A stretch of DNA of 63,266 nucleotides, counting the filler, from Rhabdomonas costata (Eukaryota), in the NCBI GenBank assembly GCA_019059605.1. It is 32 parts of 32 records of this genome, joined end to end, with 100 filler letters (N's around TTAATTAATTAA, not from the genome) between each part and the next. Parts side by side here need not be neighbours in the genome. Positions count along the whole stretch, not along the records: positions 1 to 1,884 come from JAHMHO010007807.1; 31 more parts are not named here. One strand, given 5' to 3'. Below the pieces are notes generated by a model. The model made no database searches and was not told the DNA's origin. It saw only the letters and a program-made list of their open reading frames with translations. Position 1 is the stretch's first letter. Each line of letters opens with the position of its first letter. A program made the position numbers and the translations under genes. Positions 1 to 63,266 of the stretch are shown in pieces.

Positions 1-297
1 TGTTGGTGGGATACAGAGGCATTTGGCCATAATGCTTTTGCTTTTGCGTGGAGTCCAGATGTGTGCCTGTACGCCAACACGCCGTGGAGCTTCATCGCTC
101 GCGTGCTGGCGAAAACATGTAGGGATAAATCTCGGCTGATGCTGGTGACTCCAGAGTGGCCAGATGCACCGTGGTACTCGACGCTGAAGGAGCTGACGGT
201 GCGAAGCCAGCGTTGGAATGTAAGGTTGTACCTTTATTCCACAGGACGTTTGAGGTCAAAGCCCAGCTGGGCTACGCTCTTTTCTTATGTGGTGTGA
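1..297 (+). CDS. C-terminal Dam-like (N6-adenine) DNA methyltransferase domain of a retrotransposon polyprotein, 5'-truncated
   Basis: Frame is open from base 1: NAFAFAWSPDVCLYANTPWSFIARVLAKTCRDKSRLMLVTPEWPDAPWYSTL. This fits the DAF..W....YANPPW.LI.RVL.K....LV.P.WP..PW pattern of retroelement (DIRS-type) MT domains. The catalytic NPPW reads NTPW here. Confidence 0.8.
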   Translation, partial: CWWDTEAFGHNAFAFAWSPDVCLYANTPWSFIARVLAKTCRDKSRLMLVTPEWPDAPWYSTLKELTVRSQRWNVRLYLYSTGRLRSKPSWATLFSYVV

Positions 298-640
298 AGA
301 GAGGTGGAAGGAGTGTAGTCAGTTGGTTTCCACATAGGTGGGTTAGGTGGGTTTTCCACAAGTGGGTAAGTGGGGTAGACGGTGTGAAATAGTTTAGGTA
401 GTACGATCCATGGACTTTTATTTTTTGTCTTTGTTGCTGCATTCTTTGTTTCCTATTTTCAGGTGCAAGGCAAAATTTCCAGAGCGGAGTACCATTTCCA
501 GACTCCAGACTCAGGTGTTGGGTGGAAGGTGGTGGAGTTTCTCTAGCTGTTTGTGGTTTCACTAGATGGTTGTGATTTCTCCCATTTAGTTAGTTGTTAC
601 AGAGTTCCTGATTTCAGAGTCCAGTGTTCTTGGATCTACA
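296..640 (+). mobile_element. Polypurine tract (296-313) followed by a putative LTR (314 to about 640)
   Basis: GAAGAGAGGTGGAAGGAG starts at the ORF stop and is followed directly by TGTAG (314). The matching inverted end CTACA is at 636-640; an alternative TTACA end is at 601. Confidence 0.6.
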
Positions 641-758
641 CTTCCAGAGTTTCATCCCTACTTTCAGAGCTTTGTGTGTGTGTGCGTCTGGAGGGGGGTT
701 TCCAGAACGTTTGCGGGTTGTGACTGACTTCAGAGCTACTGTGCTTCCAGAGTTGGAG

Positions 759-1884
759 ATGTCCAAGACAACTAAGTCCCCTGCAGAGAAGCGTTACTGG
801 GCAGGTATGAACGCGTTTGTGGGGGTCAATCTACAGAATCGGTATGAGGCTTGCGTGCAGTGCTTTGATAAGTCTTCCACAGATTTGGAGAATGTGCGAA
901 AAGAGACTGCAGAGAGACTGAATAGCAGATGTTCGGGAGTGGTAGAAAGTACCACGAGGTGGATGAATGCAGTGCAGTGGATTTCAGATCGGTACAAGGA
1001 CAGGAAAGAGAATGCAGAGATCACAAATCTAGTTGGTATTCTGGAGCAGGGAAGAGTTGAGATGGCTAAGGCTATGCAGGAGTTGAAAGAGTGGATGATG
1101 GTTTCCCAGGGATCTCCACAGTTACCGACCCTGAGTACCATTCCACCAGTGTGGGAGGATCATGCCATAATGTCGTATGTAATGGAGGTGGTTGAACAGA
1201 TTGATGGATCGGTTCTGATTTCAGAACGGGAGAATGTCAAGGGGTTGCTTAATGAGGTTCTGAGGAGGAAGCTTGTTTCCAGAGTATTGTCCCAGCTTCC
1301 AGAGACGAGGCAGTGGGTGAAGTATGTCCCTTGAGCCCCGAAGCCCCCTCCACAGCCACCAGTTGCATATACGTTGTGTGAGATTTTGCGGCAGCTGAAA
1401 ATGGGTATGGGACGGTTGGTGGAACCTCCCAGCGGAGGTAATGCACAGCAATGGACGGGAACTACAATGACAGGTGTGGCCAGAGCCACGCCCTCGACTT
1501 CTACAGAGAGAGCAGTGCCAAAGGCGGCTCCAAAGACAGTTCCAAAGTTGAGGCCAGCGTTGGTACAGCATTCGGTTACGGAAACCAAGAGGGAGCGTAG
1601 CGAGGTCCCTGGCGCAGTCTACAAGCATACTTGGACAGGGACTAGTTCCATACCGGCGGCTAAGTTTCCCAAGCCTAAACCAAGCCAGACGACCCCGATT
1701 GAATGGATTTCCACAGGCAACAGACCGTCACCCACATCCACATATGCTGGAGCTGTTCAGAAAATTGGTGAGAAGACTCGGACTGTAGTGGTTTGCGACC
1801 CTGCAGAGGTAAGTTGGGGTTGGGGAAGTGGTGGAAAGGAATCGATGCAGACGGATGGACCATGGTGGGGAGCCACCAAACCCC
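759..1884 (+). pseudogene. Putative gag-like ORF of the same retroelement, with one in-frame TGA (1332-1334), 3'-truncated
   Basis: ORFs 624..1334 and 1374..1884 are in the same frame and separated only by one TGA. It is intronless, with a helical N-terminus then a Pro/Thr-rich region, and lies just downstream of the putative LTR. No diagnostic gag motif seen. Confidence 0.45.
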
Positions 1885-1984
1885 NNNNNNNNNNNNNNNN
1901 NNNNNNNNNNNNNNNNNNNNNNNNNNNNTTAATTAATTAANNNNNNNNNNNNNNNNNNNNNNNNNNNNNNNNNNNNNNNNNNNN
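1885..1984. other. Artificial contig linker N44-TTAATTAATTAA-N44 (first of 31)
   Basis: The same 100-nt spacer recurs about every 1.98 kb (next at 3867, 5850, 7832, 9815, 11797 ... last at 61288). It splits the window into 32 similar-length contigs. Confidence 0.99.
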
Positions 1985-2765
1985 GGTTTGTGTTAACATT
2001 CCAAGTCGCGGTGATAGCATGGGGTGGGTGCGGGACTTCTTGGGGGGGATGGAAGAGGAAGCGTTTCCTCACTTGGTTGCTGTTAGGCTGGCATCACCAC
2101 TGTGCTGAACGCCAGGTCTAATGCCCTTATGGATTGTTACACATTTCATTTTTCTTTCTTTGCTTGCTTCCAGTTTCCCGTTTCTTGAAATGCCGATTCT
2201 GCAGAGCCATCTCAAAATCTTGGTTTTTGTTTGACTTTGTGAAAGATGTGGAAATCATCAGATCGAAACGTCATCAAACTGTTTTTTGGACCTATTCGAA
2301 AGATGCGTGGCTTTGCTTTGAATCATATTTCATGTTCACAGAAGCTTTCCTTTCATTTGCGTTTCTCAGGCCACCTGAGAAATTTGGCTGTGTGGCTCTC
2401 TGAAATTTTTGTGACGCATCTTAATTTTTATGGCTGCCTGAAGTACAGAACATTAGCAAGGTTCGAGGAACGCCGGAAGAATACAGAATGTGGTTGCGTT
2501 CGAGCGTGGATAAGGCGGAATACAGGTTGGTAGCGGGATGTCTGTTGTGACGGGTGGTACAGGGCGTAAATTGGGGGGGGGGGCTTCCCTTCATGTGCTT
2601 CCCTTTTTGTCGCACAGTGCCAAGTGCCCACCCACACACCATGGTTTCTGGAAGATGCATGGTGGAGAATCCAATGGACATCTGCCGGACTATCTATCAC
2701 AGTCACGAAATCCGCTCGAGAATATTCCTGCGCTATCCCGCGCATTTATATTGCTCGTCTTACAG

Positions 2766-3855
2766 CCACCTCGCCGCGGGCTCTCGCCACCTCGCCCGCT
2801 CGGGCACCCGCGCCTGTGCCCGAAGAATTCCTGCGTGCCACTGTGCTCGTGGTGGATGACGTGCCGATGAATCGCCGTGTGCTGGTGCTGAAGCTGCAGC
2901 AGCTGGGCATCACGGCGGTGGTGGAGGCGGGCACCGGGCTGGAGGCCTTGGACGCTGTACAGCAGGCGACGGGGGTGTTCAGTGCGATTCTAATGGATGT
3001 ATGCCTCGCGGTTTCGGTGCGATTGTTTGTGGTGGAGATGCAGCCGGAATGAGAGGCCGATTGCTCAGGTTTTCTGGTTTCCTGTAATGAGCAAGAGGGC
3101 ATCTACCAGGCTAGCACGACAGTCACTTTCGCTGTGGGAGCGGGAACATTCTTGCTCCTTGCCAGTAGCAATGCTCGATCAAGAAGGCATCATAGGACGG
3201 TTCGAGCTGTTGGTTGCCATTGACAGCGACAGAGTCATGCAGATTTTTGCGTAAGCATAGAATTTCTTCTTTCATGCGAATAATTGTTGACGATCCAGAG
3301 CTGCCAAAAAGCGAAGTCAGTAGTAGACAGAACTCGACCTTGGGCCGGTGAAGGCCGAAGGCCTTTTTCATGGTTGGCCTGGTTGGCCCATGGAGGCGGC
3401 TTCAAACATCCTCTCTTATAGTCGATTTAGCTTTTGCGGATATTTACGGCCTCGCCTCTACGGCTTGGTTGGGTTTCCACATATGCCTCGGCCATAGTCA
3501 AGGGCAGATGTGAAGAGCTTGCAACATTCTCCGTTGCGGATTGGTTTATGTATCCCCACCTGATTTCTTCAGAAACTGAGTGAAGTGAGATCGAAATGCA
3601 GGGGGGGGGGGCATCTTTTTGGCTCAGGTGATGATGCCTCAGCTTGACGGCATGGAGGCCACACGGCAGATCCGCCTGGACCCGCGGTACTCCTCCGTGC
3701 TGATCGTGGGTATTACCGGGGACTGCGGGGCGAGCACCCTGCAGCAGTGCGTGGAGGCCGGGATGACCGCGGCGATCGGCAAGCCCATCGACACCCCCGT
3801 GCTGCACGGGCTGCTGCGCGCTCACTTGGCACCCAAGCCAGAAGCCAAAGATATA
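2766..3855 (+). CDS. Response-regulator receiver domain (hybrid histidine kinase-type C-terminus); exons 2766-2998 and 3628 to about 3855
   Basis: VLVVDDVPMNRRVL...EAGTGLEAL...ILMD|VMMPQLDGMEATRQIR...IVGITG...CVEAGMTAAIGKP. A GT-AG intron (2999-3627) joins in frame right after the phospho-Asp. Confidence 0.93.
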
Positions 3856-5429
3856 GCCCACACACANNNNNNNNNNNNNNNNNNNNNNNNNNNNNNNNNN
3901 NNNNNNNNNNTTAATTAATTAANNNNNNNNNNNNNNNNNNNNNNNNNNNNNNNNNNNNNNNNNNNNGGCGTGGTTGGTCGCCGCGTTGGGCTTCCCAGGG
4001 AGGCCCAGCTGCTGAGGAGCGTGCGGGAGGTCTTGGGCCAACGCTCTGGAGGCCTCAGCGAGGAGGCCGAGTTCCCTTCCGCCGTGGCGCGGGCCCTGCA
4101 GGTGGCCTCTGTGGCCCTGCGCCGGATGGTGGGCCCCAGTGCGGACCTCAGCTCGGCTCAGTTTGTGGTCCGTGTGCCACTCGCTGGCGTCTGCACATGC
4201 TCCTGAGATTTTGGGTTCATTGCAGTCTCTACGGAGCAAAGGGGTGCTCTATATCACCCAAAATGATGTGAGTCATATGCCAATGATGTTTTTAAAATTG
4301 AAAGATTGAGGACGGTGAACATTACGTGGATGGGATCTTAGTGGTGTGAACCTATCATGGCTGCCGCCCAAGTTTCCCGTTTTTCATCGAGCGGAAAGAA
4401 TAGAGCAAAGAGCTTGCGAGTTTGAACACAAAACCTTGACACTGTGGAGAAGACGTAAAGTAAAAGTGAGAACTCAGGACCCGGATTGCGCGAGATTTGG
4501 ACCAGAAGTGGGACTACTGTAGCGCTGTGAAGGTCATGTTTTATGCGATGTTTGCATTGGACGCAGCAGAGTGTGGGTCTCTGTTTGAGGGACCGATAAT
4601 ACTGAGGTTCATGACTGAAGATGAAGAGCGAAAAGAGGGAAGAGGGCATCGTGTGTGTGTGTGAAAGAAACCCAGGACAGGAGTCACTGGGGTTTCACCC
4701 AAAACAAGCGCGGAGGCCAGGCACGATCGTGTAGGCGATGGCCGTAGAGTGTGTCATAAAGAGAGAAGAAGCACAAGAGTGAGGCCGTGAGGAGGGACTG
4801 GTCGTCAGAGAACAGTTGGTTCTCTTCCTCCAAATCAGGGTCTGGTGTCACGGCCTAGATCACGTATGTGTGCCAAGAGAGAGAGAAGTCATGTATGTGT
4901 GGCTATAGAATGATGGAGCAGTCCAGAAGAGAAAAAGAGAGGCAATGTCATGAGAGAGATGGAAGCGAAGGATGCAAGCGAGGAAGAGTGCAGCGAGGGA
5001 AGGCGTGGATTCCAGAGATGATGAGACCAAGAGAAGACAGCGGATGAGATCAAGAGGTGCGGGGAGGGCAGCGGAGCATTCCATCGAGCAAGGTTCGAGA
5101 AGAGAGTTTTGTACGAGTTCGTTTTCAGCAGGATTCGAAGGAGAACGACGGCAGGCCAGCGATACAAAGAAGCCTATAAAGAACAAGGCCGCCGGCAGTC
5201 AAGGAGATCAAGCAAAAGAGAGATGAGGAGCGAGGAAGGAAAACCGTACCGACGAAAAAGGAGTGAGCTCCAGGATCCAAGAGGTTGCCCCTTTTTCTTA
5301 TATCACAGAAGTGCAAATGGATTGGTTTGTGTTGGTTTTTGTGCCAATCTGTGTGGACGTTTGGGGCGGGATTGTGGTTGTTCCGCCGCTCACTTCGGAA
5401 GCCAAAGAGGAAGGAGGTTAGATGACATT

Positions 5430-5849
5430 TTGGAGGTAGAGTAGCATTGGAATGGCTACTGGCACGCAGGCTGCCCATTTCACCCCAAGTCACCCCTCAG
5501 AGTTTGGTGAAGCGAGGCGGTGAGGCAGAAGATCCCCCCACCACGACGAATTAGTCCCAGCAAGCGGCGGAGTCCGCAAGAGAAGAGCAAAGGTGCGCGA
5601 GCAAGCTTATTAAGGGGAAGGCGGTTTGGTCCCATTCCTGGTGTATCGGGTCGAAGCAAAGGCGGTCAAGTCCCAGGTGTTCCACATCCAGAGACAGAGA
5701 AGAAATGTCACATGCGTGAGATACAGACATTTTCCAGAGGTTTCCAGAGTGCCCTTTTGTCAAGGGTCAGCTGAGACAGAAGTCGAAGCTCAGCCCCTCG
5801 TGAGCCAGCTCCTGGCCAGGCCATGGGTCAGGCTATATATCAACCAGCT
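5430..5849 (-). mobile_element. Degenerate DIRS-like reverse transcriptase remnant
   Basis: Frameshifted pieces WLIYSLT..AR, LRLLSQL, KGTLE(T)S and DVEHLGL resemble the DIRS RT segment DDWLI...LL..LG...KS.LEP.Q..EHLG. Many stops. Confidence 0.35.
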
Positions 5850-6311
5850 NNNNNNNNNNNNNNNNNNNNNNNNNNNNNNNNNNNNNNNNNNNNTTAATTA
5901 ATTAANNNNNNNNNNNNNNNNNNNNNNNNNNNNNNNNNNNNNNNNNNNNTTGGTTTTGGGCACAACGGTGCTCGGATCTTTTGAAGCAATTGATGCAAGG
6001 ATGCAAGGTGGAATGAAGATCGATATTCTATATGAATCACTTGTGCGTTTTTTAGGGGTGGTTGTGCAAACGCAAAGACGGCCTTCTTTTCTGCGAGTTC
6101 ATCGGCTCGTGCGGGCTACTCTTGTGTGCGGCCTTCGATCACCCGTTATTCATGGATGGTGAAGTATCCGATGAAGCGGTACTTTGGGGAATGGCATCGT
6201 GTGCCTCTCCATGAGTAATTTGGTGAAGGGGTAGGAAGCGAACGTACGTCCCGTCATTTTTTTTGTGCCTTTTCCTTGCTTGCTTGAACCCCTCCCCCTC
6301 AAGGTAAGGCA

Positions 6312-6957
6312 GGCCCGGACGAGCTTCCCGCCACGAAGGACGAGCCCTCGAAGCACGCCAGGGTGAAGTCCAAATGGACTCGCAGCCTCCTGGAGTACAT
6401 GGACGCAGAGGAGAAAAAGGCTGAAGCCCACAAAGAGGTTATCACAGCTCTCTTGGCGATGACCTTGGGGGATTTTCCACGCGACTCTAAGTAAATGTGA
6501 GTGTAGTTGTGACACCCAACATAACATCAGTTCGCGGCCTTCTGAAAGAATGAGATGAATCGTTGCCAGTTTTTTCCGTTGCTTTTGTCGAAAGCTGAAA
6601 CAGGTCAGGTCTCAGGGCTTCTTGCTATTTTGTGTTGTGCCCGATTTGATGCTAAATTCATGGATTTCTCGTGAAAAGACTCTCTCTTTGCACGTACTTG
6701 CCGACTTCGTTCCTTACATGAGCGTGGGGTACCCCCTAACAATAAAATATCGTGTTTGTGGACGGTCCCGATGAATAGGAGTCACGAATCAGAAATTTGC
6801 GGTGTCCCTTCGCAGCAACTTGAGTACGAAGCTCGATTACGGAGGGAGGCACGACAGCAACTGCGGCTGCGGGCTCGCGAGCTGCAAGTCCCGCGGGTGC
6901 GGCCTCCTGCTGACCTCCCAGAGCTAGCCCCTTCCGCAACCGCTTCCCCTGTCACAG
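6312..6957 (+). CDS. Hypothetical coiled-coil protein, two exons (about 6312-6437 and 6816-6957)
   Basis: Two GC-rich AG/GT-bounded segments join in phase 0: ...LLEYMDAEEKKAEAHKE|QLEYEARLRREARQQLRLRARELQ. Confidence 0.45.
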
Positions 6958-8000
6958 GTAGTTTTTGCATATTCATCTCTGTCTAGGGCCTGTTTTGGGA
7001 CGGCGCGTAAAAGTCAACTTCCAAACCATCAGCATGTTCGGGTTTCGTCATGTTCTGCAATTGCAACCAGGTTAATGTAACGCCGTCCCAGTCGATAGCA
7101 GGCATTCCCCTGGCAACAAAGCCGTATTTTTGATGGGAGGGGTTATCTTCCTCTGTCTGACGACAAGTGAAATGATGGTGAGTGATGTGAAGTATGTGCC
7201 CCCAACACCTTGTTTTCTTTTTGTTTCCCGGAATTGTTCCCGGTTTTATTCATTCAAGAATTTGCGCCAGTGGAGCGCGGCCTTGTGTTGTTGGCGTGGT
7301 TGCAGGCACGGATGGCGCCGGGCACCCTTTGGGCAACGGCAGGTCCCCGTCCCCGTTGCCAACTGTCCGAACAGCGAGGTGCGATTCTGATGTTCTGTAT
7401 AATTGGTTAGACGAAATTGACAGCTTTCTGATTTCCCTGGATTACTTACTTGTTTTTTGCACACTTGTGGTCGGACGTTCCTGAACCAACGTCTCTGTTA
7501 CGGGCAGTGTGCTCCACTGGTTTATCACAATGCTGACAATGCCAACAGTGCCAATTCCGATGCAGCACTGAGTTTGGCTGGGGAGTGGGGTAGGTTGTTG
7601 GAAGAGTTGCAGGTTCCCGAGTGGCATGTCGCGCAGCTCAAAAAAACGAGCGTGCACAGAATTTTTTTTGCTCCGATCAGGGGGACCACTGGTGTGGTGG
7701 CAGACCCAACCGCCGGGTCCCGCACTTACCGCAGCTCTCCTGCAGGAGCTGTGGAGGGGGCGGCGCCCCCCCACACCCCGCGGCAGCCTTCTCTTAGCAT
7801 GGGAGGCGGGGCCAGAGCGCCCCCACCCCCCNNNNNNNNNNNNNNNNNNNNNNNNNNNNNNNNNNNNNNNNNNNNTTAATTAATTAANNNNNNNNNNNNN
7901 NNNNNNNNNNNNNNNNNNNNNNNNNNNNNNNGTGTGGTGTGTCTTTTCTTGTCGCTCCCCCCTTGCTTTCCTTCTTCCTCTACCACGACACGAAACTAGT

Positions 8001-9799
8001 CTACTGCAGGAAGCGCCTGGGTCTCGTACACTTTCCCTTTTCGCCACACTTTACAATCCTTCGCTTCCAGTCGACTTGCGGCTGAACCCGCGTTAAGAAC
8101 TGGTAGCCCAATACAACCGGAATGGACGTATTAATCACTCGTAAGTACAACTTCACAGTCATTTGTTCCAGGCTCCCTGTCACACGAACAAAGTGAGTAA
8201 CAGGCAACCCCTCTCCATTCGCTTCTCTCACTGTCAGCCTCTGCCGCAGTGGGTAGGTATGCAAAGGCAACTGATGGACCACGTCCTGACTAATGAAAGA
8301 GTCAGACGCACCGGAGTCCACCAACGCTCTCACATGCCTCATCCAAATCACAAGAGGTAAGAACAACAAAGGCTGCGGGCGGTGGGTCTGGGAGATTTTC
8401 CAAAAAACCGTCCACCACTTGCTCGGTTTTATGGAAAGGAAATACCGTACAAACAACGGCACCCAACCACTCACTTTCACATCTCGAATGATCACAGGTT
8501 GGGTTCTCTCACCACGCTGAAAATCTTCTTCATCAACTTCCAAAGGATCCGCTGGTTCAATGTCCCCAACAGCACTCCATTCGCACTCCACGGGCTCACT
8601 AAACCGCACTTCCCTCTGGCTCGTACTGTTGCTGGCTGAAACTACTGATTTCCTAGCCAGCTTGGCCTTCTAAACGAAAGCAACTGACAACAATGGATTC
8701 TTATCTCGATTCTCGTCTTGGAATACTGGCACTTGAGGCTTCTCCGCTTCAAAGAAGGTCTTCCGCAATCTTGCATGCGCTGCGACAACTCCGAACGCGC
8801 TTTTGACGGAACTGAATTCCCAAAAGTACCCTCAGCTGAAGAGGTACTCGCGAGCTCAGACTGCTTCTTGCCTGTCGCCTTGTGATCGGTTGGTAGAGCA
8901 CTCAGAAACGGGCCCGTGACCGGAAATAGAACGGCAACCTCTGCCTCACCCGCTGATGCGGCCGTCACGTACCGACCCAGCTCTTCGGACAACCTCTGGA
9001 GCAATCCTTACCGCTTCAACGCTCCTCGTTGCTGTCACACCTTGCAACAAAACCGGATGAACTACCTGCATTTGCAACGACGTTTACTGGTCCTCCAACT
9101 GCTCCTTTACACCAACGTCGCTGGAATTCCTGCGGCTTCCCTGTGGCACCGCTCTCTGCAATTCGCTACCTCCTGCAACACTTTGTGCAACCATCCCCAG
9201 ATTGCTTAAACTGCATCTTCTCAACATTCTGGGAATTCCAGCCTTCTGCTGACTCGTGGGCACATTGGATGGGGTGGGAGAGGCCCAGCCTCCAAACCTC
9301 TCTATTTTGGGCTCTCTGATCTTTTCGCAAACGTGGTTCCACCTTGGACAACTCCTGCTCTTCCAGACAACTCGGTATTTGCGAGCTCACAGTCTCCGTA
9401 GACGTGAGCACCACTCCCACAGTAGAAACATACGCTCGCTGGATGCTCTGGTGGCTTTGCCTCTTCTAAGCCTGATCGTGCAAACGTGATCTTTGCTGGC
9501 TGCTCCAGCATGCTAGCTGCCATACGTGGCTTCTCTGGTGATCCTCCACTCTGCACTAACAGTGGCGTGGGAATTCTCGGCCTGCCACCTCTCCCTGGAG
9601 AAGGAGACATCGCGTAACCAAAACATCTGCCACGTCCACCAAAGTTTCTGCCGCCTCCGCAACTTCCATCGCCTCTTCCTTGGAAGGACCTCCGATCTGG
9701 CGAAGGTGTCCTCGCGGCGTTCATATGCGACCGCGGTGGGGCAGTAAACATCACACTCCTCGCTGGAACTGTTTCTTCCAGAGTTGGTCCTGACGACAT
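8001..9799 (-). mobile_element. Ty3/gypsy LTR retrotransposon gag-protease fragment, degenerate
   Basis: CCHC zinc knuckle CFYCGSGAHVYGDC (about 9385-9430) and retropepsin VRALVDSGASDSFIS...VVLGYQFL...PQVDWK (about 8060-8375). Several stops and a frame change lie between them. Confidence 0.9.
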
Positions 9800-9924
9800 A
9801 GCTGAAAAAACACANNNNNNNNNNNNNNNNNNNNNNNNNNNNNNNNNNNNNNNNNNNNTTAATTAATTAANNNNNNNNNNNNNNNNNNNNNNNNNNNNNN
9901 NNNNNNNNNNNNNNGGGGGGGGAG

Positions 9925-11141
9925 GGGCGGCGGCCATGCCGAGATCTTCGCCCTCCAGCCCACTATCCTCCACGAACTCGCTGAGGGTGACCGGATTGCC
10001 GTCCTCCCCGATCTCCACAATGTCATCGCCGTGCAGCCGGACCTGTGCACACAAAAAACGTAACGTTTGCGATCGCCTGCGCGGAAAGGACAGGTTTCTG
10101 TGCACTTTAGCAAAAAAAAACAACAACAAGGGTAGATCTGTGCAAGCCCATCAAAATAAGAACGAACATGGCAAAAAAAGCCTCCCGGTTGTTCGGAAAT
10201 GCAACAACTCACTTCCTATACCATTTTTTCTTCATGCTCCTTTGTATCTCAAATTAATTTCAGCCATAAAGTTGGGGCACCCGGGTTTTTCGTACAAATT
10301 CAAATTGGAAGGGCTAAGCGGAGGGTTGAGTCGGGGTAAGCGGTGGTATGCCGGGCGTACAATAGCTAGCCATAAATCACGTCACCACCTAAAAGCATTG
10401 CAACTGTTTAGCTTAAAAGAAAGAACGCCTCTCGGAATATAAAAGGATAAAACAGAGAAATGGAGAGAGAGAGAGAAAGTTAGGGGATAAATGACGACCT
10501 TCTCCGCGTAGAACTCCGCCAGAGACTTCGCTGGAATACCAGCCGCCATATGAACATGAACGTCCACCTGAAGAGACACCCCGCCTCCAACGGTACACCA
10601 GTTACATAATTCCCAAAGTGAGCCGGGGCCTGGCAGATAAAACAGAGAACTTGCCACAGATTGCAGGCCGCAGAAATGAGTTTTCAGGGAGAATATGCGC
10701 GCTTAGGGCGACTGAGGAGCCAGAGCGAGATTTCAGACTTCAGATTACAGCCGATTACAGAGCACGCAAACACACACTACGTGTACAAGGCATGGTGTTG
10801 GTGGGGATCTTTTTCTGCCCCCACTGGGACTTTAAATGCTTCTCGGGTACGGAACACCGGTTCCAGGAAGCTCTAACCCTCTGCACTCCCCCAATGTGCT
10901 GAAAGCTCGGTGACCTCTCTTCCGCCTGGGATCCTCAGGTCATGTCCTCATGCGGAAACACGCAAACACACACACACACACATCACACAAACTGTTGTGG
11001 GGGAAAGTTGGGGCAGTGCCAAACGGAAGGAGGCGGGGATGCCTTGTAGGTCTGGTAGAAGTCGCGGTGGTCTTCCGTCTCGCAGTACTCCTCCAGAGTG
11101 GAGTTCAGCCCCTTGTGCATTCCGAATTTGTGCTCCAAAAC
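9925..11141 (-). CDS. AMPD: AMP deaminase, internal exons 11141-11043, 10567-10499 and 10042 to about 9925
   Basis: Spliced product VLEHKFGMHKGLN...DHRDFYQTYK|VDVHVHMAAGIPAKSLAEFYAEK|VRLHGDDIVEIGEDGNPVTLSEF matches AMPD LE.KF.LH..LN...HRDFY...KVD.H.H...M..K.LL.FI..K....D.V.....TL.E. First intron GC-AG, second GT-AG. Confidence 0.92.
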
Positions 11142-12474
11142 CTTTCATTTTTTCGCAGTGCTCGTATTCGTGTGCAGGCATCGTGTGCGCTATATCATCC
11201 GATGGTATGGCATAAGAACTGCAGAGAAGGTGTGTATTGGAGAAGCCAGGAAGCCATGCCTCGACGTAAGCCATAGGGACGGTCCTGCGTTCCCGATTTG
11301 AGCAAGATTGGCCAGGTATATATAGGTATAAAGAAGCCCTAACTTATAACCTATAAAAATTGGAATGGCAGTACGTTGTCTCGTGTACGGGCGGGTTGGA
11401 GCAACCTGAGCCCCCCCCCCAACGTGAGCAGCAAATGCCTCTCTTTCAGGGGCTGCAGTAATCTTTTTTTTGGGGGGGGGGTGGGTGTCAAATGTTAAAT
11501 ACGGCTTAACAGTCAAATTTATGGAAGACCCCTCTCTTCCGCCGCCTCATCCGTACATTCCGGCCGCGCAGCTGGCTTCCACCTCTCAACTAATGTTGTC
11601 CCATTCGATCCACAAAGTCCAAAACGTTTTAATGGAAACGGAAACCTTTAACCCCTCCCCAATACGATTGTCCCCCTTTCAAACGTGCTCTCCACATAGT
11701 CACACGTTGCAGGACCAACTTATCCGCGAAGGCAGTCTGTGCCCCACATCCACACACTAAGCTTTGGCTGAATCCAAGGCGAAGAACCACAAAACANNNN
11801 NNNNNNNNNNNNNNNNNNNNNNNNNNNNNNNNNNNNNNNNTTAATTAATTAANNNNNNNNNNNNNNNNNNNNNNNNNNNNNNNNNNNNNNNNNNNNTTTG
11901 TTGTTGGGCCCTACCTCACCGAGCTGGAGGGTAATGTTATGGGGGTGGATCCCGAGCGAGTTATGGGGGTATGCTCGGCGGTGCTCCCCTCGCCCAAACT
12001 TCAGGTACGCGGTGTTCCTCAAGCTCTAAGCTGGAATGCGCTCTCAACTCATGGGGCATTACCCTCCACCCGAGGCCAGCGGTTGTGCACCGGGGTGGCA
12101 TGTGCTCCGGGGCAGCACACTCCGGCGAATCTGAAAAGTCAGCAGACAACCAGACTGCCCGTCCTCACTCCGTATTTGTTACGTAGCACCACCCATTGCA
12201 TTCTAGGTAGGCAGGTGGCAGAGCAGAAAGACCAAAATTCGGTTGCTGGGCCTGAACGGTTCTTGCCCCAACTCTAGTCTGCACGACTGGCAGAACTCAT
12301 GACACTGTGTTTCTCAGCTTGGTCAGTTCCCGTCTCTCCTTCTTCACACGTGTTCCGTGTCTAAGGATTGTTTTTGTTCTTGAACGCAAGTTTCCAATTC
12401 ACACAAGTCAGACCTTGCCGTCACACTGGCAGTTATACATTCCTCCACCCCAAAACGAGTAAACGCCCGCATAG

Positions 12475-13360
12475 GTGCTGAAGCTGACTCTGTCGGAGCT
12501 CACTGAGGAACTGTTTTTGGGTTTGCTTCGCCTGGTGCGCTCCACGGCTGCGCTACAACAATTCTCCCTCTCTTGTATCACCCTGACCGCTGGGCAGGGG
12601 AGCCTCGCGGAGCTGTGCGAGGCCCTGGCCATGGCACCGCAGCTGCGGACGTTTTCTCTTGGGATCAAGCGCTCACCGTTCGGTTGGGCAAGCCCTGCCC
12701 CGTTGCTGCGATGCCGCGAGCCTAAAAGTGGACCTGCACTTTAATGGCAATTTTACATCACTGCAGCAGCTGTTTGAGCTGCTCTCCCTCCCCTTCCAGT
12801 GACCCGACTAGCCTTGCTATACTTTATAGGATGCAGTTTGACATTTCTATGGATTTCGGGTACGATTTGGGTCGGCTTGGGCGCGGCATCACTGTAACGT
12901 GGCGCTGAGAAAGCCTTCCATTAGTATTCAGCGTTGCAAAAGCTGTTGCCTTGACAAGCTTCACCTTTGGCACCGCAAACGGCCTTCCGGAGGATTCCTG
13001 TGGGCCCGAGTTGATTGAACCACTGACGCATGCCGCGACGCTACGGGAAGTCACCCTCGACCTTTCCTTCTGTGGGCTCTCCTCCGCGTGCGGTCTCGCT
13101 CGAGCGTTTGCCTTTCAGGCGCCCGCACTCACTGCACTTTCTCTGAACGTGAAGGGGAACCAGCTCGAGAACTGTGGAATCTCTGAGCTGTGCTGTGGAG
13201 TGGCTTCGGCGAAAAAGCTGCGAAGGCTGCACCTGGACCTGTCGCTGAACGAGCTGACTTGCGGATGTCTGCACCACCTGCGCCTGGCGCTGGAAGCCCC
13301 TGCTTTGACGTGGCTGGGGGTCTCACTCTGCCACAACCGCTATGGGGCCGTGTTTCGAGC
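12475..13360 (+). CDS. RNI-like leucine-rich repeat protein, partial and multi-exon
   Basis: LREVTLDLSFCGL, LTALSLNVKGNQLENCGISELC, LRRLHLDLSLNEL, LTWLGVSLCHN. Exon borders approximate. Confidence 0.8.
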
Positions 13361-14194
13361 TGGGGCTCTGAATCAGCAAAGTGGTGCTTCGGACGACTTT
13401 GTGGCGCACGTAAATTATTTGCAATTGCAGTACTATTCCCCATGTTTCTCTTTGATCGCAATGATTAGTGACTGTTCCAGCGGGCGGGGGGGGCCTTGAA
13501 CGACTTTTCAATCCATTGTCCAACCCAAAATTGTTACCACTGGTAACTGTTACCAGTTGTAACCGTTGCCTCCCCACCCGACTTCAATCGCGCCTGGAAA
13601 AACTCAAATATTTCAGCATTCAGTTCCAGTATTGATAATGAGATGCTGCCTTGCAGGAGTGTTTAACATCGGAATCCAAGTCCCACTCCCTGCAGGGTTC
13701 GGGACTTCTTCCCTGAAACCGAGTGGCTGCCTTGGTGAGGCGGGCGAGAGGGAGCTTTTGGCCATCCTTTCCCCCCCCNNNNNNNNNNNNNNNNNNNNNN
13801 NNNNNNNNNNNNNNNNNNNNNNTTAATTAATTAANNNNNNNNNNNNNNNNNNNNNNNNNNNNNNNNNNNNNNNNNNNNTGTGTTGGGTATAAGGTGCAGC
13901 TGTCTTTTGTGTATGAGAATCGTTTTCGCATGCGGTTCGAAACTTTGGATTGGATCGAACTGCAATAATAAAAAAGGGAAACTGCAGGCGTCCAGAGTCC
14001 TGTGAAAAATGTTGTTCGAGGAAAGAAAGAGGGAATAAACCTCGCCGAAATGTTTACATTTTCTCAAGCCTGTCCTGTCCCGTCCCCCCTTCCAATCGAA
14101 AAGTTCGCTCTGACATGTTTAAACTGTGGTTATCCATCGCTAAGCGTACTGGCTGTAAACAAACTGAAATGAAGCAGAACACTTGCGTGTCATT

Positions 14195-15758
14195 TTACGG
14201 GTCCACGAGGTCGAGGTGAGGAAAATTGGGAGAGCCCACGATTGTTTGCATTTCCACTGCTTCAAAAAGGTTGCCATGGATGCTCAGAGAAGTCAGCCTG
14301 GGAAAGCTAGCAGAATTCTTCAGCACTCGAATTCCGGGAACCCCGATCACGTTTTCAGAGACATCCAGGTAAGTGAGCCTGGAAAAGGACGAAGAGGTAG
14401 CGAGTGTTTGCAGCCCCTCATCCTCCAGCCGGTTGCCCCAAAGCTTCAATGAGATTAGCGTACAGAATTCGGAAAAGCCCACAAATTCTTGCATCCCCCG
14501 TGGTCCAATCTCATTGCTCGAAGCATCCAACCAAGTAAGGCTTAGGGGCCTTGCTGAACTTCTGAGCACCTGCATTCCTGCCGTCCCAATTCCATTGTGG
14601 GAGATGTCTAAATGGGTAAGTTTGGAAAATGCGCTCCACCCGACAAGCGCGATAAGGCCTTGAGTCCCAATCCGATTGCCCCACATTGTCAAAGAGGTGA
14701 GCTTGGGAAAGTTTGAAGATGCCGAAAGGGCTAGCGCTCCCTCAGGTGCCATGTGAACACAAGAGACATCGAGTGAAGTGAGTTGGGAAAAGTAAACGGA
14801 GGATGCGACCACGTGCATTCCAGAAGCCCCAATATCGTTCTCCGAAATGTCCAGGATGGTGAGGCTGGGAAGCACGGTTGAGCCCAAAAGAGACTGCGAG
14901 ATGTCACCGGCTTGGCAGCAGCAAAGGTTTAATGACTGGAGATTATCAAATTTTGCCCGCGCAAGGGCTTGTATTCCTAAGGGCCCCAGGTGAATACAGG
15001 ACGCGTCCAACGAGATGAGATTGGGAAAGTTCAAGGATTTCGCGAGGTGCTGCGTTACCCCCGGTCCGACCTCATTGAATCCAATATTCAAAGACAGCAG
15101 GTTCACTGCGAAGGTTGATGTTGCTAGGGCTCGCAATCCCAGATCATTGATTTTGTTTCCCTGCACATTCAAGGAGCTTAGCTTGGTGAAATTCGCAGAT
15201 GTGGCAAGAGATTGAAGACCCTCGTCTCCGACTCCGTTGCGGTGGACATCCAAGAACGTGAGGTTGGGAAAATTCCTCGACCCCGCCAGAACCCACAACC
15301 CCGTTGCCACCGAGTCTTAGGTACAACAGCCTGGCAAAGGTGGTGGAGGTCGCCAAGGCATTGATGCCCCCCGCTTGAATCCCGTTGGCGGTAAGATCTA
15401 GGCTCAGGACATTAGGACAGGATGGTGACGTGACCAAGGCAACAAGCCCGGTGTCACCTAGATTACATTGGCAAACTTTCAAGAAGGTAAGACTGGAAAA
15501 GCGACAGTGTGCAGTGCTCTCTGTAGTGCTAGACACAAGTAGAAGCTTAGCAGTGCCTGGGTCTCCGATCGAGACTGCCGTGAGCAGGCGCAACAGCCGT
15601 TCAGGAACACGTAGTGCTTCTTGTATCCCTGTCGAGACGGGAATCCGGAGGTTCAGCTTCCAACCTGGTGCAACATGGCCGTCAACAACGGCTCGAAACC
15701 GGTCGCACACCAAACGAAGCATCAGTTGGCGCTGCACCTTATGAAGCCAAAAAATGCA
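14195..15758 (-). pseudogene. Intronless F-box-like + RNI-type LRR protein (about 27-aa repeats) with an internal frameshift
   Basis: N-terminal LMLRLVCDRFRAVVD (F-box-like), then repeats of type FPNLTFLDVHRNGVGDEGLQSLATS. ORFs 15144..15737 and 14195..15310 switch frame at GGGG 15299-15302. Ends in TAA at 14195. Confidence 0.85.
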
Positions 15759-17078
15759 TGNNNNNNNNNNNNNNNNNNNNNNNNNNNNNNNNNNNNNNNN
15801 NNNNTTAATTAATTAANNNNNNNNNNNNNNNNNNNNNNNNNNNNNNNNNNNNNNNNNNNNGTGGTGAAAACATAGCCTGGAAACAAGGTGGGGCTTTGAG
15901 ACTCTGAGAACGTTGTGTATTGCTTTTGCCACGATTTCTGCTGATTGAGAAAAAGAAAAGTAAAACAAAACCTCACACAGATTAAAATTGCAAATTGGTA
16001 ACCGCAATTTGTTTAACTAATTTAAATAGAACGTGATCAGCGAAAGTGCACTTTTGATGGCTCTTCGTTCCTTTTAAGGTGTAAAAGGAACAAAGAGCCA
16101 AAGAAAGAACGTGAAACGTGGATCCTCCATCTTGTAGTGAGCATCAAAACTCCAAAAGCAATACACAACGTTCTCAGAGTCTCAAAGCCCCACCTTGTTT
16201 CCAGGCTATGTTTTCACCATCCAATTTATATAGATCACAGTGCAAAGACAACGTAGTGCCTTTTTTCAAAAAAAAACTCATTCACATCCCGGCAAGCAAA
16301 AATGCTGTGAAAGACACTCTTGGATGTTTTTTGAATCTTTACTTAACATTCACGAATACGCATCACTAATTTACATCAATAAATGAAATCTATTTTGCAT
16401 CAGAATTAAGCGTCCAACTTCAAACTTCTCTTTGAAACTTCCAAATCAGGATTCTTGCAGCAGTGTGGCAGTGTGGAGAGTTGTTTTAGTTTCAGTAGGT
16501 TGAATGGAATGAGGGAGTCATGCTGAAATTGAGTTGCATACAATGCAAGCGTACTACAAAATACAGAATTTCCCAGCATATTCTCAGAAACTTCTTCGCT
16601 TATTCGATACCAGTTTGGTGAGGTCAATTTCCCTGAATAAATTCTTCTAATTTCAAGCACAGTTCCAGATCACATGCAGAATTGATGACTCAAGTAGTTT
16701 GTTTGTGGGTGTGTGTCGCTAAACAAAAACACATCCTTTCTTTGTTTGTAAACTCAGAGGATCACGTTTTTGTTAAAAACTAATGAACGTGTGCTATAAT
16801 CGGACAGAACAATGCAACAACAATATTTTTTACGAAAAGACAGCGCGAAAAGTCAAACTCAAGCTGCCACACTACACACAAGAAATATGTGAAAAGAGGA
16901 TTTAACGACTCAAAAGCAGCGCGGCAATAACACAGCTCAACCGCAGTTTTAATACATCACTTTTCACTTTTAACCTGCCACTTTCTCTTAATTCCGTACC
17001 TTGTTTAAAGAATACGTCGAGCTTAGATATTAGTCCTTCCGAGGTTTGAATTTGTTGATGTCAGTGATTTGGTAAACG

Positions 17079-17208
17079 TTGTCCTGTTTTGAATTTTGTC
17101 CTTTTTAAACTTTGTTCCTTTTCCTTTTGAATTCTTTCCTTTTTTGAAGTTTTGTCCTTTTTAATTTAGTTCTTTTCCCTTTTGTCATTTTTTTGAATTT
17201 TGTCCTTT
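17079..17208. repeat. Degenerate tandem array of an about 17-20 nt TTTTGTCCTTTTTGAA-like unit in an AT-rich contig
   Basis: Repeated ttttgtcctttt / ttttgaatt motifs; two further copies near 17378-17402. Confidence 0.7.
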
Positions 17209-17852
17209 AATTTTGCATGTAATTTTTCAAAACCTAAAACGTTTTAAAACTTTTTGCATTTTTCATTGATTGGCATATTTGCCATCGTTTGGGAAAAAAA
17301 ACTGGCGATTTGGGAAGCAGGGTTCCACCAGAGAAGATCGCAACTGGGGGTATTATTTTGAAAAAGTTCCTGATTTATGTCCTTTTTTGAAAATTGTCCT
17401 TTATTGGGTTTGGTTTTTGCAGGTCGTCTGGGTAACCGGACGTTTTGTAGTCGGCCGTAGCCCCCACCCGCAGACTCTATGTCGCCGCACCGGAAAAGGG
17501 ACGTGGGCAACAATTCATTCGTTTAAGATTTTGGGCCAAATTCGGTTGTTCTGAGGGTGTGTGGGTTTTGATATATAAAAAACGATTTCCAACTAACTAC
17601 TAACTAACCAACTAACTAACTACTGCGGCCGCAAAGTTCAAAATAAGTTGGCGTGGTCATGATAACATAATATCCGCGGTTGAAAAGCGGTACAAAAGTA
17701 AACAAAAAACAGGAAAAAAGGCACAAAAGCCCAAAAAACNNNNNNNNNNNNNNNNNNNNNNNNNNNNNNNNNNNNNNNNNNNNTTAATTAATTAANNNNN
17801 NNNNNNNNNNNNNNNNNNNNNNNNNNNNNNNNNNNNNNNGGTGGGGGTGTGA

Positions 17853-18058
17853 CTAACCGACCACGGCCGCTTCGAACGCAAAGGAAAGTATGCTGGCCAA
17901 AAACGCAAGAGGGCCCATCTCAAGGGAATCCGTATGACCGAGCCCACCCGAAGAAATGGGAATGCAGGCAAGGGACCATCTGAGAAAGGGGCACCCAGAC
18001 ATTGGCACAACGCTTCGCGCACAAACCCAGAGCACGCTCGGAGGGTGGGCTCAAGCAA
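17853..18058 (-). mobile_element. CRE/SLACS-like non-LTR retrotransposon remnant (region C-terminal to RT)
   Basis: Two overlapping frames give VREALCQCLGAPFSD and WSLACIPISSGGLGHTDSLEMGPLAFLASIL, fitting the R.L..I.G..LSD..W.QA.LP...GGLG......AFLAS motif of CRE-clade elements. Confidence 0.6.
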
Positions 18059-20075
18059 GGCAAAGGGAATGGTGTGAGCAGCGTATGAGAGTTTGCAAGC
18101 GCCTAGGCAGGAGCGGAGTAGGGTCAGAGCTGTCTGTCACGAAATGCCGAGCCAACTCCACTGCCGAGAGTGTTTCGACACTCCCGCTACTTCGATTTGT
18201 GCCCACCGAGCAGAGTTTTTTCACGTCCTCCCCTTCTGTGTGTCATTCTCACTTCAACGCGAGGGGCTTTGTTGGGATCCGGCGGTCAGGTTGGTGACTG
18301 GCAGGAGCAGCAGCTCCTGCGACAGAGAGAGATCATCTCCACACTTCAAGGCAAGCTTCGTGATGTCACGCTGAAGCTCCAGAACTCCTCTCCGGAACTG
18401 CCCAAGCACCTGATGTTCTCCCATGGTCACCTTCCGTCGCTTCGTTTTGTGCCTTTTTTTAGCGACGCATTTCGAAGCGTCACTTTACAGGAAGCACAAA
18501 GACAATCGCTGGTTTTAGCTTTCTTTTTTCGTGCCCTTTTTTTTTTTTTGTTTAGACAACTTCATAAACTGCATCAACCTGGTATCGGGGTAGGTAGTTT
18601 CGGGAGTTCGCAATTCCGGCTTTCGTTTTGTACCATTACACTTAACTCACTGAATGGGCTTACAGGACTTCTGTTTTGGTCTTCAGAAGCCTTTCAAATG
18701 GTGTCTCATTTGCAATGAAGCTGTGCAGAAAGTGATTTGCATCGTTACGGTGCAGATTTCGCAAACCTGCTTTTCTTCCTTTTGGTCCTTTTCATGTTGC
18801 TCTCTTTGCCTTTCGTCAAAAGGTGCATCATCCTCAACACTGCTTGGAGATGACCTTCAGGTTTTGTCTGTGCCGCGCCTTTTTCTTACTTCCTTTTTTT
18901 TTTTCGCATTTTTACAGGCTCTCGCTGCGGCACTGATGCCGTGCATTTTCTTCTTTATCCTTTTTTGTACTCAATTTTTATTCTGGCTGCTTCACCTTCG
19001 GTGGCAAGGAAGGATACGTTCCAGGGGAGCTGAATGATCTGTGAAGTTCAGTTGAACACACCTAAACGCCCACGTTGAAGCAGGTTGTGTTGTTCCAACG
19101 AAACGCAGGGTCATTGCATCATGGGCAGGGCAGAGGCCTGGGCTCCAAGGCTTCGGTTCAAGAGAAATCCTTTGGCGGGGAGTGGGTGGAGTCGGGGTGT
19201 CCGACTGGAATATTTTTGCGCTTTTTTTTTTTTTTGCCATTTTTCAGTCCTCAAAATGTGGTTGCACTTTGTCAGTTACTTTGCATTTTTTCTTTGCGTT
19301 TTCCACATTTTTCCGGGGCAACCTTTCACGGGAGAACCTTGCGCCCCAACGGGGTCTGAACTGCTCACGCCACTTTAAGTTGACTTGCACTTTTTTGCCA
19401 CTGGGTCGGTGCTTGCATCTTCAGCCCCTCCCTGACTCCTTTGGGGTTTTTTTGTGCTTGCAGGGCAGTTCCCCTTCCCTCAGCCGCCACCTTGTGGAGC
19501 CGGCCGAGAATCCTCTCTCGGGGACCCCCTCCTGCCCAGAGGGCGAATCCTGCCGATAGGGGCCCTGAGAAAGAGATGGCTGCTTCTTCCCCTCTTTCGC
19601 TTTCTGCTCATGTATGCATTTGGGTTGCGCACTGCACTACCGCGGAGTCTCTGGAGACGTTGCCTGCTTACCTTCCGGTGAACATGGGCACGAGAGACTG
19701 CTGCTCCTCCACCCACAANNNNNNNNNNNNNNNNNNNNNNNNNNNNNNNNNNNNNNNNNNNNTTAATTAATTAANNNNNNNNNNNNNNNNNNNNNNNNNN
19801 NNNNNNNNNNNNNNNNNNGGGGTTTGGGGACCTTCTTCCCCGCAAGGGTTGGTTTGTTGGGGGTTTAGGCTCACAGCAATACTGAACCGAGTTCCCTACT
19901 ATTGCACATGTCTGTCTTTTTGCATGTTTAAGCGTTGGGGATGAATTATTTTAGGTTTTCGGGATGGTATACATATTGGGGCTTCCACGTTCATGTTTTT
20001 GGATTCATTATGATGTACTTTTTAAATTGGGTTGAGGTTGGGGTGTCTGAGGGGAGTGGCGGGCTTCTTTTCCAG

Positions 20076-21348
20076 CTGCGTGGTGTGCGAGGCCTGTGTG
20101 TCCAACGTCGGCTGCTCGAGCAGCGGGGTGATTCCTGGCTGTGGCCATGTGTACTGCGGCTCCTGCCTGGACTCCCTCTTGAGAGACGGGCGATTTCCCC
20201 CTCTGCTCTGCTGCCAGGACGGCCTGATGCCCTTTCCGGAGGACTCCGCGCCATACTTGGGACCCTCGCCAACCTTTACCAAAGACAAGCTGTCGCAGCA
20301 ATTGGTTAGAATTTGAGTTATTTGTAAGTATTATTCACGACAACGTGAGAAAATAAGAAAAGCGGACCTCTGGTTGGCATCGGGCACCTCTGGGCATGGA
20401 ATGTCTGACGCATACCTTTCCTCTGTCTCTTTCGCCTCTTTCAAGGAAAAGGTGCATGTACCCAGTGCGTTTCGTGTTTTACAATCTTATGTCGGGGGGG
20501 GGGGGCAGCGAAAATCTGAGTTTGCAGTTTGGCATTTGCAAGATGCTTGCAAATTTTGTTCTGTAATTTGCGGTTTTATTCCAGCTCCTGAGCTCTCACT
20601 CATTCAACGCATTCCCTATTTCGGATGCGATCACCCCTGCCATCCACTTCGCTGATGAAATGAAAGGTTCTTTGTGTAGTAAGATGACACCATCGGGATG
20701 CCATCGGTAAAATGTTGTCATCGGGATTCTTTTTTTCACATGCTCTTTCGCCCTTACAGGTTGTGGTGGACAACTCTGCGCCCCACTTGCCTCCGGCCCC
20801 TGCGGAAGATGATGATCCTATCTCCACTTCCTTGTATTTTACGACCTTGGCACCGCACAAAGGCACCAAGGCTATTGAAGGGACTGGAGAAGCAATGGGC
20901 GAGAGTAGGCATGGAGGAGTGCACAAGGTCTACCGCCATGGCGATCGAAAAAGCTCAAGTCCCACTGCATCGGTGTGCTCTCAATGTGATTTGAGGATGC
21001 GCACCAAGCTTTGCCAGTTTATTGCGGTGTGCTGGCGCATTACAGAATCATGTATCATGCACTGCTCTGCAGCAATCTGTATCTTTGTGGCAGTTCTTTT
21101 GCTGCATCTCTCTGCATCGTTTTCTCATGGTTTTGTATTTCAGGGCTGCAGTCATCGTGAGGCTTATCTGAAATACATCAAGGTACACGGGAGTGACGCT
21201 CGTTTGGTAATTTTTGCGGGAGAAATTAAGGACCTCACTTCCACTATTTTACCCGGTTTTGCTGTGCTGTTTACAGAAGTGCAGCAAAAGGAGCGAGCCG
21301 CCCAAGTCTTGCGCCGACGCTGTTCCAGCCCTCGCCTCCATTGATAAG
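20076..21348 (+). CDS. RING-finger protein; exons 20076-20304, 20760-20927, 21144-21182, 21277-21348
   Basis: CVVC...GCGHVYCGSC...LLCCQDG is a RING-HC-like pattern. Three phase-0 GT-AG introns give an open frame. Confidence 0.7.
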
Positions 21349-22529
21349 GTACCTAAATTCGCTGCAGTGAGGCTTAACTGATATGTTGATAAAATGCTGT
21401 TTGATGACTTACAGGACAAATCACAGCTGTGTAACGTGTAACCGTTGTGTGGAATTTGGAATGTGAAATGTAGAATAAATGGCTATCCGGTGAGATCAGG
21501 TGCTGAATTTTCAATGAGGACACAACAGATCTTTCGTTTGTTCCTTGTTTGGGTCCAGGACGTATTGTTGCTACTCTGGGCCTTTTATGACCCACCTCAG
21601 GACGCGATTTCATTATTCATCTTAGTGTGGTCTACGGTGGCAACCATGTTGTCTGTTGCATTTTAAATGCAACAGACAACATGGTTGCCAACACACAACN
21701 NNNNNNNNNNNNNNNNNNNNNNNNNNNNNNNNNNNNNNNNNNNTTAATTAATTAANNNNNNNNNNNNNNNNNNNNNNNNNNNNNNNNNNNNNNNNNNNNG
21801 TGTTGTGGGGAGAAAACGAAGAAGACATACGCTGAGGCGCCAGAAACCAACCCGCGCCGGCAGAATTCCGTGGTTGGATCTCGGGCCGCAACTTCTCACG
21901 CGGCCGCTTCGCAACGGGACTGGGACTTACCACGGGAGCCCTGCTCGGGCCGCCTTTCCGAACCACCTTTGTGCAAAGGGCGAATGATTGAAGAGAGCAA
22001 AAAAAAACGGAAACATCTTTCACACCCCTCTTTCTCGTGAAAAACAAGCAAAATCCTCGTCCAGAGACACTACATATCAAAATAGTTGGCCGCAGTTTTC
22101 AAAATAATTGGGCACTCGATTCATTGCACGCAATGCAGCTTTGAACCAGCAAACAAAAAGGTTTAGAAAAGAAAGCGCCCTGGTCATGATCTCATTATCT
22201 GAAGGAAGGAAGGCCTCGCTCGGACTCCCCACAAAAGGTGAAGGAGCCGCAATATCTGCAATGCGACGGTATGCACAAATGGGATACCATCAGTTTACAA
22301 CAGCGGGCTATACTTCCAGCCAGACCTGGAGAGAAAACAGCTCGGCACTGTGGAAAATTCAACCCGCAAGCTTTGGCCACTGAGCATATAAACAACACCG
22401 CATCAGGTAACCCACGCCGGGACACCGGACTCGAACTCGGGTTGTAGGGGGCCTCGGCGGTGTGGATGGACTTCGGAGCTGGCTCCTGGATTTCCTGGAA
22501 ACAGTCGCCACATGCAAACAAACAGGCAC

Positions 22530-22591
22530 ATCCGAACATCCGCTTCTGGCAATGGCACAAATCCGAACATCCGCTTCTGGCAATGGCACAA
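22530..22591. repeat. Perfect 31-bp tandem duplication
   Basis: ATCCGAACATCCGCTTCTGGCAATGGCACAA x2. Confidence 0.95.
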
Positions 22592-24195
22592 AACGCGCCC
22601 ACGTGAGTGCATGTCCAAGGTATGCCTGCCTCCGGGTGTGTCTGAGGGGCTTCTGATTACGACAGAGCACAAAGAAAAACGACAAGGAACCGAACATTAG
22701 CAAGGGCATACCCTTTCCACCACAAAGCCCAGGCCGAGGATGAGACAGAAGAACAGCCCAAGGACCAAGTTTCCCGCCCTCATCGGCCACGCACGGCAAG
22801 CACAGCATCCGTGCGCCCAGCAAGAGCAGCGAGCAAAGGGCGCTGACAAGAGCAAATGAGATTCTACTGACCCTCCCCCTCCCCCAAATCAAGTCAAACT
22901 CTGTGGGCATTCCACCAACTCAATAGCAGTCGTGCCGCCTCAGAACTCTTTATGCCTCCGCGATTTGTGGGCTCGCTTGTGACAACAATAAACTATGCTG
23001 AAGGCCCACGCTGAAGCAGGCCTGCGGTCTTTTGTACAGAAAGCCTTTCGAAACGCTTGCGTGGCCGGACTTTAGGGTCGAATTTTTTCTGACCTTTCAC
23101 CCTCAGTGGTGGTACCACTTTGGCTGCTCTTTCGTATCCCGCGGCTTCTTAACACACGCTGGTTAGTAGAGTTGCATGAAAAAGGAAGGCTCAGAAGTAA
23201 TGTGGGGAAGCAACCTCGCAAAATTTACTGTGGCGCAGTGGCGCACGAAACCTGAAGAGTTCCTTTCCCCACCTTGCGCTGCACACCACGTCAGACAAGA
23301 GGGAAGCAACGGAAGCACAGCGTGAAAGTACACTGCCGTAAGCACTGCAGTCCACAAAAAAACACCTGCACACGACAGACCTTCTCCTGCTGAAGAAGGC
23401 ATTTTACAAGAAAGAAAACAGTAATGGGACGAGGCGAAGCGAGGGGTAGCATGCCGGGAACGAACACAACGAGGTGCGCGGCAACCGCAACCCTATGGCG
23501 CCCCAACGATTTTCTACTTCTCAGCAGAAAGAGAAAGAAGCATTGGAACACTTCCCATTGGGGCACTTCCTCTCCAGAAAGGGAAGGATCCTAGCACAGC
23601 AGGGAACACGAAGGCAAGCGAGAACACTTTCACGCAAAGCTACGCAACCCACCCCCAAAGGCAACAACAGAAAACACCCCNNNNNNNNNNNNNNNNNNNN
23701 NNNNNNNNNNNNNNNNNNNNNNNNTTAATTAATTAANNNNNNNNNNNNNNNNNNNNNNNNNNNNNNNNNNNNNNNNNNNNGGTTGTGTGTTTCTGTTTAG
23801 TGTGCTTGACGGGCTGGACAAAAAATTTTGCGATATGAATTTTTTTGATTCACACCAATAATTTACTCAAATGATGCGCATGTCCTGTATCGCGGTACTT
23901 GTACGATAGCAAAGATTCTACAAATGATATAGTCAGGGCCGCTCCAATTTTTTTTTTACTTTCGGAAAACAAGGAAAAAAAACGTATCGGGGAGGGGGCA
24001 TGAAAAAATGAGCAGCCCCTGCATGTTGCGCGTCGCAAAATGGAGCACTCATCATAAGGTGCAGTGGGTGGATATTGGAGGAGAAGTGGTGGTAAGGTGA
24101 GTTATGTTGATGCAATGAGGGCAAAGGGTACCGAATTACAATGGTTCAACAGCACAGCTCGAGGTATTGTGCACATTACTTCCCGGGTGCTTGGC

Positions 24196-24321
24196 AACCC
24201 CACAGCAACCTGTGCCCCCTCTGAGGCTGCGGCGTTCCACGGCGCTCCCGAGTGCCGTGGAACCCCACAGCAACCTGTGCCCCCTCTGAGGCTGCGGCGT
24301 TCCACGGCGCTCCCGAGTGCC
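24196..24321. repeat. 61-bp direct repeat (period 65)
   Basis: AACCCCACAGCAACC...CCCGAGTGCC at 24196-24256 and 24261-24321. Confidence 0.95.
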
Positions 24322-24716
24322 CGTCGTCGCAGCAGCGTCCGCATCTCAGCCCGATCGTTCGGCGCGCAGGAGGCGGTCTTTGGCCCATGCACCGTTGCGG
24401 AGCTCCGTGAGGTTCGCAAGATTCCGTGACGATGTATAGGATGTGTGTGAACCTGTGGTATGTGATGACTTTGATGGCCTGCCCTGCATCCGTGCCCTGT
24501 ATCAACCCTTTTTTTTCTTAAATCGTTCGCTTTAGAATTTGAGATGATTTTATAGAGTATGCATATCTTACAGGTGACAGAGTCATATGCAATCTTGTGG
24601 AGTTTCATGCTCTCTGTGAAGTTCGCCTGCATTTATCCTGTGGAACACCACCCCCCTTGGCCGCTTTTTACATTAAGAATTCTAAATTTGCGACCTCCCC
24701 AAACCCATGATGCAGG

Positions 24717-25453
24717 CTTGTTCTTTGGGTGGCGCTCAGTGGTTCAAGATCATGCCAAGAACCGGTGCTGTCGCCGCCTCTGGTGAGCCCGCGATCTCCC
24801 GGGCAGCCTTCCTTCAGTTCGGGACGACCCTGCTCAACATCCTGGACTCGGAATTTATCGCAGACCCCGCTGTGGCTATCAAGGTGTGTGATAGCATTTT
24901 CAATGTGAATGGAGTGTCAATCAGCCCTATCGGTGTGAAACATTGGCTTTTCATGTCATGTCTATTCTCCTTGGAGGTGAGGTATTAGTGCCCTGAACCT
25001 CGACTGTATTCTGATTTCTCCGTTTGCTTTGCGGCTTTATCGTGACATTCAAGGCTGTCATCTACTCAGGTTTCCGCTGTTGCTATTCTTTGTTTTTCTA
25101 GGAGGAGTTGGACAGGGTTCCAAGTGCAGAGGCCAAGATTTGCCTGACGGACTTCATCACAATCACGGGAAACCTTCTTCGACAGGTGTTGTTTGATGAT
25201 GTTTTTTTTGCTTCCGAATGACATCGGCGGGTGAAAGCTGGGGTATTGTTTGGTTTTCTTTGGGCAGGCAGTTGGGGACGATGAGTTGGACGACATTCTG
25301 GGAGACAAGTTTGAGGAGTTGAAGCAGGCCGCCTTGGCGGCCTCACGGGGGATGATCGTGGGGTATGCCGTGAGGAGGGACCATCAGACACAAAAACATC
25401 TCACATCAATGACAACACCCAAGGCAAATCAGCTGAGTGTAGAGCAACACTGA
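24717..25453 (+). CDS. Hypothetical protein with degenerate EF-hand-like helices, at least three exons
   Basis: AISRAAFLQFG...AIK|EELDRVPSAEAKICLTDFITITGNLLRQ|AVGDDELDDILGDKFEELKQ joined by phase-0 GT-AG introns. Product uncertain. Confidence 0.45.
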
Positions 25454-25916
25454 GAGCGAAGTGCCCAGCACATCACAAGAATGAGAGGGGAGACGTTCAC
25501 AGTGAAGCCGTAAGTGATTCCCTTTTGGGGGGATTCGCTCGCCACCGCAGGGAAATCCATTTGAGAAATGCGCAAGTTCAGTATCGAAAAGGTTCGGTTA
25601 GCATCCGTATCCGTAGCAGAAGAATTTATCCCCACCCCCCACACCCACACACACCCACCACNNNNNNNNNNNNNNNNNNNNNNNNNNNNNNNNNNNNNNN
25701 NNNNNTTAATTAATTAANNNNNNNNNNNNNNNNNNNNNNNNNNNNNNNNNNNNNNNNNNNNTGTGGTGTGGGCGCATACGCCTTCAACAGGTGCACTGGT
25801 TTTCGGGTTGTTGGGGGTGTTCCCTCGTGGCTGATTGTCGATTTTTCTGGAATGGACATCACTATCATTACCCATCGCTGGTATCCATGATGTGGGTTTC
25901 CTCATGGTGGGTGCAG

Positions 25917-26633
25917 GCAGCTGAAGAAGAGGCTGGCTGTGGTTAACCGACGCCTGGACGACGTCAAGGTCGCAGTGGAGCTGAGTGCCGCCATTGCTAC
26001 GTTTGACTTGGAGCAGCTGGCCTTCCTGGAGGAGATTCAGGTGCGTGAGAATGGGGTACTCCTCGTCCGTCTGATTGGAGTGGCCTTTGCGGAAGTGGAT
26101 TCCATTCCAGGTTCAGGTATGCAAAGAATGGGGCTCCGCACAATCTGAATTGAGCGGCCAGAAGCATACTTTGGGGCGATTGATGATCTGTTGAAGGTGA
26201 ACCGGTCCGTCTATCAAGCTCGTTGCGTGTGTGGTTGATGAGCCTGAGGAAACAAGTAAGCGAGTTCATTCGAGAATTCGAGCTGAATAACTCATCCATT
26301 TTTTGGTGCGGACCATTTTGTCATTTCCCATTGGGATGCTGACTCACGGTGGGAAGGTGCAAAACGGTAACTCGCCTCGACTGTAATCCTCGCCCTGGTC
26401 TTCGCACATCTAAATCCGCGAATAGTGTATCGTTTTTAGATGAAAGATCTTCTCTGCCGACCCCAATCCCTTCCACGGTGCACTCTCAACAGGATCCCAC
26501 CACTACTCAGCAGTCCTGCCTGAAGATTCTGCACAGCCTAAGACTTGTCCGCAAGTACATCCCGCAGGCCGTGCTGCAGCACCTGAAGTCGGAGGGCGAC
26601 GACCACTCTGAGGATGGGGAAGAGAGGAACGGG
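25917..26633 (+). CDS. Region resembling the helical segment upstream of protist class III nucleotide cyclase-like domains; exons 25917-26040 and 26493-26633
   Basis: AVELSAAIATFDLEQLAFLEEIQ|DPTTTQQSCLKILHSLRLVRKYIPQAVL. The L..YRxYLP..L motif typically precedes cyclase domains; the catalytic domain is not in the contig. Confidence 0.5.
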
Positions 26634-28494
26634 GTAATTACCGCGGAGGTGTGCACCGCTCTGCCCTCCCCTTCCCCCCAGCTTAATCGCTTAGTCGCTC
26701 AGAATTGGCGGAGAAGGGCGTTGAGAAGCCCACCTCTCGGATCACTTGTCGACCCCGAAGCAGGAGTGCAATTGACGTTCGTGGGGCGGGATGGTAACGG
26801 TTACTAGTCGTTTGAGGCCCTCCGGGCCACGGTCCCGCCTGCTCCGGCCCCTAAACAAATGCTGTCCACTCGTTCGCCCAAATCCCAGGAATAGTCTGGT
26901 CCTAATCCCGCATCAGTTTTGACGTGCAACCCAAAGCACATCGTGGGACTTTTATTCTTTGACTTAGGGACAGTTGTGTCTGTTTGTTTGTTCGTGTTTG
27001 CTTATCTTTGTGCTATGTAAAGACAGAAAAGAAACACACACGTGAAGGAGAGCGATGATGGAAAGAAAAGAAAAGCTGCCCCTAACCTAAGACGCGCGTA
27101 GCCTGGGTGCTCGCACGAAGGGTCCTATAGCTCTGTTGTCAGACGTGGGGTGCCGGCTCACCAGACAACAGGCCAAGACCCTCCGCCTGCCCCACCTGTC
27201 CCAGGCTTATGTACACAATTGCGCGAAAGAAACTCTGTGTCCTCCCCAACCGGCGCCCAACACTGGGGCGAGAAACCCTTGTCAGCGCCCAGCACTGGCA
27301 CAGGTAACCTAACCCAACCCCCTTACTTTCTAAAATCATTTCGAGGGTGCGGGCATTAGTTATGTGGTCTATTTAAGTTAAAGTGAGAGCAATTATGAGC
27401 ATGTTTTCTGTTACCAGTGACAACAGTAACTTCTTTTCCTCTCCCTCCCCACAAGGTAAATTGAGGGAAGCAGTAAAGCTAGTTTAAGAGCAATGAGGGT
27501 GGGACCTCAGGGACCCTTCCTTTGGTGATTCTCTGCATTTTGATGCAGTGGACCGGGTTTATCACAGCGGTTTTTTATGGTTCAAGTCAAGATTCTCTCC
27601 CCGTAGGAAACAGAATCGAAGCTGGCGACATTCCCCCCATTGCNNNNNNNNNNNNNNNNNNNNNNNNNNNNNNNNNNNNNNNNNNNNTTAATTAATTAAN
27701 NNNNNNNNNNNNNNNNNNNNNNNNNNNNNNNNNNNNNNNNNNNTTGTGGGTTTTCTATTGACAGCATGTTCTGCATGATGTCGGCAAACATAATCGTGCA
27801 CTCCCGTCTGCCGACATCATGCAGAACATGCTGTCAATAGAAAACTAGGTAGCAGATACTATCCTACACCTTGCTCCTTCCACTGTCACTGCACCCACAC
27901 CTCTTTCAGGAGCGTGTCAGTGGCCCTGGGGGACCATCACCCGCTGCCACTGCTGCTGCTTCCCCCAGCTCCCGCGTTCGCGCTGGTCGCAGCGGGGGCC
28001 GCGGTAGCGCTGGGGTCGATGTGAATCCGACGCCTTCTCTTCTCCAGGAACTTCTCCGAAGAGAGGAATTTGTGCTCCTTCTTTTCCTAAGTATTTTTGG
28101 AGGGAGGGTGGGAGAGGGTATGGACAGGGCAGTGAGCGATCAACGGGAAGGAAGGAAGCACAAGGAACAGCAAAGTTATCAACCCGGAGAAGCCACAGGA
28201 ATGGAATCATTGAGATACAGTCTTTCTGTTGACACTTAACGGCAACAATGCCGACAAAAGCGAGTGCTTTTATGCTGGTTTCTGTGTCCCATAAAACGAC
28301 GTTGCTCGCAAGGGGTATACAGTTATTCTTGCAACACACTCCTCAATGAGTTCCCCACAAGCAGACACAATCCAGACGGCAGTTACCAGAACAGCTTGGA
28401 TAAACATGATGTTCAGGTCAACACGAACACGCTCTCCGTCGTTGGACGGGATGACGTCCTCAGATCCTGCCTGAAGATGCACAGATGCATCCGC

Positions 28495-28552
28495 AGTGAG
28501 TGAGTGAGTGAGTGAGTAAGTGAGTGAGTGAGTGAGTGGATGGGTGGGTGAG
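28495..28552. repeat. (GTGA)n microsatellite
   Basis: Imperfect run gtgagtgagtgagt... Confidence 0.95.
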
Positions 28553-29270
28553 TGCGTGTGAAGAAGAGGCAGCAGAGGCAAAGCCAGAGAGAGAAAGCAG
28601 ATTCGTGGAGGCCAACTTGCCGCGCCCGAGCAGAGCAAATCAGGGAAACACCAAAAAATGGTAGGGGTAAAAAAAGAAGCTGCAAAGCCCTGCAACCATC
28701 TCAATTTCGTGAAAAAAAACCATTTCCCTTTCACAAACAAATGCCCCCAACCGAAAAAGGAGCCAGCACTGCCCTGGAAGGAATGAAGGGCGGGGAGGGG
28801 GGCCGTGGGCTCGGAAGACCTCCAAGCTGCCGCGGTCGCGGAACCAAAAGTTGTACCGCGAGTGGAAGCTTCCGCAGGAGACGCTCCACTGCACCCTTAC
28901 AGAAGCGTCCGAGACGCACCGCAGGAAGATACCCAGCCTGTGCAGCGCAGGTACAGTGCAGCACGCACGCACTGCAACCCTCACCTCTGTGCACGCACCG
29001 TCAAACCACTGAAAGCCTCTCAAAGGGAAGACACCGTATCCCGCATACATCCTGTGCCTGCGTTTCCCACCTGGGTGTGGCCTTGGTGGGTGGGGTGGGA
29101 GTGAGAGTGGTAGTGGGGAAAGCGATTACCTTCACTGGATCTCAACCTTTTTCGTCCTCCAAGGGTGAAGCGTAAAATGGGGGAAAGAGTCACAACAAGG
29201 TCAGGGGGGACCAAACCCGCAGAGGAACAGGCAGAAACCAGTTGAGCGCATCTCTCAACAATAATTATTT

Positions 29271-29532
29271 GGCATAGGTATAGCAGTGTTCCCTTCTAAT
29301 AGGATAAGTTCCCGGGGAGGTTCCGGAGGTTCCCCCCGGAACCCCCTCCGGTATTAAGTCTCCCTAACCCGTTTAAACTGATTTTAACGAGATCTCGGAG
29401 GAGGATACAACGCTTTCTAATCCTGCAAAACAGAAATAAAAACACCGATCTACAGCACCAGGACATCAAAAAGTGTCAACATTGGGAATAAAAACACGTG
29501 GGAGAAAAAAGGAACACTGCTATACCTGTGCC
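29271..29532. mobile_element. 262-bp MITE with 22-bp TIRs and 8-bp TSD (Merlin-like)
   Basis: Left GGCATAGGTATAGCAGTGTTCC (29271-29292), right GGAACACTGCTATACCTGTGCC (29511-29532), one mismatch. AATTATTT flanks both sides (29263-29270 and 29533-29540). Confidence 0.9.
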
Positions 29533-29982
29533 AATTATTTATAGCGTCACTCATTGTTGCGCCCCCAAAAGTGCACGGCCAGGAGGGACATGCTAGCATC
29601 ATAGTTTGCAATCCACCACCAACNNNNNNNNNNNNNNNNNNNNNNNNNNNNNNNNNNNNNNNNNNNNTTAATTAATTAANNNNNNNNNNNNNNNNNNNNN
29701 NNNNNNNNNNNNNNNNNNNNNNNACCGGCCACGAAGTGTTTCGGGATGCCCACTGTTTCGAACTGTCTCATTTAAAAAATCTTGTGGAACTCTCTCGGTC
29801 GATGTGCACACGTTTCTGTGCGTCGTCAGAGCATTGAAATTGGGAACCTAAAAGAATAATGCAACTCTGCTGGGGTGCAACGTAACAAATCTTCAGCGCT
29901 GTTATATGCATGCCTTTGTGCCGTTCTCCTGCTCCTTCTGCTCATTAATCTTTCTTGCACCCCCGTTTTCGCGGGTTTCCAG

Positions 29983-31114
29983 AGGATGCCCTGGTGGAGC
30001 AGCTCCTCACCCCGGAAAACCTCGCCGGGGACCTGCCCGAGGACGAACTCCACGGGCTGTTCCGCAACCTGGGCCGAACCTTCTCGGACACAGACCTCTC
30101 GAGCTGCGGGGAGGGTTCCCTAAACAGCTGGGACCCTGGCTCCCCAGTCGGACCACCCTCCACGACCTCCACGGCCCATGGCTCAGCAGACGCCAAGGCG
30201 GACTACGTGGCATACTCGGTGGAGCTTGTGGTGGAGCGGGGCAGCTTGGAGCTGAAGGACAGCGCCGAGGCCCCGACCTTTGTCACGGTGTGAAGGAGAA
30301 AATGGAGGAGGTTTATGTTAAAACTAGACCCCATGCACACACACCATCTTCCCTATGAACCACCTGGTTCACGAACGTGAACCAGCAACTGTCGGGAACA
30401 AAGTTTGAGTGTAGGTACATTTCGGGAGGGGAGTGGCTCCGGGTCTCACCGATCTGGCCTTTCATCCCAATTTGGAGAGAGAATCAAGGCCATATGTTTC
30501 ACGGGTAGGGGGGTCATCTCACATTTCACGCCGAGGAAGGGAGGCCAAGGAAGCGATGACATCCTTTCGGGTCCGGACCTTGGCTGGGTTCCACCGTAGC
30601 CTCCCGCACCGCAAACAAACCAGATCCGTCAGAGAGGCATGCCCCTAACATCCTTCTACGGCTAGGAAATGCGGCAGTGCGTAGGTGCCGATTTGTGACC
30701 ATAATGACTGGCACTCTACTCATTTCTGGACACGAAGATCCCAGCACACTGCTACACAACTTGCACGCCACCGTCAGTATGCCGCTAGCCCTACTGACAT
30801 CCTGCTCTGCAAAACGGGGATGACCCCCGTGATGGTATTGTTCCCAGGAGCCGTTCGGTCCGCGTGCGAGCGGGCTTTGAGGTCACTGCTACGGATAGGA
30901 GCCAGAGATTTTTTTCCTCGCAGCTGTCGGGCCATGACTTTGCCCTCCGGGTGGACCTGAGGAAGGCCTCCGCGACGGTCACTGCCTCGCTGTCTTCCGT
31001 GGAGCTGCTGAGCCCCCAGACCGAGCTCTGCCGCGCTCTTGTGCACCGTGTGCCTGGGCCTTCGCCTCCGCCTGGAGAGACGCCTGCTCAGGAAAGGCTC
31101 CTTCAGCTGACGGG
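29983..31114 (+). CDS. VPS13-like bridge lipid-transfer protein, N-terminal region; exons 29983-30287 and 30924-31114
   Basis: LPEDELHGLFRNLG...DYVAYSVELVVERGSLEL...FVT|LSGHDFALRVDLRKASATVTASLSSVEL...LLQL resembles VPS13 (L..EE...LY.AIG...YV...V...L..GSL.L) with alternating beta strands. Phase-0 GT-AG intron. Confidence 0.55.
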
Positions 31115-32468
31115 GTGTGCTTAGGGGAAGTGTAATTGGAGTTCAAGATACTTCTCACATCTTGGTGGTTTATCACGATCCTTCATGCCTCGTTTCCGGA
31201 GCGTGGGTTTATGTTTTAGCTTGTACAACCTTAGCGGGAGGGGGGGGTAGCCGAAAGTCGGTTTGCGTCATCGCGGTTTGAGTAGAACTGCATCTGTCTC
31301 TTTGTTCCCGTAACGAAAGGTAGTGTAGTGTAGGGTTTAGATACGAGAAAAACGGGAAATGTCCGTGTGTGTGTGTGTCTGTCTGTGTGTGTGTGTGTTT
31401 CTGCGCTTCTCTTTTTTTGCGCGAAGTAGTCGGCGTTTCAAGCCTCCGTCGGGCCTTCAAGCCCCAGATTTGTGGGGTGGGCTATCCGATGGAAAAATTC
31501 CGGGGCAAAAATTCGACAATTTTAATTTTTCGAACCTAATACCCCTCATGAAAATTTTCGATTTTTTGGCCCGCGGACATTGCCGAATTTTTTTCCCAAA
31601 ACCCNNNNNNNNNNNNNNNNNNNNNNNNNNNNNNNNNNNNNNNNNNNNTTAATTAATTAANNNNNNNNNNNNNNNNNNNNNNNNNNNNNNNNNNNNNNNN
31701 NNNNAAGCTCTGCTACTGTTCACTCTGCACCCTGTCAATTTCAATGGGCCCCGCTGTATTGAAGGAGATGGACGCTCGACGGCTGAAACATCTCGAAGCA
31801 CTGGGACTCCTCCTAAGTTCTCAGGGGTGCTGAATGAAAACCCGAGATGAAGGGATTTGCTCTGTCAACATTTTTTGGGGTGTCCTATTGCTTCCCTTGG
31901 TGTGACGTTTTAGTATGAATATCAAACGCCGTGCGGAGAGAGGAGGTACAGAAGAATGCGCATTGATTGCCTTTTTTTTTACCGAATTGATCTGCTTCGC
32001 TGTTGTAACTGTTATGGAGAGAAATTCGCAAATTCGCAAATAAGGGGGGAATGTGCCCGGATACGGTTCCCGCGACCGCATTGTGGACTACATGCCGAAT
32101 CACCAACTGGTCACACCTGAAATTGTTAACAACAATGGTGCTAATTGGGTCATGTGTTTTTTGTGGGAACCTAGAGTTTCACATCTTTTAACATTCAATC
32201 TTCCTTCATTATGTTTCTTCAATAGTTGACCTGCTTTCCTTCTTTCCTCTGATTATCATATGCCGAAGAAGAAAGGTCCAGCCAGCTACAAGCTGGTCGG
32301 GGCTTCTCCTGACTCTCCCGTCCCTCAAGACCGCAGCAAAGACGAAACGTATGCATTTGGCAGCGTTTTTTCGCTTGCTTGCTTTAGTTTTGCTCTGATT
32401 GTTTGCAGCCAAGATATATAATATAATATATAATTTTCACTACTTGTTTTTTGTTTACCATTTTTCAG

Positions 32469-32905
32469 TGAAGCCCAGAGTCCGGAGTATGCCTCTGAAT
32501 CCTCTCGTCCCAGCGAAATTCCAACTCAAGAAACCCCGGAAGCCCCCAGCGTAGAGAAGGCTGAGCCCGCGAGTAATGGTGTGGAGACCCCTCATGATAC
32601 AGCTTGTGCCGAAGAAGCTGAGCACAGCTCTGAGAAGCGTTCACAGGGGGACAGTGGCAAGGACGCCGTGCAGGACGCCTGCAGCGGGGAGACGGGGTCC
32701 CATAGCGCGCAGGTAGGTTCTTCTGCAGCGGGTGGTGCCACTCCTGAGGAATCTTCTGCCGAAGCTGCTCAAGAGGCTCCAGCGACCAAGGCTCCCCTGG
32801 GGACAACGTCAACCGACTCCTCCCACAACGAAGCGGAGGAAAAGGCGGAGGTCAAGAAGGAGGTTGAAAAAGAGCATACTCCTACGTCATCTTGCCCTGT
32901 TGCAG
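32469..32905 (+). CDS. Low-complexity acidic exon of an unknown protein
   Basis: E/A/S-rich open frame after a strong ttttttcag acceptor. 3' border uncertain. Confidence 0.4.
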
Positions 32906-35665
32906 GTTTGCTGAGTTGGGGGGGGGGCGTGGTGCTCAGTCTTTTATTGTGTCCCTTGTACTGCGCATCCGTTCGTGCTGCTTTGTATGATTATACTCCG
33001 CTCGCACAGGTGACAAGCCTGCATGGCCGAAGACGGTCAGCTTTGCCAGTGACACAAAGCAGGTTTTGGGGGAAGTCATTGGCAACGGGAGGGAGGGAGG
33101 AACGGATTGGTTGCCCGACGGTGTCAGCCTAGAGATTGTCATTCTCTCATCCTTCACAGTCAACGTCTCTCTTTTTTTTGAAATCGGCTCATTCGCGCAC
33201 AACGTATAATGATGGACACCTCCGTTCTTTCTTTTCCCACGGAAGTTTGACGAATGCGTCGACACTGAAAAGATTTCATACATTCGTCCGACATCTCTTC
33301 CCCTTTGCGCGAATTTTTATGACTGACGCAACCAACTTGGGAAATATGGCGGTGTTGTTGTGATGCACTGTCTTGTTTATCAAGCTGTCTCTGTTTTGGA
33401 CCTTTATTTGACGGCAATGTGACAGCATACACCCACTCACCTGCTCAGCTCGGATCTGGAGAAGTGGCCTTGAGATGTTTTTTTACCGCATGCCACGATT
33501 CTTCTTTTCTGCGGGTGCCGTGCAATGCGCAGCCGGAGGTCCCCGCAGAAAAGAAGAATCGTGGCATGCGGTAAAAAACCACCNNNNNNNNNNNNNNNNN
33601 NNNNNNNNNNNNNNNNNNNNNNNNNNNTTAATTAATTAANNNNNNNNNNNNNNNNNNNNNNNNNNNNNNNNNNNNNNNNNNNNGGGGTGGGGGGTATTCC
33701 AACTTAAACATGTGACACACAGCAAGGCGTCGTGCGCCAGATGTTTAAGTTGGAATATCCCCCCAGTTTTTTCTCTGTGAGAATTTCCGCACGCATCTTT
33801 TTACCCCCACTTCTGATGAAGGCTGGTGGGTCAATCGGGAACTTTGATGGAATGGTCGCATTTTACCATCATCATGTCACAAGAGGGTACATTGGGTGGT
33901 ATGATGCTTTGATGGAGGCTGGGTCCCTCCCGTTGGAATTTCCGTTGGGGTGTTTGGTTTTTTGTTTCTTCCTTTGGGTGTTGGATTTCGGATGTTGGTA
34001 TTTGGTTCTTCGGTCTTTGGTAATGAGTCGCGTCTTTGTGTTCGGGTTCACTCTTCGGAGGTTGGTCTTTTCTTTCAGTCTTCGCTTTCGGTTCTTCGGA
34101 AGTCCTTCTGGATCTCCATTCTGTAGTTGGTCCTATACGTACGGCCAACGCTGCAAAGCTACCTTAAAAGCCAGGGGAACGCAAGGGATCTGAGGTACTA
34201 AGGAATATGTCAGCCACGCTGCCATTGACCCGAAATTGGTGTATGTGTCGCGAAAAATGACAAAAGTTAAGTCTTTTTGACTTGTAAAATGACACGTGAG
34301 TTGTGTTGACATCATAGATAAAGAGAGAGGTGAGATCTCAGCCACCCAGTGTTTGTTTAAGTTTGCTTATCCATGTTGCTAGTGTTTGGTGAGTGGTTCT
34401 GGTGGTCAGTGGTTCTGTAATGCGTGGTCTGTAGTCGTTTGGGTTCGTGTCTCGGGTTCTGGTTCTGTGAGTGTGACTTCGGTGAGGGTAGTGTTGGTAT
34501 CGCGTTGAGGGTACGTGTGTGTTGGGGTTGCGCGTGATGGGTGAGGGGTTCGCGTGTCGTGCTGAGTGGTTGCGTGGGAGGGTGTAGGTGCTGTAGTGGT
34601 TCTGTGCTTCGGTTGTTCATGCGTAGATGCTGGGTTGGTATCGTGTTCTGTGTTCGTGCTGCAACGCTTCCTAGTCAACCATATCTGTAGTGCTTTCCCA
34701 TCTCACTGGTGTCTCGTCGTTGTGTGACCTTCCCAATGATCCAGTGTTTCTATCGTTGGTACGGTGTCTTTTGTCGAGAGGGGTGGCGGTGATTGGATAT
34801 GAGACCTATGAGACCATGCAAGAGGCGCTATCCGCAACAGCTACGACCTGGGAAACGACACCAACACGAGTACACACGACAAGCTGAGATCCCACGTAGG
34901 AAACAAGGAAATGGAATGTGGGGTACTACGTGGAAGTCCGCTGGTAACAGGTGAGCTAAGGTGGTGGATGATATGCACAGGTTGCTCAAAGACACACACT
35001 GAGGTGAGGCTGAGTTGGCATGTGGCGAGTCATGGGCGCACCTCACAGGTTTTCACACGTTCATGACCCCATGTATCCAGAGATACTACACCATCATGGT
35101 AGTATGCTAAGCACAAACTTATGGCATGTTACTCTATTAGTAGTGTTACGCGTACCCTATGGATGGTAGTGGTAGAGCGTAACGGTAGAGGCGTGGGAGG
35201 AACATCCAACCCTTCACCTGATGCACTTTCCCTACTGTAAGGTGGTCGTGGCAGTGTTGGTGCTAGAATAGTGCCCATCCCAACCAGTGACGTGATAAGG
35301 GTATAACCACACTGTCAACCCACCAACTGTCTTGATGTTGGTACGATGCTAGTGCTGATGCTGTTACGCCCACTGCTGGTGGTCGAGTAATGGTTGATCC
35401 TGGTAGCGACGATGCCTACCGGTGTGATGCCTGATGGTGGAAGTGCCGAAGTACCGGTGTGGATTCCTCAGTCACTCTCACTCACAGCATCAACGCACCA
35501 GAGGAAACATGCTACTGGTGTCAGTGTCCTGGATGTCAACCCACACAGAGGGAGGGTAAGGCGTANNNNNNNNNNNNNNNNNNNNNNNNNNNNNNNNNNN
35601 NNNNNNNNNTTAATTAATTAANNNNNNNNNNNNNNNNNNNNNNNNNNNNNNNNNNNNNNNNNNNN

Positions 35666-36192
35666 CTGCTGAGCTTCCAGCACCATGATTCGGTGCTGTC
35701 AGTTCAGTTCAGCTCAGACAGCACCAAGGCACGTGACCTTGCACTCCTTCCGGCTATGTGTCCTTCGCGTACTTTCATGACTCTCCGAATAGTAGAGCTG
35801 CGTCTTGTTTCAGGTTTTCTTTGTGATAAGATTGCGGCACCCCTTCTTAGGTCCTCTCCGGTTGTGCAGACCACACCGCCGTGCTTTGGGATGTTCGCAC
35901 TGGGCAGCTCGAAGCGACCCTCCGCGGGCATCGCTATGTAGTGGAGGAGGCGGTTTTTGTTGATCCATCAGAGCGGCGGATACTCACTGCGAGCTGGGAC
36001 CGCACGGTAAAGCTCTGGGACCTGCGGCAGGGGACTGAGCTCGCCACTCTGAGTGGTCACTCTGCTCAAGTCAGGTGCTGCGCCGTAAGCGGTGAGATTG
36101 CCGCCAGCGGCGATCGGGACGGTGCACTAAAGATGTGGCGACTGCCTCCGGAATGTTCCGTGGGGAAATGCAATAGTTCCTTCGGGCCCTGA
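35666..36192 (+). CDS. WD40-repeat protein, C-terminal exons 35666-35728 and 35851-36192
   Basis: HHDSVLSVQFSSDSTK|VLSGCADHTAVLWDVRTG...LRGH...ILTASWDRTVKLWDL...LSGHSAQVRCCAV...AASGDRDGALKMW. The intron is GC-AG. Confidence 0.93.
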
Positions 36193-37921
36193 CTGCCGTT
36201 CCATGAATGCTTTCGTGACCACAGGATCGTTCGAGCAATACTGCGGAACCATGATTCCTTCCTCTCTCTCATTGTATGCTCAACATTCGTGCCTTCGTGG
36301 CCTTGTCGCCCGACATATACAAACACAGAAATGCACCACAAACAACCACCATTGGGGATGCTACCGGCAATATGCAAAAGTAACACGAACTCGTGGTTTT
36401 TGTCATGTGAGTAAAAGACGAGAAAAAAACCTGCAAAGGCTCTAACGGCCTCTCCGCAGCATTCCGACCGAGTCCGGTGGCACGGTGAGGAACTCCTTGA
36501 TCTAAATCAATAGATGTGTGTCAATAGATGTGTGAAGCAGCCCAGACCGAAAGCTGAAGCAAAGTACGTAGGCCTGGAAAGGTTTGTCAAGCCACCCGTG
36601 GCAAGTCTATCAAGAGGTCTTCCTCCTCATCCGTCCTTCTTGTGGGCGAAGCTTCTTCCCGCAAAACCGAAAAATATTAGCCTTTCTTGGTGGTCGAAGA
36701 GGATGAAAGAATGTTGCGGGCGTTTGACTTTGTCTTTTGTATTTTTTGGTGCAGAGGATGAGACTACACTTCGATATTTGGTGTGGCTGTCATTTCGAGA
36801 GAACTGGTTGTGCATTGCAGAGGTCGGTTGTGTTTACCTTATTCACTGTGGGAGTGCGCTCTTTTTCTTCTCAACTTATGTGGTGCGAGTTTTGTCTTGT
36901 GCCATTTGAATTCAGAGGGACTCGCTCAGAGGGCCGGCCAACGTTCTTTCCCTTTGCTCGGGTTTGAATGCGGAATAAAACCAACACAGATATTTTGAAT
37001 GGATCTGCTGACAAAACCGCCGCGTTGGCAATTGCTGTGTACCCCTGTGAGCGAAAGCAACTGGGGCACACAGCATAGGGACTTGGTGAAGCAGGCTGTA
37101 TCCGCGGGTCCATTCCAGCGACGGGTTGTCAGCATTCGCTATGATACCCTCCTTTTCCTCCAAAGCTTCGGTTTTGCTTTTCACGATGGCATGGCAGTCC
37201 CTCCTTGGAGAAGCAGCAAGCAATTCCTGTTGGGCATCCTCGAACTCCACAAATGAGGGAACTGGGGTCGCCTCTCGCCCACCTGTGGTGGTCTTTCTGC
37301 AGCGCCACCTTGTGACTGTGCGGGTGGTCGGAGAGGAGGACCCGGCTGCCATTGAGGATAGCCATAGCGGTCCCGCTGGCTCGAGCACCAGCAAGGAGGG
37401 CGGTGTCTTAGCGGAGTTTCTGGGTGTGGACCAACGTGGGGACGCGCTTGTGCTACAGGTGCCCTTCGTGATTGTGGGTGTCAGTGTGACACATTTTTTG
37501 GTTTCGATTGGAAGTGGTTTCGATCGCGTTGGGGTCAGAACCCCCNNNNNNNNNNNNNNNNNNNNNNNNNNNNNNNNNNNNNNNNNNNNTTAATTAATTA
37601 ANNNNNNNNNNNNNNNNNNNNNNNNNNNNNNNNNNNNNNNNNNNNTTTTTTGCTGCTCTGCATCCATGTCCGTGAGAGTATCAAGCAAAGGTATGTGCCA
37701 CAGCAGAAGCAACAAAAAGCAACAAACAAAAGGGAAAACAACCCGTGGAAACAGCCTTGCAGCATCCTCTCGGGAAGTCGCTGGCGCGAACTTTGAACTT
37801 ATGCAGGACGAGATTGTCAGTTTCCGAATCTGTCAGTGCTTCTCGTCTTGTTTTCCCTTTTGTTTGTTGCTTTTTGTTGCTTCTGCTGTGGCACATACCT
37901 TTGCTTGATACTCTCACGGAC

Positions 37922-39264
37922 ATGGATGCAGAGCAGCTGCTGAAGGAGCGAAGGAGGTTACGGATTCTCGAGCGCGAACTTAAATCGTATGTGTGCGCAG
38001 TGCGTTCGGTGAAGATTTGAAATGTCACTCGTTGTATTTCCTTGTGGAACTTTGTCCTTTACCGTTCACCGATTTTTACGTGGTTTTCCTTTGTACGTTT
38101 TCGGTAAGAATATTGCTTTCCCACCCTTGAATTCATTCCGAGTTATGTGAAATTTCACGTCCCCGTGCACACAGAAATCAAGAGCGGGGTGTCCGAGATG
38201 CCGAGTTGGAAGCCGCGATCAACAGCATTCGCTTGAAAATTAAGGCAACCCCCCCCCTGCCGTTACCCAACCAGCGCTACGCAATTCCTGCCTCTCTTCT
38301 GATGCCTCTTTGATCAGGTCACAAGAACGTACTCGCGCTGAATTCTCTCATATGCCATACTTGGTTGACTGCGTTGCCTATGTCTGTGGGATATCTGATC
38401 GATCTGTCTCTCCGTTTTTGAACTGTATTTATTTTTAGTAAGGTAAGTTACACCATACTCAGAAAATGATATGGCGGTTTTCCATTAATTGAAATCTTTC
38501 TAGCATAAGACTTTCCTTTGGCTGGGGACATGGTATTTGATATCCCGGAAAGTTTTCTTTTGTGGTGGGTGGACCTAAAAAAAGCAGTCAGATATGGAGT
38601 GTTCCGAATATAGTACTGCGCCGAAGGCGATGTTTTCGGGTGATTCCATGTTTGTGTTGATCTTTGTAATGGATTGTGGATCATGTGAGCGGCTGTTTGT
38701 GGAGAAGGCCGGGTTTAAACCCAGCCATGTGTTGTGGTGCCGCTCTGAGTTCACAGTGTAGCGTACTTTAGAGAAGAATGATTGTTTTCTTGAGGACACA
38801 AAGGTAAGATCATGGCAGCAATTCAGGGTATCAGTGCAGGCACGGGCACAGTGCCGAAGTACAAATAACACGCGGGCAAAAGTATGTAGAAAAGGTTGGG
38901 AACTGGGAGCACCTAAGCAATAGCCCTGAATGTTCCCGTCCTACTGACTCAAACCGTGTGTACTGAACTTTGCCAATGACCAGAGTCCTTCTTGACCAAA
39001 GACGCTTATGCGTCCTTTTGGCAGTGGTTATTGGCAGGTGGGTGGCAGGTGGCATGTGGTTTGAGGCATTTTTTCATGTTCAGGAGGCTGACAGTGCAGC
39101 TCCCGCGGGAGCACCAGTCGTGTCCAGTTCCCAGCCAGCTGAAAGTTGCGGAGCCCGAGCCGCGCCTTCACCTGCCATCTGCAGCGGCGAGGCTGCTTCT
39201 GCCCACCCCGCGCCTCCTGCCCCGAGACCTTCCGGAGAGGAGCCCGCCAGCGCAGCAACTCCAG
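37922..39264 (+). CDS. Hypothetical protein; exons about 37922-37986, 38175-38244 and 39084-39264
   Basis: MDAEQLLKERRRLRILERELKS|NQERGVRDAELEAAINSIRLKIK|EADSAAPAG...; phases are consistent if the second donor is GC (38245). Confidence 0.45.
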
Positions 39265-39789
39265 GTGGGAAGGGAAACGGTATGTGTTGTCGAGGTCTCG
39301 CTGCCCCTCTCTGGTTTTCGGGGTCTGTTTTTCATTTCTCTGGGGATCCGGGAGGGGAAGGGGATCATTCCCCCGGGACCCCTGCAAAACCCTCTTACTC
39401 TCTGAGACAGCGATTACCAGGGAAAAGTGCTTACCATCTGTCCAGTTTACCCTCGTCTGTCTTTTTGGCCGATTACCTGACAGGTTGGCGCGCGTCCGCC
39501 AGCTGAGCAAAAGTCACCCCCTCCCNNNNNNNNNNNNNNNNNNNNNNNNNNNNNNNNNNNNNNNNNNNNTTAATTAATTAANNNNNNNNNNNNNNNNNNN
39601 NNNNNNNNNNNNNNNNNNNNNNNNNTGAAACGTTTTGTACTTTACGGATCGATTGGGACAGCATTAAATTAGGGGCGGAAGCTAGCCCGCGGCGCGGCCC
39701 AAATTAACGAGAAAGAAAATGTCAAGTGTCATGGCATAGAAGCCGGCACTACTCCCAAGGTCATTTCCCGGATTCTGTTGGTAAGTAAG

Positions 39790-40852
39790 GTCACCCTTGT
39801 CCTTACTGAAGGCCTTGGTGCTGTCATACAACCGCCTCGCGGCGCTGCCCGCGGCGGTGCTGCAGTGGGCCGCTCTGGAGACCTTGGAGGTGGCGGGAAA
39901 CCAGCTCAATGCTCTGCCGGGGAGGCTCCAGTGCACTCAGCTGCGGGTGCTGGACCTCTCCGCCAATCACCTCCAAGGTCTGCGGTGGTTGACGGGTTTG
40001 CAATCTTCCAAAGCCGGTTCTGCTCCGATAGAAGGCCCTTTTTTCTGGAGGGACTCATGGCCTCCGAAGGCACAGCCCCAACGCACGAGGCGACCCACAA
40101 TGTGCTGAAAAGCATGGCGCTCACTAGGTTCTTGAAAGGGGATTGAGGACGCTCCTCCTCAGAACCATCCCTGAAAGCTGAGGCCAAGAGGCTGCCCAAC
40201 TGAGCCCGGGATCCGCGAAAACCCCTGTGGGGGAGATGTGGGAGCGTGAAGAGGAGGTTCGTTTGTTACTTCCTTCCTTCGCGTTCACTTGTGTTTATGC
40301 CTTGCTTTCCTTTTCTCCACCTCTACCACGCAATTTATTGAGCACCATGATCCGTTTGATATGGCACGATATGATTACGGGGCGAAGAAGCTTGGTCTCG
40401 GCGTCGCGTATGTCTTTTCCCATGCCACAGGTCTTGCTGAGGATGTCTTCACGGAGCTGTCCTCCACTCTTCGGGTCTTGAACCTCTCTGCAAACCACCT
40501 CTCCGCCTTGCCGGCCTCCCTCTTCTAGCTGCACGGCTTGCAGGAGCTCAACCTTAGCCGGAACCGGCTCCGTGACTTTCAGCCCACTTCGCCGAACTCA
40601 CTGTCTGCCACCCCACCTGCAGTGCGGGGCGCTGCTACTTGCGCGGAGCTCCGCAGTTTGCGAAAACTTGACTTGGGGTACAACCAGCTTCGGGGGCTTC
40701 CCCCGGAGCTGTTTTCCAGAACCGCGCTGGCGGAGTTGGAGATCGAGGGCAACCCTGGGCTGAACTGGACCATGCTGCAGGGGTTGCCGGAGTACCAGAC
40801 TTGGGTGGGCACGTTGGAGGCTGCCGCGCGAAGGAAGTTTGCTTGTCACTGA
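39790..40852 (+). pseudogene. Typical-class LRR protein with in-frame TAG at 40526-40528; exons about 39790-39977 and 40431-40852
   Basis: LKALVLSYNRLAALP, LETLEVAGNQLNALP, LRVLDLSANHLQ|GL, LRVLNLSANHLSALPASLF*LHGLQELNLSRNRL, LRKLDLGYNQLRGLPPELF. Confidence 0.85.
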
Positions 40853-42406
40853 GCGTGAGCGTCTGTTCCTCGCATTTCCTCGCGGAAGTTATCGAAAGGA
40901 AAGGAAGGGGCCGGAGGAAGAATGTGCCAGGTCAAGCACCCAAGCACAAAAGACAAGAAAACAATGAAAAGCGCAGAACAAATAAATTCAAAAACAAATG
41001 AACCGGAGAAAAGAGAAAAGAGGGTTAAACGTAGGAAAGAGTTATTGGAAATGTATAGGCCGGGTTCCTAGAGGTTCCACGAGCGAGAGCGCGGGCGCAG
41101 GAGTCCTCTTCCAAAATATTGTGTTGAGGAAAATAACAGGCACGAAGCTCCAAGTCCGTCCACATCATACATAAAAATAATCGCAATAAGTTACAGAGGA
41201 AAGGGACAGAAAAGGAGTATCGAAAGCGTCGTGAAAACGCCTGCGTTTACGGGGGTGGAAAATAATGCCTTGATTTTATCGGAAGTTGGATTGGACTTGG
41301 GTTGAACGTTTTGTAACGTGGAATTCGAGCAGTTCCATCTGACTTCTACCCTTTGCGCGGAGCTTGCTCTGGACGTATTTTTGGTGTCGCAGACACTAAA
41401 GTTTTCTGCTGTCATCTCTGGCATGTTTACAGAGAGGCAAAGCAAGCCTTATACAACATTTACTTCATGGTTTTTCCAATCGCTGCCCTTGTTCGTTGCC
41501 CCCTCNNNNNNNNNNNNNNNNNNNNNNNNNNNNNNNNNNNNNNNNNNNNTTAATTAATTAANNNNNNNNNNNNNNNNNNNNNNNNNNNNNNNNNNNNNNN
41601 NNNNNGGGTGTTGGGGTCGAGAGGTACCGTATTCCCCCAAAGGGGCGCTTTTCGGGGTGCTCCGGGGACTCACGGCGGCGCAGAAGGCCAAAAAGCGCCT
41701 TTGCCACCGCCTGCTTCAGCCCCCTCGGTCGGAGAGCGAAGGGATGCCGCATGGAAGGCTTTGCTGGGAGCTCGGACGGCATCACTGGTTTCGTGAAAGG
41801 TTCAGGAAGAAAGCAAAAAGGAAAACAAAAAAACCTGAGCGACAGACAAACAGAGAGAGAGAGCCGCATCAGGATCAGAACCATTGGACAATTCTGTTTC
41901 CTAATCTTCACCGGATCCAACCACCCTTTTGGATGAACGGCATGTGAAATACGAATGCTAGGAGTTGTCCCGGAAACACGAAAACCTGTGGCCAAAATAG
42001 GAGCCAAAGGTGTGTAGTACAAACAATAATGCTGCCTAACCCAAGCGGAGTAGCAAAATCCTGGCGACGATGAGTTGCACATAAGGGGGGAGGGATGTGA
42101 AACGGTGTAATGTTATAAAACGGAAAGGTACAAAACAAGGAATGACTTTGACTCGTTGCACTAGTTTCTCTTGGGGGCGGAGAAAAGGAGGCTGAGGCGT
42201 GTGTGGGGGGATTATCGGGAAGCTGTTGAGACCCCCCACCCCCCAAATTGCATCGTACTAAGGGGTCGAGAGAACGAGAATGAGCTAGAAGGGGAGATTT
42301 CCATCCAAGGACAGAAAAACTGCAGTCTCGGACGCATTGGTTTTGAGGTTGAGCTTAGTGCAGGAAAGGTCAACTTCGGTGCGCTTCCACAGCCGATGTC
42401 CGTAGC

Positions 42407-43428
42407 CTATCCATTTTCACAGCACAACGCTTGTGCCAAGGTAAAGCTGGGTCCACCCCGCTCCACTAGCACCGCAGTAACCAGAAAGACCGGTGCCCCA
42501 GCTCCCGTGCCGTTGCTGGTGTGACGGAAGAGGATCTTCGGCCGTTCCCTCCGCAGGAAGCGCCGCGGCTCGGGGTGGCCCTCGTAGCCCACCAAGGTAG
42601 TGTACGCCACAGGCCATGAAAAGGTCCACTGGTAGGGGGTAAGCCCATAGGCAAAGCGGCCTATAAGGCGAGCAAGCAGAGGCGAATAAGAAAGGGAAGG
42701 ACAATGGAAAGGATCACCCTCAAACTAAAGGCCCCACTCCGGCTCATAGAATGCAGAACAAACGGTGCAGGGTGCTCCTTGCCCATCCCCTTTGAAAGGA
42801 CATCATTTTCGTTTCGGTGTTGCAGGTGCGTGGAGGTACCGGGGAGGTTTCGAATAGCAGCTGAAGTCAGCAACGCAGGGCTCATCTTTTCAAAGGTGGT
42901 GCAAAGAGGCATAGCGGTCAATTACAAAAGGGGCCGAATGCCACATGCGCGTTTGAGAGCGAAGCAAAAACAGACCGGGAATATTTTTATAAAGAGCAGG
43001 CCCCCCAAAACTGTGGATGGCCGGTCCTTTCATCCTCAGCCGAATTGCAGCGTATTGGCGGCTCTCCGTTTTTCATCTCGTTGCGCTGATTCTTTCCCAC
43101 TGAGCAGCAGGGGAGGGTTTGGCGACTGCAAAGGGGTCAAATGGCAGGGCTAGAATGAGAGAGACACACAGAGAGAACGGCAATGAGGTGGAGGAGGAGG
43201 AGGAAGAGGAGGAGGGCGCAATACCTGTGAACATGCCCTGAGTCTCAAACCCGTCTTCCGCGCCGCACCACCCCCGTGGGCTCCTGGACAGCGGCCTGCG
43301 GCAGCCGTGGAAGAGCAGGTGCCAGTACCCCCGGGATGTCTGCCACAGCACAGGGTCCTCACCTTGCGCTGGCAGCAGGGGCCGCGGCCCGACCCGGTGG
43401 TACGGGCCCCACCAGTGCGCCGCGCGGG
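42407..43428 (-). CDS. GH43-like five-bladed beta-propeller glycoside hydrolase, C-terminal exons 43428-43225 and 42660-42407
   Basis: GPYHRVG...GEDPVLWQTSRGYWHLLFH...MFTG|RFAYG...QW...AYTTLV...RRERPKILF...PVFLVTAV...SFTLAQ. The EDP.LW...WH.LFH and RRERP.L.F motifs are characteristic. Phase-1 GT-AG intron. Confidence 0.75.
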
Positions 43429-43740
43429 AGACGGGTTTGAGACTCAGGGCATGTTCACAGGTATTGCGCCCTCCTCCCCAACCGCNNNNNNNNNNNNNNN
43501 NNNNNNNNNNNNNNNNNNNNNNNNNNNNNTTAATTAATTAANNNNNNNNNNNNNNNNNNNNNNNNNNNNNNNNNNNNNNNNNNNNAAACCCTTTGGAGAG
43601 AGAATGGGGATTGTTTCTCAGGCTCAGAAGACAACCCAGGTCTTCCCGGGCTCAGGTTCACTATTTGCCTTCTCATGTGGCTCTTCTTGAGCGCTCTTAT
43701 ATCGGTTGACTTCCACGCACATTTTGGGCATTCCTCTCAG

Positions 43741-45088
43741 ATGGTCTGAAATGGCCTTGGGCTACCTCAATGACGTTCTGCGCTACAAGGTCAAATCGAA
43801 GACATGGTCTGAAGTTCCTTGCAAGGGCCGCGGAGCGGACTACAGGTCCTTCTTCTCACCTGTGCAGCTGGTCGTAACAATAGTGTAATACCTTCTGTCT
43901 AAGTTTCGGTTCCTTTTTTTTGTTCAGAGCTGGTCACAGTGCGGTTCAACTTAAAGATGAGATGATTGTCTTTGGGGGCTGGGGTTTGACGATCGTCGAG
44001 AAGACAATCCCACAAAACACCCGTTCCCCGGAAGCTGCTCGCCAAGGTTGGGGATTTCGTTTGGGTCACTTGGGTGTTATGCACGCAGTGTTAGGTTCAC
44101 CGCCACTGCGTTTGGCATCGTGCTGCATCCTGGTACATCCTGGTATGTGCACGCATTCATGTCTGTGATTCTGTGAAATTGGTGTTTTTGGTGGGACGTC
44201 TTTTTTTTCTGATGATACGACTCATTTTGCATTCACTGCTGGAATTATTTACTTATTTTCTGCTCTGCTTGGTATCCTTATTGTTTCTTGCTATTGCCTT
44301 AAGAATCGCGGTGCTGTCCAGTTCATTTTGGTGTTCCTCAAATTCCTCAAAACATTGTGTGTGGTAGCTGCAGTCATGAACCCGCTTCTTGCAGTGGACG
44401 GCAGCTCGGGCCGGCCACTGCCCGAGTTGTGTTACTCCACTCAGCAACATCTCCGCAACGACCTCGCCGCACTGGACTGCAGCACCTGGACCTGGTCCAC
44501 GCTGACCCCCGTCAAGAACACACCCGTGCCCTGCCCCCGCAGCGGGCACGCCGCCTTTGGCCTCACCCCTAGCCCAGACTGCTGCAGGGCTCAGCCCGAC
44601 CTCTTCCACGGACACCCAGTGATGGGAATCTTTGGGGGTCTCGGGGCTGCTGTGGCGGCGGTCCACATCACACGCTCCCTGGATACTGAACTGCTGCAGG
44701 GAGCCGTGCGCGGGGGTCGGCTTTTGAACGACCTTTACTTTCTCGAGCGCGATGGGCAGAGCACAGAGGTGCGGTGGATCGGCCCCGTGGGGGCTTCCAA
44801 CCCTCCCGAGGCTCGGACGGGAGGGGTGGCGGTGATATTTCAGGACTCGGTGCTACTACACGGTGGCTATGGATCGGAGGGCCAGATCTTGAGCTCGGTG
44901 CACCAGCTGTGGCTTCCAGGGATGCTGTGGAGGGAGGTGAAGGTCGGAGATTCGCTTCCCCCAAAGGTTGGGGAGTTGCCGGCCCCGGTGCCGCCACCGC
45001 GGTTCCTGCATAGCGTAGTGTTGCTGCCCACGTCGCAGGCTCTGCCCAGTGCGAATAATATCGAGAAGGACACTGGACCGCGTGCCAG
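43741..45088 (+). CDS. Kelch-repeat protein; exons 43741-43845, 43928-44046, 44395-45088
   Basis: YLNDVLRY...TWSEV...R|AGHSAV...MIVFGGW, PCPRSGHAA, IFGGLG...LLNDLY, PEARTGG...LLHGGYG, PPPRFLHS. Confidence 0.92.
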
Positions 45089-45840
45089 GTGCTTATCTCC
45101 CTGTTGCTGAGGGTGGAATATTTGTTCGAAGTCTGTCGGCGTGGAATAACCAACTTTAGAAAAGGTATCGAGGACTATTTCTCACGTCTTGCGTTCTTTT
45201 TATCACAAGTTGTCAGGACAACATCGATTTGCTGTTCAGCACGTTGGAACCGCAGGCATGCATACACGTCGTCTGCGTCCGGGAACGGCGGCATTGACTT
45301 TGTTATGCCGGCATATTCGCCTTGATAAATTGAGATACTGGCTGCCCCCCAGCTCTCGCTGGTTTCTGAACCAGTAAGAGTAAAGAAAGTATTTATAGTG
45401 GGTCCACATGGATGCGGCGGGGTTTCGCTAGTTTGCCTTTATATTGGGATGTGTGCACAACANNNNNNNNNNNNNNNNNNNNNNNNNNNNNNNNNNNNNN
45501 NNNNNNTTAATTAATTAANNNNNNNNNNNNNNNNNNNNNNNNNNNNNNNNNNNNNNNNNNNNGTGCACTCAGTGTGGTGTCATCAGTGGACTGCGGCTTT
45601 AAACTCTTTCCCTTTCTATTTGTTTTGTTTGGGAGCAGGCGATGGATCAAAGGCATTGTTGCTCTGACAAACAATGAGCGCTACTGCTCGAAGGCCCGAA
45701 ACTAAGGAGGGAGTTGATCATCAATCGCCAATCGTTACCGTGGCATTACCGCTGGCAGCCATGAGTAAGCCCTGCTCAACTCAACAGCAAGTTCAAGGGT
45801 ACCCACGCAAAAGCGATGAAGGACGGGAGTGAGTGGCTGC

Positions 45841-47212
45841 CTGCGCCGTTGCAGATGGTGCCGTTCACCCGAGGGCAGGACAGGGAACAGTCCAGCCCGG
45901 CGTAACCCGTGTAGCAGCTGCACAGCCCGCTCCCGTCGAACCCATCCGAGCAATCACCCGCCCTATTGGTTGATTGATTGCATGGCATCACGGAGTGATG
46001 ACATCACTTTCCGCAGCTCGAGGATGCGCTGCACATACACCAGAGTAGGTGGTGACTCACAGGGGCATATAGGTGGGAACCTTGGTGTTTGTTGGGTTCC
46101 CCACCACCACCACCACGCTTCAGCTGTGCCATCTGCAGCCGCTGCCAAGTAACATGGTCAGCCAACCCGGCCAGCAAAGAGTCTCGTGTCATCCAGTGGC
46201 AGGGCCTTCCTTTATTCAATCCGGTAATCGCTTAAGTTGCGTCGAGAACGCTATCGTTGGAGATCACTCACTGTCATGTGTGGGCGTGTCCTCTTCCAGC
46301 ACTCCCAGCCTGCCATGTCTTGCAGCTGTTCTTCATCCTACGGCCATCTGCAGGTCATCTTGCACTCCTTCAACCCATCCCCTATTTTTCAGCCCGTATT
46401 GCTCACAAAGGGAGGGAGCGTGAGCACGCATAGTGTGATGGAATGAGATGGTGCGTGGTGCAGGGTCGGCGGTAAATAAGAAAACCCGGAGCAGGGCAGC
46501 TGCGTGGACGACACGAAGCCTGGGCACTGATATTGGCATTCCGACCCGTAGTACCCCGTGGCGCAGGCGGAGCAGTTCGCGGTGGCCCAGTGCGACACGC
46601 AAATGCACAGCCCACTGCCCGAGTACCCGTCTGCACATCTGCGGCGTGGCGGGCGCGCTCAGGGGAGTCAAAAGCAACAGACAGAAGGATAATAGTTAAT
46701 AGTATTGAAAACAAAACTAATTCAGAAACGGAAACGGCCCATATGCTAAAATCCGCAGCAAATGCAGCACCTTCAGGTACACCGAAACGGCCACATGATA
46801 CAAAGGTTACGTTTTTGAGGACGGAATCTTCATTCCAATTCTCGTCTTCCACATTTCTTTTTCATTTTCGGACAGCTGTGCAGCCTTGATATTTTGACAA
46901 AACGTCTTGGTCCTTATTCCACATTCTTTTTACGTCCTCAGCACATCTCTTATGCCATTCAAACATGGCCTATTTACACTCTTTTGCACGAGCGAAGACC
47001 CAAATACACCCCACAGAGAGCAAGCCAGCAGGACCTGCCGTGGCCGGTGCAAGGCAGATCCTCACCCCCGGGGCAGATCTGGTTGCAGCTGAACCCATAC
47101 ACCCCACTGCGGCAGTTCTGGCATGCACTGAGGTCCCAGTAGCCCCCACTAGAGTCCGAGGTGCAGGTGCACAGCCCAGTTCCCGTGAGGCCGTCGCTGC
47201 AGTTCCCGTGCC
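45841..47212 (-). CDS. Cysteine-rich EGF/laminin-EGF-like repeat protein; exons 47212-47035, 46638-46486, 45962-45841
   Basis: GHGNCSDGLTGTGLCTC...CQNCRSGVYGFSCNQICPG...CTGHGR|CADGYSGSGLCIC...CSACATGYYGSECQYQCPG...CSG|AGDCSDGFDGSGLCSCYTGYAGLDC. Confidence 0.9.
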
Positions 47213-48049
47213 CTGCAATCCAGGAGCGATTAATGGCAGATGGCAGTGCATTTCAGAAGACCCCCTCTTCACAATTTGTTCAACCCTCGTCCCAATGCAG
47301 TCACCCGGCCCCTCGTTTTTACCCGTTGTCTGCACACTCTTGCGCACAAAAGAGTCATGCAACACATCGCTTCCGATTGTTCGCCCGTGAGGCCATGCCA
47401 TTCTAGCAGAACACAACAACAACAACATAAAGCATTAACATNNNNNNNNNNNNNNNNNNNNNNNNNNNNNNNNNNNNNNNNNNNNTTAATTAATTAANNN
47501 NNNNNNNNNNNNNNNNNNNNNNNNNNNNNNNNNNNNNNNNNGTTTTTGGGGAAACCAGGGAGCACCGATGCCTGCTTTTTATAAAGCGGCGAGGAATGAG
47601 GTGGCGATGCACGTGTTCCCTTCTATTCCAAATGACGCGAAAGACTCCGCTCCGCTCCGCTCTATGACCCAAGAACCCAGGTCGTTCATGATAGATTGCT
47701 TAAAATACCTGGCTCTGACACTTACCTGTGCACCCCTGCTACCTGTGGTACGCGGGTGGTACCCCCACAAACATACCTTTACAAGAGCCAACATCATCCA
47801 GGGGAGATGGACCAGAAAGTTCAAGGAACTAATAGGGACATCATAACACACGACCGCACTGCATGATAATTACGTTAGTATCGGGCCCAAATCCGGCACT
47901 GAACAAGTCGATGCGAGGGTGACTCAAAGCAGTGAAGGAGGCCGATCTTCTTCAGGTGGATGTTCTGAGGAATGCTGGGATTTTATTGGGTGCATGGTGC
48001 CCGTCTGGTGTGTCTGCCTCTTAGTAAGGAAGATGACGTGCGAGAGCTC

Positions 48050-48735
48050 TCGGAAGTGGTAGAACCGGTATAGACGTTCAGCTTCGCTCCATGCAGGTAG
48101 TTTCGCCACTTCTCGGTAGCAGGGCGAGCAACTATTTTCAAGAACTGGGTAGTTCAACTTGTGCTTGGTTAATTGCCACTGTTGCAGGTGATCAGTCTGA
48201 TGTGCCATTAGTCGTCCTTCTGACAACGTGCCAGTGAGCAAGAATTGTGCACGTCAGCAAGTGATCTTTAATGTCGTCAAAAGCTTTCTGTTTGGTCGGC
48301 CCACAAGTCCAATTGGACTTTTTGTTGAGCATATCAGTCATGGCGGTTGCGACAGTGGCACGTAAGCTCCAAACTTGCTTCACTAAGCGGGGCGTCGGCC
48401 ATGCTGCAATGGTGTGCAGCTTTTTGGGAACCGGTCTGACCCCTTGCGTCCGACGATGAACCCGACGAACTCAATCTCTGGTTGGGCGAATGAGCACTTA
48501 TTCAGCTGTGCAAACAATTTCTGTTCACGCAATCGCAACAAACTCTGAGGACGTGCTGCATATGTTCTTTCAACGTTTCACTGATAACCAAAATGTAGTC
48601 CACGTACGTGCGCATCCAGGAAGTCTCTGTTGTGAATGCTGGAAGGTTTTTGTGGCATTGGTCAGACCAAATGACATGACTGTCCATTCAAACGGCCCAA
48701 ACTATGTATGTAAAGCAATCTTCTGACGGTCGCCC
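48050..48735 (-). mobile_element. Ty3/gypsy RT-RNase H remnant
   Basis: Frameshifted pieces DRQKIAL..FGPFEWTVMSFGLTNATKTFQ, YVDYILVISETLKEHMQHV, FAQPEIEFVGFIVG, IAAWPTP, QKAFDDIKDHL, LNYPVLE. Confidence 0.88.
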
Positions 48736-50336
48736 TCTGAAAGCTTCACAGGAGAATCTCAGCTTCCCCCCTCCCCTCCCAGGCTTCAACTGCCCCAAAC
48801 CTGCGTTTCCAAGCCATACCCTTCCTCCCGGAAGAACCATGGCAGAAAATACCAAACAGAACACCGGGTGTGCCGCCTGCTTGGCTGGAGAACAGGCAGG
48901 CGCAAACTCACTAGCTTCTACAGAGCACAGGGCCAACAGTGTGGTTTTGGGAAATAGACCATCACCCTGGGCGAGCCCTCTGAGCAGAGCAGGGCGGAGG
49001 TGATGAACAAAGCACAAAACTTAACGAAGCAAAGGAAAGACACCTGCGGGATGTGTGCATGTGTGTCGAGAAGGTGCGCGCGGAGTTGCGTCGACAAAGA
49101 AGATGGAAGGCACCAACCGCTGTCCCCGAGGCAATGACAGCCACCCCAACCCACCTCAACCCCAGAAACCTGTACAACAACACGAGACCAAAACAGAACA
49201 AAAACCAACTGAAGAAGAAAAGGCTTCTCGAGGTGAATGTGAGCAGAACATCAAGAGGAGCACGAATGCAACCTGCACACCCACTTGCCTGACCGAAGCG
49301 AGAGACTGAGGGAGGGAGGGAGAGAATGACAGGAAACAAACACGCGGGACTCAGAGAGAGGTAAAGCAATGAAAACGAGGATTTCTTCTGGTCACCAATG
49401 CGTGAAGAAGAGAGANNNNNNNNNNNNNNNNNNNNNNNNNNNNNNNNNNNNNNNNNNNNTTAATTAATTAANNNNNNNNNNNNNNNNNNNNNNNNNNNNN
49501 NNNNNNNNNNNNNNNGGTTTGGGGGTTTTAGAGCAAGGGAGAGAATTACATTCACTGACTCTTTTTTTCCCATAGAAAAAGGCCGATACTGCCAGGAGGC
49601 CTGTCCCCATATTTGCATTCCCAGTTGGTGGTGATGGAGGTCACCATCGCTGTGGACACGTGTATTTGGATAACTTTTGATTTTTTACCTTTACCGTAGT
49701 TTAGTTTTATGTGGGGGTGTTAAAAATTGCATGAAGTTCAATCTTTCTTTTTGGTTCTGTGGTCGTTTCATGTTGACAAGTGCTGCATCCGTATCTCGTC
49801 GTAAGGATCAGTACGATGCAGTAATTTTTATAAAAGATTGATATAGACCCTGCTTTCAGACCCGAAGAAAAATTCCCAGTTACACCCTCTAGTAAGCTCA
49901 ATTTTGGAATTATTCCTGGGTGGCACTCGAGCTCTGAACTCTAACCTCGGATGCGGATGGAAGAAAACTTTCCTGGGCAGGCTTGTCCCAGAGACGTCGC
50001 CCAATCGCTCACAGAATTGAGGATGGATGGGGTGGGGGGTTCGTGCTTAGAGCAACGCTGCCACCATGCCTGCAACTGGGAGTGTGATGGGAGTTGGGTG
50101 TCGGCGGCTTCTTCTGTAGAAAATCGCTCACCACTGGCCGCATGCTGTTCGTCGAAGGGTGTCCTCCACGTGTGCTCACCTGATTGAGACCCAGAGAATG
50201 AGTGAGAGGGGATGTTGGGAGAGTAGGAATGATGGTTTTGAAAGCCCACAGACAGCCGCCTGATCGTTTAGCCGGCCCATGAGGATGGTTTTCAAGGCAG
50301 CGGTGGTTGGGGTGGTGAGTTTGCACTTTTTCACAG

Positions 50337-51370
50337 GTTTTTCATCGCCGTGCTGCAGGGGGTGGTCATCGACACGCTGAAGCACAAGAAGGATGAGGTG
50401 CAGGTACATTCTGTTTCCTCCGTGGTTGGTTTGTGTCGTTTGTGCCCCACTGGGATCATTAATGAATTGGGATTTGTGGTAGGTGCGGGAGGGCGTGCTT
50501 GCGGGAAAATATATAAGGAGGAATATATGAGCCATGTAAGGATGCACACAACGAGCTGGGAGCAGGATTTGTATCCCCCCCCCCCGGGCCTCGAGTCATT
50601 ACTTTGATGATAATCAGTCATAATTATGATTACCCGTGGTAATTATGTTTTCCACCGCCCCGCCCAATCAGTTTGGGGCAATTATATTAGGGGGGGCGTT
50701 ATACGTCTGACGGTATAATCCGATTTTAGTTAAGCCTGTTACACCCCAAATCGAGAACTTAGTCCGTAACGTTTCGAACTGTCTTTTTGGCGTCTTTTTA
50801 TGCCGCTGGGCTTGGGTAGCATATGCTGTCTCTTGGTGAATACCCAAGGTTGTAATCTCTCGATTTACGGTGTAGCGTGCTATAGTTTATATTTTTTTGG
50901 CCGTTTGGTTGTGTTAATGTTTACGTTTAGCGCTGTTAAATATTTAACGCCCCCCACCCCACCCCCAAATGCTATCCAGCTTTGCAGCTCTTCTGGGGGG
51001 GGGGGCGCTTGTGCGTCTTGACCAGATAAAAGACCTGTCTGTAAAGGCGGCAACATGACCAGCCCGCTAATGGGGGAAGGAGAGGGTCCAAGATGGCTTC
51101 AGGGTTCACTTGCGCTGCGTACGTCACGGACGACATCCGGTTACCTTTCTTTTCCTCTTTCCTTCCCCAGGGCCTAAACCTGCTCACCAATGAGCAGAAA
51201 GAGTGGCTGAACTGGCTCTCTCTCATCGTCACCGCCCGACCGAAGGTGCAGCCCCCGAGTCACCCCCCAGGCTTCCGCAAGCGCTGCCTACAAGTCACCC
51301 AGAGCACGGCCTTCCACCTCACCATGTACGCTGTGATTACGGTGAATACCCTAATCATGGCGACAGACCA
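50337..51370 (+). CDS. Four-domain voltage-gated Ca/Na-type channel, IIIS6 end, III-IV linker and IVS1; exons 50337-50403 and 51171 to about 51370
   Basis: FFIAVLQGVVIDTLKHKKDEVQ|GLNLLTNEQKEWL...P.P...FRKRCLQVTQSTAFHLTMYAVITVNTLIMATDH aligns with FIGVIIDNF...IFMTEEQKKY...F...I..N...M..H. Confidence 0.85.
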
Positions 51371-51494
51371 CACCCCCCACACACACCCACCACANNNNNN
51401 NNNNNNNNNNNNNNNNNNNNNNNNNNNNNNNNNNNNNNTTAATTAATTAANNNNNNNNNNNNNNNNNNNNNNNNNNNNNNNNNNNNNNNNNNNN

Positions 51495-53372
51495 GGTGGG
51501 AACAACGATGTTGCTTGCGAAGAAGTGAAGGACGCACAGGCCTCCTGGGAGACCCTCTGCAGCGGAGCACCAGTGAGCCATCTTCGCCCTCTCACGAAGG
51601 TAAGCCGCGGCAATTACAGAGGCAGGATGGCACAGCAGCACCGCTGGCGTGCGGAAGATCTCAAAAATGGCAGTCAGGTGATCCCGAAGTGCTGAGCCCT
51701 CCACCGCGGAATCGCTCACCACCGCCTCGCCAGAGGAATGTGAATCTCCGGATACCGAGCCGTGCGTGCCCGCGGTGAACCAAGCTGGGTGTCCAACCAG
51801 AAGCATCGGATGCATCACAGGGTCCACGATTTGGTCGATAGGGGCGAACAACGCAGCCCATTCCACATGTCCCTGCAGGTCCACCATCGGCGCAGCCTTC
51901 ACCAGATCCGAAGGTAACCATGCGGTGGGTAAGCGCTCCCCCATCGGCTGATTCATGTGCAAAGGGTAGGAATACTGCCAGTCTCCAAAATACCCAGGGA
52001 TGCTAAAGCCATGGAAGACCACACCGCAGCCCACAACAACTGGTTCCTGCCACCTCCTTGCGGCGTCGATGCAGCGCCCCGCCCCGCTGTACGGTAGGAT
52101 TTTCCGCCGCGTCGACACCAGCAAGCTGCATGAGCCCCCGCCCAGCATCACCACCCAGGGAATAAACTCCCATTGCATTCGGCGGTGCTGAATCCACAAC
52201 GCCGCCCAGTCGAAGCAATACCTCGTCTGAAGGAAACTACGCCGGGCGTGAAGCAGCAGGTGGTACGGATCCCCACATGCCGAGGACGGTTGCAGAAGAC
52301 GAAGGGATCGGTACCTGGCCTCCCACATCGGACTCGACAGAACAGAACAAAATGTGACCCGCGAGCACCGCAAAAGGGTCATCAGCTCCATATCCGCCAG
52401 AAAGCCCAAAATAACAGCAAAGCAGTCCAACGACACGGGCAGCGGTGGGCGGTGGGCCTTTCCTGCCTCCGTAACCATCGCCTCTCTCTGCGCTTGCACC
52501 ACACGCTGGTACAGCGTCACGAACTCCTCCCTTCTCCCCTCAACCATGGCTCGCTGGCTCTGCTCGTAAAGCTGACGGCATGCTTCATACTCTTCCGTGG
52601 AGCAAAACCAGTGCTTATCCATGTGGAACGAATGCACCCTCTGAAAAATAACCTCGGTGCGAAGGATGAACTTCGTGCCCTGCGTAACCGGAGTGCTCCC
52701 ATGCCAGACATCATGGTTGAAAACCAGTGCAGTGCCACAAATCGGGGTAATCACTCGAAAACCCAACATGTCCGAGAAGTGATAATACCGACTTCCAGCG
52801 CAGATTCCTCGGCTAGCCCAAAGCTCCGTTTCCCCACCGCAGAAGTCTTCGTTTAAGTATACCACAAGCGTAAACAATGAAGCCTGGTCCTCTCGAGGGA
52901 TCCACGGACCATCCCGATGAAGGGCGAAGTGGCCCTCTTCAGCGTACCTGACAACTTTGATGCATTCGTTCACCCCAAACGGAACCCAAACCCCACCATG
53001 GCCAAAGCAAAGAGGGATTCGCCCGCTATAGTCCTCTGGGCGCAGGTGCGGCGCCAAGCGGTCGAAAAGCTCTCGCGCAAGCCGAGGAGCTCGGATCAGC
53101 GCGCGGTCGCTTCGGCGCTCTGACGATGCGAAAAGTCGATCGACAGATTCCAAGTGCGGCGCAGACACCTTCAGGATGTGGGCGATTTCGCTCGAAGAAA
53201 GGAACTCATGAACCAAAAAGCATACATCTTGCTTCTCCCCGTCAGCCCGCGAGACAAGCGTAACATTCCTATCCAAGTCCACAAACTCTGCCTGTGACTC
53301 CGGGAGTGACCGAATTTCATTCATCACAGATTGGATATCTTGAATTACTCCGTCCGCCTGAGAGTCAACGGT
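51495..53372 (-). CDS. Intronless multidomain protein: 2OG-Fe(II) oxygenase + F-box-like + divergent actin-like domain; truncated at both contig ends
   Basis: The whole 1878-nt contig is one open frame. Oxygenase: RYAEEGHFALHRDG...TLVVYLNEDFCGGET...GTALVFNHDVWHGSTPVTQGTKFILRTEV. F-box: LPVSLDCFAVILGFLADMELMTLLRCSR...SPMWEARY. Actin-like: HPMLLV...LRDHLTAIFEIFRTPAVLL..ASVIAAAY. Confidence 0.85.
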
Positions 53373-53843
53373 NNNNNNNNNNNNNNNNNNNNNNNNNNNN
53401 NNNNNNNNNNNNNNNNTTAATTAATTAANNNNNNNNNNNNNNNNNNNNNNNNNNNNNNNNNNNNNNNNNNNNGGGGTGGTTGGTTTCCGCTCGGTAATTC
53501 ATGACCGACGGTTAGGCCAAGACCCATTGAATAATCAGATCCGAAGTTTGCCGAATTCGGAATTTTTTGAGATTTGGATTTCGATTTTGCCTCTGGGGGA
53601 AAACCCGCAAGAAAACAGCGAAAACTTTTCGAATTTATCTGTTTCCCTGCGCGTGTGAGTATCTGCTGAAGTGAAATCTACCTATCTTTGACAGATACCC
53701 ATTCACCTTTTTCGGATCTAACCTAACCTTTTTCGAGTAAGTTTCTGTTCTGCCCTTTTTTGTTTGTGTTGACCAGCTCTTGTTTTTTGAGCGGACCAGG
53801 TAACCGTCTTCGCCTTCGTGACACTGTGGTCCAGGTTGTGGAA

Positions 53844-54050
53844 GTATATATAAGATATAGTATATATAGTACTGTATATACTGTTATATGTATACTATAT
53901 AATAATATAATAAAATATTATAATATAATATATTATTAAGATTATATTATTACTATTATATTATATTATAATATATTATTATATTATTATATACTTATAT
54001 TATATTATATACTATTATCTTATATACTACTATACTACTATACTATATAT
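53844..54050. repeat. AT-rich (TAT/TATA) low-complexity tract
   Basis: About 200 bp almost entirely A/T. Confidence 0.95.
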
Positions 54051-54450
54051 CTTGCTGACTATTTACAGATGCTTTGTGGTGCCATTCCGACTCTGGGATG
54101 GGGGGTCTTCCCTAGATCCATATATGGCCCGCTTCACATTAAAAGTGAGAGTTTTAGAAACCCAACAATAAAAACATGGAAAATCTCAATGCAACGAAGT
54201 GGGCGGCGTAAAAAGAGGCCGTCACAATTCGTTTTCATTATCATTTTGAACCCTTCGCTGTCAAGTCCGAAATGCTCTCATTTAATAGAGTTTTCATTTC
54301 TGAAGTAAAGCGGACATTATGATACGTCCCATACCCGTGTGTGCCCCAATTCCCACACGACGGAGAACACACCGTTGGACTGGTCAAATTGTGTAGTGGT
54401 ACATTGTCGATGCCTTGCGCCATCAGGTCGAACATGGGGTCTGGTCTTAG

Positions 54451-55344
54451 GGGTGGGCGGGCCTGTCCGCTCCGGTGATTGAGAACAAGATGTCCCTGCG
54501 GGCCTCCATTACCGGGTACATTGTTATGGACCAAGTGAGGTGCCCCCCAGAGAACGTCCTGGAAGTGGAGGGCCTGAAAGGGCCCTTTGCCTGCCTGAAC
54601 TCTGCACGGTGTCACCAACACCCTGTCTCCCTCCTTCGACATGCACTTGTTTTTCTTTGCTGGTGAAATTAGGCACGCTCCCAGGAACGGGTGAGTTTTG
54701 CGTATTTATGGGTGGGGGGAGTCAGATTTGCATACAACATTTTCTTGTTCTGTTTCCCCCGTGTTTCCGGAGAATACACAGACGTGTTCAGAATGCTTTG
54801 TTGGGCCCCGGGCTGGTTGCTTCCTTCATCCAGAGTTCTTCTGTCTTGGGCAGACTATGCGTGGGTAACAATTTATAGGTACGGTATCTCCTGGGGCGCA
54901 TTGGGAGCCGCCGACTTCTGCTTTGAGTACGTGCGCTCCTATGTGCTGCAGCGTAAGCAATTCGGGAAGGTGCTCGCCAGCAAACAGCTGGTGCGCGAGC
55001 CCCCACCCCTCCTTCCCCATTGTTCGGACTTTGGATTTTTTCAATGGCAATGAATACTGCATGTTTCAGGATGGGTTCAGTTGACCGCATTAGGGTTTCA
55101 TCCAATGTTGCCATTTCCCTGGAAGATGAGGGAAACCTTTGAAAAACCCTTTACTCCATGACGATGTGATGGTCTTTCGACCAAACCGCAAGACGTTGCA
55201 CAGGCTCATGTGAATATCGATTTTCGATTTTTGCACGAACTATTTATCTTGATGTTGCGGTGCTGCTTCTGTGTCTAAGCCAGCACCGACGGAAGGTTTT
55301 CTTCCTGGAATCCGCAGGTGCAAACCAAGCTGGCGGATATGCAC
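54451..55344 (+). CDS. GCDH: Glutaryl-CoA dehydrogenase; exons 54451-54608, 54879-54990, 55318 to about 55344
   Basis: [58 protein letters not shown]...[22 protein letters not shown]. Two GT-AG introns. Confidence 0.96.
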
Positions 55345-55902
55345 ACACACCNNNNNNNNNNNNNNNNNNNNNNNNNNNNNNNNNNNNNNNNNNNNTTAAT
55401 TAATTAANNNNNNNNNNNNNNNNNNNNNNNNNNNNNNNNNNNNNNNNNNNNGGGTTGGTGTAACGTGTGAGAGCAGTGCACGGGCTTGTGCTTGACTCTT
55501 CCCGATGCACAAGAACCGCACTGCGGTATATGGGCCCTGCCACCTCAAAAAGGGAGAGAAAAGAACATGCATAATGTCACGGCAAAAGGGAAAAGCGAAA
55601 GCAAAAGAATAAAGTAACCTGCACATTTGGGAAACCTTGGTGTATTCCGCAAAAGGTGAGGTGAACTTCGTTGTTCGTATACTGGCGTGGTTTACAATGG
55701 GAGGCATGCTGTCCTCCAAATTCCCAGTCAGTCCATAATGACTTCTGTTCTCTTTTCCCTCCTCATTGCTCCACCGCAACCTCACTCGCCAGGTTTTTCC
55801 TCCGAACATTATGTTGCGATGCTCATCATTGGCATTTCTAGAGCCTTTCTTGGCTCTTGGCTCGAGGCCAAGAGGCTGCTGTGCTTCTTCTTTGCTGTGC
55901 AG

Positions 55903-56520
55903 ATGGGGGCGCCGACGTCATTGTGGGGGTGAACAAGTACATCCAGAAGGACAAGACGGACGACAAGCTGGAGGTGCTCTCGATTGATAACACCGCCGTC
56001 CGCACGAAGCAGGTCTCCATCTCTCCCCTTCCCCCGTCCGCATTCCACATCTTGCTCTCGAAAGTGGCCTTTTTTGCGGTGACTCGAGTGTGGGGTGGGT
56101 CAGGGCGTAAAAGAACGTTCGCCAAGCTTTTGTTGCTGTGGACATTGCTCTGCTAACGAGAGCGGGGCGCGGTTCCCTGGCAGCAGTGCCTTGACAATAC
56201 CAAACAACTCTGCTTGGTGCTTAGGTGCATCGGGTGAATCGTAAAAGCTGGAAATTTCTCTTCCCAATGTCATGCATCATTGAGTACTGAAGTACTTAGG
56301 GACGTGCCCCAGTGTGGCGATCGTGGCTTAAATGGAGAAGTAGTGAAGGGCCAGACAGGCACGTTGGGCTCGTGACACTTCTTACCATGGTGCATCTGCA
56401 GCAGGCCATTCTTTTGCATTTTCACGCAGTGCGCTAGCATTGCGAAGATCAAGGCCTCTCGGGATGCCAAGAAGGCCCAGGACGCCCTCAATGCCCTCAC
56501 GGAGGGTGCCAAGGCGAACG
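55903..56520 (+). CDS. MMUT: Methylmalonyl-CoA mutase; exons 55903-56012 and 56430 to about 56520
   Basis: DGGADVIVGVNKY...LEVLSIDNTAVRTKQ|CASIAKIKASRDAKKAQDALNALTEGAK matches DSG.EVIVGVNKY...VEVLAIDNTSVR..Q..KL..IK.SRD....L.ALTE. Confidence 0.93.
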
Positions 56521-57439
56521 GTTTCCAGACCTCCCACGTGCCCTCTTTCTGCCCTTACGTCACCATCTGGGCCTTCAAGCTGCACTAGCCATGAAACCGC
56601 GGATCGTTGAGTACACTGAGCTAGCATGACTTCTCCTTCACATACCGCTGCTGCCCGATCACGTTCACACATCCTAGGAAAAGCCAAAGGTGGGTATCTT
56701 GAGAAGCCCAACAACCCAAAGAAGAAGGACGGAGCCTTAGACCTCAATGAAGTGTGCAGCAATGGAGCAGCGCGGGTAGCCAGTGGAAAAGTTAGATGCC
56801 CGGCGAAGAACCGGGCCCCGTGGGGCAGAAGGAAGGCTACTCCCTTTGGAATGCACGGCGGTGAGGCGTTACCCCATGGCACTGTGTGCGATTCGAAGTC
56901 TGGGAGCACTCATGGCCAACAGCCCGTGCGTGTTCCCTTCAGTGCTCACCAACAGCTAGTCATCAGTTTGGCAATGACCACTGATGCCCTGAAACACACA
57001 CGATACACATACAGACGCAAAGGCACCATCGTAGACAAAGGGTCCCACGAGGATTGAGACATCAGTTGCATGGCAACCAGCCCGCGAAGTGCTCAACTGA
57101 CACCCACCAATTGGGTTTTTAAAAAGTCTGGAAAGGGTTACCCCGAAAAAAGTTGATTCCCTCTGACACACGCTACATAGACGCTGCAGGGACCCAACAA
57201 TTGCAGTTACGGAGAGTCGGAACCTCGTGGCACCACTCTGGCAGAGGGCTCTGAAGGTGATCACCCTATGACAATCAGTCAAGATGGCCAACCGACTCCA
57301 GGCACTTACGCAGCACCTGTAAACAAAAGNNNNNNNNNNNNNNNNNNNNNNNNNNNNNNNNNNNNNNNNNNNNTTAATTAATTAANNNNNNNNNNNNNNN
57401 NNNNNNNNNNNNNNNNNNNNNNNNNNNNNTGTGTTGGGT

Positions 57440-59256
57440 CTGTCGCAGCCCCGCTTCCGGTCAGTGCGCGAAAGCTGACGAAATAAGACCGCTCCGGATA
57501 GATACACTTTTCGGCCACAATGCGAATAGTGACGAAACCATTTGCATCAGAATACAGCCAGAGCACCGCATTCTCGCTGAAAATATCAAAGGGAAAGCTG
57601 TACTGCTCATGCTGGAAGGGCTCTGAAGACTCCGCAGAAAGGTCGTACACCACCCTGGTCCCAGTGCAGAGGAATTCCACGGGTTTAACGAAGCAATTGT
57701 GGAAAACCGCAGCCTCAAGCTGGAAGCATACTTCATCCAGGCGCCCGTTCTCGCAGCCTGAAAAAAATGAAATCCGTGAATTGGTGCAGTGCGGCTCTGG
57801 GGTTGAATTCCATTTGCTAAAAAAATACCACACTCGCATTTCTTGTTTTCAATGGTGCACCTTCCACCATCACATGCATGCTCAACAAGTGCAAGCACTG
57901 GACCTTTCTCGGAAATGCTGCGACGCATCGCAGCACTTGGCGTGGGGCAAAACTCACCGGTGGGGGCGTTAGATGTGTAACATCATTCACACCCGTCCGC
58001 TCCGGCCGCGCCGCGGGCAGGCTTCTGCCCCTAAACTAATGTTGTCCAACGTATCCACAGTCCAAAAATTTATCGACCCCCCCCCCTCAAGAAACAATTG
58101 CCACCATGGTGTGACCCTCACCGCTATGATCAATAACAGAAAAAACAAATCGACAAACAAAGGGGGTTCGGTCATCAATGGACCGCAAGCATACGGTGGA
58201 GAAGCTCGGGCCTACTGCACAGCTCAGAAGCGTTTACCAAGTGTGCGATGCCACAGGAGTCCCAATCCCGGGAAGAAAACAAGCGCGTCGAATGCCACTC
58301 GCCTGTCAGTGTGCCCCCCGTGGTCACCAGTGCTACGTCAAACGATGCCGAAAGAGGGTCCACGAGCTCGGGAAAACAAAATGACACCCCAAGGTCTCCC
58401 CGTTCTGACCTCCACTCTAGCGAGACCATAACGGCAACTCGGGGAACCATAAAACGCTTCGTGCCAAACCTTGTCCCCAGATTGCACCGCCACCGGATCA
58501 CCACATGGTCCGGAGATCGAGAACCGATCATCTGCAGTCTCATCCCGTCAGGTTGATAGATATTCCCGCGAAGTATCCGAGGCTTCGCAGAAATCAGGCT
58601 GCTCTGAAGGTGCTGCAAAGGAGCTCCGGAGAGGACGACCGGAAGAATCTCCTTGGAAACCACTTGGCTGGGCAGAAAAGCAGCGCGTACGCATGGCAGC
58701 AGAGAGTTCAGTGCGGCCCTTTGGGGCGGAGTTAACTCTGAGCGATTCTCACTTGCAGGCAATTCTGTATCGCTGGTCTCCGAGGTGCCATCCGTGAGGG
58801 AAGCGGGGTTCGCTAATGACCAGCTCTTCACAACTTTCCACACCATAATTTCCGGAAGGGGGAGATGATCATCGCTTAAAATTGCCAGCATCTGAAAACA
58901 ACAGCAACGAGAGCAAGTTCGACGCAAACCAACATACAATCAAAAGAACGCCATCGAACAGGTTCAAAAGGAGGCAAGGACTTTCTCAAAAATGCACACC
59001 TCGCTTTGAGCAAGCTTTAGCCAACCGGAGCGATCGCTGTGAAAGAGTTCAGCAGCATGCTCACGAAGGTACCCCATCACGCTTCCCTTCAGAGCTTCTG
59101 AAAACAGCTCAATAGCAGAGTAAAGCACAAGCACAGTTTCTTGAGAAAGCTTTGAGATGAAACCCTGTTCCAGCCTCGACAGAAGCGAGACCATCTGATA
59201 CATATGGCAAAGTCTGTAGATATCCAGCGCTTCCTCCAACGAGCATTCGATTGAGC
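57440..59256 (-). CDS. BTB/BACK-domain protein with beta-rich C-terminal region; exons 59256-59000, 58891-58195, 57757 to about 57440
   Basis: LEEALDIYRLCHMYQMVSLLSRLE..I...LSQETVL...LKGSVMGYLREHAAELF...WLKLAQSE|MLAILSDDHLPLPEIMVWKVVKSW...LLPCVRAAFL. GT-AG introns keep the frame. Confidence 0.85.
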
Positions 59257-59619
59257 CTTCCAGAGAGAGACAGAGAGCGGGCAACCAAATGGAAGTCACC
59301 AAAAAAAANNNNNNNNNNNNNNNNNNNNNNNNNNNNNNNNNNNNNNNNNNNNTTAATTAATTAANNNNNNNNNNNNNNNNNNNNNNNNNNNNNNNNNNNN
59401 NNNNNNNNGGGGGTGTGGGGGAGAGACGGGACAGGTTTCACGGTCTTGAACGATCTCGAGTCGAGCGGGACGGCTTGATTACGGTCTTTTTTCCCAATTT
59501 CTCTCCTGACTCCATAGGCTGGGGACCCATCCATACTGCACAGGTACTTTGGTTTCCGGAGTTCCGGAAAAAACGACGCTGATGAACAAAATGCACTGCT
59601 CAACACTCTGTGGGAAGAG

Positions 59620-60525
59620 GTCAGGGAGGGAAAAGATCGTGAAACGCGGGTGCTGCGTACATCGATCACGATCTTGAGCATCCCCTCGAGGTTCAGGACA
59701 CCTGCCTCAAAGTCTGTGACCCAGGCCTGGCACTGCGCAGTGAACTTGCGGTGAAGCTTGATGTGCGAGCCATACATCGGGTACCCGACCATCTGTTGCA
59801 GCTGAGGTGCGGCGAGAGAGAGGTGGGGTGGGGATGCAAAATCGAGCGGCTGCGGGAATGACACACCAAGATTCCGAAACGCAAAAGAAAAACCATCTGC
59901 TGAAGCTGGAAGCAGAGAAGACTCAACAATCAACCCACCAGTCACGTAGTCTCGTGAAGGCACCACGGAACCCAATCGTCATATCGTCATTCCGCCATAC
60001 AGCTTCCCCGTGATGTAATATCCGGGCCCAACAAAATTCAACTGCAGACACTCAACAAACCAGTCCAAAATGCTCGAGCAGCCCGCACTAGTCAGACAAG
60101 CCAGCTCCCAAGAGAAGCATTCTGGTAAGATGCGTGGGTGAGATGGGGAGGATGGGTGGAAGCTGTGCAAAGGGCGAATACCAACTCCTCGGACTCGAAG
60201 TGCTCCGCGCAGTACGACACCAGGCCCTTCAGAGTGCGCAGCACGTACGACTCGGGCTTCCTCAGGATGAAGGACATCCGGAGCTCCTCGATCAGCTCAA
60301 ACAGGCGTTTGTGCTAACACCCCATCCCCAATCCCCCTTGAAAATACCTTGCGCGGGTGTTTGATTGCTGGAACTCGAGAGAGACTCGATAAAAAGCACC
60401 TGGATATCGATCAGGGGCACCCCGATGGCATAGACGTCGGACCACAGCACAGGGTTCAGCAAGTCGGTGTCAAGCATCACACTCTTTGGGAGCTGCGCAC
60501 CTTTCATGGGGATATCCATCATGAA
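59620..60525 (-). CDS. Divergent BACK-like protein fragment, multi-exon
   Basis: LDTDLLNPVLWSD..., RLFELIEELRMSFIL and GVLNLEGMLKIVIDV loosely resemble BACK and MATH-type segments. Borders approximate. Confidence 0.35.
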
Positions 60526-61738
60526 CAGCGAAACAGAGCGTGGCACAGTAAAAAGAAACGGTGAATGAACCGGTGGGGGTGCGTTGAAGGAGGGGTGGAA
60601 AGAGAAAGAGAAAGAGAAAGAAAAAAGTCGAGAACACGGCAACGGGAAGCGCTGAGAAGAAAAATGCGGGGCTGCTCTGAGAAGGTGGACACGGTATGCC
60701 AGTAATCAACTGACATAAGCTTTAAAAAGGATCCTCTCCTTCGGGAGAAAAATGGTAAACAATTCCGGTCATAAGGTATGAGTGTTTCCCGAGCGCAAGA
60801 TTCCGGTCCTTTCTTGAGCCCATTGCCTGGGACCCCCTCCCAAGGCACAATCCTCCCTCAATTCTTTCCCGCACGATGACCTCCCTTTAATCACTTGCGC
60901 AGTCTCCAGCAGAACGCAGAACGGAAAGAGTGGCCAATTTCGGCCATAAATGCTGCGGCCCAAAATCCATGGTGCTTTCATTTGTTGGAAATGCTTGTGC
61001 GCGTAACAGCGGGTTGAGGGGCATAATTGCACTTATGCCGCAGAACCTTGTCTTGAAGCATAACGACGCGACCCCATCAGATGACCTGAACCCAGAAGCC
61101 AGTGAAGAGCCCTGCTTGGTGCTATGCAGGCATTACAGCGCGTAACGACACATCTCACCGGAAATCCACAGAAAAATAATCGCAAGAAAAAGGTAGGTGT
61201 CAAAGAGCAAGAAACGTCAATGCAGCTCAGAGTGTTGTCCAGTCATTTCAGACGTCAGCGAAAGCGACACCAGGCGGCACTTGTCACNNNNNNNNNNNNN
61301 NNNNNNNNNNNNNNNNNNNNNNNNNNNNNNNTTAATTAATTAANNNNNNNNNNNNNNNNNNNNNNNNNNNNNNNNNNNNNNNNNNNNGGTTGGTGGGGTG
61401 CTCACAAAAGCCCTCAGTACTTCGGATTCGATGGCGAGAATGGAGGTGATTGATCCTGCATTCACTTCAGAGGAAACCTGAAGTGATTTCTGCAGACCAT
61501 GCGTACTATGTGCCTTTGCTTCTGCTTTGTGCAGTAGAGTCTTTTGTTGCGTGAAGGGGGACCGCCGACAACCACGAGAACACTGGGTGGGTTCTCCCAG
61601 GACATCCGTTTCACGAACAAGAAAACTGTTTCTGACGATGTGGAATGCGAGAAACGGCAGTTTTTTTTTACATGAGGAGGGCCCAAAAGTATCAGAGAAG
61701 CGGTCTAGTTGTGTAGTTCTGGGCGCGGGGACATGTAG

Positions 61739-61862
61739 GGAGGTGCTGTTTCGCCGCCTGATGGCCCTGGTGCAGCAGTTCGACCTGAAGCAGTTTCCCA
61801 ACCTGCCCTTCCTCCACCGCAATATCCTCAAAGCAGTGTCCGAGCTTCGAGCCCAGACCATT
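61739..61862 (+). CDS. Exon of an unknown protein
   Basis: GC3-rich segment EVLFRRLMALVQQFDLKQFPNLPFLHRNILKAVSELRAQTI bounded by AG and GTGCGC. Confidence 0.4.
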
Positions 61863-63266
61863 GTGCGCGCCTGTGTTACTATGCATTTGAGTGTGGACTG
61901 GTAATCTAATTCGAGAAAGCTCTATTTGTGTGAATTAGTGGGAGCCTTGTTAGTGACTATTTGAGGTTAAAGTGATGCGCAAGAGTTTTTTTTCCGACCT
62001 CTGCGACTTCGACGGGCCGACGCATAATGCATAATGTATGCCGTTCTCCTCATATTTGGTGTGGTGTGTCTTTTTGGGATAATGGTTTTGGGCTGTCTCC
62101 ATCGTTATCGTTATTTCCTGCGCTGTGGTTTGTGCTTAACAAATAACAAAAATAGCAAATGAAGAGGGGAGCAAGAATTAATAGGGCTACGAAATCCTAT
62201 CATATAGCGTTCATGTGTGTTCACCGCTTGCTGGTGGAAAACCTGGTACCAAAGTGCTGACAGCTTCGTTCGATATTCATTCAATGGAGGCTGACCTTTC
62301 CGTGCTAGCCCGCAGCTCCGTAGCCGCCCTCCTGGGGCTCACCCCAGCCCACCCCACTCCCGCAGCTACTGCGGCAGCGCCTGCAAGCTCTCCACCTGAC
62401 ACCACAAAGGCGACCCAGCACACCACCGCCCCTTCAGCGCAGGTCTGTGTTTGCATGTGTTTGTAGTACTGTGGGAAGGGATGGGGGAAGAGGAGGGCCA
62501 ACGGGTCTTGACCACGGATAGACCGCTGCGTGCGTGAAACGTTCCGTTATGTGGGATAAACATCTGAAGCCTATATCTGTACTGCTGTTGCCTGCGCCGG
62601 ACCTTGAAGCCGAGATACTTTCAGGGGGGAGCCCCCACACACACACTTGCCTTGCTCAGCCACTCCCCAAAACGTGTCTCAATTATCATTTTTGTTACCT
62701 TGTTATCACCTTTGTTTCCTCTTATACAGTCTGTGAACTTTGCTATTGTCTGGTGGGACCATTTAATTTTGGGAAACCACCTGAAAAAAGCAAGCATATT
62801 TTTTTTGCGGGGGTGGATGTCGTTGCACGCTACATACCATGCCATTGTTCTTCGCCGGTTTGTGCTGGGGAATATAATCTCAGTGTGGGTTTCTGAAGTC
62901 AGCTGAGCGATTATCCCCGCTACGCTTTCTTGCTTGCCTTTCTTGCCTTTCTCCAACACAGCCACCTTCGCCTTCCCCCGTGGGGCACCATGAGCCCCGG
63001 AAGCTCTCCCCATTCGAGAGGGAGCTGCTGCAGCTGGAGGAGCGGTGGGCCAGCCCGCCCTCCGCACCTGCGGAGCCCTCCTCAGGGGGAGGGGGCTTGG
63101 CAGGGGGCCTTGGGTCTCCTCATAGGTCTCCGGCAGCCCGCTCCGTGCCCCGCGCTGGCCTCTCCTCCCCGTCGAGCAAGCACCAGGTTTCCTATACTCT
63201 TGGCCTCCTCTTCAATATCAGAAGAATGTGCAGAGAGAGGGAGGGAGGAGGGAGGGAGGTGGCCAT

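What the first reader, a model, noticed from the sequence alone, without database searches (positions are those of the whole stretch)
1..640. Dam-like adenine methyltransferase at the end of an apparent LTR (not DIRS) retrotransposon
Seen: an MT-type domain (YANTPW...LVTPEWPDAPWY) ends at TGA 295-297, followed at once by an 18-nt purine tract and TGTAG...CTACA. Established: this MT domain is a regular part of DIRS1-type elements, where it follows RT-RNase H and is accompanied by a tyrosine recombinase; DIRS elements lack a PPT and TG...CA LTRs. Inference: this is an integrase-type LTR retrotransposon with a C-terminal N6-adenine methyltransferase that could methylate its own cDNA or its target. 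Gypsy remnants elsewhere in the window (8001-9799, 48050-48735) show the class is present, but no linkage to this contig is visible.
Basis: partly seen in the sequence, partly recalled or inferred. Interest (0 to 1): 0.8.

Follow-up and report, generated by a model that had tools for sequence, protein, structure and literature searches.

The report
Gypsy retrotransposon with methylase and nuclease
This is a decayed piece of a large Gypsy-type jumping gene whose integrase ends in an adenine-methylase-like domain, a design already described in a 2026 preprint, but the stretch first read as its terminal repeat is really a spacer leading into an extra gene that ends in a probable exonuclease domain.

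Summary
The Dam-like domain is real. Such DAM-LTR elements were described in a May 2026 preprint, and this scan has noted them on other DNA of this genome at least eight times. The stated anatomy is wrong. In 21 of 33 copies TGA 295-297 is GGA and the frame runs to TAG 316-318, so the 'PPT' is coding. CTACA at 636-640 occurs in 3 of 34 copies, and all 34 continue past 640. Positions 319-758 are an internal spacer before a ~1,400-codon extra ORF (ORF3, ATG 759). The true LTR (~1.3 kb, TGT...ACA, PPT before, PBS after, unrelated flanks at both ends) lies downstream of ORF3 on other contigs; the element is about 15 kb. ORF3's C-terminal domain has no Pfam match, but a full-length environmental relative (about 30% identical) folds confidently as a DEDDh nuclease. 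Its best matches include arenavirus NP exonuclease and Maelstrom (Z 8.5-9.3, near-tied with other DEDDh enzymes), and the acidic, His and Cys residues are conserved. My searches found no report of this pairing. No activity is shown. Verdict: new variant of a known kind.

The parts
1..318 (+). C-terminal ~105 codons of the Dam-like N6-adenine methyltransferase domain that ends pol; cut by the contig start; this copy has a premature stop at 295-297, while most copies run to TAG 316-318
   Evidence: upstream DLFAS motif and integrase in other copies
70..87 (+). Catalytic-pocket motif, YANTPW here and YANPPW in most copies and in environmental relatives
296..313 (+). Purine-rich stretch read as a PPT; in most copies it is the last codons of the MT frame
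319..758 (+). Internal non-coding spacer between pol-MT and ORF3; not an LTR
415..464 (+). Pyrimidine tract and TCAG|GT, splice-acceptor-like; a possible acceptor for an ORF3 message (inference)
   Evidence: TCAGGT at 459-464 in 26 of 39 copies
759..1884 (+). 5' part of ORF3, a ~1,400-codon extra ORF whose C-terminal domain (on other contigs) is DEDDh/Maelstrom-like; this copy has a stop at 1332-1334 and is cut by the contig end

Best explanation
Window 1-1884 is an internal, decayed fragment of a ~15-kb Ty3/Gypsy LTR retrotransposon. Shown order: 5' LTR (~1.3 kb) - PBS - gag (Ty3 capsid, CCHC knuckle) - protease - RT - RNase H - HHCC/DDE integrase - GPY/F SH3 - acidic linker - Dam-like MT - 440-nt spacer - ORF3 (~1,400 aa, C-terminal DEDDh-fold domain) - ~480-nt 3' UTR - PPT - 3' LTR. 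Inferred from established Ty3/Gypsy biology: tRNA-primed reverse transcription in a particle, then DDE integration. Inferred following the DAM-LTR preprint (about 50%): the MT travels as the tail of integrase with the new cDNA and adds 6mA to it, seeding an active chromatin state after insertion. Inferred (about 60%): ORF3 is made from a separate, probably spliced message. Fold-level evidence (about 85%) says its last domain is a DEDDh 3'-5' exonuclease-like fold with Maelstrom/arenavirus-type His/Cys residues; a role in trimming RNA or blunting small-RNA silencing is a guess (about 25%). The confidence given is for the architecture.
For: Overlap chain of real contigs: LTR-PBS-gag (L250, L244), gag-PR-RT (L183, L165), RT-RH-INT-SH3 (L196, L113), SH3-linker-MT in one frame (L063, L023, L002), MT-spacer-ORF3, ORF3 as one frame over 9 overlapping stop-free segments, ORF3-UTR-PPT-LTR. 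Pfam: Ty3_capsid 8e-7, aspartyl protease 5e-8, RVT_1 6e-34, RT_RNaseH 4e-15, Integrase_H2C2 3e-9, SH3_Tf2-1 4e-13. LTR ends: of 30 5' ends with flank, 18 follow the PPT and 5 are clean starts after unrelated DNA; of 27 3' ends, 14 precede the PBS and 9 are clean ends before unrelated DNA. P0002 (875 aa, 60% identical over the MT) holds INT, SH3 and MT in one protein. ORF3 domain: 26 hits among 1.84 billion representatives, 4 of them set aside as off-target long proteins; 118 profile hits; relative P0019 folds at pLDDT 83; VIA-align Z 9.3 (rmsd 4.2, 162 aligned) Lassa NP, 8.9 and 8.5 Maelstrom, with all 9 rows at Z 8 or more being DEDD-type; D3 10/11, E5 11/13, E65 46/48, H117 80/87, E159 83/94, H211 34/37, H226 29/31, C227 29/31, E231 28/32 conserved.
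Against: No contig holds a whole element (longest family contigs are 4-5 kb), so the map is a tiling of different copies and short-read chimeras cannot be excluded. No stop-free path was found for gag-to-knuckle, knuckle-to-protease, RT-to-integrase or integrase-to-SH3 among the copies held. No TSD was seen (one solo-like LTR, L229, has flanks alike in 3 of 5 bases). The MT has only weak profile hits and its model failed (pLDDT 44). Shared variants show no purifying-selection signal in the MT (p 0.75-1); only 1 of 10 tests, on the DEDDh region, was significant (p 7e-6), and a second reference for that region gave p 0.2. The fold was predicted for a 26-30% identical relative, not for the element's own protein; Foldseek against PDB gave nothing at E 0.001 or better; the top Z-scores are tied. 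The preprint's E. coli assay found no added 6mA. At least 14 copies share an out-of-frame ORF3 deletion, so ORF3 is dispensable in cis.
Confidence: 0.87

Rival explanations
1. One reading: the MT ends at 297, 296-313 is the PPT and 314-640 is a short TG...CA 3' LTR.
For: The letters are present in this copy; several contigs begin near 312-336.
Against: TGA in 3 of 33 copies and CTACA in 3 of 34; all 34 continue past 640; no copy with flank shows unrelated DNA at 314; the starts near 312-336 are contig ends. A different 1.3-kb repeat has PPT, PBS and unrelated flanks.
Confidence: 0.02
2. The MT belongs to a DIRS/Ngaro tyrosine-recombinase element, and the ORF after it is the recombinase.
For: MT at the end of pol followed by another ORF recalls DIRS order (recalled); the preprint derives LTR DAMs from DIRS.
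Against: DDE integrase and SH3 directly precede the MT; no ORF3 segment hits a recombinase family; the genome's 2 PF00589 matches (of 7 candidates) share no DNA with family loci; the termini are direct TG...CA repeats with PBS and PPT.
Confidence: 0.02
3. ORF3 is a separate element, or an assembly chimera, that only looks like part of the DAM-LTR.
For: Fragmented assembly with many rearranged contigs (L005, L009, L059, L060); one environmental MT contig (L271) shows no obvious ORF3 behind a degenerate MT; no environmental contig linking MT and the DEDDh domain could be fetched.
Against: The MT-spacer-ORF3 junction and the 3'UTR-PPT-LTR junction are the same in all informative copies, and no separate terminus shows at either side of ORF3.
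Confidence: 0.07
4. The architecture is right, but the MT tail is a non-catalytic nucleic-acid or SAM-binding module carried over from DIRS ancestors and does not mark the element's DNA.
For: The preprint reports no 6mA gain in Dam-deficient E. coli and a truncated domain; no methylation data here.
Against: DLFAS and NPPW motifs are kept here and in relatives at 51-60% identity; the preprint reports 6mA enrichment on DAM-LTR insertions in three species.
Confidence: 0.4

Closest known systems
DAM-LTR retrotransposons (Fernandez-Moreno et al., bioRxiv 10.64898/2026.05.21.726589; whole main text read, supplementary figures not seen)
   Same: Ty3/Gypsy pol with a DIRS-type Dam domain keeping the NPP triplet; chromodomain-less forms are described for ichthyosporeans.
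   Different: Its main text has no mention of exonuclease, DEDD, ORF3 or Maelstrom. Here there is no chromodomain or DNMT hit, and a ~1,400-codon ORF3 follows the MT. Which of its five lineages this family joins was not testable.
DIRS1-type tyrosine-recombinase retrotransposons
   Same: Dam-like MT at the end of the RT-RNase H frame (the preprint's stated source of the domain).
   Different: DDE integrase, direct TG...CA LTRs, PBS and PPT; no recombinase found.
Bdelloid Juno and Vesta LTR elements with DEDDy ORF3 (PMC5408684; passages read)
   Same: An extra ORF after pol encoding a DEDD-superfamily exonuclease (DEDD changed to DEED; a Cys-His-Cys motif noted in some).
   Different: Those are RNase D-like DEDDy ORFs in elements for which that text never mentions a methyltransferase. 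Here the domain is DEDDh-type (H-C-x-x-x-E), ends a very long ORF and sits behind a Dam domain.
Maelstrom domain and arenavirus nucleoprotein exonuclease (PMC2628886 abstract and first part of Results; PMC7968707 passages and one section)
   Same: Among the best structural matches (Z 8.5-9.3); conserved Glu/His/His/Cys residues besides the acidic set, as in protist Maelstrom domains that keep both sets.
   Different: Only 6-17% identity, no Pfam hit, and scores tied with DinG, TREX-like and RNase T exonucleases; two of the expected Asp positions appear to be Glu.

Membership tests
Ty3/Gypsy LTR retrotransposon | Domain order PR-RT-RH-IN | tested here: met
   (tiled over contigs)
Ty3/Gypsy LTR retrotransposon | HHCC/DDE integrase with GPY/F SH3 tail | tested here: met
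   L113, L085, L071, L063, P0002
Ty3/Gypsy LTR retrotransposon | Direct TG...CA LTRs at both ends | tested here: met
   1.3-kb repeat whose ends split between element-internal and unrelated flanks; it is not 314-640
Ty3/Gypsy LTR retrotransposon | PBS after 5' LTR and PPT before 3' LTR | tested here: met
   PBS motif 2 nt after 14 of 27 LTR ends; short purine-rich motif before 18 of 30 starts
Ty3/Gypsy LTR retrotransposon | PBS complementary to a host tRNA | tested here: inconclusive
   Likeness to initiator tRNA-Met is recalled; a pattern search gave 37 places, and no tRNA gene was found in the 8 and 16 loci scanned
Ty3/Gypsy LTR retrotransposon | 4-6 bp target-site duplication | tested here: inconclusive
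   No whole element on one contig; one solo-like LTR with imperfect flanks
Ty3/Gypsy LTR retrotransposon | RT groups with Ty3/Gypsy in a tree | not tested
   No reference RT set was at hand
DAM-LTR (2026 preprint) | Dam-like domain with NPP triplet inside an LTR-type pol | tested here: met
   Pfam Dam hits are below cut-off (E 0.02; 0.004 for P0004)
DAM-LTR (2026 preprint) | Falls in the eukaryotic DAM clade or one of its five lineages | not testable with these tools
DAM-LTR (2026 preprint) | AMT1 in the host and 6mA on insertions | not tested
   No answered search for MT-A70 and no read data
EpiLTR / DAM-chromovirus | Chromodomain and cytosine DNMT in pol | tested here: not met
   No Chromo or DNA_methylase hit in the tiled segments or in P0002-P0004
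DIRS-like elements | Tyrosine recombinase, no DDE integrase, split or inverted repeats | tested here: not met
DEDDh exonuclease (ORF3 C-terminal domain) | DnaQ-like fold | tested here: met
   On relative P0019: pLDDT 83; 9 of 9 rows at Z 8 or more are DEDD-type; homology to the element's domain E 5.5e-7 in 1.84 billion and pairwise 2e-17
DEDDh exonuclease (ORF3 C-terminal domain) | D-E-D-H-D catalytic set | tested here: inconclusive
   Conserved D, E, E, H, E; roles assigned from sequence pattern, not from superposition; IDMEF in 12 of 14 and HCAVVE in 3 of 4 true genome matches
Maelstrom domain | EHHCHC / ECHC set and closest structural kinship | tested here: inconclusive
   E65, H117, H211 and C227 conserved; Z tied with other DEDDh enzymes; no Pfam hit

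The most novel reading that the evidence does not exclude
A ~15-kb Gypsy lineage carries a two-part counter-silencing kit: an integrase-tethered adenine methylase that marks new cDNA as active chromatin, and a separately expressed ORF3 ending in a Maelstrom/arenavirus-NP-like exonuclease that destroys double-stranded or small RNAs aimed at the element.
Probability: 0.2. Interest if true: 0.75.

Novelty: new variant of a known kind. Interest (0 to 1): 0.45.

Why it matters
The methylase-bearing Gypsy design is already described, so this copy adds one more example of it. What it adds beyond that is the whole anatomy and an unannotated accessory gene: a nuclease-fold family with more than 100 unnamed environmental members is tied here to a DAM-LTR element. 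If both domains are active, one retrotransposon would act on DNA marking and on RNA turnover. That gives a testable model of how such elements handle host silencing and a mobile-element relative of the Maelstrom/arenavirus exonuclease branch.

Tried and rejected
LTR at 314-640: rejected. My first alternative, a circular or purely tandem unit without termini, was dropped once the real LTR ends appeared. The ORF at 759 as gag: rejected; gag with Ty3 capsid and CCHC follows the PBS. MT structure model failed (7 sequences, pLDDT 44) and was not used for a fold search. PDB sequence searches for the MT and the ORF3 domain gave no hit better than E 0.19. ESM Atlas gave no usable hit for the element's domain and only 0.81-0.83 unnamed clusters for P0019. 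Foldseek PDB gave none at E 0.001 or better, though top rows were RNase T, QIP, PolC exonuclease and Lassa NP; BFVD gave one unnamed hit at 1e-3. No longer proteins with the ORF3 domain (weak negative). No relatives of either domain in viral contigs. ORF3's N-terminal and middle parts have no Pfam hit above cut-off and no PHROG hit. The within-genome selection test was mostly uninformative, and its gag row used a wrong frame and is discarded. No cognate tRNA gene found. No Rfam match in the window, L194 or L244. Host lineage was not determined. Literature searches for the MT-plus-nuclease pairing returned no such report within the open-access library searched.

Full report
Setting. The window is a string of ~1.9-kb contigs from a fragmented eukaryotic assembly (97 Mb, 104,289 contigs); 1-1884 is one contig. 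All evidence on the element comes from other copies in that genome (294 non-redundant loci; each search scored only its 40 best candidates) and from environmental proteins. The host lineage was not determined.

Observation. The letters are as reported and the region is a high-copy repeat. The fragment is the C-terminal two thirds of a Dam-like domain. Other copies add the upstream DLFAS motif (11 of 15 matches) and mostly read NPPW (9 of 15) where the window has NTPW. A fuller copy, L002, hits PHROG 111 DNA methyltransferase at E 3e-4 and Pfam Dam at E 0.02. These hits are weak, and an AlphaFold model failed, so the MT call rests on motifs, the PHROG hit and the relatives below.

The proposed PPT and LTR fail. 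Codon 295-297 is TGA in 3 of 33 copies and GGA in 21; 28 of 33 have the in-frame stop at 316-318, so the purine tract is coding and TGTAG is the last codon plus stop. CTACA at 636-640 is seen in 3 of 34 copies, and all 34 stay aligned beyond 640. Of 32 copies with at least 79 nt upstream of 314, 31 run into the MT and one joins earlier MT sequence. A search with 300-660 alone showed no shared boundary (40 of 148 candidates scored).

Upstream. Overlapping contigs give gag (Ty3_capsid 8e-7) with a CCHC knuckle, protease, RT (6e-34), RNase H, an HHCC/DDE integrase and a Tf2-like SH3. SH3, a long acidic linker and the MT form one reading frame across L063, L023 and L002. Stop-free paths for gag-knuckle, knuckle-protease, RT-integrase and integrase-SH3 were not found among these decayed copies. 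Three environmental proteins close the last gap: P0002 (875 aa, 60% identical over the MT) and P0003 hold integrase, SH3 and MT in one chain, and P0004 holds SH3 and MT; contig L270 shows SH3, linker and MT with one stop between. No chromodomain, DNMT or tyrosine recombinase was hit. The genome's 2 recombinase matches share no DNA with family loci.

Downstream. After a 440-nt spacer, an ORF starts at ATG 759. Nine overlapping stop-free segments from different copies tile it as one frame of about 1,400 codons (length is my arithmetic from the offsets). It is followed by ~480 nt of UTR, a short purine-rich motif and a 1,306-nt repeat, TGTAACGG...GTGTGACA (L194). This is the LTR. Of 30 5' ends with flank, 18 follow the PPT motif, 5 are clean starts after unrelated DNA, and 7 are degenerate, offset or LTR-LTR joins. 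Of 27 3' ends, 14 precede the PBS, 9 are clean ends before unrelated DNA, and 4 are degenerate or rearranged. The PBS leads into gag. Summed offsets give about 15 kb. The PBS resembles an initiator tRNA-Met end (recalled); no such tRNA gene was found, and TSDs could not be shown.

ORF3. No part has a Pfam hit above cut-off. Its last ~290 residues found 26 representatives, 4 of which were long off-target proteins and were dropped (3 shown to be NHL-repeat proteins), and then 118 unnamed, mostly fragmentary environmental proteins. No single genomic copy among those held covers the whole domain without a break, so I folded the full-length relative P0019 (26-30% identical) with a 111-row alignment: pLDDT 83, pTM 0.85. 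VIA-align against 48,161 chains gave Lassa NP (Z 9.3, rmsd 4.2, 162 aligned), DinG exonuclease 9.0, TREX-like 8.9, Maelstrom 8.9 and 8.5, LCMV NP 8.7 and RNase T 8.4. These are tied and only a little above the tool's stated background of 7-8, but all nine rows at Z 8 or more are DEDD-type, and Foldseek's sub-threshold top rows agree. D3, E5, E65, H117, E159, H211, H226, C227 and E231 are conserved, which fits a DEDDh site plus the Glu/His/Cys set of Maelstrom domains (PMC2628886; PMC7968707). Activity is not shown. An earlier scan note (e1-7217852) judged that nothing showed an ORF of this description in this genome to be a DEDD nuclease; the fold result here argues otherwise, though I could not confirm it is the same family.

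State of the family. Copies are 90-95% identical to a reference copy and carry many stops; shared variants show no selection signal except in one of two tests on the DEDDh region. CpG transitions run at about twice the rate of other C/G transitions, which fits, but does not prove, host cytosine methylation. The window copy has stops in both the MT and ORF3.

Mechanism. Shown: the anatomy. From established biology: tRNA-primed reverse transcription and DDE integration. Inferred: the MT is delivered with integrase to new cDNA and may add 6mA; the preprint reports 6mA enrichment on DAM-LTR insertions but no activity in E. coli. Inferred: ORF3 is expressed from a spliced message, given the acceptor-like TCAG|GT at 459-464 in 26 of 39 copies. 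Speculative: ORF3 trims element RNA or counters small-RNA silencing. At least 14 copies share an out-of-frame ORF3 deletion, so it is not needed in cis.

Comparison and verdict. DAM-LTRs are described in bioRxiv 10.64898/2026.05.21.726589 (whole main text read; supplementary figures not seen and may show domain maps that bear on ORF3). This scan has already noted the design in this genome (8 of 33 matching notes shown). DEDDy ORF3s are known from bdelloid LTR elements (PMC5408684, passages). PMC5890265 was seen only as a listing. The preprint text has no mention of exonuclease, DEDD, ORF3 or Maelstrom, and searches showed no report of the pairing. The finding as given is known and partly misread; the MT-plus-DEDDh-ORF3 element is a new variant. 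Interest 0.45.

Noticed in passing
window 1551 junction; L034, L051, L102, L104, L111, L112, L115, L117, L138, L142, L155, L161, L208, L232: Fourteen copies share one deletion of roughly 2.5 kb that joins the start of ORF3 to just before the nuclease-like domain, out of frame; a defective subfamily that was amplified.
   Followed up: partly
L194:2468-3790, L305, L320: Single contigs read PPT-LTR-PBS, and L005, L009 and L059 join ORF3 to pol pieces: either real head-to-tail tandem arrays or collapsed assembly.
   Followed up: partly
window 415-464: Pyrimidine tract and conserved TCAG|GT in the spacer, a candidate splice or trans-splice acceptor for ORF3.
   Followed up: partly
L230:12-299: A second, more distant Dam-like sequence (40% identical to this MT) lies in the flank beyond an LTR, pointing to another MT-bearing family in the genome.
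   Followed up: no
window 8031-8336 and 48458-48725: Protease and RT remnants of other Gypsy families (70% and about 40% aa identity to this one).
   Followed up: partly
window 5672-5849: Contig end resembling the start of this family's LTR at 73-82% identity, probably a sister family; 5039-5674 matches the flank of L249.
   Followed up: no
L312, L317, L320, L313, L316: A sister LTR family (~72% identical) and apparently unrelated LTR ends use the same PBS motif.
   Followed up: no
L085 (after the SH3 and start of the linker): An integrase copy leaves the family before the MT and continues in unrelated sequence: a truncation or an MT-less variant.
   Followed up: no
L148 N-terminal part; L274: ORF3 also has a Cys/His stretch (CEVC...DH) before the nuclease domain and a ~400-residue middle domain without any family hit.
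   Followed up: no
window 2820-3000, 14195-15316, 51447-53420: Host-like ORFs seen in the ORF list: a response-regulator-like receiver exon, a leucine-rich-repeat protein and a long single-exon oxygenase-like ORF (labels from recall).
   Followed up: no
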